Assembly: GCA_040005235.1 (NCBI GenBank)
Contig: JBDTZG010000011.1
Coordinates: 1 to 64,000, forward strand
DNA length: 64,000 bases
Direction: 5' to 3'
DNA from: Acidobacteriota bacterium
GTDB taxonomy: Bacteria; Acidobacteriota; Thermoanaerobaculia; Multivoradales; UBA5704
Shown: one piece after another, positions 1 through 64,000 of the stretch
How the letters are laid out: each line of letters starts with the position of its first letter
Numbering within the stretch: position 1 is the stretch's first letter
Notes under the pieces: generated by a model
The model's database searches: none
Seen by the model: only the letters and a program-made list of their open reading frames with translations
Told to the model about the DNA's origin: nothing
Position numbers and translations under genes: made by a program

Positions 1-140
1 TCAACTCCGCGAACGGTGGTTTCCGCCGCGAGCCATTGATGATACCGCTTCACACTGTAAAAACTAGTTGCTGCTCGATCATTCCCTCCGATTCTCGTCC
101 CTCTGAACCGACCGGAGCGCCGGTGATATGCTCAGCGCGT

Positions 141-812
141 ATGCTTTCGACCGTGGCCACGACCCGGGCGCGCGTTGCGCTCTCGCTCTCGCAATCCCCG
201 GTGATCGGCGTCGTTCGAACCGACGATCGATCGCTCGCCCGCGCGCAGGCGGAGGCGTTCCTTGCCGCAGGGCTGGAACTGGTCGAGATCACGTTCACGG
301 TTCCCGGCGCCGCCGACCTGGTGCGCGAGCTGCTCGCCCGGCGCGGCGGCGACGGTCCCGCCTGGATCGGAATGGGGACGGTCACCACCGCTTCTTGCGC
401 CCGCGAGGCGGTCGAGGCGGGCGCCGAGTTTCTGGTCACACCGAACGTCAGCTCCGAAGTCGGTGCGGTGGCTCGGACCGCGGATCTTTTCTGGGTCTGC
501 GGCGCGCTCACCCCCACCGAGGTGGTTGCCGCGCACGAGCTGGGAGCCGACCTCGTGAAGGTGTATCCTCTGCCCCCCGTGGGCGGCGCCGCGTACCTTG
601 CGACGATCCGCCAACCGCTAAGAGACATTCCCATGCTCGCTGCCGGTGGTTTCGGCATCGAGGATATTCCCCACTATGCCGCGGCCGGAGCTTCGGCTTT
701 CGGAATCGGCGGCCCCTTGGTGGGCGCCGACGAGGCTGAAACCCGGCATCGCGTAACGCGAGCACTGGAGCTTGCGCGCGCATCGCGGAACCCCCGCGCG
801 GAGACGAGATGA
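141..812 (+). CDS. eda: KDPG/KHG aldolase family protein
   Basis: ORF 36..812 trimmed to ATG 141; motifs VIGVVR, LVEITFTVP, IGMGTV, GAEFLVTP, GALTPTEV, VKVYP, GG. Confidence 0.8.
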   Translation: MLSTVATTRARVALSLSQSPVIGVVRTDDRSLARAQAEAFLAAGLELVEITFTVPGAADLVRELLARRGGDGPAWIGMGTVTTASCAREAVEAGAEFLVTPNVSSEVGAVARTADLFWVCGALTPTEVVAAHELGADLVKVYPLPPVGGAAYLATIRQPLRDIPMLAAGGFGIEDIPHYAAAGASAFGIGGPLVGADEAETRHRVTRALELARASRNPRAETR

Positions 813-1228
813 CCAACCCTACCCCGCCCCGCCAGTTGCTTTTCGATTCGACTCCCGAAATCTTCGCGACCGACACCGGGGGATCGTTCGTCTTTCCGCT
901 CGCGGTGGCCGGCAATCTCTATCTCGCGACCCAGTCGTATGACGAAATCCGGTTCGTCTTCTCGCTCTGGCATCCTTCGGGCCAGCGGACGATCGACTTG
1001 GATCGGGCCTACGTCGAGCTGCGAGCCTCGTTCGATCCCGACGACGAGCACTGGACCAAGCTCGCAGAGATCGAGCCGGTCGTGCCGCCTTATGCGGGCA
1101 GCGACAGCTTCGACGGCTGGATCGTCCTGCCGGTGCTCGCCGCGAACTGTGCGTTCGCCTTGGCCGGCAGCGGCTTTGAGACCCGCGCCCGAGTGCAGGT
1201 CCGCGCCAGCGCATATTTCGTCGCCTGA
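809..1228 (+). CDS. hypothetical protein (139 aa)
   Basis: ATGA overlap with aldolase stop; protein-like composition; no family recognised. Confidence 0.7.
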   Translation: MTNPTPPRQLLFDSTPEIFATDTGGSFVFPLAVAGNLYLATQSYDEIRFVFSLWHPSGQRTIDLDRAYVELRASFDPDDEHWTKLAEIEPVVPPYAGSDSFDGWIVLPVLAANCAFALAGSGFETRARVQVRASAYFVA

Positions 1229-1250
1229 CGCCATCTCGGCGGGAGCCTCC

Positions 1251-2498
1251 ATGCGCCATCTCGACCTGCTGCGGCGACTCGCCCAATCGCACGACTCGAA
1301 GATCGTCCTCCTCGTCCTCGACGGGGTGGGCGACATCCGGACGTCCGATCAGCCCCAGACGGCGCTCGAAGCGGCCAATCTGCCGCACTTCGACGCGCTC
1401 GCCGGCCGTTCCGCGCTTGGCCGTCTGATTCCCGTCTATCCCGGGGTCACGCCCGGCAGCGGACCCGGCCATCTGGGCCTGTTCGGCTACGACCCGAGCG
1501 ACCCGGCGGCCGACATCGGCCGCGGCATCCTGGAGGCGATCGGCGAGGGTCTGCCGATCGGACCGGGCGACGTCGCCGCGCGGGGAAATTTCGCGACTGC
1601 CAATCGCGAGGGCCTTCTGACCGACCGCAGGGCCGGGCGCATTCCGACCGAAGAATGCCAACGGCTGTGCAAGGTGATCAACCTGGCTCTCGCCGCCGCT
1701 CTCGAAGCGGCGCCGATTCCGGGTCTCATCGTCCACGTGGCGCCTGGCGAAGGGCACCGATTCGTCCTTCACCTTCAGGGCAAGATCGACGGCGCTCCGC
1801 TTTCGGCGGTGATCGCCGACACCGACCCTCAGCAGCTCGACGTGGCGCCGCTACCGGTCCAGGCGACCGCGCCGGAGGGTGAGGTTACCGCCGCAGCGAT
1901 CGCCCGGATCGTCGAGATCGTCGAGCGGGCGATTGTCGAAGAGCCGCGGGCGAACCGCGCTCTTTTGCGCGGCTTCTCCCAGCTGCCGCACCTGCCGCAG
2001 ATCCCCGAGCTGTACAAGCTCCGCGCCGGGGCGTTCGCCGGCTATCCGCTCTACCGCGGGGCGGCGGCCGCGAGCGGCATGGAGATCGTCCCCTGCGGCA
2101 AGAAGTTCTCGGAGATTTTGGAGGTCGTGCGGGCGGAATGGGACCGGTTCGACTTCTTCTTCCTCCACGTCAAGCAGACCGACCAGGCGGGCGAGGACGG
2201 CAATCTCGCGGCGAAGATCGGGGTGCTCGAAGACGTCGACGCGCATCTGCCCGACCTGCTCGCCTTGGGACCCGATGTCGTAGCGGTCACCGGCGACCAT
2301 TCGACCCCTGCGCCGATGAAGGCCCACAGCTGGCACCCGGTGCCGCTGCTGATCCATTCGGAGATCTGCTCGTTCGGCTTCGCCGACGAATTCTCCGAGC
2401 GCGCCTGCGCCCACGGCGAGATCGGCACGATCCCCTCCTACCAGATGATGTCGTTGCTGCTCGCCAACGCCGGCCGGCTGGCGAAATTCGGGGCCTGA
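1251..2498 (+). CDS. apgM: 2,3-BPG-independent phosphoglycerate mutase, archaeal-type
   Basis: KIVLLVLDGVGD, PGSGPGHLGLFGYDP, ARGNFAT, DRRAGRI, TDQAGEDG, VTGDHSTP, HSWHPVP. Confidence 0.9.
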   Translation: MRHLDLLRRLAQSHDSKIVLLVLDGVGDIRTSDQPQTALEAANLPHFDALAGRSALGRLIPVYPGVTPGSGPGHLGLFGYDPSDPAADIGRGILEAIGEGLPIGPGDVAARGNFATANREGLLTDRRAGRIPTEECQRLCKVINLALAAALEAAPIPGLIVHVAPGEGHRFVLHLQGKIDGAPLSAVIADTDPQQLDVAPLPVQATAPEGEVTAAAIARIVEIVERAIVEEPRANRALLRGFSQLPHLPQIPELYKLRAGAFAGYPLYRGAAAASGMEIVPCGKKFSEILEVVRAEWDRFDFFFLHVKQTDQAGEDGNLAAKIGVLEDVDAHLPDLLALGPDVVAVTGDHSTPAPMKAHSWHPVPLLIHSEICSFGFADEFSERACAHGEIGTIPSYQMMSLLLANAGRLAKFGA

Positions 2499-2512
2499 AC
2501 CCATTCGGGCAA

Positions 2513-2614
2513 GAGGCGCGATGGCTTAGGGCGTCTGAGGACGGAGCGAACCTGTTTGAGCCGAAGGCGAGTTTTGAGCTCCGCCCGCAAGGCACCCTAG
2601 GCCATCGCGCCCTC
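2513..2614. repeat. ~100-bp imperfect palindrome (REP-like element / bidirectional hairpin) between convergent genes
   Basis: GCGCGATGGCTTAGGGCGTC pairs with GGCACCCTAGGCCATCGCGC; inner stem CGGAGC...GCTCCG. Confidence 0.6.
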
Positions 2615-3162
2615 TAGCGAAATCCCCGCCGCAGCTCGCGACGGAAGGTTCCGAAGGCTTCGTTGTCGTGGAGCACCACGACCACCCGTTCGAGCTTCGT
2701 GCCCCCTTGGAGGTAGCGATGTACCTCGGTGAGCAGGATGCGCGCGGCCCGGTCCATCGGGAAGCCGAAATTGCCGGTCGAGATCGCCGGGATCGCGATC
2801 GAGCGCAGGCCGGCGCGATCCGCGAGCGCCATCGCCGAGCGGACGGCCGAGGCGAGTTTGCGGTCCTCGTCCCCTTCGCCCATCTGCGGTCCCACGGCGT
2901 GGATCACCTGCTTGACCTTCAAATGTCCGGGTCCGGTCATCACGGCGGAGCCGACCGCGGCGTAGCCGATCCGGTTGCATTCCTCTTGGATCGACGCGCC
3001 CGCCCGCTTCAAAATCGCACCCGCGACGCCGGTTCCGAGCTTCAGATTTTCGTTCGCGGCGTTGACGATGGCATCGACATCGACCAACGTGATGTCACCC
3101 TCGATCAGCTCGAGCTGGGTGTGTTCTAGCGTCAAGGTCACCCTGTTCTCGATCGTGGTCAC
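2614..3162 (-). CDS. macro domain protein (ADP-ribose binding/hydrolase)
   Basis: EGDIT, DAIVNAAN, GVAGAI, VIHAVGP, SIAIPAISTGNFGFP; GTG start with GGAGG RBS. Confidence 0.9.
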   Translation of the reverse strand: MTTIENRVTLTLEHTQLELIEGDITLVDVDAIVNAANENLKLGTGVAGAILKRAGASIQEECNRIGYAAVGSAVMTGPGHLKVKQVIHAVGPQMGEGDEDRKLASAVRSAMALADRAGLRSIAIPAISTGNFGFPMDRAARILLTEVHRYLQGGTKLERVVVVLHDNEAFGTFRRELRRGFR

Positions 3163-3271
3163 TGCCTGGCCTCCAGCTCGGGGAACCGCCTGCGGTGGCC
3201 AAATCATATCAAGTACGGCGTAGAACGCCGAAACGGGCTCGGGAGAATCCCTGAGGTAGACTCCCGCGACC

Positions 3272-5188
3272 ATGTGGAGAGAGCTCAATTCCCAGCTGAA
3301 ACAAGAGATGACGCGCGCGATCCGAGGAAGGTTCGGCGTCGAACACGATCCGGTTCTCGAAGTGCCGCCGCGTCGCGAGCTGGGCGACTTGGCGTTTCCC
3401 GCCGCGCTCCAGCTCGCCCGGACGCTCAAGAAGAACCCTAGGGCGATCGCCGAGGAGCTGCAGGCCGAATTTCGGCTTCCGTCCGGGGTCCGCGAGATCC
3501 GCATCCTGGGCGCCGGCTATCTCAATCTGTTCCTCGACCGCCCGGCGTTCGTTGGCCGGCTGCTCGACGCGCCGATCCTTTCGGGCACCTCCCGGGCGGA
3601 AAAAGTCATCGTAGAGCACACCAACATCAACCCGAACAAGGCGGCGCACATCGGCCACCTCCGCAACGCCGTTCTCGGCGACGTGCTCGGCCGGTCCTTA
3701 CGCGCGCTCGGTTTTCCGACCGAGGTGCAGAACTACATCGACGACACGGGGGTCCAGGTGGCCGACGTGGTGGTCGGTTTCCTCGACCTGCGCGGCTCGA
3801 CCCTCGCCGAGGTGGCCGCCCTGCCCGAGCCGTTCGACTTCTACTGTTGGGATCTCTACAGCGAAGTCGGCCGCTGGTTCGGGGACAACCCCGAACGCCA
3901 GGCGCTCCGCCGCGCGACGCTCCACGAGCTGGAATCCGGAGAGGGACTGCGCGCCGAAATGGGTCGCCTGGTCGCCCGGCGGATCGTCGGCCGGCATCTT
4001 GCGACCATGGCTCGGCTGGGCATCGGCTACGACCTGCTCACCCACGAGAGCGACATCCTGGCGCTCCATTTCTTCAACGTCGCGTTCGAGCGCCTGAAGG
4101 TCTCCGGCGCCGTGCGGCTCGAAGCGGACGGCAAGAACAAGGATTGCTGGGTGATGCCGCTTTCGGAGAGCGACGAATTCGCGGGCCTCGAAGATCCGGA
4201 CAAAGTGATCGTCCGCTCCGACGGCACGGTCACCTACGTCGGCAAGGACATCGCCTACCAGCTCTGGAAGTTCGGCCTGTTGGGCCAGGATTTCCAGTAT
4301 CGCCTGTGGGCCGAGCGGAACCTTTGGCAGACCTGTCACCAGGACGGCGTGGCCGAACACCCGGCGTTCGGAGGCGCGAGCCGGGTGATCAATGTGATCG
4401 ACAACCGCCAGTCGTACCTCCAGAAAATCGTTCGCGCCGGCCTCGAATCGCTCGGCCACGGGGAAGAGGCGAAGCGCTCGGTCCATTTCGCCTACGAGAT
4501 GGTCGCCCTCTCCCCGGCCACCGCCCGGCTGCTCGGATTCGCGGTCGAAGGGGAAGAAAAGGCGTTGGAGATGTCCGGCCGCAAAGGTATCGGAGTCAAA
4601 GCCGACGACCTGATCGACCAGCTCCAGGCCAAGAGCCGCGAGGAGATCGCCTCCCGCAACCGCGAGCTCGATCCCGCGACGCTCGACACCCTGGCGAATC
4701 AGATCGCGGTCGCTGCGATCCGCTTCTTCATGGTCAAGGCGACCACCAACCGGGTGATCGCGTTCGATTTCGACGAGGCGCTGTCGTTCGAAGGGGAGTC
4801 CGGCCCGTACCTCCAGTACTCGCTGGTGCGGGCGAAAAACATCCGCCGCCGGCTGGTCGAAGCGGGCCTCGCGGCCGAAGTTTCGGCCGGCGAGGCCGCC
4901 GAGATTCCGGCCGAGGCCTACGCCGACGACCTGTGGGACCTGGCGCTCGCGACCGCCCAGGTGGAAGAGGCGATCGAACGCGGCGCCCTCGGGCTGGAGC
5001 TGTCGATCGTCGCCCGCCAGGCGCTCGACCTGGCGCAGAAATTCAACCAGGCGTACCACAAGCACCCGATTCTCCACGAGACCGACGAGACCCTCCGCAC
5101 CGCCCGGCTCGCCGCCGTGCAGGTGTACCAGAAGGGGCTGGAAACCCTCGCCGACGTTTTGGGAGTGCCGGTGCCGGACAAGATGTAG
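3272..5188 (+). CDS. argS: arginyl-tRNA synthetase
   Basis: EHTNINPNKAAHIGHLRNAVLGD (HIGH), EMSGRKG, SFEGESGPYLQYS, C-terminal PDKM. Confidence 0.95.
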   Translation: MWRELNSQLKQEMTRAIRGRFGVEHDPVLEVPPRRELGDLAFPAALQLARTLKKNPRAIAEELQAEFRLPSGVREIRILGAGYLNLFLDRPAFVGRLLDAPILSGTSRAEKVIVEHTNINPNKAAHIGHLRNAVLGDVLGRSLRALGFPTEVQNYIDDTGVQVADVVVGFLDLRGSTLAEVAALPEPFDFYCWDLYSEVGRWFGDNPERQALRRATLHELESGEGLRAEMGRLVARRIVGRHLATMARLGIGYDLLTHESDILALHFFNVAFERLKVSGAVRLEADGKNKDCWVMPLSESDEFAGLEDPDKVIVRSDGTVTYVGKDIAYQLWKFGLLGQDFQYRLWAERNLWQTCHQDGVAEHPAFGGASRVINVIDNRQSYLQKIVRAGLESLGHGEEAKRSVHFAYEMVALSPATARLLGFAVEGEEKALEMSGRKGIGVKADDLIDQLQAKSREEIASRNRELDPATLDTLANQIAVAAIRFFMVKATTNRVIAFDFDEALSFEGESGPYLQYSLVRAKNIRRRLVEAGLAAEVSAGEAAEIPAEAYADDLWDLALATAQVEEAIERGALGLELSIVARQALDLAQKFNQAYHKHPILHETDETLRTARLAAVQVYQKGLETLADVLGVPVPDKM

Positions 5189-5209
5189 CGCGGCGCGAGA
5201 TCTCCGTTC

Positions 5210-6379
5210 ATGCCGACTTTTACGATCCTCGCTCCCACCGTTCCAACCGTACCGGCCGCCCCGGCGGCTTCCGCGGGTCCGGCACCTTCCGCGCCGTGGG
5301 ACCGTCGTGCGCCCGAGCGGGCCGGGCTCCCCTCGGCGTGGGCGCTGCTGCCGGATCAGCTTGCGGATCTCGGCTGTCCAGGGGCTCCCGAGCATGCGTT
5401 CGGCCGGTTGCAGCGGGTGCTCACCTGGGGGCGGGCTCCGGGTACCACCGCTCCGGATGCGAGCACTCCGGACCGGCAGTTGTTCCTGGCCCGCAACACC
5501 CGAGCTTGGCTGGCGGAGCACGCGGATCTCTCGCTGCCCCGGGTCGCTGAGCGCTTTGCCTCCGACGATGGTGCCACCAAGCTGGTGTTGGAGCTTTCCG
5601 ACGGCCATCGGATCGAAGCGATCCACATGCCGCGGCGGCCTGACGGCAGAGTCACGTTTTGTATTTCGAGCCAGGTCGGCTGCGCCCTCGGCTGCACGTT
5701 CTGCGCGACCGGCGCGATGGGCATCGTGAGGAACCTCTCCGCCGGGGAGATCGTCGGTCAGGTGCTCGTCCTGATGCACGAGCTGGGACCGAAGCGGGGC
5801 GATCTCGCAACTCTCGTGTTCATGGGCATGGGCGAGCCGCTGCACAACCTCGATCAGGTCCACCGGGCGATCCGCGTGCTCTGTCATCCGGGCGGCGCGG
5901 GCCTCTCGTCGAGGCGAATCACGGTCAGCACCGCGGGACTCGTCCCTGGAATCGAGCGGCTGGCAAAGATGACCCCCCGGCCGCAGCTCGCGGTCTCCCT
6001 GAACGCCACGACCGACGCCCGGCGCTCGGCGACCATGCCGATCAACCGAGCCTTCAACCTCGCCCGCCTGCGCCAGGCGCTCGCCGATTGGCCGCTCGAA
6101 AAGAACGAGCGCTTCCTGTTCGAGTACGTGATGCTCGCCGGGGAGAACGACACCGACGAAGACGCCGACCGCCTCGCCGCCTGGCTGGGCGACCTGCGGC
6201 ACTGCCACAACGTGAACCTGATCCCGATGAACGAGCACGCCCGCTCGGAGTTTCGCGAGCCGGCGGGCGACCGCGTTCAGCGATTTCTGCGCCGCCTACG
6301 CGATCACGGCTGTTTCGTGAGCGTCAGGAAAAGCCGCAGCCGCAACGTCCAGGGGGCATGCGGGCAATTGGTGAGCTGA
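5210..6379 (+). CDS. rlmN: RlmN/Cfr-family radical SAM RNA methyltransferase
   Basis: CISSQVGCALGCTFCATG, FMGMGEPLHN, ITVSTAG, EYVML, GACGQL. Confidence 0.85.
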   Translation: MPTFTILAPTVPTVPAAPAASAGPAPSAPWDRRAPERAGLPSAWALLPDQLADLGCPGAPEHAFGRLQRVLTWGRAPGTTAPDASTPDRQLFLARNTRAWLAEHADLSLPRVAERFASDDGATKLVLELSDGHRIEAIHMPRRPDGRVTFCISSQVGCALGCTFCATGAMGIVRNLSAGEIVGQVLVLMHELGPKRGDLATLVFMGMGEPLHNLDQVHRAIRVLCHPGGAGLSSRRITVSTAGLVPGIERLAKMTPRPQLAVSLNATTDARRSATMPINRAFNLARLRQALADWPLEKNERFLFEYVMLAGENDTDEDADRLAAWLGDLRHCHNVNLIPMNEHARSEFREPAGDRVQRFLRRLRDHGCFVSVRKSRSRNVQGACGQLVS

Positions 6380-7465
6380 TTACGCCGCCGCCCGGCCCGC
6401 GTTGTCGGCCATCTTCTGCGCTTGGTAGTGGGCGACGAGCGGGTCGATCAACCCATCCATGCCCCCTTCGAGCACTCCCGGCAGGTTGTGGACCGAGATG
6501 CCGATGCGGTGGTCGGTCACCCGGTTCTGGGGGAAGTTGTAGGTGCGGATCTTCTCGGACCGGTCGCCGGAGCCGACCATTTTCTTCCGCTCCTCGTCCA
6601 TCTGCGAATCCTGCTTCTGCTGCTCCATCTCGAACAGGCGGGACTTCAAGACGCGCATGGCCTTCGCGCGGTTCTTGATCTGGCTCCGCTCGTCCTGGCA
6701 GCTGACGACGATGCCGCTCGGTAGGTGGGTGATGCGCACGGCGGAATAGGTCGTGTTGACCCCCTGGCCACCTGGGCCTGAGGCGCAGAAGCGGTCGATC
6801 CGCAGGTCCTTTTCTTCCACCGAGATCTCGACGTCTTCTGCTTCCGGCAGCACGGCAACCGTCACCGCGGAGGTGTGAATGCGCCCGGAGGCTTCGGTTT
6901 CCGGAACCCGCTGCACCCGGTGGACGCCCCCCTCGTATTTGAGTCGGCTGTAGGCGCCGCGCCCCTCGATGATCGCCGAGACCTCTTTGATGCCCCGGAC
7001 GCCCGACTCGGAGATGTCGATCACCTCGACCCGCCAACCCCTCACTTCGGCATAGCGGCTGTACATCCGGAACAGCTCGCCCGCGAACAGGGACGCTTCG
7101 TCGCCGCCCGTGCCGGCGCGGATTTCGAGCACGACGTTCTTCGCGTCGTTCGGGTCCTTGGGGGTGAGCTCGACGCGCAACGCCTCTTCCGCCGCCAAGA
7201 GCTGCGGTTCGAGCGCGCCGAGCTCCTCTTCCGCGAGGGCGTACATCTCATCGTCCTTGGGGGTGCTCGCCAGAACCTCTTTGGCTTCGCGGATCTGGCG
7301 GGCGACCTTCGCGTGCTGGCGGTAGAGATCGACCAGCGGCCGGATCTCCACGATGTGCCGATTGGTGTCGGCATACGCTTTATGATCGCCCAGAATCGTC
7401 GGATCGGCGAGCTTGGCGTTTAAGTCTTCGTAGGTTCTTTCGATATCGGCCAGGCGTTCGAACAT
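6380..7465 (-). CDS. prfA: peptide chain release factor 1
   Basis: EIRAGTGGDEA, VQRVPETE (PxT), GGQ motif, RSEKIRTYNFPQNRVTDHRI. Confidence 0.97.
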   Translation of the reverse strand: MFERLADIERTYEDLNAKLADPTILGDHKAYADTNRHIVEIRPLVDLYRQHAKVARQIREAKEVLASTPKDDEMYALAEEELGALEPQLLAAEEALRVELTPKDPNDAKNVVLEIRAGTGGDEASLFAGELFRMYSRYAEVRGWRVEVIDISESGVRGIKEVSAIIEGRGAYSRLKYEGGVHRVQRVPETEASGRIHTSAVTVAVLPEAEDVEISVEEKDLRIDRFCASGPGGQGVNTTYSAVRITHLPSGIVVSCQDERSQIKNRAKAMRVLKSRLFEMEQQKQDSQMDEERKKMVGSGDRSEKIRTYNFPQNRVTDHRIGISVHNLPGVLEGGMDGLIDPLVAHYQAQKMADNAGRAAA

Positions 7466-7573
7466 GGGCTACCTCGCTCCGTTGGGTCTTGTGGCGACCC
7501 TTTTGACGACCCCAGAAACGGCGACGCCGCGGCACTTGCCGGCCGCGGCGCAAGGGTTCGTACGCGAGCGAAG

Positions 7574-7777
7574 CTAAGCGGCTTTGTTGTAGCGCTTCTT
7601 GAAGCGCTCGACGCGGCCGGCGGTGTCGATCAGCTTCTGCTTGCCGGAAAAGAACGGATGGCAGACGCTGCAGATCTCGAGCCGCAGATCCTTCTTCGTC
7701 GAATGGGTCTCGAACGTGTTGCCGCAGGCGCAGATTGCGGTCACGAGGTTCAGCTGGGGGTGGAGATTTTCTTTCAC
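7574..7777 (-). CDS. rpmE: 50S ribosomal protein L31 (Zn-binding form)
   Basis: GTG start; [30 protein letters not shown]. Confidence 0.95.
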
Positions 7778-8018
7778 TGGAACATCCCCTCTCTGCTTTG
7801 GCTTGGGACGACACCTGGCGGCGATGTACGCCAGAGACGCCGTAAGAGCCCGGGAGGATACCCGAAAGCGGGCATCCCTCGCAAGAACTTCGATTCGAAC
7901 CGGAAAATTGCAGGCCTCGGGGACCGGGGGAGGGCCAGACGTTCTTACACACTGACCCCCTTGTGTGTCACACTTTGGCCAGGAATCAACACCCTGACTA
8001 TTGTCTATACGCCACTGC

Positions 8019-8063
8019 CCCGGCTTTGGATTTCCCGGCTTTGGATTTCCCGGCTTTGGATTT
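8019..8063. repeat. perfect 15-bp tandem repeat x3 (CCCGGCTTTGGATTT)
   Basis: read directly; lies in the divergent rpmE / haloperoxidase intergenic region. Confidence 0.95.
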
Positions 8064-8143
8064 TCCGACCCTCGCCGAGACGCGATCTTCACCTGCTGAT
8101 AGTCGGTTTGACTGGCTGTACATCAACCATAGGAGTAAATCGT

Positions 8144-9901
8144 ATGAGCACCGAGCAGGACGAAACCCAAGCGCCGGAGAGCGCCGAGATTCCTAACGTC
8201 AGCCGTCGGCAGTTCTTGGGTGGAGCGGGCGCTGCGGTGATCGGCGCGAGCGTCGGCGCGCTCGCCTTCGCACCGAAAAGCGAGGCGGCCGGAGCGACTG
8301 CGGCGGCCGCAGCGACTGCGGAGGTCGAGGGTGACAGCATCATCATCGACCAAGCGAACGTCGGTCGCACCCTGGCCTCCTACAACTTCCGGGTGAACGC
8401 TGCCAAAGTCCGGCGCGATGCGCCCCATCCCCAGCACCGTTCGAACGGCGACGAAACGCGCTACCCGAACCGCATCGGCAGCTACTCGAAGGGCTTGCCG
8501 CACAACGAGTTCGGCGAAGTCAGCGCGTCGGCGTACTCGAAGATGTTGAAGGCTCTTCAGACCGGCGCCCCCTCCGATTTCGAGGCGATTCCCTTGGGGG
8601 GGCCGCGCTTCCTGACCAACCCGCAGTCCGGTCTCGCCTTCGACCTCGAAGGCCTCGACTCCCATGCCGTCACGGCGCCTGCGGCGCCGCAGCTCTCCTC
8701 TGCCGAGGAAGCGGGCGAGGCCGTCGAGCTCTACTGGATGGCTCTTTTGCGCGACGTCCACTTCGAGGACTACGAGAACAACGATCTCGCGATTGCCGCG
8801 GCCGCCGACCTGACCAGCTTAAGAAACAGCTTCAAAGGCCCGAAAGATAATCACGGCGTGGTGACTCCGCAGACGCTCTTCCGCGATCCGCTGCCCGGCA
8901 CTACGGTTGGACCCTACCTCTCGCAGTTCATGATGAAGGGTACCCCCCTCGGTTCGGAGTTCGTCGATCGCCGCTCGCGCGTCTTCGCCACGGGTTCCGA
9001 CCACATGACGAACTTCGATGACTGGTTGACGGTGCAGAACGGCGGCGTCAACGAGACCACTTCGTACGACTCGCAGCGCCGCTTGCTGCGCAACGGCCGC
9101 GACCTCTCTTCCTGGGTGCAGATGGACGTCCTGTTCCAGGCGTACTTCGATGCCCTGGTCATCATGGGCGCGCCGCCGAGCACATTCGACCAGAACGCCG
9201 ATGGCATGGGCGTGCCGCCGAACGTGGGCAATCCGTATCGCAACTCGGGGAACCAGCTCGGCTTCGCCACGTTCGGCCCACCGCACTTTGCCGCTCTGCT
9301 TTGCGAAGTCGCGTCGCGCGCGCTCAAGGCGACCTGGTTTCAGAAGTGGTTCGTGCATCGCCGGCTCCGGCCGGAGGCGTTCGGCGGCCTGGTCCACCTG
9401 CAGAAGACGCAAAATCGCTACCCGGGCCTTCTTCACGACAACATCCTCAATTCGCCCGTGCTCGACGCGACGTTCGAAAAGTTCGGGAGCTACCTGCATC
9501 CGATGGCGTTCCCCGAAGGGTCGCCGACCCACCCGTCCTACACCGCGGGCCACGCCACCGTGGCAGGCGCCTGCGTGACGATTTTGAAGGCTCTGTTCGA
9601 CGAGACCTTCGAGATTCCGAGTCCTGTGCAGGTGAGCGCGGACGGCCTGTCGCTCGTGCCCTACACGGGTCCGAAGCTTACGGTCTTGAGCGAGCTCCAC
9701 AAAGTCTGCTCGAACATCGGAACCGGCCGCAACATCGCCGGCGTCCACTGGCGCAGCGACGCGGTCCAATCGTTCAAGCTGGGCGAGAAGATCGCAATCT
9801 CCATCCTGGAAGACCAGAAAGCGAGCTACAACGAGGTCCGTCGAGACTTCTTCACGGGCTTCATCTTCACCAAGTTCGACGGCACGAGGAAAGTCATCTA
9901 A
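8144..9901 (+). CDS. vanadium-dependent haloperoxidase with Tat signal
   Basis: AGGAG RBS; SRRQFL twin-arginine motif; QKWFVHRRLRPEA, HPSYTAGHATVAGAC, GRNIAGVHWRSD vanadate-binding motifs. Confidence 0.9.
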   Translation: MSTEQDETQAPESAEIPNVSRRQFLGGAGAAVIGASVGALAFAPKSEAAGATAAAAATAEVEGDSIIIDQANVGRTLASYNFRVNAAKVRRDAPHPQHRSNGDETRYPNRIGSYSKGLPHNEFGEVSASAYSKMLKALQTGAPSDFEAIPLGGPRFLTNPQSGLAFDLEGLDSHAVTAPAAPQLSSAEEAGEAVELYWMALLRDVHFEDYENNDLAIAAAADLTSLRNSFKGPKDNHGVVTPQTLFRDPLPGTTVGPYLSQFMMKGTPLGSEFVDRRSRVFATGSDHMTNFDDWLTVQNGGVNETTSYDSQRRLLRNGRDLSSWVQMDVLFQAYFDALVIMGAPPSTFDQNADGMGVPPNVGNPYRNSGNQLGFATFGPPHFAALLCEVASRALKATWFQKWFVHRRLRPEAFGGLVHLQKTQNRYPGLLHDNILNSPVLDATFEKFGSYLHPMAFPEGSPTHPSYTAGHATVAGACVTILKALFDETFEIPSPVQVSADGLSLVPYTGPKLTVLSELHKVCSNIGTGRNIAGVHWRSDAVQSFKLGEKIAISILEDQKASYNEVRRDFFTGFIFTKFDGTRKVI

Positions 9902-9933
9902 CTCGGACCGGCTGTTGCACGGCAGCAACGAAG

Positions 9934-9974
9934 AAAAAACGCGGCCGCTCCCTAAATGGGGCGGTCGCGTTTTT
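9934..9974. terminator. bidirectional rho-independent terminator
   Basis: AAAAAACGCGGCCGCTCC-loop-GGGGCGGTCGCGTTTTT between convergent genes. Confidence 0.85.
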
Positions 9975-9991
9975 CATTGGGGCGGGAAACC

Positions 9992-10675
9992 TTAGCCGTT
10001 GAATTCGGGTAGTTCGTAGAGGCAGCGCTCGAAATGGCCGGTGACGGTCCCCTCCCCCGCCTCGCCCTTGAAAGGCCCGGAGAACGAGCCGGAGATCTCG
10101 TCCGGACCGCCCGGCTGAGCGGACTTGACGACGGTGATCGTGGTTTTCGCCACGCCGCGCGATTGGCGGACGACCTCGCCCGAAAAGTTCGCGCGGACTC
10201 GGGCGTCGCCGTCGTACCCCCCCGCGCCGTGAAAATTCTCGATCCGCAGGACGAAGAAGGGCGCTCCCGGGATGTTCAAGGCGACCTGGAAGGTCTTGTT
10301 CGGGAACAGAGCGCAGTTCGACCGCGCGTCGCCTTCGTACTTCTGATCGCCGGTGAGGGCGAGGTGAGCCGACTGGCTCGTTCCGCGGGCCTGCGCCTCC
10401 ACGGGGGGAAGAGCGGCCAAGCGGGGATCCGGAGTGACTTCCGAGGTGGTCGCAGTCTCCTGATTCGGCACCGAAGTTTCGGCGGAGCCCGTCGGCGCCG
10501 CCGCAGCCGGTTCCGTTGCTGCGGGTGCGCCGGTCGCAGGGGGTTCTTCTTGGCCGGTGCTCGATCCGCAGGACCAGAGCCCGAGGCAAAGAACTGCACC
10601 GATTACCCAGGGGAGGCTCGCGCCAATTCGTAATGTTCGCGGCGAGACTTCGCCCCGCGGTATCGCTGAATTCAT
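9992..10675 (-). CDS. putative lipoprotein, unknown function
   Basis: hydrophobic N-region ending LWSC, Pro/Ala/Thr linker, beta-rich C-terminal domain; start uncertain. Confidence 0.7.
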   Translation of the reverse strand: MNSAIPRGEVSPRTLRIGASLPWVIGAVLCLGLWSCGSSTGQEEPPATGAPAATEPAAAAPTGSAETSVPNQETATTSEVTPDPRLAALPPVEAQARGTSQSAHLALTGDQKYEGDARSNCALFPNKTFQVALNIPGAPFFVLRIENFHGAGGYDGDARVRANFSGEVVRQSRGVAKTTITVVKSAQPGGPDEISGSFSGPFKGEAGEGTVTGHFERCLYELPEFNG

Positions 10676-11091
10676 CGTTCGCTCCTCTTTTCACCCTCCG
10701 AACGGCGTTTCCGTCCCGGGCGGGAAGGGTGGATTCTACTTGAGGGCGATCCAGGCCGGACGCCAGATCGATCAACTTTCCGGCGGTTCGGAGTCCGGCG
10801 CCGGTCCCACCCGCCGCTCGAACCGCACAGCCAGCCGCATGATCTCGCGCCGCTGCTCCGCCGCCCATTCGCGGCGCCCCCTCGACGGAGCCCACCTGCC
10901 GCGGCTCGTTCTCCACCTCTTCCGCGCAATCTTGGAGGTGCCGCAGCTCGGCCCCCATGGCTCGGAGCTTCGCCCGGATCACCGATTCGCCGAGCACCTT
11001 CGGTTCGAGAGGCTGCGCACCCGCTCCAAGGTAAAAAAGACCTTCACCGGCAACTAAGTTCTAAGAAACTCCTGATCGGAATCGGACGGCA

Positions 11092-11322
11092 ATGGCCAAT
11101 CCTCGGATCCCCGCGACGAACGCCGCGCTCAAGAACCTGCGTCAGGCGAAAGGCTTGACCCAGGCCGAGCTGGCTGCCGAGACCGGCTTGGCGGAGGGCA
11201 CGATTTCGGATTACGAATGCGGCGATCCGGCTCTCCCCAAGCCGCGCCTCGACGAGATGATGGGATCGATCGACATCGCGCCGGAGCTGACCTCGTGCAC
11301 AGTATCCGGGAAGCGGCGCTAA
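11092..11322 (+). CDS. XRE-family helix-turn-helix protein (short, possibly truncated)
   Basis: LKNLRQAKGLTQAELAAETGLAEGTISDYECG. Confidence 0.75.
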   Translation: MANPRIPATNAALKNLRQAKGLTQAELAAETGLAEGTISDYECGDPALPKPRLDEMMGSIDIAPELTSCTVSGKRR

Positions 11323-11456
11323 GCTCTCGGGTTTCCAAGCGTCGGTCCTTGGGCTACGCCCCTTGCTTCCTGTTCTGTGCACGCCGATTTCGAGAGCTCC
11401 TCCCCGCGCCATCGCCACGGGGCCGGAGGTCGCTAGAAGAGGGCGCACAGCGCTCT

Positions 11457-11750
11457 GCATAGGTGCGCAGCGTCCGGGCACAGGTGCATTCTTCCAGTGC
11501 ACCTGTGCACTGCGGCTGCGCACATGTGCGCTGGCGGATTGCACAAGTGCAAAATGCAGGAGCACCTCTGCAAAGTCGGAATGCACATGTGCGCCGAGGG
11601 ATTGCCCAGGTCCAAAGTTCCAGCGCACTTGTGCATTGCGGCGTTGCACAAGTGCAAAACTTGGGGGCACTCCTGCAATCCCCTGGTGCACAAATGCAAA
11701 ACGGCGGTGCACCTCTGCAAAACATGGTTGCCCCTGTGCAAAGTGCTTCC
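11457..11750. repeat. array of 14 units at exact 21-bp period; palindromic core TGCAC-NN-GTGCA with variable spacers
   Basis: GCAC/GCCC/GCAT unit starts at 11457, 11478, 11499 ... 11730, every 21 nt. Confidence 0.9.
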
Positions 11751-11799
11751 GCCGGGAGCCGGAAGGCGCGGATCCTTAGTGAGCGGTACACTCCGGCCC

Positions 11800-12891
11800 A
11801 TGCGATTTCACGACGACTGCTTGGTGATCGACGGCCACACTGACGTACCGACTCGGCTTTGGGAGGAGCCGGTCGACCTGCGCAAGCGGCAGCGCGATCG
11901 GCAGGTCGATCTGCCCCGGTTGAAGGAAGGAGGCGTCGACGCCCTCGTCTGGGCACTTTTCCTCCCGGCGAGCCTCGACCCGGAAGCCGGGCGCGAGCAT
12001 GCGCGGCGCCTATACGAAGCGTCGCTTGAGCACCTCGTGCCGGGCGAGCTCGAAGGGGCGCGCAGCGCCGAGGACGTCCGAAGGAACGCCGCGCGCGGGA
12101 TCGTCTCGGTCGTGTTCGGGCTCGAAAACGGCCGGCCGTTGCCGCTTCCCGGCATGATCGACGAGTGCGCGCGCTGGGGCGTCCGTTACGTGACGCTCAC
12201 CCATTTCGGCAGCCACGAATGGTGCGACGCCTCGACCGACGAGTCGCGCCACGGCGGGCTTTCGGCGGAAGGGCGCGATCTGATCCGCCGGCTCAACCGG
12301 GCGGGCATTTTGCCGGACGTCTCGCACGTGTCGGATGCGGCGGCCGAGCAGGTGCTCGACGTTTCGAAGGTCCCGCCGATCGCCAGCCACAGCTCGGCGC
12401 GGGCGCTCTGCGGCCACCCGCGCAACCTTTCCGACCCTCTGATCCGTGAGATCGCACGGCGCGGCGGGGTCGTGATGGCGAACAGCTTCCCCCCGTTCGT
12501 CGACGACGAAGCCGCCGAGGCGCTTACCGAACGCGAGGCGAGCCTGGCCGAGGAGCGCCGCGAGCTGTCCGCCCGGTATTGGGACGAGCCCGGACCGGTC
12601 GCCCGCGAGTGGGCCAGGATTTACGCCGATCGCCCGCTCCCCGAGGTGACGCTCGACCGGTTCGTCGACCATCTGGTTCACCTGATCGAGTTGGGCGGCG
12701 AAGAGCACGTCGGGATCGGCAGCGATTTCGACGGAATCCACGAGACGCTTCGGGGCTTCGAAGACCCGTCCAAATTTCCCGATCTCACGGACGCCCTGCT
12801 GGCCCGCGGAGTGGACAAGGGCGGAGTGCGGCTGATTCTGGGCGAGAACTTCCTCCGCGCGCTCGCCGCGGCGGAAGAGGCGGCGGACTGA
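11800..12891 (+). CDS. membrane dipeptidase (peptidase M19)
   Basis: VIDGHTD, GLENG, YVTLTH, DVSHVS, ASHSSARA, HPRNLSD, GIGSDFDG, GENFLR; ATG 11800. Confidence 0.9.
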   Translation: MRFHDDCLVIDGHTDVPTRLWEEPVDLRKRQRDRQVDLPRLKEGGVDALVWALFLPASLDPEAGREHARRLYEASLEHLVPGELEGARSAEDVRRNAARGIVSVVFGLENGRPLPLPGMIDECARWGVRYVTLTHFGSHEWCDASTDESRHGGLSAEGRDLIRRLNRAGILPDVSHVSDAAAEQVLDVSKVPPIASHSSARALCGHPRNLSDPLIREIARRGGVVMANSFPPFVDDEAAEALTEREASLAEERRELSARYWDEPGPVAREWARIYADRPLPEVTLDRFVDHLVHLIELGGEEHVGIGSDFDGIHETLRGFEDPSKFPDLTDALLARGVDKGGVRLILGENFLRALAAAEEAAD

Positions 12892-12963
12892 CGGCCAAAT
12901 CGCACCCCACAGGGGGGCGGACCTCCAGCGGACCTCCACGCGTCCGCCTCCTCAAGAGACCGA

Positions 12964-13734
12964 TCAGCCTCCGTACACGCCCTTCGCGGCCTCTTCGAGC
13001 GCCCTCATCGCCAGCCGGTACGGCCCCGGGCCGTGGCTGACTCGGCCGACGCCCAGCTCCGCCAGGCGCCGTGCCTCCGGTACGCCGGAGAAGTACATGA
13101 CGTTCACCGGTAGGGGAGTCCCCTCGCACACCTGCCGGATCCGCGATTCGTCGACCATCCCGGGAACGAAAAACCCCGAGGCTCCGGCTGCCGCATAGGC
13201 CGCCGCCCGTTCGAGCGCCTCCTCGACCAGCGCGTCGTCATGACGGCCGGGCTCGGTTTCGAGGAACAGATCGGTCCGTGCGTTGATGTAGGCCGGAACG
13301 CCCGCCCGTTTCGCCGCTTCGCGCAGTGCGCGAATCCGCGCGGATTGATCCTCGATCGAGTAGAGACCTACCCCCGCCACCACCCGGTCCTCGAAGTTAC
13401 AGCCGACCGCTCCGGCGTCGAGCGCCTGGGCAAAGGTCGCGGCAACCGATTCGGGCGTCGACCCGTACCCCCCTTCAAAATCGAGGGTCACGGGCAGGTC
13501 GACCGCCGCGACGATGCGCCGGAGGTTTTCGAGCGCCAGATCGAACGGCATTTCCTCCCCGTCGTCGTACCCGAACGCCGCGGCGACGGACCAACTGCCG
13601 GTGGCGAGCGCCTTTGCGCCCGATCGGGCGACGACCCGCGCGCTGCCCGGGTCCCAAATGTTGAACAAAACGACGGGCGAACCCGGGACGTGGAGTCGGG
13701 CGAAGGTCTCGGCTTTTTCGATCTGGCTGGGCAT
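12964..13734 (-). CDS. isocitrate lyase/PEP mutase family protein
   Basis: NIWDPGSA, ATGSWSVA, DFEGGYG, GCNFED, INARTD, PVNVM; AAGGAGG RBS. Confidence 0.88.
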   Translation of the reverse strand: MPSQIEKAETFARLHVPGSPVVLFNIWDPGSARVVARSGAKALATGSWSVAAAFGYDDGEEMPFDLALENLRRIVAAVDLPVTLDFEGGYGSTPESVAATFAQALDAGAVGCNFEDRVVAGVGLYSIEDQSARIRALREAAKRAGVPAYINARTDLFLETEPGRHDDALVEEALERAAAYAAAGASGFFVPGMVDESRIRQVCEGTPLPVNVMYFSGVPEARRLAELGVGRVSHGPGPYRLAMRALEEAAKGVYGG

Positions 13735-13823
13735 GGGGACGGTCCCTCCTTCGGGTCGATTTCTGCTCGATGATATCTTTCGCCTTCGTTTCGCTCCCTC
13801 TTTCTTCCCGAGGATCTACGCCT

Positions 13824-15848
13824 GTGTCCGACATCGATTCCAAAACTCCCGGCCGCGACTTCATCCGCGACCTGATCGACCGCGACCGCGCCGAGGGCAA
13901 ATACGGCGGCCGGGTGGTCACCCGGTTCCCTCCCGAGCCGAACGGCTATCTGCATATCGGCCACGCCAAATCGATCTTCCTGAATTTCGGCTTGGCGGAG
14001 GAGTACGGTGGCACCTGCCACCTGCGCTTCGACGACACCAACCCCGAGACCGAGGATCAGGAGTACGTCGGCTCGATCCAGCACGACCTGCGCTGGCTCG
14101 GGTTCGATTGGGGCAAGAATTTGTTCCACGCCTCGGACTACTTCGAGCCGCTCTACGATTTCGCGGTCGAGCTGATCAAACTCGGCAAGGCCTACGTGTG
14201 CAGCCTCTCGGAGGACGAGATCCGCGAGTATCGCGGGACGGTCAAGGAGCCTGGCCGCAACAGCCCCTACCGCGAGCGGTCGGTGGACGAGAACCTCGGC
14301 CTGTTCGCCCGCATGCGGACCGGAGAGTTCGAAGACGGTGCCCACGTCCTGCGCGGCAAGATCGACATGTCCGCCGCGAACATGAAGATGCGCGATCCCC
14401 TGCTTTATCGGATCAAGCACACCGCGCACTACCGGCGGGGCGACGCCTGGCACGTCTACCCGATGTACGATTTCGCCCACCCGCTTTCGGACGCGATCGA
14501 AAAGATCACCCACTCGCTCTGCACGTTGGAGTTCGAAAACAACCGCGACATCTACGATTGGCTGGTCGACACTCTGCCGTTTCCGGAGCCGCCGCGGCAG
14601 ACCGAGTTCGCCCGGCTCAACCTCACCTACACGATCATGAGCAAGCGGAAGCTTCTGGAGCTGGTCGAAAAGAAGCTCGTATCGGGCTGGGACGATCCGC
14701 GCATGCCAACCCTTGCGGGCCTTCGTCGCCGCGGCTTCACCCCCGTCGCGCTGCGCGATTTCTGCGATCGGATAGGAGTCGCCAAGGCGAACAGCACGGT
14801 CGACGTGACGCTTCTTGAACATTGCCAGCGCGAGGCGCTGAACCTGGAAGTTCCGCGCGTGATGTGCGTGCTCCGCCCGCTCAAGCTGGTGATCGAAAAT
14901 TATCCAGAGGGCGGGCCGGAACATCAGGTCGAACAGCTGGACGCGCCTCTCTATCCGCACGACGTGCCGAAGGTGGGAAGCCGAGAATTGCCATTCTCCC
15001 GCACGCTGTATATCGAGCGGGACGATTTCGCGGAAGTTCCTCCGAAAGGTTTTCACCGCCTTTCGCCGGGGCGCGAAGTGCGCCTGCGCTACGCCTATTT
15101 CGTCCGCTGCGAAAGCGTCATCAAAGACCCCGCGACCGGAGAGATCACGGAAGTCCGCTGCACTTACGATCCCGCGACCCGCGGCGGCTCTTCGCCCGAT
15201 GGCAGGAAGGTGCCCGGTACCCTCCACTGGGTCTCGGCCGAGCACTCGCTGCCCGTCGAAGTGCGGCTCTACGATCGTTTGTTCAAGGTCGAGCGCCCCG
15301 ATCTCGAAGAGGGGGGCTTTGAAACCACGATGAACCCTAACTCGCTCGAAGTGCTCGCCGATGCCCGACTCGAACCGGCCGCGGCGAAGCTGAACCTGGG
15401 TGAGCGTTTCCAGTTCGAGCGCCAGGGGTATTTCTACCGCGACCCGATCGATTCGACGACCGCCCGGCCGGTGTACAACCGCACCGTCCAGCTGCGCGAC
15501 TCCTGGGCGGCGGAGGTCCAGAAACAGGCGCCGCAGGCTCCGGCGCCTCCCACCCCGCCCGCCGCCGCCAAAGCGCCCAAGGTGGTGGAAGAAAAGACGC
15601 CCGAACCGCTGACCGCCGAAGAGCAGGAGCTTCTCGATCGCCTGCGCCCCGAGCTAGCGCCGATCCTAGAGAACGTCCTAGCCGCGCACCCGGCCGAAGT
15701 CGAAAAGTACCGCTCAGGGAAAACCGGCCTGCTCGGTTTCCTCGTCGCCCAAGCGATGAAGCAGGTGGCGGCCACCGGGGCCGGCGGCGGCCAGGCGAGC
15801 CCGAAGTTGATCAACCTGCTGCTGGTGGCGGAGATCGGCACGACGTAG
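13824..15848 (+). CDS. glnS: glutaminyl-tRNA synthetase with C-terminal GatB/YqeY-like extension
   Basis: TRFPPEPNGYLHIGHAK, MSKRK, FQFERQGYF; tail YRSGKTGLLGFLVAQAMK. Confidence 0.93.
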   Translation: MSDIDSKTPGRDFIRDLIDRDRAEGKYGGRVVTRFPPEPNGYLHIGHAKSIFLNFGLAEEYGGTCHLRFDDTNPETEDQEYVGSIQHDLRWLGFDWGKNLFHASDYFEPLYDFAVELIKLGKAYVCSLSEDEIREYRGTVKEPGRNSPYRERSVDENLGLFARMRTGEFEDGAHVLRGKIDMSAANMKMRDPLLYRIKHTAHYRRGDAWHVYPMYDFAHPLSDAIEKITHSLCTLEFENNRDIYDWLVDTLPFPEPPRQTEFARLNLTYTIMSKRKLLELVEKKLVSGWDDPRMPTLAGLRRRGFTPVALRDFCDRIGVAKANSTVDVTLLEHCQREALNLEVPRVMCVLRPLKLVIENYPEGGPEHQVEQLDAPLYPHDVPKVGSRELPFSRTLYIERDDFAEVPPKGFHRLSPGREVRLRYAYFVRCESVIKDPATGEITEVRCTYDPATRGGSSPDGRKVPGTLHWVSAEHSLPVEVRLYDRLFKVERPDLEEGGFETTMNPNSLEVLADARLEPAAAKLNLGERFQFERQGYFYRDPIDSTTARPVYNRTVQLRDSWAAEVQKQAPQAPAPPTPPAAAKAPKVVEEKTPEPLTAEEQELLDRLRPELAPILENVLAAHPAEVEKYRSGKTGLLGFLVAQAMKQVAATGAGGGQASPKLINLLLVAEIGTT

Positions 15849-15873
15849 GTGGCAGGCTTTCACCGCGGTGCGC

Positions 15874-15921
15874 TTGACGCGCCTCGCTGGCTGTGTATAC
15901 TCAGCATATGGATATGCACAG
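15874..15921 (+). promoter_or_regulatory. sigma70 promoter and YtrA-type operator
   Basis: TTGACG (15874) -16 nt- TATACT (15896); inverted repeat CTGTGTATA...TATGCACAG covering the -10 box and start codon. Confidence 0.7.
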
Positions 15922-16327
15922 TGCGGGCTTCGTGATCTCGCAAGCCGACGGCCGGCCGATGTACCTGCAGATCATCGAGCAGATCAAACAGCGGATCGCG
16001 GTCGGCGATTGGGGGAAGGGCGAGGAGATCCCCTCGATCCGCCAGCTCGCGGTCGCCCTGGAAGTCAGCGTCATCACGGTCAAGCGCGCCTATCTGGAGC
16101 TGGAACGGGAGGGCGTGATCGTCACCCGCCACGGCAAGGGCTCGACGGTCGCCGCCGATGTCGATCTGGGGCCCCGCCTCTACGAGCGCGAGCTGGCGCA
16201 GCACCTCGACCAGGCCGCCCGGATCGGCGGCCTGCTGGGCCTTTCGCCTGACGATCTTGAAGACCGCCTGCGCAACGCGATTGCGTCCTACGAATCATCG
16301 AATCGCTCGACCGAGGAGAACCTATGA
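15908..16327 (+). CDS. GntR-family regulator, YtrA subfamily
   Basis: PMYLQIIEQIK, PSIRQLA, TVKRAYLELEREG; short C-terminal domain; precedes ABC genes. Confidence 0.9.
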   Translation: MDMHSAGFVISQADGRPMYLQIIEQIKQRIAVGDWGKGEEIPSIRQLAVALEVSVITVKRAYLELEREGVIVTRHGKGSTVAADVDLGPRLYERELAQHLDQAARIGGLLGLSPDDLEDRLRNAIASYESSNRSTEENL

Positions 16328-17220
16328 GCGACCTTGCCGTCCATTTCGCGGGCGTAGGGAAGACCTACCCCCATTTCACCCTCGACGACATCGATTTAGA
16401 GCTGTCCGCCGGGAGCATCCTGGGTTTCATCGGCGCGAACGGCGCGGGAAAATCCACCACGCTCCGCATCCTGATGGGGCTCGTGCATCAAGACCGCGGC
16501 ACCGTCCAAGTGCTCGGCCATTCGATGCCGGGGAGCCAAGTGGCCGCCAAGCGCGACATCGGCTACGTCTCGGAAGATCTACGCCTCTACAAAGCTGCCA
16601 CGCTGTCCTGGCATATGGAGTTCATCCGCTCGATCTTCGCCGGCTGGGATTCCGCCTACGCGTTGGAGCTCGCCCGGCGGTTCGACCTCAAGCCGGAGCA
16701 GAAGATCAAAGGTCTCTCGCATGGCCAGCGGGTCAAGGCTGCGCTGCTGCTCGCGCTCGCCCGGCGGCCCCGGCTGCTGGTGCTCGACGAGCCGACGACC
16801 GGGCTCGATCCGGTCGCCCGCCACGAGGTGCTCGGCGCGCTCACCGAGATCCTCGCGGACGAGCGCCGCACGGTCCTTTTTTCGTCGCACAACACGCTCG
16901 ACGTGGAGCAGATCTCCGACCAGATCACCTTCATCGACCGCGGCCGGATCATCGAATCGGACGACAAGGAGAGTTTCCTCGATCGTTGGCGCCGCGTCCG
17001 GCTCGAAGTGCCGTCGAACGCCACGCTCCCGAGCGTCCCGGGGACCGTCGAGGCGACCCGCAGCGGCCGGCTCGCGATCGTGACCACCAACCGCTTCGAG
17101 CCTCGGGTGACGGAGGCCTATCAGGCCGCGGGCGCCACGGTGTTCGCGGTCGAACCGATGACTCTCGAAGAGATTTTCGTCGCCGACGTCCGCAGCCGGC
17201 GGGAAGGGAAGGCCGCATGA
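16324..17220 (+). CDS. ABC transporter ATP-binding protein
   Basis: GANGAGKST, LSHGQ, LVLDEPT, SSH. Confidence 0.93.
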   Translation: MSDLAVHFAGVGKTYPHFTLDDIDLELSAGSILGFIGANGAGKSTTLRILMGLVHQDRGTVQVLGHSMPGSQVAAKRDIGYVSEDLRLYKAATLSWHMEFIRSIFAGWDSAYALELARRFDLKPEQKIKGLSHGQRVKAALLLALARRPRLLVLDEPTTGLDPVARHEVLGALTEILADERRTVLFSSHNTLDVEQISDQITFIDRGRIIESDDKESFLDRWRRVRLEVPSNATLPSVPGTVEATRSGRLAIVTTNRFEPRVTEAYQAAGATVFAVEPMTLEEIFVADVRSRREGKAA

Positions 17221-17906
17221 ACGCTCTCGCGATGGATTTTCAAATGGTCCGCCGGCTCGTCCTCAAGGATTGGTATTTCCAGCGGAAGCCGATCTTCGGT
17301 TATCTCGCAGCCGGCGTCCTCGCGCTCGCGCTGATCGCAGACCCGAACGAGGGAGCGTTCTTCGCCGGCAGCATTCTGATGATCACGGTCCTGCTCGCCG
17401 TGGGCATCCACCTCGCGATGGCCTCGGTGGTCGAGGAGCGGAAGGACCAGACGCTCGCCTTCGTGATGAGCCTGCCGATCTCGGTCAAGGAGTACACGAC
17501 GGCGAAGATCCTCTCCAACCTGCTGATCTTCCTGGTTCCGTGGCTCACCCTGCTGATCGGCAGCTTCGTGGTCATCGCGGTCAAACCGGGGCTTCCGGAC
17601 GGCCTGATTCCGTTCACCGCGATCATCCTGCTGGAGCTTTTCGCCAGCTCCGTTCTGATCCTTTCGGTCGCTTTGGTCAGCGAGTCTCAAAACTGGACGA
17701 TCGGCGCGATCGTGTTCGGGAACCTGTTCTTTCAAGGCTTCCTCTACACCGTCTCGCACCTGCCGAGCATCGCCCAGACGATGAAGGGCTCGCGCATCGT
17801 CTGGAGCCCGGCGGCCCTCACCCTACTGGTCGGCGAGGTCGCCGCGATCGCCCTGATGGTCGGATCGACCTTCTGGCTGCAATCGCGAAAGACGGACTTT
17901 CTCTGA
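17217..17906 (+). CDS. ABC-2 type permease
   Basis: ATGA overlap; ~6 hydrophobic segments; EERKDQTLAFVMSLPIS. Confidence 0.85.
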   Translation: MNALAMDFQMVRRLVLKDWYFQRKPIFGYLAAGVLALALIADPNEGAFFAGSILMITVLLAVGIHLAMASVVEERKDQTLAFVMSLPISVKEYTTAKILSNLLIFLVPWLTLLIGSFVVIAVKPGLPDGLIPFTAIILLELFASSVLILSVALVSESQNWTIGAIVFGNLFFQGFLYTVSHLPSIAQTMKGSRIVWSPAALTLLVGEVAAIALMVGSTFWLQSRKTDFL

Positions 17907-17941
17907 TCCCGCCGATTCCTCCCGAATCCGGAACCTCCGCC

Positions 17942-18982
17942 ATGAACCGAACCGCCAGAATCTTCCGCCGGGCTCTTCTCGTCCTCGCCGGCCTCATTGC
18001 GCTGACGTTTATCGCGGCGTTCGTGATGATCTTCCTCGGCGACCCACAATTCGGCCCGCCGCCGCCGATGTCTCCCGACGCCATGGCCGCCTTCGCCGCG
18101 CGCTACGAACAGGTCTATCCGAGCGAAGCACGCCGATTTTCGATGCGAGACGGCGTTTGGCTCGCCGCCCACCGCTTCGCCGCGAATTCGGAGACCACGA
18201 TCGTCCTCGTTCACGGCATCCTCGGCAGCAGCCTGGAGATGAACCGGCCCGCGGGCCTCCTGCGCCAGGCGACCGGCGCGAGCGTCGTGACGCTCGATCT
18301 GCGCGGCCACGGTGCATCGGGAGGTGTGCCCGGCGACATTTCCTACATCGGCCAATACGAGGACGATCTCGCTGACGTGGTGGCGAAACTCCGCGCCGGA
18401 CAGCCTCACTGCCGGGTGATCCTCGCCGGGCATTCGATGGGCGGCGGGATCGTCCTGCGCTACGCCCTGAAAGCCGGCGCGCCGCCGGTCGACGGCTATC
18501 TGCTGCTCGCTCCGTTCCTGAGCGCCAAATCGCCGACCACGCCGCAGGAGGCTCGACCCGGTGACGACTCCTTCCTCCGGCTGAACGTCCCCCGTACCAT
18601 CGGCTTGGCACTATGGAACCAGGTCGGCGTGACCGGGTTCAACGGCCTGCGCACGCTGTACTTCAATCTGCCGCCGGAGCTGCCGCTCACCTCGTACAGC
18701 TATCGGGCGATGGTGGGCAACGCGCCGGAGGATCACGCCCCGGCGCTCGCCCGGATCGAAGCGAGCGGCCGGCCGCTGCTGGTGGTCGTAGGGACCCGCG
18801 ACGAAGCGTTCCGGGCAGATCGGTATGCGACCGCGCTCGGACCGGAGAAGAAGGCCCTCCGCCTCATCGACGGCGCGAGCCACGATGGAGTCCTCGTCGA
18901 TCCGCAGGCGTTGCGAACGATCGGCCGATGGCTCGGCCGGCCCGCGCCTTCCGTAGCACCGGTCGCGCAACCCGCCACCTGA
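17942..18982 (+). CDS. membrane-anchored alpha/beta hydrolase
   Basis: N-terminal TM, LVHG, DLRGHGAS, GHSMGG, C-terminal Asp and His. Confidence 0.85.
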   Translation: MNRTARIFRRALLVLAGLIALTFIAAFVMIFLGDPQFGPPPPMSPDAMAAFAARYEQVYPSEARRFSMRDGVWLAAHRFAANSETTIVLVHGILGSSLEMNRPAGLLRQATGASVVTLDLRGHGASGGVPGDISYIGQYEDDLADVVAKLRAGQPHCRVILAGHSMGGGIVLRYALKAGAPPVDGYLLLAPFLSAKSPTTPQEARPGDDSFLRLNVPRTIGLALWNQVGVTGFNGLRTLYFNLPPELPLTSYSYRAMVGNAPEDHAPALARIEASGRPLLVVVGTRDEAFRADRYATALGPEKKALRLIDGASHDGVLVDPQALRTIGRWLGRPAPSVAPVAQPAT

Positions 18983-19073
18983 AAAACGAAATCGCCCGGA
19001 CCCGCCGCCGGCTCCGTGCTGCTGGGAGCCGAGGGCAGGGACCGGGCGACGAGGTCGACCCCCTAGGGAACCG

Positions 19074-19175
19074 TTACTTCTTCTTGGTGTCCTTCGGTTT
19101 GTCGGCCGCACCCTTGACGGCGGCCTTCTTCGGCTTCTTGGTCTCTTTTTTCTGCGCGTTGTTGCCTTTTGCCAT
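19074..19175 (-). CDS. 33-aa lysine-rich small protein
   Basis: hand translation MAKGNNAQKKETKKPKKAAVKGAADKPKDTKKK*, AGGAGG RBS; below the ORF track cutoff. Confidence 0.7.
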   Translation of the reverse strand: MAKGNNAQKKETKKPKKAAVKGAADKPKDTKKK

Positions 19176-19272
19176 GGTCCCCTCCTGGCGGTCGCCGTCA
19201 AGGTGTAGCTCGGTTGGGCACCGCACAGCGATTCTACACGGAGCCCCCTCGGTCGCCTCTATACTTCTTGGG

Positions 19273-20184
19273 ATGACGTCGCCGCCCGCGGGAACCGAGG
19301 CCCTCGATCTGCTCCGTTCGGCGCGCCGGATCGGCTACGTCTTTTCCGGCGGCTCGATGCGCTGCGCCTTCCAGGTCGGCGCGCTCGCTACACTTCGCCA
19401 GCTGGGAATCCAGCCGGCTCTGGCGATCGGAGTTTCCGCCGGGGCCTGGAATGCCGCGGCGGTCGCCGCGGGAACCGACGACCGGCTGCGCTCCTATTGG
19501 CGGGCGTTCCATCGCATGTCGCCGATCGATTTCCGCAACCTGCTGCGCGACGGTTCCCCCTTCCGCTACGGGGAAATCCACCGGCGCAATTTTTGCCGCT
19601 ATATCGGCGCCGCCCGGCTCGCTGCGCCCGAGGCGCTGCCGCTCTTTGTCGGGGTCACCCGCCTCGCCGACCGGGCGCCCGTACTGTTCGAAGCGCGGCA
19701 GCTGGCCGATCCCTTCGCGCTGCTCCTCGCCTCGAACTACCTGCCGCCGTTCTATACCCGGGCGCCGAGGCTCAACGGCGAGCGGTACGGCGACGGCGGT
19801 TTGTCCGACAACCTTCCCTATGAGCGAGCGTTCGAGGAGGGGTGCGACGCGGTCGTGGTGTTCGCCAACAAGGGGGAGAGCGAGGGAGGCCTGTGCCGAG
19901 GCCCGCGCGATTCCGATCATCGGCCGCCGGCCGACCTCGCCCGGAAAATGGTCGTCCTGCGCCCCCGGCACCGGCTGCCGATCGGTTTCATCGAGCGGGA
20001 CTGGAGCGTGATCGCCCGCACCATAGAGATCGGCCGCCTGCGGGCCAGCGAAATCCTACTCGGCGAGCGCCACCCGGAAACCGATGCCCGAGCCGAAGGT
20101 CGCGCCCCGACCGCGATCCTCGCCGACCTGTTCGGCCGCGGGCGCCGCCGGCCCGTGGAACCCTCCCCCGACGAGCCGATTTGA
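19273..20184 (+). CDS. patatin-like phospholipase
   Basis: SGGSMR, GVSAG, DGG motifs. Confidence 0.85.
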   Translation: MTSPPAGTEALDLLRSARRIGYVFSGGSMRCAFQVGALATLRQLGIQPALAIGVSAGAWNAAAVAAGTDDRLRSYWRAFHRMSPIDFRNLLRDGSPFRYGEIHRRNFCRYIGAARLAAPEALPLFVGVTRLADRAPVLFEARQLADPFALLLASNYLPPFYTRAPRLNGERYGDGGLSDNLPYERAFEEGCDAVVVFANKGESEGGLCRGPRDSDHRPPADLARKMVVLRPRHRLPIGFIERDWSVIARTIEIGRLRASEILLGERHPETDARAEGRAPTAILADLFGRGRRRPVEPSPDEPI

Positions 20185-20227
20185 CCGCCTTCCCGCGCCT
20201 GCTCTATGCTCAGCCGCGCGTTTCCGT

Positions 20228-20301
20228 CGGGGCGTAGCGCAGCCTGGTAGCGCACCTGCCTTGGGCGCAGGGGGTCCCCAGTTCAAATCTGGGCGCCCCG
20301 A
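20228..20301 (+). tRNA. tRNA-Pro(TGG), CCA not encoded
   Basis: CGGGGCG acceptor stem; anticodon arm CCTGC-CTTGGGC-GCAGG; GTTCAAATC T-loop. Confidence 0.93.
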
Positions 20302-20356
20302 ATTCAATCGCAGGGATACTCTCCCCACGATGACGGTGACGGGCTGCGTGCCTCGG

Positions 20357-20433
20357 CTGCCTGTAGCTCAGATGGATAGAGCGGCGGCCTTCTAAGCCGC
20401 GGGTCGGGGGTTCGAATCCCTCCAGGCAGGCCA
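20357..20433 (+). tRNA. tRNA-Arg(TCT)
   Basis: CTGCCTG/CAGGCAG stem; GCGGC-CTTCTAA-GCCGC; GTTCGAATC; CCA. Confidence 0.95.
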
Positions 20434-20509
20434 TGCTTCTCGTGGCACGGTTCTTCAAAGCTGAACGGCGACCGGTGAGCCTTGCCACTCACCTCGCCGT
20501 TCTCCCAAG

Positions 20510-20586
20510 GCGCCCGTAGCTCAGCTGGATAGAGCGGCAGCCTCCGAAGCTGTAGGTCGCAGGTTCGACTCCTGCCGGGCGCACCA
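20510..20586 (+). tRNA. tRNA-Arg(CCG)
   Basis: GCGCCCG/CGGGCGC stem; GCAGC-CTCCGAA-GCTGT; GTTCGACTC; CCA. Confidence 0.95.
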
Positions 20587-20621
20587 TCGTTTTTGCCGTT
20601 CGACAAACCTCGCCATCAGGC

Positions 20622-20681
20622 GTAGAGACGCCCCAGGACGCATCCACGACCGAACCGGGTCCTCTGCCGTCGGGGCGTCTC
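20622..20681. repeat. GTAG-type REP-like inverted repeat
   Basis: GTAGAGACGCCCC ... GGGGCGTCTC. Confidence 0.45.
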
Positions 20682-21189
20682 CGAAGCATGGCAACCGTCT
20701 GCAGCGCCCATCATTCGGCGTAGGGGGCCGGGCGGATTCCGCAGATGAACAATCCGGATTCCCAAACCGGGCAGGAAGGAGTTCGGGAGATCGGCCTAGC
20801 CAAGTTGTTGGAGCCTCTTGTCTACCCGGCAAGGCAAGTCGTGGCGTATTTGGTGGCCCGCACTTCGATCGCCTCGGCTCGGACGTTTCGGGAGCCACCC
20901 CAAGAATCGATCTTCACCATCTCCTTCGTCCAAACTGCGCGTGCCGAGCTGGCCGCTGACTTCTATCATGCCGAGGATGAAATCAGGTCTCTTTTAGTGT
21001 GCTTGGCGCAGAGACTGATCCGATGGGCGGCCTGTCGCGTCACCTTATGTGCCGAGAACAAGTCGACAAGGGATCGACCCTCGGCAGGCCCTGTGAGTGT
21101 GGCTTTCTGTTGCGACACCTGGCTGAACTGCTTCGCCCATTCGGTCTCTACCCGGCCCAGGAATATACCTGAGCCGGGCAGCGATAGGC

Positions 21190-21384
21190 TTAACCTACAA
21201 AACAAATGCTCCCACACGACTGGCGCCCACAGGAGCACGTCCCGCAATCCGTGACGATACAAGTGAAGTAAGGGGATACCGATGGCTCCACCGCTACTGC
21301 TTGCCCCCCTGCGTTCTGCAGGTGATTTTCGGTCAGTGAAGCGATGGTCTCTCGATTGAGGGTAAGTTTCATTCTCTTTCGCAT
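21190..21384 (-). CDS. lanthipeptide/RiPP precursor peptide
   Basis: leader MRKRMKLTLNRETIASL..GG; Cys/Ser/Thr-rich core TCIVTDCGTCSCGRQSCGSIC; AAGGAG RBS. Confidence 0.8.
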   Translation of the reverse strand: MRKRMKLTLNRETIASLTENHLQNAGGQAVAVEPSVSPYFTCIVTDCGTCSCGRQSCGSICFVG

Positions 21385-21501
21385 GAGTCACTCCTTTTTA
21401 CGGTTGTGAGCAGTCAAACCCTTTGCGCAGTGTATCTTCATGGCTATAAGAAGTAAATTTGCAAGACTGTAAATAAAAGTAATCACCTGGAGACCCTGGA
21501 A

Positions 21502-21735
21502 GTGCGCCGTTTGTCGATGACGACGCCGAGTTTGCAGCGCTTTTTTCAGGTTTGGAGCTCCACCGGATGTTCCTGGAAAGCGGCACGCACTCGGCGTGGG
21601 ATCGTCGATTGGTGGAGTCTTTTGGCCATGAGGTCATCACGGCCAAACCTGCGAAGGTTTAGGCGATCGGCTCGAGTCAGCAAAAAACGGACGAGCGGGA
21701 TGACCTGGCGCGATTAGGTCGTGTGGAGTCGCGGT
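21502..21735 (+). mobile_element. degraded IS110-family transposase fragment
   Basis: hand translation ..RMFLESGTHSAWDRRLVESFGHEVITAKPAKV*AIGSSQQKTDERDDLARLGRV resembles the IS110 DEDD domain; has a frameshift and an in-frame TAG. Confidence 0.7.
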
Positions 21736-21812
21736 GCTATCGCCGGTTCATGTACGCAGCCCTGAGGTGCAGCAAGCCCTGGCTGTTGTGTGAGCCCGGG
21801 AAGGGCTATCCA

Positions 21813-23191
21813 TCATGGCCGGCCCCCGCCGACGCCCGCCGGAGCCGCCACAAGCAACGGATGGCCCGGAAACGCCTCCTCGGCCTCCTTTCGGGCTTCG
21901 GGCGTGCCCAGGGCGAGGAGCCGGCGGATGTACTCCTCGACGGGCATCGTTGATTGCAGCGAGACGGAACGCTCGAACCGCGGAGTGAAGTACCAGCGGA
22001 TGAACGAGGCGACGGTGGCCTGGTCGGTAGGCGCCTGCTCGGCCATTTTGCGCAGGTTGGCCATTCGTTCTACGCGCTCCTTGGCGGGGATCGGTTCCAC
22101 TCCCAGATCGGTCATCCGGTAGCCTCCGATCGTCTCGGCCGCTTCTGCAAGGTTCTCTGAGTTTTTCACTTTCCCGAACAACACATCCCAAACGCGCGCC
22201 GTGCGCGGGCCACGGCGAGGGCTCGGTCGAGCTGGCCGTCTTTGCCCAACTCGGCGAAGAAGACCGGGATCGCCAGCTTCACCGTCTCCATGCTGATCTG
22301 GCCCTGCATGGCGAGCACCGCCGTCACGCCGACCTCGGCCAGGCGCGGCGCCAGGGCCGACTGGGTGCTTCCGTCCGCGCTGCCGCCGCTCTCGCAGGAG
22401 GCGAGGACCACGAGGCGCGGCGGCTCCGGCAGCTCGCGAAGCCGCTCCGCCAGCGTTGCGCCTTCGACCCGCGCGACCCTGCCCTCGTCGTTTTGGAGAA
22501 AGAGCCAAGGGACCTGGCCGCGGACGAGCGCTCCGTGACAGACCAGGTAGAGAACGTCGCATCCTTGGCGGAGCGCGGCGATCAGACGCTCCAGGGTGAG
22601 AGGCGCTTCGCGTCCCAGAACGGTGGACCGGATGCGCCCGAGCCCTTCTTTAGCGCGCTCGATCTCGCCGTCGAGGTCCACCGCCGCGAGATTGTAGGTT
22701 GCGAGGTCGGACGGCGCCGCGACGGCGATCAGGGCTTTCAGCTCCGCTTTGCGACGGAGCTTCACCGGCCGCCAGTCCTGGCTGACCAGAAAGCGGGGAA
22801 AGAGGATCTTTTCCGACGTGGCGAGCTGCGCCCCCGTCTCCGGATCGCGCAGCAGCTCCCACCGCAGGCCGTTGAGCTCGGCAGCGGACGGTCCCACTAA
22901 AAGCCGCAAGCGAAGGAACCGGCTGCTCGCTTCGACGGCCGTCTTCGCCCGGTCAAAGAGCCTGCGCACCCGTTGGTCGGCAAAGACCTGAGCGGCGAGG
23001 GCCTCGCCGTAGGCCCGAGGGTCGTGCTGCAAGCTCAACAGCACCGCCAGATCGAGAGCGGCGGGCCCTTTTGCCGCGGGGATTTCGGCTTCGCTCTCCG
23101 GATCCGTGAAGCGCAGCTCGACCTCGAAATCCCCGGCGGCCAGCCGCGAAAGGCCGATCTCAAGCTCGGGCAAGGATGTTTTGACGGTCAT
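21813..23191 (-). pseudogene. CHAT-domain protein with internal deletion, joined out of frame to a WD40-protein C-terminus
   Basis: CHAT motifs LRWELL, LVCHG, VVLASCES, AMQG end abruptly near 22207; a second frame resumes with RTARVWDV and runs to the stop at 21813. Confidence 0.7.
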
Positions 23192-23220
23192 CGGTGGAAC
23201 AATGCCCAAGAGGATATCCC

Positions 23221-24681
23221 ATGACCCCCGAGGAGATGCTCATCACGAACGGGATCGACGCGCTCTCCGGGCGTCCGCTGATCCCGCCGCTCCGGCTGAG
23301 CGAAGCCGCCGCCTTTTTGGAGGGAGCCCCCGACGACCCGGCGGTGACGGCCCTGCTGCAAAGCATCTGGCGCACCGTCAAAGATCCTGATTCTCACTAT
23401 GGTCTTCCCATGGGCATCGATCCGGCCAGCGTGCCGCAGGCCGGCTGGGCCATCGTCTTCCACCAGGACGAGGCGCCGACGACGCGGGAGGCGCTGGCAC
23501 CGCTGATCGAACACCGCCGCGGACAGGTGGCCGAGGACCGAGTCAAGGTGCTGGAGTATCGAAGCGGCGAGAGACGCGCCCAGTGGCTGGCCCGCCACGG
23601 CGTGGGAGCGGGTACCGTCGATCCGACCAAGGTGCCGTTTTATCTCTTGCTGGTCGGGGGCCCGGAAAAGATCCCTTTCACCTTCGGCCATCTGCTCGAC
23701 GTGGAATACGCCGTCGGTCTCCTGCATTTCGACACGGCCGAAGAGTATGCCCGTTACGCCGAGAGCGTTATCAGCTACGAGCGCTACGAGCGCCACGAGC
23801 GCTCCGAAACCGGCGCGCCTTCGGCCCGCGCGAAAGAGGCGGTCTTCTTCGGCACTCGCCACGACTATGACCGCGCGACGCAACTCAGCGCCGATTCTCT
23901 GGTGAAGCCCCTGGCAAGCGGCGCTCTCACCGCGACCGGGGCCGCCGAGCGCCGAGGCTTCGGCAGCCTCATCCACGTAGAAGACGGGGCCACGAAAGAA
24001 CGGCTCTGCCAACTCTTCGATCCCCCGGCGGGGACCCAGCCGCCGGCATTCCTCTTCACCGCCACCCACGGCGTGGGGTTCCCCTCAGGGCATCCCCTGC
24101 AATGGGCCGCGCAGGGGGCGTTGCTCTGCCAGGACTGGCCGGGGTTCGGCGCTTTGAGCCCCGAGCACTATTTCGCCGCCGCGGACCTTCCGGCGAGCGC
24201 GCGAGTCCACGGCTTGGTCGCTTTCCATTTCGCCTGCTACGGGGGCGGCACCCCCTCTCACGACCGCTTTTTTCATAAACCGGGGATGCCTCCACCGGCC
24301 ATCGCCGAGAAGCCGTTCCTGGCCGCCCTGCCCAAGGCGCTCCTTGCCCATCCAAACGGCGGAGCCCTGGCGGTGATCGCCCACGTCGAGCGCGCATGGG
24401 GCTATTCGATCGTCACCGCCAACGCCGGCCCCCAGCTCCTGCCCTTCGAAAACGCCATCGGCCGCATCCTCTCCGGGCAGCCCGTGGGACACGCCATGAA
24501 GGATTTCAACGAACGGTACGCGACGCTCGCCACCAGCCTCAGCAGCCTTTTGGAAGAAGCGAGTTTTGGCGTCACCGTCTCCGACTTCGAGCTGGTGAGC
24601 GCCTGGGCCGAGCGAAACGACGCCGAGGGCTACGTGGTCCTGGGAGACCCCGCGGTTCAAATGCGGGTCGACGACCTGTGA
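23221..24681 (+). CDS. peptidase C25 (gingipain-like, clan CD) protein
   Basis: YLLLVGGPEKIPF, VGLLHFD, FTATHG, FACYGGG, LGDPAV. Confidence 0.7.
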   Translation: MTPEEMLITNGIDALSGRPLIPPLRLSEAAAFLEGAPDDPAVTALLQSIWRTVKDPDSHYGLPMGIDPASVPQAGWAIVFHQDEAPTTREALAPLIEHRRGQVAEDRVKVLEYRSGERRAQWLARHGVGAGTVDPTKVPFYLLLVGGPEKIPFTFGHLLDVEYAVGLLHFDTAEEYARYAESVISYERYERHERSETGAPSARAKEAVFFGTRHDYDRATQLSADSLVKPLASGALTATGAAERRGFGSLIHVEDGATKERLCQLFDPPAGTQPPAFLFTATHGVGFPSGHPLQWAAQGALLCQDWPGFGALSPEHYFAAADLPASARVHGLVAFHFACYGGGTPSHDRFFHKPGMPPPAIAEKPFLAALPKALLAHPNGGALAVIAHVERAWGYSIVTANAGPQLLPFENAIGRILSGQPVGHAMKDFNERYATLATSLSSLLEEASFGVTVSDFELVSAWAERNDAEGYVVLGDPAVQMRVDDL

Positions 24682-24693
24682 AAGGAAGACCGA

Positions 24694-26016
24694 ATGCCGA
24701 TCGAGAACGTCCCGGGCACCGACCTCCAGTATCACCTGATGGCTTTCGATGCGGACGGCCGGGAACGAACGGACGACCCGGACGGCCTGATGAGTCGCCG
24801 GGCCCTGGAAGAGTTGGCGCAGCAACCGATCACCGACGTTTTCGTCATCAGCCATGGCTGGCAGGGGGATGTTCCGGCGGCCCGGGACCAGTACAACCGC
24901 TGGATCGCGGCGATGGCCGGAGTGGAGGCCGACGTAGAGCGTCTGCGCGAGCTTCGCCCCGGCTTCCGTCCCCTCCTCCTTGGCCTGCACTGGCCGAGCT
25001 TGCCCTGGGGCGACGAAGAGCTGGGAGGCGGGGCGGGACTCTCCTTCGAAGCTCCGAAAGCGCCACCGGTCCAGGAGACGATCGACCGCTACGCCGAGCG
25101 AATTTCCGCTACTCCGACCGCGCGCGAAGCGCTGGCCACCCTGTTCGAGGCCGCTCGCCAAAACGTCGCGCCCGATACCTTACCTCCCGCGGTGCGCGCC
25201 GCCTACGAGATCCTGAACCGTGAGGCCCACCTGGGAAGCGAGGGCGAGGGAGGCGGCCCGGGCAACGACCGCGAGCCCTTCGACCCGGAGCTTTCCTATC
25301 AGGCCGCGAAGGAAGAGGATGCGGCGAGCTTCGGCAGCTTCAGTTTCGGCGGCCTGCTGTCACCGCTTCGCCAGCTCTCTTTTTGGAAAATGAAGGACCG
25401 CGCGCGAAAGTTCGGCGAGGGCGCCGGGGCGAAGCTGCTCGGCGACCTGCAGGCGGTCCGCGAAGGGGTTCGACTTCACCTCATGGGGCATAGTTTCGGC
25501 TGCATCGTCGTCTCCGCCTCGATCGCCGGTCCTTCCGGAGAGAGCCGGTTGCACCGGCCCATCGACTCGGTTTTCCTGGTCCAGGGAGCCCTCTCGATGT
25601 GGTCGTACTGCTCGGACATTCCTTCGATGCCGGGCCAACCCGGCTATTTCCATCCGATCTTCTCCGGCCGCAGGGTCAGCGGCCCGATGGTGACCACCCA
25701 ATCGGAGCATGACAGCGCGGTCGGCCGTTTCTATCCGATCGGCGCCGGCATCCGCCGCCAGGTGGTCTTCGCCCCGGGAGAGCTCCCCAAGTATGGCGGC
25801 CTCGGCGCCTTCGGAGTGCGCGGGCCCGGGTCGGACATTTCGGATCTGCGGATGAAGCCGGCCGCCGAGCCTTACGCGTTTGAACCGGGCAAGGTCTACA
25901 ACCTAGAGAGCAGCCGGTTTATCAATCAGGGGGGCGGTGCCTCGGGAGCCCACAGCGACATTGCCAAACCCGAGGTGGCGCATGCGTTCTGGGAAGCGGT
26001 CCGGTCGGCCGGCTGA
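24694..26016 (+). CDS. alpha/beta hydrolase-fold protein
   Basis: SHGW, GLHWPS, LMGHSFG nucleophile elbow, D(SAV), GAHSDI. Confidence 0.75.
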
Positions 26017-26213
26017 ATCGAGGGCGCACATCTTGCCAGTCGCTGAGAAGGCTTTTCCGGATTCACCCAAGCGTTCGGGTGTGCGGCGAGCGCGGCTGCG
26101 AGATCCTCAACGAGAAGGAGGCTCCAGCCCTCGGTAGGCCGAGGAACAGGCTTTGCACCCCGAGCATGCTGCCGAAGCCGGCGAAACGCTCTTCGCTCTC
26201 TCGAGGTGATCCG

Positions 26214-27584
26214 ATGCACCCATCCTTCCGCTCCCGCTTCGCATTCGCCGCGACCCTCTTGATCCTCGGGCTCTCGGTGGGGTGCGCCTCCTCGGCGAAG
26301 CTCCCGGTCTCCGCCGGCACCGGGCCGAATCCGGCGATCCCCGCGCCCAGCAAATCGCTGATCCCCACGGTCAACGTCGTCACCGCCATAGGCTGGCCGG
26401 AAGGGGCGAAACCGGTGGCCGCCCCGGGGACCGCCGTGACCGCCTTTGCCAAGGGGCTCGATCATCCGCGATGGCTCTACGTGCTGCCGAACGGCGACGT
26501 TCTGGTCGCAGAGACCAACGCGCCGCCGCGCCCCAAGGACGGCACGGGGATCAAGGGGTTTTTCTTCAAAAAGCTCCAGAAGAAGGCGGGCGGCGCCGTG
26601 CCGAGCGCGAACCGGATCACGCGCTTGCGGGACGCGGACGGCGACGGGTTCGCCGAGGACCGGACGGTCTTCCTTTCCGGCCTGAGCTCCCCGTTTGGCA
26701 TCGCATTGGTCGGCAACGATCTCTACGTGGCGGACAGCGACGCGATCGTGAAGTTCCCCTACGCACAGGGCGCGAAAGAGATCACGGCCAAGGGGACCAA
26801 ATTGCTCGACCTCCCCGCGGGTCCGCGCAACCATCACTGGACCAAGAACGTGATCGCCTCGGCGGACGGCTCGAAGCTCTACGTGGCGGTCGGCTCCAAC
26901 AGCAACGCGGCGGAGAACGGGATGGACGAAGAGGTGGATCGCGCCGCGATCTGGGAGGTGGACGCGAAGACCGGAAGCCATCGCGTCTTCGCCTCCGGAC
27001 TGCGAAATCCTGTGGGACTCGCCTGGCAGCCCGAAAGCGGCGCCCTGTGGACGGCGGTCAACGAACGCGACGAGCTGGGCAGCGATCTGGTCCCCGACTA
27101 CCTCACCTCGGTGCGCGACGGCGGCTTCTACGGCTGGCCTTACAGCTACTACGGCCGGCACATCGATACGCGGGTCAAACCGCAGCGGCCCGATCTGGTC
27201 GCCAAGGCGCTGGTTCCCGACTACGCGCTCGGGCCGCACACCGCCTCGTTGGGCCTCGCCTGGTCGAAGGGCACGACGCTACCCGAGCCCTTCGGGCGCG
27301 GCATGTTCGTCGGCCAGCATGGCTCGTGGAACCGCAAGCCCCGAAGCGGCTACAAGGTAATTTTCGTGCCGTTCTCCGGCAGCGCCGCGGCAGGAGAGCC
27401 GATCGACGTCCTAACCGGATTCGTCAAACCGGACGGGGAGGCGATGGGACGACCGGTGGGCGTAGCGATCGACAAGCAAGGTGCTCTGCTGGTGGCGGAC
27501 GATGTCGGCAACGCCGTCTGGCGAGTCACCGCGGCGAAAACCTCGACGACGGCGACGGAGACTTCTCCGCGCGGCGAAAGGTGA
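26214..27584 (+). CDS. L-sorbosone/PQQ-dependent sugar dehydrogenase family lipoprotein
   Basis: lipobox LSVGC; GLDHPRW, NHHWTK, GLRNPVG, NERDELG, HGSWNR, GRPVGV. Confidence 0.88.
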
Positions 27585-27618
27585 CCGGCCGGGGAGTTGC
27601 GATCGGAAAGGCTTCCCC

Positions 27619-29502
27619 GTGAACCCGGCGAGTCTTCTCCTTCTCCTCTGGCTCCAGACGACGGCGCAGGCTGCGCGCCCCCCGTCGTCCGATTGGCTCG
27701 CTCTGCCCTCCTATGCCGATACTCTGGTGGTCACCGATTCTCGGGAAGAGAGACGGCTCACGGACGCCGTCTCCTCGATTACCACGCTGCCCCGCGAAGA
27801 GTTGGCGCAGTCTCCCGCGCTGACGTTGGACGAGCAACTGCGCCAGGTTCCCGGCTTCAGCCTGCTGCGCCGGTCGAGCAGCCTCTCGGCACACCCGACC
27901 TCGCAAGGGGTCTCCCTTCGCGGTCTCGGACCGAGCGGCGCCAGCCGCACCCTCGTGCTGTTCGACGGCACGCCGCTCAACGATCCCTTCGGCGGCTGGG
28001 TCTATTGGAATCGCCTGCCTCCCGCGGCTCTGGAGAGCGTCGAGGTGGCCCGCGGCTCCCTCTCTCAGCTCTACGGTAGCGCGGCGATGGGCGGTGCCAT
28101 CCAGCTCCTGGCGCGGACGCCAAAACAAAAAAGGACTTTCGAGGCGAATCTGCGCCTGGGGGACCACCGCACAGGGGACGCCGAGGTCTTCGCGGCCGGC
28201 TCGGCGCAGGACGGCGCTCGGCAGGGGAGTGTTGTCGGCCGTCATTTCGACACCGACGGCTTCTACGTGCTTTCTCCCGAGAACCGCGGTGCGGTGGACC
28301 GCCGCGCGAACGTGGGTTTCGACAGCTTCTACGGCCGCTTCCAGTGGCAGGGCTATCACGCCGGATGGAACGCCTTCCGCGAGGAGCGGGGCAACGGCAC
28401 CGCCTTGCAGACGAACGAAACTCGGCTCCAAACCCTCGATGCGGGCTACGGCGGCGAGCGGTGGCAATGGGACCTTTACGGCCAGTCGCAACGCTTCGAG
28501 AGCACCTTCTCCCGCATCCTCGCCGATCGGTCGCAAGAGTTTCTGACCGCCGTCCAGGACGTTCGCGTAGATGCATTTGGCGGCTCGGCGTCGTGGCGTT
28601 CCGGCGGCGGTTTCCTGGTCGGAGGCGATTTACGCCGCGCCTCGTGGAACCCTCGCCAGCAGACGCTCGGCGGCCTCTATTCCCAGAAAGTCGCTCGCGT
28701 CACCTCTCGGCTCGACCTGATCGCCGGCGCCCGTCTCGACCTCTGGCAAGCAAGCAGCACCCGTTCCAGCTTCAATCCCCGGCTCGGCCTCCTGCTGCGC
28801 GCCTCGGACGCGGTGACCCTACGGGTTTCGGCCTATCGGGGCTTCCGGACTCCGACGCTCAACGAGCTCTACCGTCCGTTCCGGGTGGGCAACGTCGAGA
28901 CAGAAGCCAATCCCGCTCTCCGCGAAGAAACCCTCCTCGGTGCCGAGATCGGCGCCGATTTCTCCCCCAATTCGCGCACTTTCTTTCGCGCCAACGCATT
29001 TCGAAACCGGCTCGACGGCGCGATCGGCAACGTCACCCTCTCGGCCACTCCGCAGCTGATCACCCGGCGGCGCCAGAACCTGGACCGCGTCGAGGTCGAC
29101 GGTCTAGAAACCGAGGCCCGCTTCCGTCCGTTCGCCCGCTGGCAACTCCAGGCCTCCTACCTCTATTCGGACTCCCGGGTGGAACGAACCGGCCTGCGCG
29201 TACCGCAAGTCCCCCGCCAGCAAGGATCGATGGGAGTGAGCTGGGACGGCCCTCTGCGAGTCTCTCTATCAGGTCGCGGAGCCACCTCCCAGTTCGAAGA
29301 CGACCAGAACCTCCTGGCCCTGCCGTCCTTCTTCGTCTTCGACCTCTCCCTCCGTCTTCCGCTAAGAGACCGATTCGAAATCTTTCTCGCCGCGGAAAAC
29401 CTGCTCAACGAAAAAGTCGTAACGGGCCGCACTCCCCTGGAGAACCTGGGCGCGCCGCGTCTGGTGCAGGTGGGCGTCAAGATGCGGCTGCGGCGCGATT
29501 GA
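27619..29502 (+). CDS. TonB-dependent receptor
   Basis: TonB box DTLVVT, plug SLRGLG..RTLVLFDG, EVARGSLSQLYGS, barrel end AENLLN..GAPR. Confidence 0.9.
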   Translation: MNPASLLLLLWLQTTAQAARPPSSDWLALPSYADTLVVTDSREERRLTDAVSSITTLPREELAQSPALTLDEQLRQVPGFSLLRRSSSLSAHPTSQGVSLRGLGPSGASRTLVLFDGTPLNDPFGGWVYWNRLPPAALESVEVARGSLSQLYGSAAMGGAIQLLARTPKQKRTFEANLRLGDHRTGDAEVFAAGSAQDGARQGSVVGRHFDTDGFYVLSPENRGAVDRRANVGFDSFYGRFQWQGYHAGWNAFREERGNGTALQTNETRLQTLDAGYGGERWQWDLYGQSQRFESTFSRILADRSQEFLTAVQDVRVDAFGGSASWRSGGGFLVGGDLRRASWNPRQQTLGGLYSQKVARVTSRLDLIAGARLDLWQASSTRSSFNPRLGLLLRASDAVTLRVSAYRGFRTPTLNELYRPFRVGNVETEANPALREETLLGAEIGADFSPNSRTFFRANAFRNRLDGAIGNVTLSATPQLITRRRQNLDRVEVDGLETEARFRPFARWQLQASYLYSDSRVERTGLRVPQVPRQQGSMGVSWDGPLRVSLSGRGATSQFEDDQNLLALPSFFVFDLSLRLPLRDRFEIFLAAENLLNEKVVTGRTPLENLGAPRLVQVGVKMRLRRD

Positions 29503-29820
29503 ACCCCTCCCTGCTCGATACTGACGGGGCGAGACGATCGTCTCTACTGGGACAGGTGCTGCCAGAAATCCGGATCGAGTCGCCTCGACCGCAACAGGCC
29601 CCAGTCGCCTCCGATTAAAAAACGCGACAGGCATGCCCTTGTTGGCCCAGATTGGATGGTCTTGAAAATTGAGAGCGGCGTAGTGAGCGCGCCTATCGTC
29701 TCTTCCGGAGCTGCCGAGGTCGCGTCCCGATGGTCCATCCGATTCCAAGGTAGCGCGTTTTTCTCCCAAGCGAATGTGGTCAACGCCCAGACTCCGGCTT
29801 CCACCGGAAAGGAGGAAATC

Positions 29821-30342
29821 ATGCGCCTGAATCGTCCCCTTTCTATTTTTTTGCTCTCCCTCAGCTTGGCCTTTGTTCCGCTGCAGAAGTCCTTCGCCTG
29901 TGATTCCGGAGATAACTTTTTCACTCACAGCGGCATCCTCAGCAATCTGGCGGACGGCCCTCCCAGCGTTCGAGTTGTGAACTTCAACCTGCCCTCTGGC
30001 GGAGACCGATTCGAGGTCAAGGTAAATTTCCTCAAAGGGGAGCTGTCCGCCGCTGCGGTCGATGCCTACATCGACCACCTGAACGAGCAAGCCCGAAAGC
30101 GAGGCGAGATTAAGGGCTCGGCGTTTTGGGACAGAGTTCGAGAGAAACTGAAGGAGATGGAGTCCGACGCCTACTTTGAGGTCTTCGACAGCGCCGGGCG
30201 GCGTGTCGGCCGGGTCGAGCACCTGGAAGCGGTGACGTTTTTCAAGACGATCAAGTTCCGCCGGGGAGATTCCCGCTACACGGTTCGGATCACTTGCACC
30301 GCAGGCGCGGGCCTCTATCACCTGACGGCCGAGTGCGACTGA
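29821..30342 (+). CDS. secreted hypothetical protein
   Basis: AGGAGG RBS; signal peptide ending SFA-C; no family recognised. Confidence 0.7.
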   Translation: MRLNRPLSIFLLSLSLAFVPLQKSFACDSGDNFFTHSGILSNLADGPPSVRVVNFNLPSGGDRFEVKVNFLKGELSAAAVDAYIDHLNEQARKRGEIKGSAFWDRVREKLKEMESDAYFEVFDSAGRRVGRVEHLEAVTFFKTIKFRRGDSRYTVRITCTAGAGLYHLTAECD

Positions 30343-30381
30343 AGATCGATGCCAGGGACGGACAGGCGATCCTGAAGGCGC

Positions 30382-33300
30382 CTACTTCCAGTCTCCAATC
30401 ACCTGGAATGCCGCCCAGTAGTAAGGGGCGGTGGCGTCGAAACGGATCGTCTGTCCGTCCGGGCCGGGTATCTCGATGGGGCCGGCGAGAAGCTCGCGCT
30501 GGGCGGCTTGAAGAGCTTGGTCTTTCGGCTGGCCGGAGGTGAGGTGGCGGTAGAAGCGGATCATCAACTCGGCCGTCGCCTCGTCCCGCACTTCCCAGAG
30601 GCTCGCGATCACGGTGCGGGCACCGGCATACTGGAAGGCACGAGTGAGGCCGATGAGCCCTTCGCCGCCCTGTTCTTCGCCGAGCCCACTATCGCAAGCT
30701 GAGAGCACGACGAGATCCGCGTCCAAGCGCATGCCCTCGAAGATCTCCCACACCTGGAGGATGCCGTTCTCGCGGTCTTCCGGAAAGCTCTCAGGCATGC
30801 TCAAAAGAAGGGAGGAGTTCAGCGGAAAGCGATCGTCAAGCCGGGCGTGGGTGGCGAAGTGAAGGATGCGCGCGCCCCTGCCGATGGCCTTCACTTTCTC
30901 TTCGGTGGCTTCGGCGCCCAGGAAGGTCTGCTCACGATTCGGAGGGAAGAGGGCAGCGATGCCCTCGACCTCCCTGCGGGTGTTGGGCAAGGGCGCCAGT
31001 TCGAGAGTTCCCTGGCGGGCAGCGGAGCGCAGGCGGATGTCGGCGATCTTTTCGGGGTCCTTGAGGGTAACGCTTGCCGGAAATATGGGGTCTCCGAAGC
31101 CTACGAATTCAAGGGCTGTCCCGTCGTCGGGCTTGGCGGGGTCGCGACGGTCCTTCTTGAGCTCAGCGAATACGGTGGCGGAGAGCACGGAATGAAAGGG
31201 CTTCCACTCGGCCAGGTACTGGTCCCGCTTGACACCATCCTCACCCACTATTTCGCGGGAGAGTGCCGCTAACGGTAGGTAGTGAAGCGGGCCATCTGCC
31301 ACGATCATCACCCGCTCGGCCTTCTCGATTTCGGCCTCGGCCGGTTTGAGCAGGATGTCGTAGAGGTCCTTCCCCAGTTGGCGAAGCTCGGTGAGCTTGA
31401 GATCTCCCAGGGCCGTTCCGGGTCGAGCTTCAGAGATCAGTTCGCGGAAGCGCTCGACTCGTTGCCGGACCTGAGTGCCACTTGCGAGAAGGGTGTACGC
31501 GTGGGGACCTCTTTCGCGGCTCAATGCGAAGAGATAGACCTCGTCGTCACCAGCCAGGTAGGAAAGCATCAGAGTGCCAGAGTCGAGGCTCTTCTGGGCA
31601 TCGACAGCATTGAGCGCCTGGGGATACTGCAGCGCAGCAAACCGAGGTTGCGATGTGCGAAGTGCCGAGATTGCTCGATCTCGCGCTGCAAACAATGACT
31701 CCTCGTCTCTAATGACATCTTCCAATGAAGCAAAACCAGCTTTCGAATCTACCCCGGATCTTGCACGGCGAGTTTGTGCCAGCTTTGCTTCGATCTCACG
31801 AACAGCAGCCGCGGTCTCACTGCCTTCCTCGGTAGCCCATTTAAGAGTTCTTTCCGAGATGAGTTCGAGAAGACCACGTCCTCTGCTTCTCTCTAGGATC
31901 TGAAAGCCTGACGCCCAATCGCCCAATCGCAAGCTAGAGAGTACAGCCTTGCGATAGACACCCCTGTTCCTGGCTCGAAAATTGTTCTTTCTGTCAGAGG
32001 CTCCACCAAGCTCAACAGACTGCCTTTCCAGTCCGTCTAGTGCCTTGAGGAAGTCTTCTCGCGCAACAGCGTACTGCGACCTCTTGAGTGATACCTCGGC
32101 CAGTCCTATATAGACGCTCGCCTCAACACTGGGAATACCCACTGAATTTGAAACCGCCAGCGCCTTCTTATAAACTTTCTCCGCTTCCGATAGCTTCCCA
32201 CTCCGCAATGTAAAGTCACCAAGAGTAACCAGATTACTGGCATAACAAGTTCGACAGGAACCGCTCTTTTCTTGTCTCTCAATGGCGTCAAGGAAATACG
32301 TTCTCGCTCGTGCTACATCACCCCGGCGGCCATAGATGTTTCCAAGATTCATTAGTCCGGTAGCGAGTTCCGGGGAGTCGTTATCAAGCAATTGATTTGC
32401 CTGATTGATGGTCTTAATAGCCAGGTCGAATTGACCATTTTGCGCCTGAAGGAAGGCGAGGGAGTTGAGCTGGGTAGACAACACTGAGCTTCGAGGCGCG
32501 AGCCTTCTTTGTATCTCTATTGCTCGCGTCAGAAGCACCTCACACTCCGCAACTTCTCCCGCTTCGCAGTACAGGTGACTTAAATTGGTCAGCACATCGG
32601 CAACTTCCTGACTGCCCGGTTGGACGGCAGTGAACCCAAGCAATGAGCGTCGCCACCGTGACTCAGCGAGTTCGATGTCTCCGCGCTCGCTCGAGACTCC
32701 GGCCAAATTGTTGAGAGCGCCAGCGATGTTGGCTTGATTATTGTCTAAACCTTCGAGAACTCCTAGCGCTTGAAGGTAGTAGGTCTCTGCAGTTGCCAAG
32801 TCACCTCGCCCGCGAGCAATTTGGCCAATGGAAATCATCAGATTGGCAATTGGACCCTTGGACCCTGGTGGATGTTCTCGCCAGAATGCCAGAGATTCCT
32901 CGAGGAATTCTGCCGCCCGCTTGTCATCACCCTTTAAGTGGTAGAGGGTTCCGAGGTTGTATTTGAGGCCTCCGATATGCGGGCTAGTTGGCCATAGGAC
33001 TTCATAAAGACCAAGTGCTCGTTCCCAGAGAGGAGTTGCATCTCGAAAACTGTGTTTCTCGTAATACAGCAGGGCCAGCTGGGCTGCAGAGTCAGCCTCA
33101 GCCAGACTTCCCGGAGCATGCACTCTGGAAACTTGGAGTGAGTCTTTGGCATAGTCGAGAGCTGCGTCTGGCTCATTCGTTTTAGCCAGCGTCATTGCAA
33201 GTTCTCGTTTCAGGCGGGATTCCGCAAGTCCCAGCCGACAGCTCTCAGGGAGCAGAGCAAGGGCTTCAACCAGAAACTCGCGGGCGCCGCTGTAGTCTTC

Positions 33301-33993
33301 TTTGAAATATCGGTTCAGCCCCAAGAACTCCACAGCTCTTGAAAGAGGAAACCCCGCCGGACAGGTGTTGCCCAGCTCGGACCTTGAGGAGTAGGCAGCC
33401 GGTCTATGGCCATCTAACGACAATGCAGGAAACAACAAGTAGCATGCTGAGGCCCTATAGCGATCGACAAGCTTGGCCGCGAGTCGGAGCACCCGCACAG
33501 AGTCCCCTTTCAGGAGGTCCGCCCTTGCCTGGCCAAGCTCTTGGAGCGCGCTGGGAGCGAAAACTGGCCTGACGGAAGCACTCCATCGACCAAGCGGCAC
33601 CTGATCCAGCAGGTCCTGTGTCCCTCGCTTTCCACGGAACCGAATCACCCCCCGTGGAGCCTGCTCAACTTCCAACCACATCCAGTCAAACGGGCTCTCA
33701 ATCGTCCCGCTCGCCCCTTCCGGGTTAGCCGGCGGATTGGGCAAGCGCTCCCAACTGAGGATCACGTCTCCCGGCTGCAATCCGGCGCGCTTCAATGCCG
33801 AGTCCTCCGGGATCTCCTCGATCACGACACCCGGCAGCACCAGCGGCTCGCTCTCGTCGAGGTCGAGAGGCGGAAGCGCTTCTGAATCGGCTTTCTGGGT
33901 TTGTCCTATGGCGGGCTGAATCTGGATAAACAGCAGCGGCCAGGTAATGCAGAGTGTCATCGTGCCGCGGGCGATGGAACGGATGAAGGGCAT
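30382..33993 (-). CDS. secreted PDZ-like + TPR + CHAT (caspase-like) protease
   Basis: signal-like N-terminus; GVVIEEI..AGLQPGDVIL; ~42-aa TPRs; DGPLHYLP, HFATHA, LSACDSG, ASLWEV, YYWAAF. Confidence 0.9.
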   Translation of the reverse strand: MPFIRSIARGTMTLCITWPLLFIQIQPAIGQTQKADSEALPPLDLDESEPLVLPGVVIEEIPEDSALKRAGLQPGDVILSWERLPNPPANPEGASGTIESPFDWMWLEVEQAPRGVIRFRGKRGTQDLLDQVPLGRWSASVRPVFAPSALQELGQARADLLKGDSVRVLRLAAKLVDRYRASACYLLFPALSLDGHRPAAYSSRSELGNTCPAGFPLSRAVEFLGLNRYFKEDYSGAREFLVEALALLPESCRLGLAESRLKRELAMTLAKTNEPDAALDYAKDSLQVSRVHAPGSLAEADSAAQLALLYYEKHSFRDATPLWERALGLYEVLWPTSPHIGGLKYNLGTLYHLKGDDKRAAEFLEESLAFWREHPPGSKGPIANLMISIGQIARGRGDLATAETYYLQALGVLEGLDNNQANIAGALNNLAGVSSERGDIELAESRWRRSLLGFTAVQPGSQEVADVLTNLSHLYCEAGEVAECEVLLTRAIEIQRRLAPRSSVLSTQLNSLAFLQAQNGQFDLAIKTINQANQLLDNDSPELATGLMNLGNIYGRRGDVARARTYFLDAIERQEKSGSCRTCYASNLVTLGDFTLRSGKLSEAEKVYKKALAVSNSVGIPSVEASVYIGLAEVSLKRSQYAVAREDFLKALDGLERQSVELGGASDRKNNFRARNRGVYRKAVLSSLRLGDWASGFQILERSRGRGLLELISERTLKWATEEGSETAAAVREIEAKLAQTRRARSGVDSKAGFASLEDVIRDEESLFAARDRAISALRTSQPRFAALQYPQALNAVDAQKSLDSGTLMLSYLAGDDEVYLFALSRERGPHAYTLLASGTQVRQRVERFRELISEARPGTALGDLKLTELRQLGKDLYDILLKPAEAEIEKAERVMIVADGPLHYLPLAALSREIVGEDGVKRDQYLAEWKPFHSVLSATVFAELKKDRRDPAKPDDGTALEFVGFGDPIFPASVTLKDPEKIADIRLRSAARQGTLELAPLPNTRREVEGIAALFPPNREQTFLGAEATEEKVKAIGRGARILHFATHARLDDRFPLNSSLLLSMPESFPEDRENGILQVWEIFEGMRLDADLVVLSACDSGLGEEQGGEGLIGLTRAFQYAGARTVIASLWEVRDEATAELMIRFYRHLTSGQPKDQALQAAQRELLAGPIEIPGPDGQTIRFDATAPYYWAAFQVIGDWK

Positions 33994-34049
33994 GGGACGA
34001 TCCTCCTTGGCCAAATAGAACAACAGTTTGCTCCGCGGTGACCCGGACT

Positions 34050-36302
34050 TCAGAGTCCGAGCTTTGCCAAACGCTCTCCCACGTCACGAGCCTCTCGACT
34101 CTCTTCTCCGAAAAACTCTTGTTCGATGTGACGGGCTTCCGTGAGGAGCTTGCGGGCCTCTCCCAAGTCGCCCAGCTCCTCCCGCACGCGCGCCAGATTG
34201 ATCAGGCTCTTTGCGGTGTCCGGGTGGCCGTCTGGATAGAGACTGCGCCGGAGGGCGAGGGCATCGCGTTGGAGGGCCTCAGATTCCTTGAATCGGCGTT
34301 GGTAGAAGAGCAAGGCCGCCAGGTTGTTCATCGTCGCCGCGAGGCCGGGGCTCTTGGGGCCTTCGAGTTTTCGTCGCATGGCGATCGACCGCCGATACAA
34401 TGGCTCAGCCTCGCTTCCTCGTTTCTCGCTCGCCAAGACCAAGGCCAGCGTGTTGAGCGACTGCGCCCCATCGACGGATTCCGGCCCGAGGAGCCGCTCC
34501 TTCATCGCCAGCCCCTCGCGAGCCAACGCCTCCGCCTCGGCGAGGAGTCGCGCGGCATCGGCTTCCATTGGCTTCCCGGCTTGGCTGCGCAGCAGCGAAG
34601 CCAGGTTGTTCAAACCACGGGCGAGATCGCGATGGCCGTCGGGGAACGCGCGGCGCTGGATGGCGATCGCCTGGCGGATCATCGGCTCGGCCCCAGCTTC
34701 ATCTCCCCGGCTACGACGGGCTCCCGCGAGATTGTGGAGGCTCTCCGCCACCAGGAAGTGGTCCGGTCCGAAGGTTGCCCGCCGCAGGCGCAACGCCTCC
34801 TTAAGGAAGGCTTCCGCCTCCGCGAACAACCCCAGGCTTCGATAGCCGACGCCGATCACGTCGAACACCGCGGCGCGGGTGGCCGGGTCCAGAGAGGTGT
34901 CCACCTCCAGCTGGGCCGCCCGCCGCGAGAGCGCCTCTCGCACCGTGGCCTCTTTCCCCTTGGCCGTGCGGGGGTCCACCTCTTCGAGAAAGCTCAGGAA
35001 CACCTCGCGGACGGCCTCGGCGCGGTCGCGCTCGGTGCGGATCTGCCGATTCTGGCGGGCGATCGCTGCCTGCTGCACGGCGTAGGTGGCACCGAGGGCA
35101 AGGCCCAATCCCAGGATCGCGGCGCTCGCGCCCACGCCGACGCGATGCCGGCGAACGAACTTCCCTGCTCGATAGAGGGCCGACTCGCCGCGGGCCAGCA
35201 CCGGGCGCCCGTCGAGGTGGCGGCGCAGATCCTCGGCGAACGCCTCCACCGAGCCATAGCGGCGCTCCGGCTCCTTCCGCAGCGCCTGCAGAAGGATCGT
35301 GTCGAGGTCGCCGCGAAGCTCGCGAAACAGCTTCCGCGACACCTCACCCCCCTCTTCCTTCGGAGCCGCCCGAAGGATCGCAGTGCTCGGTCGGAGCGGC
35401 TTGTCCTCGCAAACGATCCGCCGGATCTCGGACGTGGTCACGTTTTCCGTGGGGTAGGGGCGCTCACCCGTCAGCAACTCGAAGAGCACGACGCCCAGGG
35501 AGTAAACATCCGTGGCCGTGGTGATCGGCCCACCCAGAAACTGCTCCGGGCTGGCGTACCGGTCGGTCTTCGGCGCCGGCCGGCCGAGCGCGGTGTGCGG
35601 ACCTCCCTCGCCGTCGCCAACCAGCTTGGCGATGCCGAAGTCGAGCAACTTCGGCGTGCCGTCGCCGGTGACGAGAATGTTGGCCGGCTTGAGGTCCCGA
35701 TGTACGACGAGGTTGCGATGCGCAAACGCCACGGCCGAGCAGACTCCGAGAAAGAGCTCCAGGCGATCGCGGAGGGAAAGCCGACGCTCCGCGCAGTAGC
35801 GGTCGATCGGCTCGCCCTCGACCGCCTCCATAACGAAGTAAGGCCGCCCCTGGACGGTGCTGCCGCCGTCCGTCAGCCGGGCGATGTTGGGATGGGAGAG
35901 CTGGGCGAGGATCTGCCGTTCGGAGCGAAAGCGGGCGAGGATCTCGTCAGTGTGGAGCCCGGCCTGCAGGAGCTTGATCGCTACGCGCTGTTCGAACTCT
36001 CCCACCCGCTCGGCCAAGAACACGATCCCCATGCCGCCCCTGCCCAGCGGTTCGATCAGCCGGTAGGGCCCGACCTCGCCACCCGCCTTCGGTTCGTCGG
36101 GAGATTCACGGAGCGAGAAGAGGGGCTCGGAGATGAAATCTCCCAGATCCTCCTCGGCGACGAGGTAGGTCAGCACTTCCGCTTCGAGCGCCGCATCACC
36201 CTCGCACTCCGCGCGCAGGAAGGCGGCGCGCTCGGAGGCCGGCCGTTCCAGCGTATCGGCCAGGAGCCTTTTGACCTGCTGCCAACGCTCCGCCTCGGCC
36301 AC
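34050..36302 (-). CDS. membrane Ser/Thr protein kinase with C-terminal TPRs
   Basis: GRGGMG, VAIK, HRDLKPAN, DFGIAK, SPEQ, TM segment, TPRs. Confidence 0.93.
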   Translation of the reverse strand: MAEAERWQQVKRLLADTLERPASERAAFLRAECEGDAALEAEVLTYLVAEEDLGDFISEPLFSLRESPDEPKAGGEVGPYRLIEPLGRGGMGIVFLAERVGEFEQRVAIKLLQAGLHTDEILARFRSERQILAQLSHPNIARLTDGGSTVQGRPYFVMEAVEGEPIDRYCAERRLSLRDRLELFLGVCSAVAFAHRNLVVHRDLKPANILVTGDGTPKLLDFGIAKLVGDGEGGPHTALGRPAPKTDRYASPEQFLGGPITTATDVYSLGVVLFELLTGERPYPTENVTTSEIRRIVCEDKPLRPSTAILRAAPKEEGGEVSRKLFRELRGDLDTILLQALRKEPERRYGSVEAFAEDLRRHLDGRPVLARGESALYRAGKFVRRHRVGVGASAAILGLGLALGATYAVQQAAIARQNRQIRTERDRAEAVREVFLSFLEEVDPRTAKGKEATVREALSRRAAQLEVDTSLDPATRAAVFDVIGVGYRSLGLFAEAEAFLKEALRLRRATFGPDHFLVAESLHNLAGARRSRGDEAGAEPMIRQAIAIQRRAFPDGHRDLARGLNNLASLLRSQAGKPMEADAARLLAEAEALAREGLAMKERLLGPESVDGAQSLNTLALVLASEKRGSEAEPLYRRSIAMRRKLEGPKSPGLAATMNNLAALLFYQRRFKESEALQRDALALRRSLYPDGHPDTAKSLINLARVREELGDLGEARKLLTEARHIEQEFFGEESREARDVGERLAKLGL

Positions 36303-36310
36303 GCTGCCTC

Positions 36311-36880
36311 CTACTTTTTCCCCAGGACCTTGAAGAGCCACAGACGCGCCGTTTCCCACTCCCGTTTGACGGTGGTGATGGAGATGCTCAGGAGTTCCGC
36401 GATCTCGTCGTTCTGGAGTCCGGTGAAGAATCGCAGCTCGACGATGCGCGCCTGACGGGAATCGACCTCGGCCAGTTTTTGGAGAGCGTCATCGAGCGAT
36501 AGCAGATCCAGGTTGCTCTCCCAGCCCATCTCCGGCACCGCTTCGAGCGAAACCGGCCGGGCGCCGCTGCCCCGCTTCAAGCGATCCCGCGTGCGGGCGT
36601 AGTCCACCAGGATGCGGCGCATCAGGGTGGCTGCGGTGCCGAAGAAGTGCGCCCGGTTCTTGAAACGCACCTTCTTGCGACCGGCGAGACGTAGATAGAG
36701 CTCGGAGACCAAGGCGGTGGGCTGAAGGGTGTGGCGGGAGTCCTCGCGCTCAAAGTAGTACGCGGCCATCGACCGCAACCGGTCGAAGACGACGGGGACC
36801 AGCCGGTCAAAGGCGACTGTGTCACCTGCGCTCCAAGCCATCAGAAAATCTGTGATGTCCGGATCTTCCGGGTCGCTCAT
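36311..36880 (-). CDS. ECF sigma factor, kinase-associated type
   Basis: HTLQPTALVSELYLRL, NRAHFFG, MRRILVDYAR, VELRFFTGL, TVKREWETARLWL. Confidence 0.92.
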   Translation of the reverse strand: MSDPEDPDITDFLMAWSAGDTVAFDRLVPVVFDRLRSMAAYYFEREDSRHTLQPTALVSELYLRLAGRKKVRFKNRAHFFGTAATLMRRILVDYARTRDRLKRGSGARPVSLEAVPEMGWESNLDLLSLDDALQKLAEVDSRQARIVELRFFTGLQNDEIAELLSISITTVKREWETARLWLFKVLGKK

Positions 36881-38061
36881 GGCAAAGCCCCTCGCGGTTC
36901 CTTCACTCGCGCCAACTGGAGCCGGTGCTCGCGGATCAACTCTTCCTTGCCGCGTTCGCGGCGGTAGAGACGCAGAACCAGCTCGCCGGTCGGCAGCAAT
37001 GCCGTCGGCACCCCAACCGAGATCTCGTGCCCCTTCTGCCGCTCCAGAGGGTTGCGCTCCCAAAGCACACGACCCGTGGAGCCGTCGACCAGCTCAAGGC
37101 GCAACGTGCCTCCCACCACTTGGTCGACCGGCAAGAAGAGCAATAGGTGGCTCGACTGCGCAGGCAGGGCGATGGCCTCGACCTCGCCTCGGACCGCGGC
37201 TTTCGGTTCAAGCGCGACGAGTACCGGATTGACGATCAGCGCGGCTTCGCGAGCCCGGCGAAGATCTTCCGACGCGGCAGCAAGCTGCTCGTGGGCTTTG
37301 CCCTCCGTGGCCTGTCGCGCCCTCTCGCTCGCGGCGATCTGTCGGGCCAGCTCCTGCTCGCGGGCGGCGAACTCGGCCTCGCGCTCCGAGGCCGCCGCCT
37401 GCTGCCGTTGGGCAGCCTCTTCTAGCTTGGAGACCCGGCCCGTCTGTTGCCACAAGCCGGTGAGCGCCCCGAGACCGACCACGGCGGCAATGCCGGCGGC
37501 CCAGCGGAGTCGCGCATAGGTCGGTTCGGCCCTCTGCGGCAGGGGTACGACCTTCGCGATCCCCAACTCTTGCCATCGCCGGCAGGCGGGCTCCACCACC
37601 TCCGCCAGCCAGTCCTCGTACTCGGGGTCATGATCGGTCTCGATCTCGGTGAATGAGCCCTCCTTCGCGGCGGCCAGGTCGGATCGCCGACGCTCGACGC
37701 GCGCCAGGCTCGCGGTGCTGAGCCGGCCACTGCGTCGCGCTCCCGCGAGCGCCGCCGGGAAGAGCGGTTGCTCGAATCGGCAGCGCGCCGAAAGCCTTCC
37801 GACTCCGGAAGGCTCGGCCAACGCCACGTCCCCTGAGCCCACCATAGAGCCGGCATCCGCCGGAATCACCTTGGGGGCACCGCTAGGCGTAGCGGCGACC
37901 ACGACCCACTGGACGGGAAGCGCTTGTTGGGCCGGGTGAAGGAGAACGTCTCCGGGCTGTGGAGGCTCCTCCGCAAGCGTGGGAACCGCCACACCCTTGC
38001 TGCTCGCGCGGGCGGCGGCCTGAGCCCGATCCAGGGCGCGGGAGAGCAGATCGTCTTTCAT
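36877..38061 (-). CDS. single-pass membrane protein (anti-sigma-like architecture)
   Basis: ATGA overlaps at both ends; cytoplasmic N-domain, TM WAAGIAAVVGLGAL, coiled coil, beta-rich C-domain. Confidence 0.75.
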   Translation of the reverse strand: MKDDLLSRALDRAQAAARASSKGVAVPTLAEEPPQPGDVLLHPAQQALPVQWVVVAATPSGAPKVIPADAGSMVGSGDVALAEPSGVGRLSARCRFEQPLFPAALAGARRSGRLSTASLARVERRRSDLAAAKEGSFTEIETDHDPEYEDWLAEVVEPACRRWQELGIAKVVPLPQRAEPTYARLRWAAGIAAVVGLGALTGLWQQTGRVSKLEEAAQRQQAAASEREAEFAAREQELARQIAASERARQATEGKAHEQLAAASEDLRRAREAALIVNPVLVALEPKAAVRGEVEAIALPAQSSHLLLFLPVDQVVGGTLRLELVDGSTGRVLWERNPLERQKGHEISVGVPTALLPTGELVLRLYRRERGKEELIREHRLQLARVKEPRGALP

Positions 38062-39239
38062 GGCCGTGCCCCTCCTTCCAGAGCGTCGCCGTGGCGGCAG
38101 TGCGTGAGGAAGCCCCCCAGCGTCGCGAATAGCTCGGCGAAGCGATCCCGGGGCAGGCCGAGCCAGCGCGCGAGGCCGCGGCGGGAGGGCAGGCGCCCGG
38201 CACGCTCCCCGAGAGACTCGTTCGCCCGCTTCCGAGGCAGGGCAGGCGTCTCTTCCGTCGCAAAGGCGCGAAGGAAACCCCACAGGCGGTAGAGATGGTC
38301 GCGAGTCCGCTCGGGAGCTTCCATTTCCTCGATGTGGCGGGCGACACAGTCGATCAGGTGTCGAAAGGAGTCCTCCGCCATCAGCCGTTCCTCCACCTCG
38401 GGCTCGACCGCCCGGCAGAGATTTTCCCATTCCTCCGGTTCCTCTTCGTCCTCCCAAGCGATCTCCCCGAGCTCCGAATCAAAGAGCGCCGTCCACCGCC
38501 GCCGCGTGTCGAAGCGCACCGCGCCGATCAGCTCGCCGAAACTAAAGGACCCCACGCCGGCTGCTCCCAGCTCGGCCAGCAGATCGGCCAACCGAGCCAC
38601 GACTTCGGGGACACGCCGGTTGGGCGCAGCCACCAGGTCACCCAGAATTTCGTCGTTCCAACGCGCCACCTTCTCCACGAGGCGCTCCCGTCGTTCTTCT
38701 TCGGACCCACCGTCAAGTCCTTCCGCGACTCGAACGAGCGTGCCGCCGGTGACTCGGGCGTCTCCGCCCACGACCTCCAGTGCCCCCCGAGTCTCGGCCT
38801 GGCGCACCGCGGCGCGTAGCAGTCGAAAGAGGCGAGTGCCCAAACGATCGTTTCTCGTCTGCGCATCATGAATGAAATTCCGCAGCATGTGGGGAATGAG
38901 CGCATCGATGGCACTGCCCTGATCCAGGTAGCCGCGCAGGGTGGGCAGCCGCTCTAAGAAGAGCGTGGTGAACGCCTCGAGGAGCAATTCGTCCACCGGG
39001 CTGGAACCGCGCGCGCCGGAAGAGTCAGACCAATTGCGGAAACCGTGAATGCCCAGGTACGACGGATTGGAGTGCCAAAGCGAGCGCCGCTGGATTTCCC
39101 GCACCAGGTCGGTCCGGAGCTTCGCGAGCAGGGTTTCGAGCAAGGCCGGATCGGGGTCTCGTCCCGCGGCCAGCTCGGCAGCCAGGCGGGTGTAAATCTC
39201 CGGCTTCGGCACGCCGCCGGCCGCTTTCCAGATCGCCAT
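38058..39239 (-). CDS. hypothetical protein, possible divergent sigma-like regulator
   Basis: GGAGG RBS; MLRNFIHDAQ resembles sigma region 2; C-terminal HTH-like PSRRGLARWLGLPRDRF. Confidence 0.65.
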   Translation of the reverse strand: MAIWKAAGGVPKPEIYTRLAAELAAGRDPDPALLETLLAKLRTDLVREIQRRSLWHSNPSYLGIHGFRNWSDSSGARGSSPVDELLLEAFTTLFLERLPTLRGYLDQGSAIDALIPHMLRNFIHDAQTRNDRLGTRLFRLLRAAVRQAETRGALEVVGGDARVTGGTLVRVAEGLDGGSEEERRERLVEKVARWNDEILGDLVAAPNRRVPEVVARLADLLAELGAAGVGSFSFGELIGAVRFDTRRRWTALFDSELGEIAWEDEEEPEEWENLCRAVEPEVEERLMAEDSFRHLIDCVARHIEEMEAPERTRDHLYRLWGFLRAFATEETPALPRKRANESLGERAGRLPSRRGLARWLGLPRDRFAELFATLGGFLTHCRHGDALEGGARP

Positions 39240-39358
39240 CGTTAACTCCCTCCATCGCATGCGACGGCCGCCGTGGAGATCGTCTCCCCGGCGGCCCAGG
39301 GGCCCCTTCTTTTCCAACGTTCTTGGCGCGAGCCGACCGCTCGCGGAAGGGGAATGTC

Positions 39359-39571
39359 ATGTCCTTGGCCCAACGTTTTTTCGCTTTGAGCTTCATTCTG
39401 CTCTCGATTGCCACCACCCGCCCAGCCAGCGGCTGCAACAACGTGCCGCTCGCGATCAACGCCACGCACCGAAGTGAGCCCATCACCAACGACGTCGACC
39501 CGTGGGAGGACGACGTCTTAATCGGCCCGAGGCCTCCCGGGATCGTTGCCGTCGCCGCCCTCACGCAGTAG
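39359..39571 (+). CDS. small secreted protein or gene remnant (70 aa)
   Basis: signal-like MSLAQRFFALSFILLSIATTRPASG-C. Confidence 0.4.
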   Translation: MSLAQRFFALSFILLSIATTRPASGCNNVPLAINATHRSEPITNDVDPWEDDVLIGPRPPGIVAVAALTQ

Positions 39572-39743
39572 CCACCACGCTCGTCCCCCGGCCCGAGCGA
39601 GGTGCTCGGGCCGGGGCGGGCCACCAGGTCGCTTCGAACGCAACCGCCATGGACGCGAAGGATGCATCCAAAGAAAACGCGATGTTTGAAGGCTCGATGG
39701 CCCAGCGAACGGGAAACAATAGCCGGTTGCAGCCGAGCGCCGT

Positions 39744-42700
39744 TTACTGCCAATCCCCGTAAACCTGAAACGCCGCCCAGTAGTAGGGAGCGGAGGCGTC
39801 GAAGGGGTGCTTCTCGCCCTTCTCGTCCACGATCTCGATAGGGGCTTCGATCAACTCGCGCTGGGCCGCGCGCAGAGCTTCGTCCTTGGTCTTGCCCGCC
39901 CTCAAGTGGCGGTAGAAGCGGATCATCAGCTCGGCCGTAGCCTGGTCGTTGACGTTCCACAGGCTCGCCATCACGCTCCGCGCCCCAGCGTACTGGAAAG
40001 CTCGGGTAAGGCCGATCAGCCCCTCACCGCCGAGTTCCTTGCCCAGGCCGCTCTCGCAGGCGGAAAGCACCACAAGGTCGGCATCGATCCGCACCCGCTC
40101 GACGATCTCCCAGACCTGGAGGAGGCCGTTGTCGTGTGTGGGCTGGCTTTCGACTTCTGGAGTTTCCGCGGGCACGGTCAAGGCGATGAAAGAGCCGGAG
40201 GGCAGGTGCTCATCAATGCCTGCATGCGCCGCGAAGTGGAGGATGCGCGTCTTCGGGTCGAGGGTCTTCACCCGGTCCTCCAGAGCTTCGGCGCCAAGGA
40301 AGGTGCGGGTCGTCCCGGCAGGGAAAAGGCTCGCGATGCCTTCCACCTCGCGGCGGGTGTAGGGCAGGGGCTGGAAATCGAAGAGACCCCGCTCGGCGGC
40401 ACCACGGACGGTGGGATCGATCCGATCACTCTGAGGAGCTGCTGCCGCGAGGACGGTTTCCACGGGGACATCTTTGAGGGCTGCGAGGTGCTGGGGATAG
40501 ACGGGATCACCGAAGGCCGCCAGGAGAGGCGGTGCCTCTGCACCTACCCCGGAATCCGGTGGCCCTCGGCGTCGGTTCTTCAGTTCGGCGAACACGGTGG
40601 CCGAGAGGGCCACATGCAGGGGCTTCCAGGCGGCGAAGAATTGATCCTGCTCGCCTTCGGCAGAGGTAGCACGGTGAATGAGGGCACCGAAGGGCAAGGC
40701 ATGCAGCGGACCATCGGGGAGGATAAGCAGACGTTCGCTCGCGGCGATGCGCTCTGCGGCCGGCGCAAGCAGGAGGTCGAAAAGCTCGCGGCTCGCTGCC
40801 GTCAGCTGGTTCCTCCGCAGGGCCGCGACCGCTGAGTCTCCCCGTGCCTCGGGCAGGATAGTGAGGAGGTGTTGCACCTTGGCGCGAAGAGCCTCTTCGC
40901 CGAGCGGGATGTTGTATACCTCGAGGGCAGCGTCGTGACCGAGGGTGAAGAGAGCGGACTTGTCTTTGCCTACACTCCAGGAGAGAAGCAATGTGCCTGG
41001 GTCGAGGGCCAGGCGGGCGCGCTCGGCGTCGAGCGGCTCGGGGTAGCGCAAGGCAGCAAGACGGGGGGAGGCTTTGCGGATCTCAACCTCAATATCTCCG
41101 GCCTCGTCGTCGAGGCGGCGTAGTTCGATACGGGCCTCCTTGACCTCCTTCTCATGATCGCGGAGGTTGAGGCCGGCGAGCTTTCTTAGTGTGCGGTCGT
41201 AGAGCACCCCCACCCGACGCCGTTCTCGATCGAGTTCTTCCGGGATATCGCCTGAGAAAGCAATGTCTCGCTCGGAGAGCATTCCAAGGAAGGTTTGGGC
41301 TCGATAGCGTTCGAGGGTCTGGAAGGCTTCGACCTTTTGGTTCTGTGTGAGAAGGAGATCAAGGAAGTCGAAGTAGTAGGAACGGTGTTGGCTCTGGAAG
41401 CCCGCCTCGACGCTGTAGGAACCACCGAGACGGGTGAGTTGGTGGTCAAGGGCTTCGAGGGCACGGAGGAAGTATGAGCGGGCGAGTTCGACCCTGCCTT
41501 GAGCTCGCGTTACAACGGCCAGGTTCCTCAAGGTCGGGGCAGTGAGAAGGCTTCTCGGAGCCTCACGTTCCTGGATCTGTAAAGCACGTAAGTAGAGCGC
41601 CTCCGCCCGACTGAGGTTCCCTTGAGCGCTTTCAACCAACCCAAGGTTGAACAGGCTAGGAGCCACATCAAGACTGGAAGGAGCAAGTCGCTCTCTTAGT
41701 TGGAGCGCGCGCTCGTGGAAATCAGCAGCTGTTCGCCACTCCCCGAGCCTCTGCGCGATAATTCCTAAGCTGTCCAGGCATGTGGCTATCTCAAGGCTTT
41801 CCGTAGAGAGATCCTCGAGTCGCAATGCCTGGGCGTAGTAGGCACGTGCGGTAGCCAGGTCGTCCTGAGACAGTGCAATTGAGCCAAGGTTACTAAGGCT
41901 GACAGCGGAGTTTGTACCTTTAGGAGAGATCAGCTCTTCGAGGCGGAGTGCACTCAGAAGATAATCTTGGGCACGGGAAAAGTCCCCACGTTTCCGAGAT
42001 ACAACACCCAGGTTGTTCAAGGTAGTAGCCATCTCGCGGCCCTGGGGAGACAGATCCTGTTCGACCCTTAACGCCTCGCTGTGATAGCGGTGAGCTTGGT
42101 CGAGTTCGCCAAGATCGGACGCCGCAGTTCCTAAGTTATTGAGGAGCCCTGCCAATTGGAGGCTTCTGGGGGCCAACGCGCTTATGATCTCTAGAGCACT
42201 TGCGTAGTAATCTCGGGCCAATGGCAGCTCTCCTCGCGCCCAAGAGATTGCACCTAACCCGATAAAGTTATTGGCGACGCTGAGACTCTTTGGTGCGCGC
42301 TGCTGCTTGATCTCTAGAGAGCGAAGGTAGTAGTTACGCGCACGCTCAAGGTCGCCTTGACTCTGAGACAGAACAGCCAGATTGCCAAGGCTCCCAGCCA
42401 ACTCTAGGCTCCGAGGTGCCAGCTGTTCCTGTATCCGAAGAGCCTCCAGGAAGTAGTATTTGGCGCGATCAAACCTCCCGGTCGCCCACGCCACCACAGC
42501 AAGATTATTCAGGCTATTAGCCACACCTAGGCTACCGCCGGTGACCTCCTGTTGGGTCCTAAGTGCAAAGGAGTAAGCCGCTCGGGCCGCTTCATATTCA
42601 CTCAGCTGTTCCGAAGCTTCGCCTCGAGCCCCCCACCCAACCAACCTCGCTGTCACACTCTCCGCCCGCTCCACCCCCTCCTGCGCCAATTGTGCCGCCT

Positions 42701-43301
42701 TCCCCCACTCCCCCCTCACACCCCAAACCTCCCCGATTCGCAACAGCATCCATGTTTTCAAGTCCCGCGCATCGCTCTCCGGAACGGCATCGACCAGGGA
42801 ACGCCAGGTGGCCGCCGCCGCTTCCAGATCACCACCGTCCAGCTGCGCTTTGCCCCGCTCGTAGATCTCCTCCAACTCTGGCGCCAACACAGGACGCACC
42901 TTGGCCTCCCAGAGCCCCGGCTCGACGGTGAACTCCTTCGCCTCCTCGCCACGTCGTCCGGTGAGCACTACCGTGCCCCGCGGCGCCTGCTCGATCAGTA
43001 GCTCTTCCCAATCGAAGTAGCCCGCAAGAACGCCCTCCGCCGGCTCCGGGTTCGCAGGTGGGGCGGGAAGGCGCTTCCAGGAGAGGAGCACATCTCCGGC
43101 CTGCACACCCGCCTTCTCGAGCGTCCACCCACCCAACGACTCCACAACTACACCGGTGAGTTCCTCCGCCGTCGGGCTAGGTGATGCTTCGGGCGCCGCC
43201 AGTTCCTTCTGAACCGGTTGCGGGCTAGGGAACAGGAGGCAGGGGAAGAGCAGGGATGCAGCCAGGGCACGAGGAGACGAACCGCGGATCAACATGGGCA
43301 T
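39744..43301 (-). CDS. second secreted PDZ-like + TPR + CHAT protease
   Basis: AGGAGG RBS; GVVVESL..AGVQAGDVLLSW; 42-aa TPRs; HFAAHA, LSACESG, YYWAAF. Confidence 0.9.
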   Translation of the reverse strand: MPMLIRGSSPRALAASLLFPCLLFPSPQPVQKELAAPEASPSPTAEELTGVVVESLGGWTLEKAGVQAGDVLLSWKRLPAPPANPEPAEGVLAGYFDWEELLIEQAPRGTVVLTGRRGEEAKEFTVEPGLWEAKVRPVLAPELEEIYERGKAQLDGGDLEAAAATWRSLVDAVPESDARDLKTWMLLRIGEVWGVRGEWGKAAQLAQEGVERAESVTARLVGWGARGEASEQLSEYEAARAAYSFALRTQQEVTGGSLGVANSLNNLAVVAWATGRFDRAKYYFLEALRIQEQLAPRSLELAGSLGNLAVLSQSQGDLERARNYYLRSLEIKQQRAPKSLSVANNFIGLGAISWARGELPLARDYYASALEIISALAPRSLQLAGLLNNLGTAASDLGELDQAHRYHSEALRVEQDLSPQGREMATTLNNLGVVSRKRGDFSRAQDYLLSALRLEELISPKGTNSAVSLSNLGSIALSQDDLATARAYYAQALRLEDLSTESLEIATCLDSLGIIAQRLGEWRTAADFHERALQLRERLAPSSLDVAPSLFNLGLVESAQGNLSRAEALYLRALQIQEREAPRSLLTAPTLRNLAVVTRAQGRVELARSYFLRALEALDHQLTRLGGSYSVEAGFQSQHRSYYFDFLDLLLTQNQKVEAFQTLERYRAQTFLGMLSERDIAFSGDIPEELDRERRRVGVLYDRTLRKLAGLNLRDHEKEVKEARIELRRLDDEAGDIEVEIRKASPRLAALRYPEPLDAERARLALDPGTLLLSWSVGKDKSALFTLGHDAALEVYNIPLGEEALRAKVQHLLTILPEARGDSAVAALRRNQLTAASRELFDLLLAPAAERIAASERLLILPDGPLHALPFGALIHRATSAEGEQDQFFAAWKPLHVALSATVFAELKNRRRGPPDSGVGAEAPPLLAAFGDPVYPQHLAALKDVPVETVLAAAAPQSDRIDPTVRGAAERGLFDFQPLPYTRREVEGIASLFPAGTTRTFLGAEALEDRVKTLDPKTRILHFAAHAGIDEHLPSGSFIALTVPAETPEVESQPTHDNGLLQVWEIVERVRIDADLVVLSACESGLGKELGGEGLIGLTRAFQYAGARSVMASLWNVNDQATAELMIRFYRHLRAGKTKDEALRAAQRELIEAPIEIVDEKGEKHPFDASAPYYWAAFQVYGDWQ

Positions 43302-43464
43302 GGTCCTCCTGAGGAACAAAACGCGACGAAGAGCGGCCCCGTGGCCCACACGGTTCGAAATGGTCCACCCGGCCTCGAAAGAGCGCTTTTCCCTACGAGC
43401 CCAGATGACCTGCCGGGCTCGACCGTCAAGCGACGGTTCTTGCAAACTCTCACCGGAGGCTTTC

Positions 43465-44388
43465 ATGAAGCTGCACAAACTCCTCGCCCCTGCTCTCCTG
43501 CTTCTCGCCAGCGCTTCACCGCCCCTTGTCGCCCAAGCCGGCCATTCCCTCGACGCTGTCGATGGCAGCCCGGTCGATGCCGTCTTTGTGGACGCAAATG
43601 GAAACGTCGGTATCGGCACCCTCACCCCGGCACAGCCCCTCACGGTCGCCGGTGCTGTTCAGTCCACGGCGGGTGGGTTCATATTCCCCGACGGCACCAC
43701 GCAGTCCACAGCCTCGAACGGCGCGACAGGGGTGGCCGGTGGCGACCTCACGGGGACTTACCCCTACCCCACGATCCAGCTCAATCGCCACGTTCACAAG
43801 CTGGCGGGCTTCCAGGGGGACGTGCTTCTATATGGGGGAGCCGGCATATCGGTCACCTCAGGCGCGCAGGGGCCGATGATCACCGCGCGGCCGCCGGCCC
43901 TGCGATCTTGGAGCGTGCCCGTCTCCAGCCTCGCGCCCGTCCAGCTCGGAGCCGGGGGCCAGGGCGTCTTCTTGGCGCCCAGCTTTCCCATTCCAGTGCC
44001 CGTGTACTACTTCAATGAAGTCAATCCGGGTAGCACCTGGACCGCGGGCATCACCGCTCTTCCCAAGAACGGAGAGGTCGACAATCCGACCCTGACCATG
44101 GAGCTCTTCTGGATGACCAGCGTGGATGGCGGCGATGTGCGCTGGTGGGTGGACTACTCGGCGCGCGCAGAGCTGGCGAAAATGAATCTCGACGCCAGCG
44201 TGCAAGTCACGACGCCGGTCAGCAGCACCGGCAACGACCGCATCTACAAAACCACCATTCCGATCACAACGGGCTTTACCCCGAGTGATGAGCTTCTCGC
44301 CTTCAGTATCGGGCGCCAGAGTGGCTTCGACACCAATACCGGCAAGGTGGCCTTGCTGCAAATTCGGTTCACGTACAAGGCGCCTTGA
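43465..44388 (+). CDS. secreted fibre-like protein
   Basis: GGAGG RBS; signal peptide; GNVGIGT, GGFIFPDGTTQSTA, AGGDLTGTYP motifs typical of trimeric fibre proteins. Confidence 0.7.
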   Translation: MKLHKLLAPALLLLASASPPLVAQAGHSLDAVDGSPVDAVFVDANGNVGIGTLTPAQPLTVAGAVQSTAGGFIFPDGTTQSTASNGATGVAGGDLTGTYPYPTIQLNRHVHKLAGFQGDVLLYGGAGISVTSGAQGPMITARPPALRSWSVPVSSLAPVQLGAGGQGVFLAPSFPIPVPVYYFNEVNPGSTWTAGITALPKNGEVDNPTLTMELFWMTSVDGGDVRWWVDYSARAELAKMNLDASVQVTTPVSSTGNDRIYKTTIPITTGFTPSDELLAFSIGRQSGFDTNTGKVALLQIRFTYKAP

Positions 44389-44511
44389 GTCCAGCACCTC
44401 CAGCGCTCGGCCGGAGAACGACCTTCACCGTGGGAGTCAGCAAATCATCTGGTTCGAATGCCGCGAGCGCCATTCTCGACGCTCGCGGCGGGACTGGAGG
44501 GTGGGCGGTAC

Positions 44512-44913
44512 TTACGCCGCCTTCGGAGCTTCCGCCGCCGCCCGGGCGGTGGTGACCGCCTGGTTGGCTTCGTTGCGTACCTTCAAGGCGGTCCTCTTCC
44601 GGGAGCGCACCTGGGGCCGGACACCGAACTGAATCAACCGTTCGTTGTCAAAACCGTAGTGCGCTTGAAGAATCGCGGCCAACTCGCGACGGATTCTCCG
44701 GCTTTCGTCGGTCAGCTCACGGCGACGTGCGGTTGCATCACGCAACTGACCGCGCAACATCTCCTCGTTGTCGTCGAACTGTTTGGCGCGGAACAGCAGG
44801 TCGGTCAAGGCCGTGTGCTTGTCCTTGCTCTGGGGCAGCTCTTCCAAAACCGACGTGAGGTTTGCGACCAACAGCTCCATGCGGCGAATGTTCTCGGCAA
44901 ACGATGAAGGCAT
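44512..44913 (-). CDS. 133-aa helical/coiled-coil hypothetical protein
   Basis: GGAGG RBS before ATG 44913; heptad-rich; HYGFDNERLIQFGVRP followed by a basic tail. Confidence 0.8.
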   Translation of the reverse strand: MPSSFAENIRRMELLVANLTSVLEELPQSKDKHTALTDLLFRAKQFDDNEEMLRGQLRDATARRRELTDESRRIRRELAAILQAHYGFDNERLIQFGVRPQVRSRKRTALKVRNEANQAVTTARAAAEAPKAA

Positions 44914-44992
44914 AGGCACCTCCGGGGGGCAACGGCCGACCGGCATGGTCGAGCCGACTAAAAACTGCTGAGCGAGGGGATGCGGCTTAGTA

Positions 44993-45252
44993 GGGAATGC
45001 CTCTTTGAGCCGGCGGGAAGGGCATTCCCGGATGGCGGGAAGGCCCCTCCCTGGGGCAGGGAAGGCCCTTCCCAGCGACGGGGAATGCCCCTCCTTGGGC
45101 AAGGAAGGCCCTCCCGAGAAGCAGGGAAGGGCCTTCCCGAGGGCGAGGAAGGGCCTCCCCGGGTGATGGGAATGGCCTTCCCGCCGCCGGGAATGGCCTT
45201 CCTCGCAGCAGGAATGGCCTTCCTGGCGATAGGAATGGCCCTTAGGCTCAAG
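44993..45252. repeat. array of 12 units at 21-22-bp period; palindromic core GGGAAGG-N-CCTTCCC with variable spacers
   Basis: GGAA at 44994, 45016, 45038, 45060, 45082, 45103, 45125, 45147, 45169, 45190, 45211, 45232. Confidence 0.9.
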
Positions 45253-45398
45253 TTGCGGAGCGCAGAGCACGCCTTTATTGTGTTGGGCTACTTTCCGTGG
45301 TCTCACGCGGCGAAGACTAGGCGGAGACCTGCGTCCTGTCAAGCCATCGGACAAAAAAGTTGACTGGGGCTGTAGAACGAGGCTTCAGCGCTGCCGAA

Positions 45399-46301
45399 TC
45401 AAGCAAGCCAAAGCGCCGCCACCATCGCCACCCCTATGACGGCGTAAAGCGCCCGATACCGTGTCTGGAGCCGGCAGGTGCTCGCGTAGGTCAGGCCCTC
45501 GGCCAGGGCTTTAAGCGACCAGCGGAGGTGAAAGGGGTACAGGAGCATCAGGGCCGCGAGAGGACGGGGAAGGATGCCCTCGAAGGCCAGGAAGACGAGC
45601 AGCATGTAGGCCAGGGTGAAGAGAGCCAGGCTGGCGACGAAGGTGCGGCGTCGGCCGAAGATCACCGCGTTGGTTCGCACGGCATTGAGGACGTCGCCCT
45701 GGTGGTCGCGGATCTCTTGGATCAGGTGGCCGGCGGCGAAGGTCAGGCCGAAGAAGGCGGCCAGGGCGAGGCCGCGGGAGTCGATCGTTCCTCCCAGAGA
45801 GTAGCCGAGGAGAAAATGGAGCGCGCCGCCGGTCAGGTGGGCCGCGGAGCTCAAGAGCGGTTTGCCCTTCCAATCGAATCGAGGCAGGGAGTAGAGGGCG
45901 CTCAAAGCGGCGATCGCCAGGGACAGGAAGAGGGGAGTCGGTCCAAGCTGGCTGAAGAGGAAGAGACTTGAGCCCAGCAAGATGGCCATCAAAGCGCCGA
46001 TCTCGTGACGGCCGACTCCCCGCGCCGTGAAGACTCCCGCGGCCTTGTTGGGGTCGGCCAGATCGGTGGCGAGGCCGGACCAGTCGTTGAGCAGGAAGAT
46101 ATGCGCCACCAAAAGGAGGTTGGCGACGACGAGAAGGGCCAGGGGCGCCAGGTTTGCCGCCGTCGGGTGCCGGATCGCGAAAGCGGCACCCAGTAGCGGC
46201 GAACCTTGAAGAACGAGGATTTCCGGCAGGCGCAGGCAGGACAGGTAGCGTGCCGCGGAAGCTTTCGGGTTAGGGACGACTTGAGTGGGAATATTGATCA
46301 T
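45399..46301 (-). CDS. UbiA-family prenyltransferase
   Basis: multi-TM; LLNDWSGLATD, YSLPRFDWK, QEIRDHQGD..RTNAVIFG. Confidence 0.8.
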   Translation of the reverse strand: MINIPTQVVPNPKASAARYLSCLRLPEILVLQGSPLLGAAFAIRHPTAANLAPLALLVVANLLLVAHIFLLNDWSGLATDLADPNKAAGVFTARGVGRHEIGALMAILLGSSLFLFSQLGPTPLFLSLAIAALSALYSLPRFDWKGKPLLSSAAHLTGGALHFLLGYSLGGTIDSRGLALAAFFGLTFAAGHLIQEIRDHQGDVLNAVRTNAVIFGRRRTFVASLALFTLAYMLLVFLAFEGILPRPLAALMLLYPFHLRWSLKALAEGLTYASTCRLQTRYRALYAVIGVAMVAALWLA

Positions 46302-48981
46302 AGAGCCTTAGCCAAAGCGCGTAACCGACGTCTTCCGACCAGTAATAGCGGGAGACCGTCGCGGTGAGATCGTTGTGGTAAAGAAGCGGCGGAGCCTTCC
46401 GCAATAGAGCAAAATCGTCCTTGGAGACCTGACGCAAAATCGACTCGATCCGTGCCGCTTCGGCCGACGGACCGCCAGTTCGTCCGCCGCGCCCCAGAGA
46501 TCGGACGGTAGAAACCCAGATCTCCTGGTCCGGCACCGACGTACGCATCCGGGATTCGGGCAGCTCGATCTTGCAGCCGGCGCGCTCCAGGTCGGTCAAG
46601 CGCAAGATCGGTATCAGCGGCGCCTTTGAATAATAGACCCAGATTCGATCTTGATCAATCACCGTCCGGAGCGCCTTGCAGAGCGCGCGGCCGGCCGGCG
46701 GCTGCGCCTTGGACAGCAGCAGCAGCAAGTGCATCTGAATGGCGATGTCGGCGGGGTTGGGATCCTTGCCCGGATCCAGGCACTGGTAGGCCTCCCGCGG
46801 GGCGAGCCAGGTGCGGTAGAGCCCCTCGGGGGTGCGATATTGGGCGAGGGTGGCGAGAGCGGCCGAAAGACGACGGCGGTCGGAGTCGGGTGCGAGCCTC
46901 CAGACGAGCGCCGTGTCGTCGGAATCCGGCGTGATGGGGCACCCGAGGGTGCCGATTCCCGGGGCGTCCGGCAGGCCGTGGTATCGCACGAGGCCCCCGG
47001 CTTCGATCTGGCGGGTGAGGTGCCGCCGGGCGCGCTCCAAGCTCTCTCCGAGACCACCAGAGGTCGCCAGCGGATCGAGCAGCTCGACCAGGAGAGAGGT
47101 GAGGAAGGTGTTCATCTCGGGGTGCGGGTCTTCGAAGCGGGCCGCCTTCGTGTAGGAGGTCAGCCAGTACCCCGGCTCTTGCTGGTGCTCGCGAACCCTC
47201 GCCGCCGCCGTCTTCGCGAGATCCGCGAGGTCCCCGCCTTCGAGCGGCGTCGCCTTTCCTCCCTCTCGCTGGCCGGAAGGTTGGCCGGAAAGCTGCCCGA
47301 TGCGGCCCGGCGGATTCTTGCCGCCCGGCGCGGCTGCTGCCTGTACGGTCAGCTTGCGCTCTCCCAGGTAATACCCCTCGCCGCTGCCGGAGGCCCAGGC
47401 GAAGGCGGTCAAGTGGTGCTCGCCGGAAGACAGGCCGGACGTATCGAGTGGGATGCGCCAGCCGGCGGGACTTGACGCGCGCTGCGCGGCGCGGAGGTCG
47501 GGCCGGTCGAAGAAGGCGCGGGAGGCGACGAGCGGCTGGCCATCGAACGAGACGGCCACCTGCTTGGGCGTCGCCGAGCCGGCCAGCGCCCAACCGACGG
47601 CGACGATCTCCTGGCCGGCGGTGATGGCGGCCGTCGCCCGGCCTCCCGTCTCGATCGCTTCGAGATCGCCTCCCATTTCGATCCATAGCTCCGCCGGGGC
47701 AGGGCCATGCCGCAAGGCGGCGACGAACGGCGCGTTTCGCCAGTCCCACGCGGAGGCAATCAAACCGTCCGTCGCGCTGATGTACCAGAAGGCCCCAATG
47801 ATTTCGATGGCGACCGCCAAGCCCACCGCGACCCCGAACAAGATCCGGCCGAGTACGCGCAACGAGGTGACGACCGGTACCAGCATCCAAAAGAGCATCG
47901 GCAGGAAGTCGGTGAGATAGCGCGAGCCCCAGTAGATGCCGGTCCGCCAGTCGGTTTTGGCGTAGAGCAGGATCTGGAGGACGACGGCGATTCGGAGCGC
48001 CAGGGCGAGGCCGCGGTCTTCCGGCGGCAGCCGCCAGGCCAGGACGAGGAAGAGCAGGAAGGGCGAGAAGATGAACAGCCCCCGCGTCGGGCTGAACAGC
48101 AATCCGCCGAGACCGGACCCCAGGTCATGGCGAAAAAAGGCGGCCCTGCCCATTCTGCCGTACGCCCCGGCGAAGTTGTGGGCCACGCCGAGGTTATAAA
48201 GAAGCACCAGCCCCATCGGCAGCGCCGCGGCGGCGACGAGCAGCACCGCTTTGCGTCCGGCCCAGAACAGACCGTAAGCACCCAGCGCCGCCGCGAGGAG
48301 GGCGTCGGGAGGGCGGTTTCCGGCGAGGAGCCCGCACAGCAAACCCACCGCCAGCACCCGCGGCCAGGTGGCCGGCCCGGTGAGAAGCAGCAGCGCGCCG
48401 ACCACCAGAAGCTCGGCCATCCCATGCTGCCAGAGGGCCTGGCTGCCGATCATCCAGGTGGTGGTGCCAAAGGCATAGGCCAGGGTGAGGAGCACCGCGA
48501 TCGAAACCGAGGCCCGGCGCCGCAGAAGCAGGTAGAGGAGCGACGCGGAGAGCGCCGCCACGAACGAGGCGCAGAGCTTCTCCATCACCCGGGCCACGTG
48601 GTCCAGACGCGCATCCGTCCAGCCTTTCAGGTTCAGGTAGCCGACCGCGGGAAGGTAGAGCGGCGCAAGAAGCACCGGCAGCACCACAGGATAGAGCGAG
48701 ATCGTAGGGCCTCCGGGCAACGGCACCATCCAGAACGGCGCATCGCCTCGGCCCTGGGCCGTGAGCCGAACGATCGGATCGAGAAGAACGCTGTGATTGC
48801 GCCAGATCGAGAACGGCAGGTAGCGCGCGGGGTAGGTGTCGCCGGCACTGATCGCCCGCCCGTTGGCGTTGTAGACCAGCAGACAGCAGAGCCCGATGAG
48901 CAGGCTCGCCCACAGATCACGAGACCGCTTTGTCGACGTCGGGTCCACCTGGATGCGAGTCAATGCACTACCCCCGGACAT
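46270..48981 (-). CDS. fusion: GT-C-like polytopic domain + Ig-like domain + class II terpene cyclase-like domain
   Basis: SQALWQHG, GLLFSPTRGLFIFSP, WGSRYL (GT-C-like); GWAL..RPDL..GW (Ig-like); QQEPGYW, PDSDDTAL, GLYRTWL (squalene-hopene cyclase-like fold motifs). Confidence 0.65.
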   Translation of the reverse strand: MSGGSALTRIQVDPTSTKRSRDLWASLLIGLCCLLVYNANGRAISAGDTYPARYLPFSIWRNHSVLLDPIVRLTAQGRGDAPFWMVPLPGGPTISLYPVVLPVLLAPLYLPAVGYLNLKGWTDARLDHVARVMEKLCASFVAALSASLLYLLLRRRASVSIAVLLTLAYAFGTTTWMIGSQALWQHGMAELLVVGALLLLTGPATWPRVLAVGLLCGLLAGNRPPDALLAAALGAYGLFWAGRKAVLLVAAAALPMGLVLLYNLGVAHNFAGAYGRMGRAAFFRHDLGSGLGGLLFSPTRGLFIFSPFLLFLVLAWRLPPEDRGLALALRIAVVLQILLYAKTDWRTGIYWGSRYLTDFLPMLFWMLVPVVTSLRVLGRILFGVAVGLAVAIEIIGAFWYISATDGLIASAWDWRNAPFVAALRHGPAPAELWIEMGGDLEAIETGGRATAAITAGQEIVAVGWALAGSATPKQVAVSFDGQPLVASRAFFDRPDLRAAQRASSPAGWRIPLDTSGLSSGEHHLTAFAWASGSGEGYYLGERKLTVQAAAAPGGKNPPGRIGQLSGQPSGQREGGKATPLEGGDLADLAKTAAARVREHQQEPGYWLTSYTKAARFEDPHPEMNTFLTSLLVELLDPLATSGGLGESLERARRHLTRQIEAGGLVRYHGLPDAPGIGTLGCPITPDSDDTALVWRLAPDSDRRRLSAALATLAQYRTPEGLYRTWLAPREAYQCLDPGKDPNPADIAIQMHLLLLLSKAQPPAGRALCKALRTVIDQDRIWVYYSKAPLIPILRLTDLERAGCKIELPESRMRTSVPDQEIWVSTVRSLGRGGRTGGPSAEAARIESILRQVSKDDFALLRKAPPLLYHNDLTATVSRYYWSEDVGYALWLRLYDQYSHSSRP

Positions 48982-49088
48982 TCTCGCTCACCTTTTCGCG
49001 GCAGGCAGCGGCCGCGATCAGGTTTGCAAGAGCAGCGCCCGCGAGGGTTCTTGGAAAGCGGCCGGCGGTTCGACGCGGCCGGCCGCGA

Positions 49089-49760
49089 TCAATCCTCGGT
49101 GTCAGGCTCCGATCGCAGGTACTGATAGAGAGCGGCGCCGAGGATGGCTCCGACGATCGGGCCGAGCCAATAGACCCAATGCCCTCGCCAGATCCCCGCG
49201 ACCAGGGCCGGGCCGAAGGAGCGCGCCGGGTTCATCGAGGCTCCCGTCACCGGGCCGCCCCAGAGCGCGTCGAGGCCTACCGTTGCGCCGATGGCGATCG
49301 CCGCGAGCTGGCCGACCGCCCGGGTGTCGGTGGCGACCGAAACGATCACGAACATCAGCACGGCGGTCAAAAGAATTTCGATTCCGAGCGCCTGAAGGTT
49401 GGTTCCGGTGGGCAGCGTGGCACCGAGACCCGCCGTGGTTCCAAAGGCCGCCCGCAGCACCCAGGCTCCAGAGACCGCGCCGACCAGTTGGGCGAAGAGG
49501 TAGGGCAGCACATCGCGCCATTCGAAATGCCGGGTGAGCGCGAAAGCAAGCGTGACCGCCGGGTTGAAATGCGCGCCCGAGAGATGCCCGATCGCGGCGA
49601 TCATGACCAGGATGACCAAGCCGAAGCTCGCGGCGACTCCCTGGTGGCCCAAGGCGCCCGTCATCTGATTCACCACGATCGCGCCGCACCCGACCGTCAC
49701 GAGGACAAAAGTTCCGACGAACTCGGCGACCGCGCGCCGTCCTAGGGGGAGAGTGCTCAT
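49089..49760 (-). CDS. MIP-family aquaporin
   Basis: SGAHFNPAVT and GASMNPARS. Confidence 0.93.
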   Translation of the reverse strand: MSTLPLGRRAVAEFVGTFVLVTVGCGAIVVNQMTGALGHQGVAASFGLVILVMIAAIGHLSGAHFNPAVTLAFALTRHFEWRDVLPYLFAQLVGAVSGAWVLRAAFGTTAGLGATLPTGTNLQALGIEILLTAVLMFVIVSVATDTRAVGQLAAIAIGATVGLDALWGGPVTGASMNPARSFGPALVAGIWRGHWVYWLGPIVGAILGAALYQYLRSEPDTED

Positions 49761-49988
49761 CGGTCGAATTCCGGGCGCGGACTAGAAAAAAGCCGAGGGC
49801 GCTGGACTGTATTCATCGCGACAATTTAGATGGAATCCTTCCGCCCCGGACGACCGGAAACGGAATGTCACCCGGTCGTCACCGCGGGCCGCTATCCGCG
49901 GCTCCCCTCTTCCCACGGTGCAATTTTCACCGGTCGGTCACAGATTCGTTGCATCTTCGTCGGAGCCTTCCGAGTAGGGTCCGCCGTC

Positions 49989-52010
49989 ATGGCCAATCTC
50001 GTTTGTCGTCGCCTCCAGCGCGTTCTGTTCGGCGTTCTTCCCTTGTTCCTCTCCGTCGCCAACGCCTCGGCGGCCAGCCCTCCGGCTTCCCCGCCGACCC
50101 CCGTAAAACTCGTCGTCGTGGTGGTGGTCGATGGGCTGTCGTGGCCGCGCCTTGATGGCTACCGCAGCTGGCTCGACGGCGGGCTCGCCCGGCTGCTTTC
50201 CGAGGGGCAGGTCGAGACCGAGTGCCGCTACGCGCATTTGAATACCGAGACCGGCCCGGGGCACGCCAGTCTGGGCACCGGGGCGCCGCCGCGGGTGCAT
50301 GGCATCGTTGCGAACCGGTGGTTCGAGGCGAACCCGAACGGCCAGGGGCTGCGCCGTCTCTATTGCACCGACCAGCCCGACCTCGGGCGGGTTCCGGGGC
50401 AGCCGCCGCTGTTCTACCGCGAGGTGGCGAGCGACGGACGGATCTACGTCTTCGCCCGCCAACGGGCACTCGACCTCTGGCGGCTCTCGGGCGAGATCGG
50501 CAACCAGGCGACGACCCGGATCGGCGAGGGGCCGGCCGGCGAGTCGATCGTCTTCGACAGCGACGACGCGATCGCCCTTTACAACCTCCATCACGGCCGG
50601 CCCGAGGAGAATCTGCCGCCCTCCGGCACTGTCCCCGGCCCGGCGAACCTGCGCGTCGCAACGCTCGGCGACCGGCTGATCGAGTCGAGCCCGGAATCTC
50701 GCGTGGTCGCGTTTTCAGGCAAAGACCGCGGCGCAATCTTTCTTGCCGGCAAGGACCCCCGCCATGCGGTCTATTGGTACGACCGGGACGCCGGCCGCTT
50801 CGTCAGCTCGACCGCGTTCGACCAGGACGGCCTCTGGGGCGGGGCCGTGCGCGACTTGGTCAAGAGGTTCAACGGGGCGAGCGCGGGCGCGATGCTGCCG
50901 GGCCGCTTCGGCCTGCTGTGGAGCCCCCTGCCCGAACCGGCCAACGCGGCGTCGCTGCCTGCGCCGGAGCCCAACCTCGGCCGGTTTCAGACCCCCGACC
51001 TGGGGATCGGTTTCGGTGATTTCGGCCATGACCTGACCGGCGACCCTCGCGGTTATTTCGGCGGCATCTACGACAGCCCGTACCAGGACCAGCTGCTCGC
51101 CGACCTGGCGCTTGCCGCGCTCGCCGATCCGGCGCTTAAAGTAGGGCGTCGCGGCGTGCCGGACCTGTTGGCGCTTTCGTTCTCCGCGCACGACGTGGTG
51201 TCCCACGCCTACGGCAACGAGTCGGCCGAGGAGCTCGACGCGCTTCGCCGGCTGGACCGCCAGCTCGGGCGCCTTCTTTCGGCGCTCGACGCTCTCGCGG
51301 CCGAGGCGCCCGCGGGCCGGGTGGTCCTTGCCCTCTCCGCCGATCACGGCTTCGCTCCGCTTCCCGAAGTCGCGCGGCGCCGGGACGCCCGGCGGTTCGG
51401 CGGCCGGCTGATGAGCGACTCCGCTCCCGAGAGCGTTTTCCCGAGCTTCCAGGAGCGCCTCAACCGGGCGCTCTCCGAAGAGCTCTGCCTCGCCCCGGGG
51501 AGCCAGCCGATCTACGGTTCTGAGGGGTGGATCGTCGCCTACGATCGGCCGACGTTTCCCAAGCTCTCGGTCGACGGCCCGTGCGGGCCGGCCGGGCGAA
51601 CGGTGACGGTGGACGACCTCGATCGGGTATTCCCGGTCGTCGTCCGGCGCCAGTTCGGCGAGGAGATCCAGGAGGTGCTCCTGGCCTCGCAGCGCGACCG
51701 CTGGCCGGCCGACGATCCGGCCGTCGCCTTCGCGCAAAACGACTGGGACCCCTCCCGATCGGGCGACGCTTTTCTGATTCCGCGCGAAAACGTCCTGATG
51801 CATTGGGACCCCGAACGCGGTTCGGGCCATGGCTCGCAATACGACTACGACACCCACGTGCCGCTGATCTTTTGGGGCTCGCCCTTCCGCTCCGGAGCTC
51901 GTTCCGAGCCGAGCGCGCCTTACGATCTCGCGCCGACGCTGGCGGAAATCCTCGGAATCCGCCTTCCCGACGCGACGGGAACCTCTCGTCTCCCTTCGGC
52001 GGGGAAGTAG
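49989..52010 (+). CDS. alkaline phosphatase superfamily protein (PafA-like)
   Basis: signal peptide; VVVVDG, TETGPGHA, SGKDRGAI, HDVVSHAYG, SADHG, GHGS.YDYDTHVP. Confidence 0.88.
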   Translation: MANLVCRRLQRVLFGVLPLFLSVANASAASPPASPPTPVKLVVVVVVDGLSWPRLDGYRSWLDGGLARLLSEGQVETECRYAHLNTETGPGHASLGTGAPPRVHGIVANRWFEANPNGQGLRRLYCTDQPDLGRVPGQPPLFYREVASDGRIYVFARQRALDLWRLSGEIGNQATTRIGEGPAGESIVFDSDDAIALYNLHHGRPEENLPPSGTVPGPANLRVATLGDRLIESSPESRVVAFSGKDRGAIFLAGKDPRHAVYWYDRDAGRFVSSTAFDQDGLWGGAVRDLVKRFNGASAGAMLPGRFGLLWSPLPEPANAASLPAPEPNLGRFQTPDLGIGFGDFGHDLTGDPRGYFGGIYDSPYQDQLLADLALAALADPALKVGRRGVPDLLALSFSAHDVVSHAYGNESAEELDALRRLDRQLGRLLSALDALAAEAPAGRVVLALSADHGFAPLPEVARRRDARRFGGRLMSDSAPESVFPSFQERLNRALSEELCLAPGSQPIYGSEGWIVAYDRPTFPKLSVDGPCGPAGRTVTVDDLDRVFPVVVRRQFGEEIQEVLLASQRDRWPADDPAVAFAQNDWDPSRSGDAFLIPRENVLMHWDPERGSGHGSQYDYDTHVPLIFWGSPFRSGARSEPSAPYDLAPTLAEILGIRLPDATGTSRLPSAGK

Positions 52011-52073
52011 GGGGAAGTAGAATCTGCGCCTCGCCGGATGGGGGGAGCCCTCCCGTCGGCTGAAAGGTCACCT

Positions 52074-53522
52074 ATGCGGATGACGGGCCTCGGCAAACTT
52101 TTGCTCTTTGTGATCGGCCTCGCGTTGGTGGCGACGGCGATCTTCCGCTTCGGTCCTTCGCTTTGGCGATCGAGCGGTTCCCGCCTCGGCGCTTCGGACG
52201 CCCCGGGATCGACATCGGCCGGATCGACGGCCGGATCGACAACGGCGGCAGGCTCCGGTGCCGTGCCGCGCTTGCGCCTTCATGGTTCGAACACGATCGG
52301 GAGCGATCTCGCGCCGGCATTGGTCGAGAAGTTCCTGAACCGGGAAGGCGCCACGGGCATCCATCGCGTACCCGGCGCGGAGGACGAGGTCGCCGTCGAG
52401 GGTCGGCTGCCCGGCGAAAGCGAACCGGTCGTGGTCGAGATCGCGGCGCACGGCTCCGGCACGGCGTACGAGGACCTGGCGGCAGGCACCGCGGACATCG
52501 GCATGTCGTCGCGCCGCATCAAGCCGGACGAGAAGGTGCGCCTCGCCGCCTTGGGCGACATGACGTCGGCCGCGGCGGAGCATGTGCTCGGCTTGGATGG
52601 CGTGGCAGTCATCGTCTCTCGCGCCAACCGGCTCGAATCGCTGACGCTCGACCAGATCCGCGACCTGTTCTCGGGGCGGATCGCCGACTGGTCGTCGCTG
52701 GGCGGCCCGGCGGGACCCGTGCAGATCTACTCCCGCGACGACCGCTCGGGCACGTTCGACACGTTCAAGAGCCTGGTGCTCCGCGACGCGACGCTCGTAT
52801 CGAGCGCCAAGCGCTACGAGGACAGCCGCAAACTTTCTTCCGATGTCGCTGCCGACCCGCGGGGAATTGGATTCGTCGGCCTGGCCTACGTCGGCGACGC
52901 CAAGGCGCTCAAGGTGTCGGAGGAAGGTTCGGTTCCCTACCGGCCGACCGTGTTCACGGTCCGCACCGAGGACTATCGCCTGTCGCGGCGGCTGTATCTC
53001 TACGTTTCCCCGGCGTCTGCGAACCCTTGGGTCGGCAAGTTCGTCCAGTTTGCGCTTTCCGATGAGGGCCAGGCGGTGGTCGACGCCGTGGGCTTCGTCG
53101 GCCAATCGCTCCTCAATCCGGTCCAAGAGGCCGCACCGGCTCTGCCCACCGAGGTGCCGGCCGAATACGCCCGCCTAACCAAGGGTTCGACCCGGCTGCC
53201 GCTCGTCTTCCGTTTCGAGACCGGTAGCGACCGGCTGGACAACAAGTCCCTGCGCGACATCGGCCGCCTGCTCGAAAGTCTGAGCCAACCCGCCAATCGC
53301 GGCCGGCGGGTACTCCTCTTCGGCTTCGCCGATTCGCTCGGCAGCCCCGAGGCCAACCGCCGGCTGTCCGGCGCCCGGGCCACCGCGGTGGCCGGCGAGC
53401 TGCGCTCCGAAGGAGTGGAGGCCGAAGCGGCGACCGGTTTCGGCTCCGCGCTCCCCGTGGCCTCGAATGAGACCGAGGAGGGGAAGGGGAGAAATCGGCG
53501 CGTGGAGGTCTGGCTCAAGTAG
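52074..53522 (+). CDS. PstS-like phosphate-binding / OmpA-C domain fusion
   Basis: HGSNTIG, GSGTA, DIGMSSR, SRDDRSGT; GFADSLG..NRRLS, NRRVEV. Confidence 0.88.
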   Translation: MRMTGLGKLLLFVIGLALVATAIFRFGPSLWRSSGSRLGASDAPGSTSAGSTAGSTTAAGSGAVPRLRLHGSNTIGSDLAPALVEKFLNREGATGIHRVPGAEDEVAVEGRLPGESEPVVVEIAAHGSGTAYEDLAAGTADIGMSSRRIKPDEKVRLAALGDMTSAAAEHVLGLDGVAVIVSRANRLESLTLDQIRDLFSGRIADWSSLGGPAGPVQIYSRDDRSGTFDTFKSLVLRDATLVSSAKRYEDSRKLSSDVAADPRGIGFVGLAYVGDAKALKVSEEGSVPYRPTVFTVRTEDYRLSRRLYLYVSPASANPWVGKFVQFALSDEGQAVVDAVGFVGQSLLNPVQEAAPALPTEVPAEYARLTKGSTRLPLVFRFETGSDRLDNKSLRDIGRLLESLSQPANRGRRVLLFGFADSLGSPEANRRLSGARATAVAGELRSEGVEAEAATGFGSALPVASNETEEGKGRNRRVEVWLK

Positions 53523-53540
53523 ACCCAACGGTCAGTCCTC

Positions 53541-54263
53541 TCATCGGGCGGCGACGAAGACCTCCGGAGGACACGACCGGCCGACCACCTGCTCGACGCT
53601 TTTGAGCAGCGCGCTCTTCAAGTCCGGATCGGTCAGCAGACGATCCTCTTCGAACCGCAGGGTGGTGATGCCGTTGCGCTTCAACAGTTGGGGGTCGAGG
53701 CGCACGAAGGCGCGGTAGACATCGAGCTGTCCGGCGTTGGCATCGGGGGCTTGATCGACGACGAAGCGCATCACCGCCTGCAGGCTGAGCGGCGGGGGCA
53801 GTGTGTGGATCGTGGGGATCGTGGGGATAGGAAGGTCGGGAGTCATAACGATCTCCTGTTCGGGAAGGGGAAGCGGTTCGAAGTCGCTGATCGGTTCCAA
53901 GACCGAAACGTCTGGGGCGGCCGAGGCGACCGGCTGGAAGGGCGGACCGGCCAAGCCGGCGGTGAGAAAGCCGGAAAGGGTACGAGGCTCGCCGTTGACG
54001 GTCGAGGCGGCGCGCAGGTATTCCCCCGCAGAAAGCGGCCGCTCGGCCAGCAGGCCGAGCTCGACGAGTCGGGCGAAAGCTTCGTCGCGGTCGGCCGGCC
54101 TGAGGCAGAGGTGCTCGCCGATCTGCGCGACGGTGTGGCGGCCGGTGACCGCGAAGAAGACGCCCCATTCGAGGCTCCGAAGCCGGAGATCCGCGGGCAA
54201 TCGATCGACGGCCAGAGCCAGCTCGAAGACCGCGGCGGCGGGGACTTGGCGGTCGGCGCTCAT
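53541..54263 (-). CDS. hypothetical protein (last gene of che-like operon)
   Basis: ATGA overlap with cheX-like gene; wHTH-like N-terminal part. Confidence 0.7.
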   Translation of the reverse strand: MSADRQVPAAAVFELALAVDRLPADLRLRSLEWGVFFAVTGRHTVAQIGEHLCLRPADRDEAFARLVELGLLAERPLSAGEYLRAASTVNGEPRTLSGFLTAGLAGPPFQPVASAAPDVSVLEPISDFEPLPLPEQEIVMTPDLPIPTIPTIHTLPPPLSLQAVMRFVVDQAPDANAGQLDVYRAFVRLDPQLLKRNGITTLRFEEDRLLTDPDLKSALLKSVEQVVGRSCPPEVFVAAR

Positions 54264-54721
54264 GGGTCCTTCACCGAAGGCTCGAGTCCAACGACCAGGA
54301 GCGCCGTGGCGCCGCTCCAGCGGATCGGCATCACGAAGGCCGACGCGGGAAGCTCCAGCCCGGACAGCTCTCCCGGTCCGAGCGACCGGGGCACGGAGAT
54401 CTCCCAGCCGCCCTGGAATGCCTCGCTCGCGTTGCCGGCGAGCACGTTCGACAGCTCGCGGCACATGTCGCGCAAGGTCCGGTCGCTCACTTCCGTCTCG
54501 CCATGGATTTGCAGCAGCCGGTGGAGCAGCCGGACGGGTGAGGTGAGGTAGAGGCAACCGTCCTGCTCGCCGCGGATGCGGACCAGGCTCGCATAGTCGA
54601 GCAGTGCCGGCGCGCCGAACTGCATGTAGGGCGGTTCGAGCACCGGCTCGTCGGTCGGCGAGAGCTTGGAAAAGTAGTCCACGGTGATCCTCTTGAACAG
54701 CTGAAGCTGCTGCGGGTCCAT
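54260..54721 (-). CDS. cheX: CheX-like phosphatase
   Basis: DMCRELSNVLAGNA (ExxN) and ISVP. Confidence 0.75.
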   Translation of the reverse strand: MDPQQLQLFKRITVDYFSKLSPTDEPVLEPPYMQFGAPALLDYASLVRIRGEQDGCLYLTSPVRLLHRLLQIHGETEVSDRTLRDMCRELSNVLAGNASEAFQGGWEISVPRSLGPGELSGLELPASAFVMPIRWSGATALLVVGLEPSVKDP

Positions 54722-54746
54722 GAGCGGTCGCTCTCCTTGTCGCCGC

Positions 54747-55472
54747 TCAGCGGCGTTGATGGTCTTCGCGGACATAGAACTCGAGGAGCAGCTTTTGCGC
54801 GCCGCCGGAGAGCGTCGTCTCCTCGTCGCAGCTCTCTTCCAGGGAGATGCCCGGCGCAGGCCAGCCCAGGATCGTAAACAGCGCCTCCCGGCCGGTCAGC
54901 GTTCCCACTTGGGCGTGGATCAGCTCGCCGCCGCGCACCGCGATCCGGCCATGGTTTTCGCCGCCGCCCACGCGGACCGTGCAGGTCTTGCGCTCCAATT
55001 CGATGACCTGCAGCAGGCTCGCGAGGGAGATGCCGCGCACCACGCTCTGGCGGCTGCGGCGCACCAGGCGGTCGGCCTGGGCGAGCAGCTCGTCCATCTC
55101 CGGCGGGCGCCGGACCCGGGCGTCATAAGCTGACGCGTCGACACCGCTCGCCTCGTCGGCGACCAGCAACACGGGGACCGACGGGAACACCTCGCGCAGC
55201 ACTTCGAGAAATCGCAGCAGGTCGGCGGGCGGCGGCGACTCCAGCCCTACGAGCACCAGGTCGTGCTCCACAGCGGAGAGCGCGGCATAGGCCGACAGGG
55301 CTTCGGCTACCGCCGTCGCCCGGTAGCGCCGGTTGTGCAGCTCCAGACCCGAAGCGAGGATCTCGCGCAGCAGCGGGTCGGCCTCGATCAACAGGATCCG
55401 CCCCGGGGATTCGCCGTAAGCAGCACCCTTCGGGCGCACGGCGGGCGGTTCAAGCGACTCGGACAGGGGCAT
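54747..55472 (-). CDS. degenerate receiver + DUF4388-like domain protein
   Basis: ILLIEADP, DLVLVGLE (phospho-Asp absent); SLASLLQVIELERKT, GGELIHA. Confidence 0.75.
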   Translation of the reverse strand: MPLSESLEPPAVRPKGAAYGESPGRILLIEADPLLREILASGLELHNRRYRATAVAEALSAYAALSAVEHDLVLVGLESPPPADLLRFLEVLREVFPSVPVLLVADEASGVDASAYDARVRRPPEMDELLAQADRLVRRSRQSVVRGISLASLLQVIELERKTCTVRVGGGENHGRIAVRGGELIHAQVGTLTGREALFTILGWPAPGISLEESCDEETTLSGGAQKLLLEFYVREDHQRR

Positions 55473-55830
55473 GGCGCACCAACTCCTCCAGAGCTTCGAC
55501 GATTTCACTCTCGGTAAATGGTTTGGTCAGGAAGCCGCAGGCGCCGCGCCGGATGGCGTCGAGCGCGACGCGGTGGCTGTTGAGGGCGGAGATCACCAGG
55601 ATGGAAACCTCTGGCTCGATGGACCGGATCTCGTCGATCGCCGCCAGGCCGTCGAGATTCGGCATCGTGAGATCCATCGTCACCAGCTCGGGCCGGTGCG
55701 CCGCGAACAGCTCGACCGCCTCCCGGCCGTCTTCCGCGCGCAGCACCTCGGTGATCGCTTGAGCGGCGGCGCCGCTCCGGGCGATCGCGTTCCTCACCAC
55801 CAGCGAGTCGTCCACCACCAGAAGCTTCAT
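55450..55830 (-). CDS. CheY-like single-domain response regulator
   Basis: LVVDDS, VTMDLTMP.LDG, ISA, TKPF. Confidence 0.92.
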   Translation of the reverse strand: MKLLVVDDSLVVRNAIARSGAAAQAITEVLRAEDGREAVELFAAHRPELVTMDLTMPNLDGLAAIDEIRSIEPEVSILVISALNSHRVALDAIRRGACGFLTKPFTESEIVEALEELVRHAPVRVA

Positions 55831-57710
55831 CGGCGGGACTCCACGGATTGCCGGGGAAGCCGGATCTGGAAGGCGCAATAGCGGCCCGGCTCGCTGTGTA
55901 CCGCGATCCGCCCGCCCGCCGCTTCGATCCGCTCGCGGACGAGATCGAGGCCGACCCCTCGCCCGGCATGAAGAGTCGTTCGGTCGGCGGTCGAAAATCC
56001 CGGCCGGAAGATCAAGCGCCGCAGCTCGTTCTCGGAGTCCATGACGGAGCCCGCGGCCAGGTCGAGCAGAGCCGCCTTCGCGCGCAGTGCGGCGAGGTCG
56101 AGGCCGGCGCCGTCGTCTTGAAAGATCAGCTCGATCGAGTCCGCTTCCGGCCGGGGGCGCGCCGCGAGTTGGAGCGTCGCCACGGCCGGCTTACCTCGAT
56201 CGCGGCGTACCTCGGCCGACTCGATCCCGTGAACGAGCGAGTTCCTCACCAGTTGCGCCAGAGTCTCGCGAAGGAGCGGGGCGTAGCGTTCCGGCAGCTC
56301 CACCCCTTCCAGGCGCCAAAGAAAACGCGCCGGCTTGCCCAGCTCGGCCGCCAGATCCGACACCCAGCGTTCGATCGAGGTTTCAAGCGACGAACCGATC
56401 GCCGGGCGAGGTTCCGCCGATTCGCGAGGGAGCGTGCGGCCGAAACGGGCGAGCTGTTCGAGCACCGACCGGGTCGCAAGAAGAATCGCATCGACCGAGC
56501 CGATCTTCTCTCGCGCCTCGGCCCGCGCGGCCTCCTCCTCCGGCTCTGCGTCACGGTAGGCCGCGAGCGCTCCTTCGAGGCCATGGATCTCGCGGCCGAG
56601 CGGCGCAAATCCCAAAAACCCCGCCTCCCCTTTGGCCCCATGCAGATCGCGCAAGAGGGGATCGAACGCGGCGGGCGGCGTCGCGGCACGGGGCCGTTCC
56701 AAGATCGACTCGGTGCGGCGGAGCTGCCGGGCCAACCGGTCCAACAGGCCGACCACCGCCTCCGGATCGGCCTGCATGGCGGCCACCGCCAGCTCCAGGT
56801 GCAGCTCGCCGCGCCGACGATGCCCTTCCAGCTCGCGGGCCAGCTCGTCCTCGCGGGTGAGATCCTCGATCCGCACCAGGACGTGCCGGATCGCATCGCC
56901 CACGAAGCCGCGCACGAACCGGAAGGCGAGCACCTTGCGGCGCCCTCCGGCGAAATTCCCGGTCACCCTAAGCAGGGGATTGATCTTGGCGATCAAACTT
57001 TCGATCACCCGCGGATTGAACAGCAGGTCGAGGTACTCCGCGGCGAGCTGCGTCCGCTCCGGGTCGAGGCAGGAGGCGAGAACCTCCGGCAGCGCCCGCC
57101 CGGCGAGCCCGCGCGTCTCGAGAATCGTCTCGGCCGAGCCGGCGTATTCGAGACCGATGCGCTGCTCGCGATCGATCAACAAAAGCCCCTCGCGCACCGT
57201 GGCGAGGATCTGCTTCATCTGCTCGCCGCGCAGCAGCGTCACCCGGGCGTCGGCGGCCAGCAGATCCTCGAAATCGATCAGCCGCACCTTTCCGGGCGCC
57301 CCGCCGTTGGCAAGGTTTACGGCGAGAGGCTCGTAAACCAGGGCTCTCGGCCGCTCCAGGCCCTGGCGGACCGCCAGTTCGATCGGAGTATCTCCGGGCA
57401 GAGTGAGAGCGCCGCCATGCTCCTCCATCCGCTCCATCATGAAACGCAGCGGGCGCGGGTGATATAGGTCCATGCCGCAGTACTGGCCGACGATCTCGTG
57501 GTAGTAACGGCGCGACAGGACGGCGCGGAATCGGCCCTCTTCGGTCAGCAGCAGCCCCGGAGCCTCGCGGTGGGCATGGAAGTAGTCGCCCGCTTTCTTC
57601 GCCCGGTCCGACATTTCGAGCGCCGCCTCGTAGCCTGGCAGGTCGGCCAAGGTGGAACCGGTGTCGATCCGGGTCAGGAACTCGGCGCGTGCGGGGGAGG
57701 TTGGGGCCAT
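55827..57710 (-). CDS. CheA-like histidine kinase lacking the CheW (P5) domain
   Basis: Hpt LHGAKGEA; VRNSLVHGIE, DDGAGLD, IFRPGFST, GRGVGLD; ends right after the ATPase domain. Confidence 0.85.
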   Translation of the reverse strand: MAPTSPARAEFLTRIDTGSTLADLPGYEAALEMSDRAKKAGDYFHAHREAPGLLLTEEGRFRAVLSRRYYHEIVGQYCGMDLYHPRPLRFMMERMEEHGGALTLPGDTPIELAVRQGLERPRALVYEPLAVNLANGGAPGKVRLIDFEDLLAADARVTLLRGEQMKQILATVREGLLLIDREQRIGLEYAGSAETILETRGLAGRALPEVLASCLDPERTQLAAEYLDLLFNPRVIESLIAKINPLLRVTGNFAGGRRKVLAFRFVRGFVGDAIRHVLVRIEDLTREDELARELEGHRRRGELHLELAVAAMQADPEAVVGLLDRLARQLRRTESILERPRAATPPAAFDPLLRDLHGAKGEAGFLGFAPLGREIHGLEGALAAYRDAEPEEEAARAEAREKIGSVDAILLATRSVLEQLARFGRTLPRESAEPRPAIGSSLETSIERWVSDLAAELGKPARFLWRLEGVELPERYAPLLRETLAQLVRNSLVHGIESAEVRRDRGKPAVATLQLAARPRPEADSIELIFQDDGAGLDLAALRAKAALLDLAAGSVMDSENELRRLIFRPGFSTADRTTLHAGRGVGLDLVRERIEAAGGRIAVHSEPGRYCAFQIRLPRQSVESRR

Positions 57711-57900
57711 GGTTGAACGAACCGACAGGCGGTGAGCCCTCGGCAGGCACCCAACCTATCCGGCCCGTGCCACGGCGAAGCGACCGGCGTTTGACGACTG
57801 CGCGGCGACGCGCGGCGCAGTGCCGGTCCGGTCGCTGCCGTAACCCGACCGCGACCGATGCGCCACCTGTCCTTCGCGCCGGCTGCGCACACTCGCGGCC

Positions 57901-58776
57901 GTGGCAGAGGATCGCGTCGTTTCCCATCTCCGACCGGTGGCACGGCTCACCGAGGCGCTGTTCTTCCCCTTGGCCGTCCCGGGCGGCAGGGCGCGCGACG
58001 GCGCACTGCGCGCGCTGCTCGCCGCGTTCGGCAGGATGCTCGAAGTCGAGGGAGCCGAACGGCTCTCCGCTTCAGGCGCGCCGGTCCTCTTCGCGCTCAA
58101 CCATGGCAATGCCGCGGAGGCGCTGCTCGCGCCGGCCGCGCTGATCTGGCTCACCGGCGGCCGGCCGGTCCATTTCCTCGCCGATTGGATGTACCTGGAG
58201 CTGCCGTTGATCGGCCGCCTGCTCCGCCTCTCCCAGCCGATCCCCGTGTTCGGCAAGCCGGCTCGCTGGCGTTGGCGGGAAGAGGTCCGCCGCGCGGGGC
58301 AGGCCCAGCCGGCGCTCGATCGCGCGCTCGCGCTGCTTGCGCGCGGCGAGAGCGTAGGTATTTTCCCCGAAGGGACGCGCAACGGCGATCCCGACCGCCT
58401 CCGTCCGGGGCGCTTGGGTCTGGGCGAGCTGGCTCTCTGTTCCACCTCGACGATCGTGCCGGTTGGGCTCCACTACCCGGCGGCCGCGCGGCTCGGTCGG
58501 ATTCCCCGTCTCGGCCGGACGATCCTCCGCGTCGGCGAGCCGCTCGACTTCGCCGAGGAGCGGGAGCAGCTCCGCGCCGCAGGATTCGAGCGATCCGCCC
58601 GCCGGGCGCTCGCCCGCGCGGTGGTTTCCCGAACGCTCGCGGCGCTCGCCGAGCTGGCGGAAAAGCGCGTAGCCGACGCCGACGAGCGGCCCGCCCGTCG
58701 CCCTCGTTCCGTGACTCCGCGGAAAACCCGCACACCGTTCGATTCCCCATTTCACCCCGGGAGGGACTCCGCATGA
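57901..58776 (+). CDS. PlsC-family acyltransferase
   Basis: LNHGNAAE, FPEGTRN, IVPVG; start uncertain. Confidence 0.85.
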   Translation: MAEDRVVSHLRPVARLTEALFFPLAVPGGRARDGALRALLAAFGRMLEVEGAERLSASGAPVLFALNHGNAAEALLAPAALIWLTGGRPVHFLADWMYLELPLIGRLLRLSQPIPVFGKPARWRWREEVRRAGQAQPALDRALALLARGESVGIFPEGTRNGDPDRLRPGRLGLGELALCSTSTIVPVGLHYPAAARLGRIPRLGRTILRVGEPLDFAEEREQLRAAGFERSARRALARAVVSRTLAALAELAEKRVADADERPARRPRSVTPRKTRTPFDSPFHPGRDSA

Positions 58777-59444
58777 GAAACCCCGTTGCGATCGACAAAG
58801 TCCTCGACCCCGTTTCCCGAGCCGCCGCGCTCGCGGTGCTCGAACAGGTCTACTGCCAGGAAAAGCGTTGGATCCGCGACGTCGAGAGCGAAATCCCCGC
58901 CGTGTTCGACGAGCTCGACCCCCGATCCTGGTACGTCGCGACGATCGGCGACGAGCCGGCGGGAGCGATCCGCCTGGTGTACGACCCCGACCTGGCGCTG
59001 CCGGCGGATTACGGGGTCACTCTCGAACCGGGGATCGATCTCGACCGCCTGCGCGCAGCCGGCCGGTTCGTCGACATCGGTCGCTTCATGATCGTGCCGC
59101 GCCACCGCAGGAACGTCCGGATCGCCCTCCAGCTGATGCAGGCGGCGATCGCCGAGGTGGTCGAGCGGGGCTATACCCATTTCCTCACCGACGTGTTCGA
59201 GAGCGATCCGCACTCGCCGCTCGGCTTCCACACCCGGGTGCTCGGCTTCGAGCGGATCGGCACCCACCGCCGTGGGGAGCTCGCTTGCGAAAGCGTCCGC
59301 GTGCTGTTGATCCTCGACATTGCCCGCGCCTACCGCCGGCTGAAAATGCGCGGCAACCGGATCTTCCGCCAGGTCGCCTCCGGGCTCGACGAAGCGCGTC
59401 TCGCGCCCGCGCCTTCCGGCTCCGAAGCCTACGTCTCAGGCTAG
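58773..59444 (+). CDS. GNAT-fold N-acyltransferase
   Basis: ATGA overlap; QVYCQEK, GAIRL, DIGRFMIVPRHR, VLGFERIG. Confidence 0.8.
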   Translation: MRNPVAIDKVLDPVSRAAALAVLEQVYCQEKRWIRDVESEIPAVFDELDPRSWYVATIGDEPAGAIRLVYDPDLALPADYGVTLEPGIDLDRLRAAGRFVDIGRFMIVPRHRRNVRIALQLMQAAIAEVVERGYTHFLTDVFESDPHSPLGFHTRVLGFERIGTHRRGELACESVRVLLILDIARAYRRLKMRGNRIFRQVASGLDEARLAPAPSGSEAYVSG

Positions 59445-59522
59445 AAACCCTTTTGAAAGCTCGCCGCCTCGTCGATCTCCCGTCACGCCCGCGCCATCGG
59501 CGCCTGCCATCCTGATCGGCGT

Positions 59523-60101
59523 ATGAACGCGAAGCCGCTCCTCCACTCTCTTTCCGAGCCGCTGCCCGCAACCGGGATTCGCACCCTGCGCGCCCGGCTC
59601 GATCGGTGGGATCGCCATCTGCTCCTCGGCGTCTGCCGTTTTCATTCGCGGCTGGCGACGCGGATCCTTTCCGCTCTCACCCGCCTCGGCGATCCGGCCA
59701 GCTGGATGGTCGTCTGCCTAGTGCTCGCGGGCTCGGGCGCCGAGGGTCGAAAGAGCGCCGCTCTTCTTGCGGAAGCGGCGATCGGCGCCCTTGCCCTCTC
59801 GCAGATTTTGAAGCGGCTGTGGAACCGGCCGCGTCCGGCGGCCTCGGGGCTCCAAGGGTTCTCGGCCCTGATCGAAAGCCCGGACGCCTTTTCCTTTCCC
59901 TCCGGTCACACCGCCGTGGCGTTCGCGATCGCCGTGGCGCTCGCCGGAGCCGGCCAGGGGCTCGGCGCGCTGATGCTCGGCCTCGCCCCGGCTATCGCCA
60001 TCTCCCGGGTCTATCTCGGCGCCCACTACCCGCTCGACGTCCTCGCGGGCTCTCTGGTCGGAACGGGAGTCGGGTTGGTCGTGCGGGCGCTCGCGGGCTG
60101 A
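59523..60101 (+). CDS. PAP2-family phosphatase
   Basis: KRLWNRPRP, FPSGH, SRVYLGAHYPLD. Confidence 0.92.
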   Translation: MNAKPLLHSLSEPLPATGIRTLRARLDRWDRHLLLGVCRFHSRLATRILSALTRLGDPASWMVVCLVLAGSGAEGRKSAALLAEAAIGALALSQILKRLWNRPRPAASGLQGFSALIESPDAFSFPSGHTAVAFAIAVALAGAGQGLGALMLGLAPAIAISRVYLGAHYPLDVLAGSLVGTGVGLVVRALAG

Positions 60102-60145
60102 GGCGCTCGAAGGCCGGAGACTCTGGTCGTTGGAGATCTGGACAG

Positions 60146-61348
60146 CTAGCGTTCGAACGAGAACGTCTCGGCGTTCGGATGATCCCTTCCCGCCACCTTC
60201 GCGGTGAGGATCTCCGCTGCGATTGCGCTGTAGGTGATTCCGTTGCCGCCGAAGCCGAGCGCAAAAAGGATGCGCGGATCGGCTTTCGGGTGGGCGCCTA
60301 TGTAGGCCAAGCCGTCTTCGGTCTCGGCAAAGGTGCCCGCCCAGGAGTAGGCAGGCTTCATCGGGATGGCCGGAAACATTTTGCGCGCCTGTTCGAACAG
60401 TTTCGCCGCGGTTTTCGGCACCAGGGCGTCACGGAGCGCCGGGTTGCGAAACCGCCGGTCCATTCCTCCGATCAGCACGCGGTCGTCCCCGGTCGTTCGC
60501 AGGTAGAAGTAGGGTCGCGCCGATTCCCAGATCAAGCAGCGCTCGGGCCAGCCGGGAAAGGACTCGACCGGCTCGGTCACCAGCGCATACGTACTATGGA
60601 GGCGAGAAACCTTTCTCGGCAGGAAACGGTCCGCTTCATAGCCGGTCGCCACGACCAGGTGTTTGGTCCGGATGCGACCGCGATTCGTGGCGACCTCAAG
60701 GGCGCCTTTCCTCGCGATCACGCCCGAGGCTTCGGTGCGGCCGTAGAGAGCGAAATCGCGACCGGCGCTCCTGGCGAGAAGCGCTTTCGCCAGGCGCCAG
60801 GGATCGACTTCCGCCGCGGCGGAGCTCCAAAGGGCTCCGGGGACGTCGAAGCCAAGGCGTCGGACTTCTTCGGCGTTCAAGAATTCGCAGGGCAAGCCGG
60901 CGTCGCGGCGGGCCTCGGCTTCTCTCTGCAACGAACGAACGTGACGGCGGCGAGAGGCAAGGTAGAGGCTGGGCCTGCGTTTGAACTGGAGACGTTCGGC
61001 TCCCAACTCTCCCGCCAGGCGGCCGATCGTTTCGACGCCGTCGAGGCACGCCCGATACGCCGCGACGGCCCGCGGCCGGCCGAGGGTTTCGATCAGATCC
61101 GCGAGATGGCGGTCGATTTCATATTGCAACAGGGCGGTCGAAGCCGAGGTCGATCCCTCGCAGGGGTGACGCCGGTCGATGACCAGAACCGACAGACCCG
61201 CGGCGGTCATCGCGTCGGCGATCAACGCGCCGGTAATGCCAGCCCCGATGATCAGGACATCGCAACCGGCATCGCCCGGCAGCTGCGGCGGAACGTCGCC
61301 GATGCCGTTCTTCAGCAGCCAGAAGGCGTGAGGAGAGGTTAGATTCAA
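60146..61348 (-). CDS. FAD-dependent oxidoreductase (DAO/DadA family)
   Basis: IIGAGITG, GSTSASTA, ATGY, DGLAYIG, GFGGNGIT. Confidence 0.88.
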   Translation of the reverse strand: MNLTSPHAFWLLKNGIGDVPPQLPGDAGCDVLIIGAGITGALIADAMTAAGLSVLVIDRRHPCEGSTSASTALLQYEIDRHLADLIETLGRPRAVAAYRACLDGVETIGRLAGELGAERLQFKRRPSLYLASRRRHVRSLQREAEARRDAGLPCEFLNAEEVRRLGFDVPGALWSSAAAEVDPWRLAKALLARSAGRDFALYGRTEASGVIARKGALEVATNRGRIRTKHLVVATGYEADRFLPRKVSRLHSTYALVTEPVESFPGWPERCLIWESARPYFYLRTTGDDRVLIGGMDRRFRNPALRDALVPKTAAKLFEQARKMFPAIPMKPAYSWAGTFAETEDGLAYIGAHPKADPRILFALGFGGNGITYSAIAAEILTAKVAGRDHPNAETFSFER

Positions 61349-61536
61349 AAGTCGCTCGGTCTATAGAGGCTTTAAGAGACGGCGTACCACGGCGGAAAAA
61401 AGAGACGCCCTGACGGCTCACCGGGGAGTACGGTTTTGACGTAGGACGTCTCGCCCTGCTCTGGACTCTTAAGTCTCGGCCGGTCTAACTGGACTCGGCC
61501 GACGGGTGGTCGTCGTGCTTGCGGCTCGAACGGGGC

Positions 61537-62067
61537 TTACTTACCCTTGGCTCCCGTTTTTGCCGCAAGGTCCTGCGCCATTTTCAGGTGCTCCTTGAGA
61601 GTCGGCAGGGTCGAGGCGGCGAATTTCTTGATGTCCGCGTCTTTGGCGTCCACGCTCTCGGTCTGGAATTCGGCGACGTCCTTCACGTGATCTTCCGCCA
61701 TGTGCTTCATGTACTGGCGGTCGAAATCCGCGGCGGACAGGCCCGCCAACTTTTCTTTCATCGACTTCTGCTCGGGGTTGATGTGACCCGGAAGCTTGAA
61801 GGACTTCGAGTTGGCGAGCGCCTTCAGGCGTTCGTTGGCCTTGCCGTGATCGTCGATCATCCTCTGACCAAATGCTTTTACATCCGGGCTCGACGCCTTT
61901 TCGACCGCCAGATGGCCCATCGCCACTTCGGCCATACCACCTTGCGCAGCTGCGCGAAGAAACTTCTGGTCGTCGGCCATCAGGCCGCTCTTGGCGAACG
62001 CTGCACCGGTGAGAACCACAGCCGCCCCGAGGGCGGTCATGATCATTTTCTGAGCTCGATTTCGCAT
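61537..62067 (-). CDS. DUF4142-family secreted protein
   Basis: signal peptide; AAQGGMAEV, RMIDDH, FDRQYM, TLPTLKEHL. Confidence 0.85.
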   Translation of the reverse strand: MRNRAQKMIMTALGAAVVLTGAAFAKSGLMADDQKFLRAAAQGGMAEVAMGHLAVEKASSPDVKAFGQRMIDDHGKANERLKALANSKSFKLPGHINPEQKSMKEKLAGLSAADFDRQYMKHMAEDHVKDVAEFQTESVDAKDADIKKFAASTLPTLKEHLKMAQDLAAKTGAKGK

Positions 62068-62303
62068 GGATGACTTGCCTCCTTAGGAATCCCGGAAACC
62101 GCAAGAAGAATGCCATCGCGAGAGGGGTGAGGAGCGGGCCTCTTCCTCGGAAGATCCTGCGGCGGCGGCGGGACCCTCTCGGCAGGAAATTCCAGGGCCC
62201 CGGCAAGGGTCGATGCAGCGGGTCTCGTCCACAGTCGGCCGATCGGCATGAAGGGTGCAGTCGCCCCCCGTGGATTGTTGCGGATTGTTAAGGAGGCGTG
62301 CGC

Positions 62304-64000
62304 ATGGCACTGGAGGAGTATCGCCGCAAGCGTCGATTCGATCGAACGCCGGAGCCCGGTGGAAAAGTCGGCTCTAAGACTCAAGCGCAAGCGGGGCGAT
62401 TCGTGATTCAGAAGCACGACGCCACCCGGCTGCACTACGACTTCCGCCTCGAAAGCGACGGCGTGCTCAAGAGCTGGGCGGTGCCGAAAGGTCCATCGCT
62501 CGATCCCACGGAGCGCCGGCTGGCGGTCGAGGTGGAGGATCACCCGCTCGAATACGGCTCGTTTGAAGGCATCATTCCCGAGGGCGAATACGGCGGCGGC
62601 ACGGTCGAAGTCTGGGATGAGGGCCGCTGGCAGCCGAGGGGAGATCCGGCCGAAGGGTTTCGCAAAGGGCATCTCAAGTTCCAGCTCGACGGCGAGAAGC
62701 TTCAAGGCGGCTGGAACTTGGTGCGCCTCAAAGGCGACGAGAAGAAACCCAACTGGCTGCTGATCAAGGAAAACGACGCGACGGCCCGGCCGCACGCCGA
62801 AGGCGACATTTTGGAGGAGCGGCCGGAGAGCGTCGCGAGCGGCCGGACGCTCGACCAGATCGCGAAGGACCCGAAGAAGGTCTGGAGCTCCAAGGGCAAA
62901 GCCGAATCGGTCAAAGCGCCGGTCAAAGCCCCGGCCCCCGCTCCGGCCCCAAAGAAGGCCCCGAAAGAATCCTCGAAAGAGCGGGCTCGCCGAGGCAAGC
63001 TGCCTCCGGCCGTCTCGCCGCAGCTCGCGACACTTGTCGCCGAGCCGCCCGAGGGAGAAGGCTGGTTGTTCGAGATCAAGCTCGACGGGTACCGCATCCT
63101 GGCCGCGGCGGGCGGCGGGAAGGTGCAATTGACCTCGCGCAACGGCAAAGATTGGACCGATCGTTTTCCCACGATCGCCGAAGCGGTCGGTCGCCTGGAC
63201 GCCGAGTCCGTCCTGCTCGACGGCGAGGTGGTCGCCCTCGACGACGAAGGGCGCTCGTCGTTTCAACGGCTGCAGAACGCCCTGAGGGCCGACCGCACGG
63301 CGAACCTGGCCTATTTCGTCTTCGACCTGTTGCATCTGAACGGCAAGGATCTGACCGGGCGGCCGCTCGTCGAACGCAAGGAAGCCCTGCGCGGGCTGTT
63401 GACGTCGGCCGGCGAGGAGACCCTCCGCTACAACGATCACGTCGAAGAAAAAGGCGCGGCGTTCTTCAAGCAGGCGTGCGACCTCGGGATCGAAGGCATC
63501 GTGGCGAAACAGGGCGAGGCGCCGTATCGAACCGGACGGGGCGCGGGCTGGCTCAAGATCAAATGCCTCGGCCGTCAAGAGGTGGTGATCGGCGGATTCA
63601 CCGCCCCCAAGGGCTCGCGATCCGATCTAGGGGCGCTGCTGGTCGGCACCTATCGCGAAAAGGAGCTCCAATTCGCCGGCAAGGTAGGGACCGGTTTCAA
63701 TGACGAAACGCTCGCCGACCTGGCCCGACGCCTGAAGCCGTTGATCCGGAAGACCTCCCCCTTCGTCGACCCGCCCAAGGGAGCCGAAGCGCGCGAGGTC
63801 ACCTGGGTCGATCCCAAACTGGTGGCCGAGGTGGCTTTCACCGAATGGACCGACGACGGACGGATGAGACATCCCTCGTTCCAGGGCCTGCGAGAAGACA
63901 AGACGGCCGCCGAGGTCAAGCGGGAGGTGGAGTCGCCGGTCCCGACTCCTGGCAACGCCGCGAAAAAGGCCCCGGCAAAACCCGCTGCGAAGACCGCTGA
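62304..64000 (+). CDS. ligD: DNA ligase D (NHEJ), 3' end beyond window
   Basis: AAGGAGG RBS; MALEEYRRKR, FVIQKHDATRLHYDFRLE (PE domain), EIKLDGYR, EGIVAK, WLKIKC; no stop before the window end. Confidence 0.95.
   Translation, partial: MALEEYRRKRRFDRTPEPGGKVGSKTQAQAGRFVIQKHDATRLHYDFRLESDGVLKSWAVPKGPSLDPTERRLAVEVEDHPLEYGSFEGIIPEGEYGGGTVEVWDEGRWQPRGDPAEGFRKGHLKFQLDGEKLQGGWNLVRLKGDEKKPNWLLIKENDATARPHAEGDILEERPESVASGRTLDQIAKDPKKVWSSKGKAESVKAPVKAPAPAPAPKKAPKESSKERARRGKLPPAVSPQLATLVAEPPEGEGWLFEIKLDGYRILAAAGGGKVQLTSRNGKDWTDRFPTIAEAVGRLDAESVLLDGEVVALDDEGRSSFQRLQNALRADRTANLAYFVFDLLHLNGKDLTGRPLVERKEALRGLLTSAGEETLRYNDHVEEKGAAFFKQACDLGIEGIVAKQGEAPYRTGRGAGWLKIKCLGRQEVVIGGFTAPKGSRSDLGALLVGTYREKELQFAGKVGTGFNDETLADLARRLKPLIRKTSPFVDPPKGAEAREVTWVDPKLVAEVAFTEWTDDGRMRHPSFQGLREDKTAAEVKREVESPVPTPGNAAKKAPAKPAAKTA

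Follow-up and report, generated by a model that had tools for sequence, protein, structure and literature searches.

A genus-restricted family of helically phased 21-bp dyad arrays in a Thermoanaerobaculia genome, best explained as a dispersed non-coding minisatellite element

An array of 14 head-to-tail 21-bp units occupies positions 11457-11750 on the forward strand of the window, a 64-kb stretch of an Acidobacteriota genome. The array is real and is most likely non-coding. Its best explanation is a genus-restricted, dispersed, non-coding minisatellite element, and this variant of the minisatellite-element kind is new. The window array would be one 5ˊ-shortened copy of the element, consisting of a leader of ~170 nt followed by ~14 units of 21 bp.

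When laid out in 21-bp steps from 11457, the array holds a constant phase with zero indels, which bears out the 14 indel-free units of exact 21-bp period described in an earlier note on this sequence, including the example units given there. Each unit follows the formula GCACnnGTGCA, or a one-base variant of it, followed by ~10 less conserved nucleotides. The dyad, (T)GCAC-nn-GTGCA, covers unit positions 1-11, and a variable part that falls into types covers positions 12-21. The sequence GCACNNGTGCA, with at most one mismatch, is matched 26 times in the 64-kb window, and 23 of the 26 matches lie inside 11456-11740. Shuffling the entire window by dinucleotides yields 12.0 +/- 3.9 matches, with none of 100 shuffles reaching 26. 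The exact 10-bp dyad GCACNNGTGC is present in seven of the 14 units, and the full 12-bp dyad TGCACNNGTGCA in only three. Because the two halves of the unit differ, TRF reports just parts of the array, namely 11497-11551 (period 21) and 11492-11655 (period 63). Contigs from two public runs, possibly of the source sample, cover 10900-12300 and agree with it at every position, and thus the array is neither an assembly break nor a collapse.

The genome carrying the window (G000, 6.22 Mb) contains the exact 10-bp dyad 88 times, clustered at multiples of 21 bp on several contigs. A scan with a unit profile and weight matrix identified eight homologous GCAC arrays, located at C6 10466-10738, C66 12763-13110, C66 128094-128303, C82 45874-46020, C98 30644-30930, C111 11457-11750 (the window array), C111 117653-118130 and C124 5349-5062. 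The genes flanking the other seven are unrelated to the neighbours of the window array. Contig C37 begins (C37:1-140) within the trailer that follows an array at the orthologous sites of two further genomes, G002 and G007, and therefore a ninth array may have been lost from the G000 assembly at a contig break.

Absence of such arrays from related genomes had been named in the earlier note as an outcome that would count against its interpretation. BLAST instead finds family arrays in six of seven other genomes of the same genus, and in none of 11 other genera of the bacterial family. A single 28-nt BLAST match in another bacterial family was rejected, as there is no array there. Including fetched loci, the collected set comprises 36 family arrays from seven genomes of one Thermoanaerobaculia genus. 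Most of these have 13-16 units (range 6-22), and paralogous arrays are just 65-80% identical. The orientation of neighbouring genes exhibits no significant bias among the 36 arrays, with the upstream neighbour co-oriented in 17 cases, divergent in 9 and unclear in 10 as judged by a crude gene caller. BLAST searches of plasmid and phage collections gave zero matches to the family array.

Scanning 185,579 species genomes for the pattern recovered at least 11 true family members among the 119 stretches listed. Eight of these carry titles, which assign four to Thermoanaerobaculia, three to Holophagales and one to a 3-kb contig of a 'Gemmatimonas' bin; the other three are listed with no record title shown. 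Most of the remaining listed stretches are near-perfect 21-bp repeats that were read as Ala-Pro-Val-Pro-type linkers. Seven stretches were also found in viral contigs. Three other stretches from the species genomes (L102:339-760, L080:66-317 and L135:301-489) have a 21-bp period in which a related core, GYACCWCTGCA or GCAYCRGTGCA, is joined to a variable remainder. Arrays of this type come from MAGs labelled Clostridia and Planctomycetota, with the title of L135 not shown. The architecture built on these cores may be wider than this genus.

The 472 units of the family reveal a sharply divided repeat. Positions 1-4 and 8-11 carry 1.4-1.9 bits of information, compared to 0.2-0.85 bits at the centre (positions 5-7) and 0.3-0.8 bits at positions 12-21. 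Of the 472, 462 have G at position 1 and 468 have C at position 10. The earlier note had proposed a conserved 12-bp dyad separated by unique spacers of ~9 nt. The dyad is indeed kept, but the presumed spacers belong to a few recurrent types, for example AAAAYnCCRGC, CTGSCGGATT and ATYTTCCAGT, that are homologous between paralogous arrays. Because so few types exist, mutual information is high solely among positions 12-21 of a unit. The types often alternate, which creates super-periods of 42 or 63 bp. Units are also asymmetric, as TGCAAAA is present on one strand.

A leader of ~170 nt is common to approximately 15 of the 36 arrays, and a second kind of leader precedes six. An alignment of 15 leaders, together with BLAST, locates the shared leader in the window at 11290-11456 (forward strand), where it is shortened at its 5ˊ end; the 3ˊ part of the leader at locus L003 matches C111:11318-11395 by BLAST. 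Approximately seven fuller copies, including that of L003, retain a promoter-like TTGACT-18-CATCAT located ~180 nt 5ˊ of the first unit. The window copy begins inside the leader, no sigma-70-like site was found in 10950-11900, and no copy in G000 matched the promoter part of the leader by BLAST. An RNAalifold analysis of 14 leaders did not reveal a conserved fold (−9.3 kcal/mol, covariation term 0.02).

Some arrays are followed by a trailer that holds a GC hairpin, CCTGGGGC-TTCG-GCCCCAGG, which is also found without arrays. This hairpin is seen at C59:30380-30833 of G000 and in the trailers of L003, L004, L012 and others. In one case it adjoins a gene for a Y1 transposase, and the genome has 11 matches to PF01797. 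The GC-hairpin trailer is probably a separate REP-like repeat that is part of a REP/RAYT system.

Comparison with relatives indicates how the window copy came to its present position. Upstream of the array, 11092-11322 (forward strand) encodes a 76-amino-acid XRE-type helix-turn-helix (HTH) protein (Pfam HTH_3, E 1.4e-8) whose homology is cut after 11289. The stop codon of this ORF, at 11322, is separated from the array by 134 nt, close to the 135 bp given in the earlier note. The orthologue in the closest relative, G003, is 86% identical over 74 amino acids and then extends for ~600 bp more; this intact gene encodes ~270 amino acids, ends ~100 bp before the dipeptidase gene and is array-free. 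Homology between the window and G003 ends after 11289, precisely where the leader begins. The array is likewise missing from a contig of another study's run, X4, which leaves the window at the 11289/90 junction, continues like G003 and rejoins at 11783/4. The stretch between the end of the array and the renewed G003-type collinearity (11751-11783) resembles the native G004 sequence that precedes the orthologous gene. Next comes a native gene outside the element, which encodes a peptidase M19 (membrane dipeptidase) at 11800-12891 on the forward strand (PF01244, E 4.6e-86). Its orthologues are 83-98% identical in all five genus genomes tested, with the 98% value belonging to G003, and none of the five has the array upstream.

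Presumably, a recombination or insertion event brought the element to this site and replaced the 3ˊ two-thirds of the XRE regulator gene. Since the arrival of the element coincides with the loss of the 3ˊ part of the gene, the 76-amino-acid ORF is a remnant. The functional link between XRE protein and array that the earlier note had considered is not supported, given that the gene is cut off here and its intact orthologue in the closest relative is array-free. In G007, an unrelated 21-bp array of at least eight units (unit CAGAACAGTGGTGATCTAGGC, L014:1-170), cut by the contig end, is located directly upstream of the dipeptidase orthologue, at the same position as the window array.

Other sites provide further views of array turnover. 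The C6 locus spans 60 bp in G003 versus 1.3 kb in G000, where it comprises an HTH gene, leader and array. Orthologous arrays of G000 and G003 are ~93% identical and differ by 42-bp or 84-bp indels or by the loss of the leader plus seven units, and the length differences amount to whole units every time.

The family is part of a wider class. A TRF analysis of all of G000, which is a soil bacterium, reveals a sharp excess of periods at 21 bp (65 rows) and 20 bp (30), as well as at 42 (19), 40 (9) and 41 bp (6). A genome-wide period scan had been proposed in the earlier note, and the general class of element suggested there is borne out: the genome has 104 arrays with units of 20-22 bp, totalling ~24 kb. 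This count, which applies to G000 only, combines merged TRF rows with the arrays of the family scan and excludes two CRISPR arrays. The unit period is 21.0 bp in 73 arrays, 20.0 bp in 23, 20.5 bp in four, 20.7 bp in two and 22 bp in two. Arrays with a period of 20 or 22 bp cannot be translated repeats, and these periods speak for helical phasing. Of the 104, 40 contain a perfect dyad whose arms are at least five bases long, only one lies inside a long coding-like ORF, and 11 are at contig ends.

The 104 arrays represent a dozen or more unrelated sequence families, with palindromic cores that include GATAGCGGCTATC, GGAATATTCC, CCCGAA-n6-TTCGGG, GGTCCGGACC and GGAAGGGCCTTCC. Examples are found at C56:53726-53926, C19:10224-10541, C8:39280-39532 and C33:36325-36786. 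The second array recognized in the earlier note, at 45012-45240 of the window with 22-bp units and the core GGAAGGGCCTTCC, is among the 104.

The likeliest mechanism, ranking ahead of selfish, RNA and peptide readings although we place it slightly below an even chance, is that the element serves as a landing tract for protein. The 10-12-bp dyad of each unit (TGCAC-nn-GTGCA) lies exactly two turns of the helix away from that of its neighbour, which places all dyads on one side of the duplex. The element might thus work as DNA, offering docking sites in a row to a putative dimeric protein of the helix-turn-helix type that would coat or wrap the array. Such binding could have consequences ranging from a roadblock or silencing to DNA structuring or upkeep of the element itself.

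Several properties of the dyad are consistent with protein docking. The half-sites carry similar information and mutate independently, and no compensatory covariation was observed in intra-unit or inter-unit stems, where T-A at pair 2/9 was seen four times versus approximately two expected. A centre of 2 nt leaves no possibility for a hairpin loop. Taken together, the 2-nt centre, symmetric information, independent half-sites and two-turn spacing are marks of sites for dimeric DNA-binding proteins. Between orthologous arrays of G000 and G003, the dyad differs at 21 of 336 positions versus 55 of 546 elsewhere, which is a marginal difference (Fisher p 0.06). A comparison of array C66a with the 11-unit array L023 (8 of 88 dyad positions different versus 55 of 143 in the rest) was set aside, because a register shift between repeated units gives the same picture. 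Genome-wide there are 14 perfect 12-bp dyads, of which 12 lie inside family arrays. A dyad-specific protein would therefore target the arrays alone, and a regulon of scattered single sites is absent. Outside arrays the dyad is mildly avoided, but not exceptionally so, with 54 occurrences observed versus 95 expected (rank 38 of 256 half-sites).

An unlikely reading, yet the strongest of the competing ones, sees the element as a minisatellite, selfish or neutral, that serves no host function and is bound by no sequence-specific protein. The dyad would then be kept because it drives amplification or recombination, whether by slippage, by folding into hairpins or cruciforms, or as a site that a mobilising enzyme recognizes. 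The copies are dispersed and differ in presence among close relatives, and the arrival of the window copy destroyed a gene. Changes by whole units, the varied gene neighbours and orientations, and a rate of divergence (6-13% inside arrays versus 3-13% in collinear intergenic flanks) that is about that of the surrounding sequence are likewise what this reading predicts. In addition, the closest described analogue, BrickBuilt, is interpreted as a MITE (PMC4596501). Set against this, two full copies exhibit weak and inconsistent inverted pairs, and no terminal inverted repeat recurs between both. No target duplication can be defined, because comparisons of filled and array-free sites involve replacement or lost synteny. 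Array length is also rather uniform at 13-16 units, and the dyad has been kept in nearly all units as the rest diverged, which concerted evolution alone would not achieve.

The promoter-like sequence and directional leader of the fuller copies, along with the strand asymmetry created by TGCAAAA, instead invite the proposal that each element is a non-coding RNA gene with its own promoter that functions through its transcript, for instance by sponging an RNA-binding protein at multiple sites. We consider this doubtful. No RNA run covering 10900-12500 of the window was found. Both strands of the array fold far better than shuffled sequences (z −6.4 and −4.4), but strong folding, and on both strands, is expected of any row of palindromes. 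The leader lacks conserved structure, the stems lack compensatory changes, and the window copy and all other G000 copies are without the promoter part. No match to Rfam 15 reaches its gathering score; the best are miRNA models at no more than 24 bits (top score 23.7 against a gathering score of 99), where gathering scores range from 50 to 124. A sponge of the CsrA type was rejected, as a search of G000 did not find a CsrA gene.

Because the consensus unit contains no stop codon, all six frames are largely open, and ORFs in each of them span most of the window array, as the earlier note had observed for both strands; a TAG at 11460-11462 interrupts the frame that starts at 11457. The alternative raised in that note, a heptad-repeat peptide, would take the form of a His/Cys peptide, H-x-C-K/T-x-x-x, that is perhaps metal-binding or modified. 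This possibility is very improbable. The HxC frame does have the fewest stops and the best codon score of the six, and in the window it continues in frame into the dipeptidase ORF. Its six stops, in five of the 36 arrays, are matched by seven in the mirror frame on the other strand, compared to 11-26 in the remaining frames and an expectation of 26-38 for each frame under independence of unit positions. Equal depletion in a frame and its mirror is better attributed to CTAG avoidance and fixed dyad bases than to translation.

Codon use in the HxC frame is far from that of this genome's genes, for which 1,649 ORFs served as the reference. Lysine is encoded by AAA 240 times versus 37 for AAG (26.5% AAA in genes), leucine by TTG 138 times versus 88 for CTG and 39 for CTC (9.6% TTG in genes), and threonine by ACT 87 times versus 23 for ACC and 35 for ACG (4.9% ACT in genes). 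The resulting codon score is −0.035 versus +0.511 for genes. Furthermore, the third positions of this frame (G at 1 and C at 10) are among the best-conserved bases. The earlier note had contrasted gain and loss of spacers with synonymous-type change at orthologous loci; orthologous arrays differ in length by whole units, and across the family the supposedly synonymous positions are the most conserved. The array at L022 changes phase by 1 bp and then continues, no ORF ends are conserved across the family arrays, a Pfam search with the six frames of the array gave zero family matches, and sister arrays with 20- and 22-bp units cannot encode a protein.

Finally, the array sits between the XRE and dipeptidase genes, as would a local set of operators through which the XRE protein controls the dipeptidase gene, but this proposal is scarcely credible given a truncated XRE gene with an array-free intact orthologue, dipeptidase orthologues that all lack the window array, and the unrelated neighbours of the other seven arrays.

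Among known systems, the closest resemblance in architecture is to BrickBuilt of Porphyromonas gingivalis (Klein et al. 2015), which consists of imperfect tandem repeats of 23 nt, each with one half conserved and the other variable (PMC4596501). BrickBuilt has promoter activity, is confined to few hosts and is present in 19 intergenic copies, of which only some have a leader and tail (PMC4596501, PMC10969869). What marks it as a MITE is the presence of target duplications together with IS5-like terminal inverted repeats (PMC4596501). As far as these accounts describe it, BrickBuilt shares with the present family head-to-tail imperfect units of about two helical turns (23 nt versus 21 here) with no separate spacers, a unit of which one half is conserved and the other variable, some 10-20 dispersed and strictly intergenic copies per genome within a narrow host range, spurious ORFs called across the element, and promoter-like sequence inside it. 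In keeping with that pattern, the arrays described here have imperfect repeats of ~20-23 nt divided into halves and many dispersed, intergenic, non-identical copies confined to few hosts. Leaders accompany only a part of the arrays here, and the common trailer also stands by itself. The two systems differ in that they come from different phyla and are likened by architecture rather than by sequence. Moreover, the conserved half is a dyad in the present array, and the 104 arrays here fall into a dozen or more unrelated families, versus the two minisatellite-bearing MITE types (23 and 41 nt) reported in P. gingivalis. Since IS5-like inverted repeats and target duplications could not be demonstrated, we describe the element as BrickBuilt-like rather than as a member of that family. 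A literature search for tandem palindromic repeats in Acidobacteria or Thermoanaerobaculia found nothing relevant.

Other classes of repeats exhibit more limited similarity. BIMEs place REPs in alternating orientation. The REPs themselves are imperfect palindromes of 20-40 bp that form hairpins and carry a GTAG or CGTC tag (PMC3733652). The present arrays resemble the REP/BIME-RAYT system as short palindromic repeats between genes, in many copies and sometimes clustered, in a genome that encodes Y1 transposases. However, all units are arranged head to tail, have a 2-nt dyad centre and carry no tag, and thus neither a tagged hairpin palindrome nor alternating orientation was found.

Plasmid iterons and centromeres, such as the 22-bp iterons of R6K, the 12 sopC repeats of 43 bp in F and parC of R1, are helix-phased tandem protein sites, some with inverted repeats, that are cooperatively bound by small DNA-binding proteins. 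They are present at one or two loci per replicon, beside rep or par genes. Tandem, helix-phased sites, some with internal inverted repeats, are common to both, whereas the family arrays form eight dispersed chromosomal copies with unrelated neighbours and without plasmid or phage matches.

The succession of a leader and a regular pattern of repeats and variable segments is also reminiscent of CRISPR arrays. In those, repeats of at least 23 nt are separated by unique spacers of about the same length and accompanied by cas genes. The unit here is 21 bp (11 conserved plus 10 variable), its variable types recur, and there is no adjacent cas gene. The actual CRISPR arrays of G000, at C45:5-504 and C68:66895-68055, have a period of 65-66 bp and a repeat that starts with GTCGCCCCCTGCGCGGGGGCGTGGATTGAAAC.

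If proteins dock on these arrays, small proteins of the XRE fold are candidate binders. Upstream of the C6 array lies a gene for a small HTH protein whose Pfam matches are weak. An iterative search that began with this gene led to a family of small XRE-fold proteins that lacks annotation and has 15 genes in G000. Seven of the 15 are located within 1.5 kb of a 20/21-bp array, compared to 0.82 of 15 expected at random (maximum of five in 2000 draws), and four have an array 8-221 bp 3ˊ of the stop codon. Generic HTH_3 genes are enriched near arrays as well (12 of 64 within 1.5 kb), and therefore the co-location may just reflect shared variable regions. The family model indicates an XRE/Cro-type fold, and its best PDB matches are to ClgR, lambda cI and C-proteins of restriction-modification systems, all of them weak (E >= 0.024). 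Among HTH-family loci from other genera, none of 25 has an array.

In one branch of this protein family, formed by the genes on C128, C135 and C99 of G000 and at L183 of G002, the stop codon is followed, at a distance of 8-221 bp, by a 20-bp array sharing GGGACG, and GGGACGnATAGCC is also common to three of these four arrays. Each combination of a small XRE-fold gene with a GGGACG array looks like a gene-plus-array module (C128:9391-10131, C135:30787-31566, C99:1514-2517 and L183:1180-1950). The C6 gene itself was rejected as the cognate binder of GCAC arrays. Its orthologues in G003, G004 and G007 and its paralogue on C126 are without an array of the GCAC type, and hence the adjacency of gene and array at C6 looks incidental. 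Near C6-type HTH genes there is a run of 11-bp direct repeats, GCCGATAAACC x 3.7, at L216:2993-3033 (the C126 paralogue in G000) and L212:1885-1926 (the G003 orthologue). This run may be the operator of the C6-type HTH protein itself.

A broader proposal, which we regard as speculative and rather unlikely, is that each family among the ~100 phased dyad arrays is the pad of its own small XRE-fold protein, with the binder of the GCAC family encoded elsewhere.

In the published descriptions considered here, BrickBuilt is the only analogue of phased dyad arrays in print, and it is presented without a function. Arrays of this class break assemblies and yield spurious ORFs. G000 is an unusually rich case, with many array families, clear orthologous and array-free sites, and candidate binders adjoining some of the arrays. 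If each array family does prove to be the pad of its own protein, these arrays would be protein-coated tracts of DNA that together form a system not yet described, serving silencing, the structuring of DNA or the upkeep of mobile DNA.

Follow-up and report, generated by a model that had tools for sequence, protein, structure and literature searches.

Why does a phased series of palindromes lie directly upstream of a gene for a small helical protein, and do the two act together? The question arose in a 64,000-nucleotide stretch of an Acidobacteriota contig (the window) from a genome labeled G000; other G labels denote comparison genomes. The original prediction had described 12 copies of a degenerate 15-bp palindrome with spacings of 22, 22, 22, 22, 21, 22, 22, 22, 21, 21, and 21, and our recount of the core starts (44993, 45015, 45037, 45059, 45081, 45102, 45124, 45146, 45168, 45189, 45210, and 45231) returned the identical series. 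The perfect copy is GGGAAGGGCCTTCCC at 45124-45138, and the proximal core starts 80 bp from the ATG, in agreement with the gap of ~80 bp described before. The array is one part of a larger module, whose elements are as follows.

44461..45365, minus strand: whole module (promoter-like element, leader, array, hairpin, gene, 3' hairpin), common to G006, where its flanks are unrelated
45314..45342, minus strand: promoter-like element TTGACA-N17-TAGTCT, oriented toward array and gene (-35 at 45342-45337, -10 at 45319-45314)
44993..45252, no strand assigned: 12 tandem units of 21/22 bp, built from a GGGAA-N5-TTCCC dyad core and a variable spacer of 6-7 bp
44933..44956, minus strand: leader stem-loop with a bulged GC-rich stem and a 5-nt loop, separating the array from the Shine-Dalgarno sequence (fold of -15.4 kcal/mol, z = -2.2)
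44919..44923, minus strand: Shine-Dalgarno sequence GGAGG, 5 nt ahead of the ATG, read from the sequence
44512..44913, minus strand: gene for a 133-aa all-helical protein, with its ATG at 44913
44460..44489, minus strand: 3' stem-loop GCCGCGAGCG-N10-CGCTCGCGGC, the 3' limit of module conservation

Core matches are concentrated in the array far beyond chance expectation. With at most one mismatch, the core pattern matches 21 times in the window (both strands), 19 of them inside the array, against an expectation of 1.62 (100 shuffles, maximum 6), and Tandem Repeats Finder detects periodicities of 21, 22, and 44 over 45012-45240. Mean pairwise identity among units is 0.74 for the cores and 0.34 for the spacers; every core keeps GGAA, G7, and C9, and 61 of 84 dyad position pairs are complementary. 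This pattern bears on a protein-independent explanation, which we consider unlikely: the arrays could be selfish or structural minisatellites that arise by slippage or are mobilized near hairpins and terminators, so that gene and array travel together without recognition. Because the spacers all differ while the cores stay, the array is unlike a young slippage product.

A coding repeat had already been discounted, and we also reject it, because the mixed 21/22 spacing leaves no frame intact and the true gene start has its own Shine-Dalgarno sequence. CRISPR arrays are defined by repeats of about 23-50 nt, unique spacers of like length, and nearby cas genes. The present array, with its 15-bp core and 6-7-bp spacers, was rejected as a CRISPR array; real CRISPR arrays of G000 are found elsewhere (C45 and C68), with periods of 65-67 bp.

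The module is conserved as a unit. A blastn comparison with the G006 locus gives a homologous block made up of window positions 44461-45235 and 45300-45365, and the ORFs flanking the G006 locus have no counterparts near the window locus. Core arms are 84% identical between the two arrays (101/120) and spacers 62% (50/80), with the caveat that unit-shifted alignment within repeats can inflate the core figure. Homology stops right after the 3' stem-loop; because no T-run follows it, a terminator function for this stem-loop is putative. Ahead of the array, the promoter-like element is kept in G006 as TTGACA-N17-TAATCT, and the DNA between element and array is poorly conserved. A consensus scan of 44300-45500 for promoters and terminators found 0 terminators and did not report the element, because its -10 fits just 3/6 positions. 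Matches to this motif class in the 104 regions scanned upstream of family members are strongly oriented (24 sense versus 2 antisense); the strict pattern, applied to 24 upstream regions of G000, matches only in the window module and at C119. Of eight upstream-array modules with a recognizable motif, five have it distal to the array, two proximal, and one inside. The Shine-Dalgarno sequence is general, with AAGGAG or GGAGG preceding the start codon in 24/24 full-length G000 paralogues.

The small hairpin previously placed between array and gene does fold, and it is not peculiar to the window. The alignment of 18 leaders was too divergent, and their consensus fold contained 0 pairs; because a second alignment was not structure-aware, the leaders were folded singly, and 14/15 have a stem-loop of differing sequence at the equivalent position (z ≤ -2 in 9/15). 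T-rich tracts follow it in several leaders.

Promoter-like element and hairpin together speak for a system that works at the RNA level, which we consider improbable. Transcription, either within the leader or separately, would turn the array into a run of small hairpins, an RNA that the protein would bind or process as in type III toxin-antitoxin systems or a sponge, with the gene-proximal hairpin as an attenuator or terminator. The order of promoter, repeats, hairpin, and gene recalls ToxIN, as the available parts of two reports present it (PMC3401426, PMC8860590), and the reading keeps some weight because the conserved promoter-like element lies upstream of the array in the window. The arrays themselves do not behave like selected RNA hairpins: sense and antisense fold energies are alike (sense lower in 6/15 arrays; Wilcoxon p = 0.39), the 23 dyad mismatches in the window array have no G-U bias (7 are G-U compatible in the sense strand and 5 in the other), and many cores have a centre of 0-1 nt. 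Rfam, searched across 43500-46500 at E ≤ 1, gave only sub-threshold microRNA-model noise on the array.

A CsrA/Rsm-type sponge was considered because GGA occurs in many units. The sole array with a GGA-loop hairpin (the C126 type) has that hairpin on the antisense strand.

What, then, is the protein? It had been described as an unannotated helical protein of 133 aa with a basic tail, and the AlphaFold2 model bears this out, being all-helical with a mean pLDDT of 90.9. Helices span residues 5-20, 27-86, 91-96, and 104-127; there is a conserved G-F-x-N-P-x-L-x-x-F-G-x-R motif, and the basic tail comes after it. The ORF is under purifying selection relative to its G006 orthologue, with identities of 0.94, 0.98, and 0.84 at codon positions 1, 2, and 3. 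Modeled as a pair, the protein is predicted to form a long-helix, two-fold symmetric antiparallel homodimer: ipSAE is 0.59 versus 0.00 for the best control, runs agree in at least 96% of contacts, the partner pLDDT is 82, and predicted contacts such as residue 36 with residues 74/78 indicate the antiparallel arrangement. The ipSAE mark was reached by 20/30 proteins solved as one-chain pairs and 1/23 solved as single chains, counts that are only rough because a self-made alignment was used. Structure predictors readily yield coiled-coil homodimers.

The original prediction could fit the locus to no named element, and neither could we. No family match was found for the protein in Pfam, NCBIfam, PADLOC, or PDB (by sequence), 24 members having been searched in the first three, and Rfam was likewise without a match. 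Foldseek of the model against PDB gave nothing at E ≤ 0.001, and a wide VIA-align search returned generic helical hairpins alone (Z ≤ 7). Pfam, PDB sequence, and fold searches recognized no DNA-binding domain and no ribbon-helix-helix or HTH family. As regards the RNA reading, no ToxN/AbiQ-type or PADLOC toxin family was found among the members. ESM Atlas matches are unnamed Acidobacteriota clusters only, and a family profile search gathered 1329 clusters at 50% identity; family clusters with E ≤ 1e-10 number 627.

The family is large and narrowly distributed. G000 has 27 paralogues, 24 of them full-length, with members of 115-141 aa. Among 24 genomes of one taxonomic family of soil Acidobacteria, 23 have the protein, at 4-47 copies per genome; 0/16 genomes of sister taxonomic families have it. 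Collecting homologues and looking for adjacent palindrome arrays had been proposed as a check, and the outcome was positive. Using as a threshold the genome's 99th percentile in a lag test, which 1% of random genome windows exceed, we found a periodicity of 20-22 or 40-44 bp within 450 bp upstream of 17/24 full-length G000 copies and downstream of 0/24; 7/24 have no adjacent array by this test. In G014, which represents another genus, all copies (16/16) have an array upstream. Best-match loci from other genomes have periodicity upstream in 10/26 cases. Adjacency this polar and this far above chance argues against minisatellites that accompany the gene without recognition. Thus, we conclude that gene-array pairing is widespread in one family of soil Acidobacteria; our literature searches found no published description of it.

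The array can also lie on the other side of the gene, as two further genera show. It is downstream in 5/7 copies in G009 and in 11/30 in G013, where 2/30 have it upstream and 17/30 have none adjacent by the lag test. A terminator-like element, a stem plus a T-run, stands ahead of the downstream array in 11/16 modules of these two genomes, and the examples read leave no room for a promoter between that element and the array. This placement tells against a transcribed array. An array that stays next to the gene, whether on its 5' or its 3' side, fits a site acting in cis on DNA, as with sopC or parC.

Most arrays of G000 are away from the family. The genome has ~115 intergenic arrays of many sequence types, of which only ~17 adjoin a family member. 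Base periods of the 115 loci are 20 bp (34 loci), 21 bp (50), 22 bp (1), 40-44 bp (21), and other (9). Each array comprises 5-20 phased units, with dyad cores whose arms measure 6-11 bp. Intergenic arrays are found between convergent genes in 29/95 cases with two flanking genes versus 726/4737 (15%) of all gene junctions, as judged with a crude codon-model gene caller that cuts some starts short (for example, that of a CHAT gene). Genes beside 18 array-only loci have no common functional theme. Single-linkage clustering by shared 9-mers chained 111/138 array loci together and was uninformative. The number and variety of these arrays, their convergent-gene enrichment, and their unrelated neighbors speak for a minisatellite origin; the small share that adjoins the family, the same enrichment, and the missing functional theme count against recognition by the protein.

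Array type accompanies the protein orthologue across species, a covariation that had been proposed as a check on the original prediction. Among eight genomes of the genus, tandem GGAAKGSCCNTCC pairs are found only in G000 and G006, the two that have an orthologue with at least 92% identity. For the module at C8:55420, array DNA is present in 5/7 other genus genomes and adjoins the orthologue in G002, G004, and G005; array identity declines along with protein identity. Within G000, the cores resemble one another where the paralogues are related. The co-occurrence of array type and orthologue between species counts against a repeat that is independent of the protein.

Plain co-inheritance of a linked module is also expected to make array type track the protein.

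Turnover is rapid. Array-only copies share just the array portion of the module; one with the same core as the window array (C24:76282-76479) is absent from the syntenic G003 spacer, where the conserved flanks are ~87 bp apart versus ~401 bp in G000. Module presence downstream of a UbiA gene likewise differs among close relatives. Modules and arrays are gained, lost, and swapped between close relatives, and both examples are compatible with mobile minisatellites.

Could the arrays serve a different protein? Dyad sites are typical for HTH dimers, and arrays lie 2-105 bp past the stop codons of HTH-TPR genes (C137:4066-4180, C18:147079-147431, and C8:182080-182207) and also follow members of an XRE-like family of 125-146 aa at C128, C135, C21, and C99. 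The arrays might then be operators for such paralogous regulators, with the small helical protein as the regulated output rather than the binder. We regard this as very unlikely: array type follows the phylogeny of the small protein, regulator-side arrays sit at the 3' ends of the regulators, and no regulator gene is a conserved neighbor at the 27 G000 loci. Indeed, when all ORFs between -8 kb and +5 kb were compared with one another, no conserved neighbor emerged at these loci beyond the protein itself and shadow ORFs.

The reading that we favor, and to which we give a little less than even weight, is that the arrays are candidate DNA binding sites of the protein encoded alongside, and that this protein would assemble on them into a nucleoprotein filament. 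The original prediction had paired array and protein and wavered between same-face DNA sites, of a centromere- or iteron-like kind, and a hairpin-array RNA. The pairing holds up, through the linkage in G000 (17/24) and G014 (16/16) and the way array type follows the orthologue; as to mechanism, DNA sites are the better fit, given the 20/21-bp period of 84/115 arrays, the dyad cores, and the predicted two-fold dimer. The RNA alternative is disfavored by downstream arrays past terminators, the lack of strand bias, and the lack of a ToxN family, and retains the promoter-like element on its side.

In the DNA-site model, the protein dimers, with the conserved C-terminal motif and basic tail at each end, would bind the dyad cores and align in cooperative fashion along the same DNA face. 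The ~60-residue helix, conserved in length, would fix the period at 20-22 bp, or two helical turns, and variable residues would read the core sequence, giving each paralogue its own array type. Because the array sits between the conserved promoter-like element and the gene, in a putative transcribed leader, a loaded array would stop or weaken transcription of the gene that encodes its binder, a roadblock form of self-repression. Array-only copies of the same core, such as C24:76282-76479, would be further loading sites. The analysis establishes the anatomy, the link between gene and array, the way array type goes with the orthologue, the fast turnover, and a predicted homodimer; DNA binding, the filament, the helix as ruler, autoregulation, and any cellular role are what we infer.

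A bolder version, which we think has a slim chance of being correct, is a novel class of orthogonal systems, each pairing a ruler protein with its site array. Antiparallel coiled-coil dimers of fixed length would polymerize head-to-head on the tandem dyads, the length of the rod would set the 20-22-bp period, and every paralogue (up to ~47 per genome) would have a private array. Arrays might then persist and spread only with their binder, in a replicator-like manner resembling REPIN-RAYT without the transposase, or they might be chromosomal address tags that bridge distant loci.

If the proteins do bind the arrays, they would make up a large family of sequence-specific DNA binders, unannotated and new in its fold logic, and would account for >100 intergenic two-helical-turn arrays in genomes of soil Acidobacteria. 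A single genome would then contain dozens of protein-site pairs, all mutually orthogonal, a natural parts list for studies of specificity divergence and for synthetic biology. The principle of a protein with a private repeat family, as in plasmid centromeres and REPIN-RAYT, would extend to a chromosomal system that has neither motor nor transposase. If they do not bind, a tight, polar, and persistent linkage between a gene family and minisatellites still calls for explanation.

Several known systems invite comparison. Iteron origins have ~20-bp direct repeats, phased at about two helical turns, that adjoin the gene for the binding protein. Unlike these, the modules give no match to a winged-helix Rep initiator, their proteins are all-helical and 115-141 aa long, and they occupy dozens of loci per chromosome. 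Type III toxin-antitoxin repeats are about 36 nt long. The window shares with ToxIN, CptIN, and TenpIN, as the accessible portions of the reports describe them (PMC3401426, PMC8860590), the order of promoter, short repeats, stem-loop, and small gene. The modules differ in their 20-22-bp units with dyad cores, their array-only copies, and their all-helical protein model, and an endoribonuclease of the ToxN/AbiQ type is matched by 0/24 members (Pfam E ≤ 1; PADLOC E ≤ 0.01). Their repeats-upstream layout is seen in the window and G014; in G009 (5/7) and G013 (11/30) the array is downstream, usually past a terminator-like hairpin.

BldC of Streptomyces, a very small protein, forms cooperative head-to-tail multimers on variable numbers of direct repeats, according to the part of the report available (PMC5859096). 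Unlike the module protein, it is a MerR-like HTH protein and a global regulator present in single copy, with no private array at its own gene. REP/REPIN-RAYT systems consist, in the accessible portions of their descriptions, of dispersed intergenic palindromes, each family of which is tied to one repeat-flanked gene, with several families per genome and lineage-specific persistence (PMC3337134, PMC3116915, 10.1101/2022.05.22.493013). The arrays here are likewise mostly intergenic, with a cis copy beside the gene and array-only copies of the same type. Unlike REP/REPIN, which are single or paired palindromes, they are tandem arrays of 5-20 phased units, and unlike RAYT, the protein is helical, 115-140 aa long, and without a match to HUH/Y1 (IS200/IS605-like) transposases in Pfam or NCBIfam (24 members).

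Plasmid partition systems come closest in layout to the proposed arrangement. As far as the available text of three reports describes them (PMC3177203, PMC2241845, PMC9426499), their arrays lie upstream of the gene for the coating protein, as promoter and operator (parC/ParR of R1), or downstream of it (sopC/SopB of F); sopC consists of 12 copies of a 43-bp repeat, each carrying an inverted repeat of 16 bp, and the ~10 ParMRC specificity families of Clostridium perfringens plasmids show that orthogonal protein-site specificities coexist. The modules differ from these in having no ParA, ParM, TubZ, or other conserved neighbor at the 27 loci, in being chromosomal, with 4-47 copies per genome and dispersed array-only copies, and in their protein, which is predicted to be a long antiparallel coiled coil and, unlike ParR, SopB, and ParG, matches no ribbon-helix-helix or HTH family (Pfam and PDB sequence; generic helical folds at Z ≤ 7). 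Like partition centromeres, they are tandem arrays of inverted-repeat cores beside the gene of a partner, upstream or downstream of it, a likeness that here is one of anatomy.

The original prediction described 12 palindromic units, all of which are present at the proposed spacings (22, 22, 22, 22, 21, 22, 22, 22, 21, 21, and 21 bp); over 45012-45240, Tandem Repeats Finder detects periods of 21, 22, and 44. The core reads GGGAA-N5-TTCCC, with GGAA, G7, and C9 invariant across units. Within the array, mean pairwise identity is 0.74 for the cores versus 0.34 for the 6- to 7-bp spacers, and 61 of 84 dyad positions of the cores are complementary. With at most one mismatch, the core pattern has 21 matches on the two strands of the window, 19 of them inside the array; the expectation is 1.62, and the maximum in 100 shuffles was 6. 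The proximal core lies 80 bp from the ATG, in line with the gap of ~80 bp claimed earlier, and the small hairpin placed between them is there.

Features of the window
11492-11655: second tandem array, 63-bp period, TGCAC..GTGCA dyads; the same array type is present on contigs C66, C98, and C124
39744-43643, minus strand: TPR-CHAT protein, 1299 aa
44512-44913, minus strand: 133-aa helical protein gene, ATG at 44913
44919-44923: Shine-Dalgarno sequence GGAGG, between the proximal core and the ATG
44933-44956: leader stem-loop, -15.4 kcal/mol, z = -2.2
44993, 45015, 45037, 45059, 45081, 45102, 45124, 45146, 45168, 45189, 45210, 45231: starts of the 15-bp cores
45342-45314: promoter-like motif, conserved in G006 (another genome of the genus)
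45399-46301: UbiA-family prenyltransferase gene
46270-48981, minus strand: 903-aa protein without a Pfam match, first half hydrophobic by sequence; its gene overlaps the start of the UbiA-family gene

The unannotated 133-aa ORF is a real gene, as had been proposed: identity to its G006 ortholog is 0.94, 0.98, and 0.84 at codon positions 1, 2, and 3. By tblastn and iterated HMM searches, G000, the 6.22-Mb genome (66% GC) that holds the window, encodes 27 paralogs: 3 truncated and 24 full length (115 to 141 aa), the latter all preceded by a strong Shine-Dalgarno sequence. No member matched Pfam, NCBIfam, PADLOC, or PDB sequences. An AlphaFold2 model of the 133-aa protein from the paralog alignment (mean pLDDT, 90.9) has helices at residues 5-20, 27-86, 91-96, and 104-127; fold searches with the structure model returned nothing useful. 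Searching 1.84 billion representatives with a profile yielded 1329 clusters at an E value of ≤0.001 and 627 at ≤1e-10; the best 150 matches listed are 105 to 192 aa long, except one of 337 aa. One source assigns a close relative to a Thermoanaerobaculia bacterium, and the Atlas clusters are from Acidobacteriota. Within the same taxonomic family, 23 of 24 genomes encode the protein family (4 to 47 matches apiece), as do none of 16 genomes from other families of the order; a phylum-wide sample, with 14 candidates scored per genome, gave a weak match in 1 of 300 other genomes.

Arrays are often found beside these genes. We scored the share of 8-mers recurring at a lag of 20 to 22 or 40 to 44 bp and took the 99th percentile of 4000 random 450-bp genome windows as the threshold. 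Among full-length G000 paralogs, 17/24 exceed it upstream and 0/24 downstream. In other genera of the family, judged by the G000 threshold, arrays lie upstream of all 16 copies in G014 (one contig), with 3 marginal cases downstream; G009 has 0 upstream and 5 downstream for 7 copies, and G013 has 2 upstream and 11 downstream for 30 copies. A stricter Tandem Repeats Finder criterion left this picture unchanged, and 10 of 26 best-hit loci from other genomes with enough upstream DNA pass the threshold. At the G009 and G013 loci the sequence of elements is constant: a sigma-70-like promoter, a leader hairpin, the gene, a stem-plus-T-run terminator, and last the array. Of 16 downstream-array modules, 11 have a terminator-like element after the stop codon.

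At five family loci, the gene immediately before the array or the small-protein gene encodes a pterin-4a-carbinolamine dehydratase (DCoH)-like protein (G000:C52:8150-8506 [PF01329, E = 3.7e-14]; C59:71175-71531, which joins C127:1-690; C123:12258-12557; and genes upstream of both the C10 and the C69 copy). Eukaryotic DCoH binds a helical dimerization domain, so by analogy a physical partnership with the small helical protein is conceivable.

Across G000, merging the Tandem Repeats Finder matches whose period is close to 21 bp or a multiple of it gives 138 loci totaling 27,558 bp, 115 of them intergenic by our own codon-model gene caller; of the 23 "genic" loci, the majority fall within poorly scoring ORFs that consist of the repeat, and a few are genuine repeats in coding sequence. 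The base period is 20 bp in 34 of the intergenic loci, 21 bp in 50, 22 bp in 1, and 40 to 44 bp in 21; the remaining 9, two CRISPR arrays among them, have other periods. The CRISPR arrays (C45:5-504 and C68:66895-68055; ~32-nt repeat, periods of 65 to 67 bp) are unrelated to the 20- to 22-bp arrays. Unit sequences are highly diverse, and intergenic arrays are overrepresented between convergent genes (29/95 arrays, versus 15% of all gene junctions). Arrays with a 41-bp period (C42:68262-68505, C54:65368-65589, C18:198575-198855, C58:11752-12033, C85:2284-2578, and C121:46984-47187) string together units whose orientation alternates, which places a dyad axis every ~20.5 bp; units of the first four also occur in the 21-bp array that precedes the C8:55420 paralog. 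A second small-gene family is linked to arrays at its 3' end: XRE-like HTH proteins of 125 to 146 aa (C128:9658-10035, C135:31168-31557, C21:75760-76200, and C99:1898-2275), with 20-bp-period arrays starting 5 to 218 bp past the stop codon. Loci outside the window (C137:2614-4180, C18:145499-147431, C8:181766-183802, and C111:117647-121784) pair genes for HTH-TPR regulators with small secreted Cys-loop repeat peptides, GC-x-IDP-x-G-x-C, and 21-bp arrays of the CCAG..CACCACTGAGCTGG type lie just past the regulators' stop codons.

For 8 of 11 strong modules the array type recurs at other loci, which by blastn have only the module's array part in common. The window type recurs at C24:76282-76479 with a 43-bp period and alternating units, an array missing from the syntenic spacer of the genus genome G003. 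The genes beside 18 array-only loci have no common theme (desaturase, proteasome-like protein, YHS-domain protein, HigB, polysaccharide exporter, DUF11 giant protein, AIR-synthase-like protein, PntB, aminotransferase, sulfatase, AcrB, NrsF, and GNAT). Whole modules also turn over. The G006 module is homologous to window positions 44461-45235 and 45300-45365, from ~30 nt before the -35 box through the 3' hairpin, and its flanks are unrelated. Close relatives differ downstream of the UbiA-family gene: the site lacks a module in G002 and G006, and G003 (UbiA 91% identical) carries, ~80 to 800 bp past the stop codon and syntenic to the window module, a different array of the CCGAATTCGATTTTC type and a different paralog with an in-frame TAG after ~21 codons (L111, G003:C21:62862-66761), probably a decaying module.

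Array type tracks the protein. Close paralogs share related cores (C111/C139, C107/C126, C118/C18:24272, and G013 L091/L093/L107). Among eight genus genomes, tandem pairs of GGGAAGG-type cores occur only in G000 and G006, the two with a ≥92% ortholog of the window protein. Orthologs of the C8:55420 protein (63 to 82% identity) are present in 7/7 other genus genomes and its array DNA in 5/7, the exceptions being G007, which is fragmented, and G003 (ortholog only 63% identical); the array lies directly upstream of the ortholog in G002, G004, and G005, and its identity drops in step with that of the protein. This pattern is consistent with recognition, but simple coinheritance of linked DNA predicts the same, so it is not proof.

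The original prediction offered either same-face DNA sites or a hairpin-array RNA. The motif TTGACN-N16-18-TAnnnT occurs 24 times in sense and 2 in antisense in 104 upstream regions. Where a module has no array upstream, the motif mostly lies 90 to 210 nt ahead of the gene. Of 36 upstream-array modules, 8 contain it: in 5 (the window module and 4 others) it is distal to the array, in 2 it is proximal, and in 1 it lies within the array. Since the conserved motif in the window, as in G006, is distal to the array, the array is probably in a transcribed leader. In 14/15 folded leaders a GC-rich stem-loop of differing sequence ends a few bases ahead of the Shine-Dalgarno sequence (z ≤ -2 in 9/15), with a loop of 4 to 6 nt, most often 5, and a stem usually carrying a one-base bulge. 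The distal promoters and the stem-loop ahead of the gene would suit action of the array as RNA. Against this, the period equals two helical turns across unrelated array sequences, the cores are dyads, many with centers of 0 to 1 nt, and arrays adjoin either side of the gene, even behind terminators. Folding energies are alike for the sense and antisense strands (sense lower in 6/15 arrays, P = 0.39), and there is no bias toward G-U among 23 dyad mismatches (7 versus 5). Small dyads can still form hairpins with three-base loops, so we regard the RNA reading as unlikely rather than refuted and the DNA-site reading as the likelier of the two.

The protein is predicted to form a homodimer (ipSAE, 0.59 versus 0.00 for the best control; contacts agree at ≥96% between runs; partner pLDDT, 82), reaching a mark attained by 20 of 30 proteins whose structures were solved as pairs of one chain and by 1 of 23 solved as single chains; these counts apply only approximately, since we supplied our own alignment. 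Predicted contacts (36 with 74/78, 32 with 78/81, and 39 with 67-71) point to an antiparallel rod with two-fold symmetry along helix 28-85, which would put the conserved C-terminal motif and the basic tail at opposite ends. By arithmetic apart from the model, a ~58-residue helix measures ~87 Å and a 21- to 22-bp unit ~72 to 75 Å, suggesting that dimers could span neighboring units. In that arrangement, two neighboring dimers would each contribute one end to hold a dyad core, and the array period would follow from the conserved length of the rod.

The reading with the most support is that of a cognate protein-DNA site-array module, centromere- or operator-like, with putative binding; because we infer that binding, we give this reading somewhat less than an even chance. 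On this reading, the position of the array in the leader of the window module would imply self-repression. A literature search found no published description of such a small-protein/array pairing. The claim that the locus fits no named element held up, as for each of the type III toxin-antitoxin, ParR/parC, iteron-Rep, REPIN-RAYT, and CRISPR systems a defining feature was looked for and not found. The proposed module would have many orthogonal paralogs and dispersed array-only sites. It would act in the manner of a centromere or operator complex but has no partition motor.
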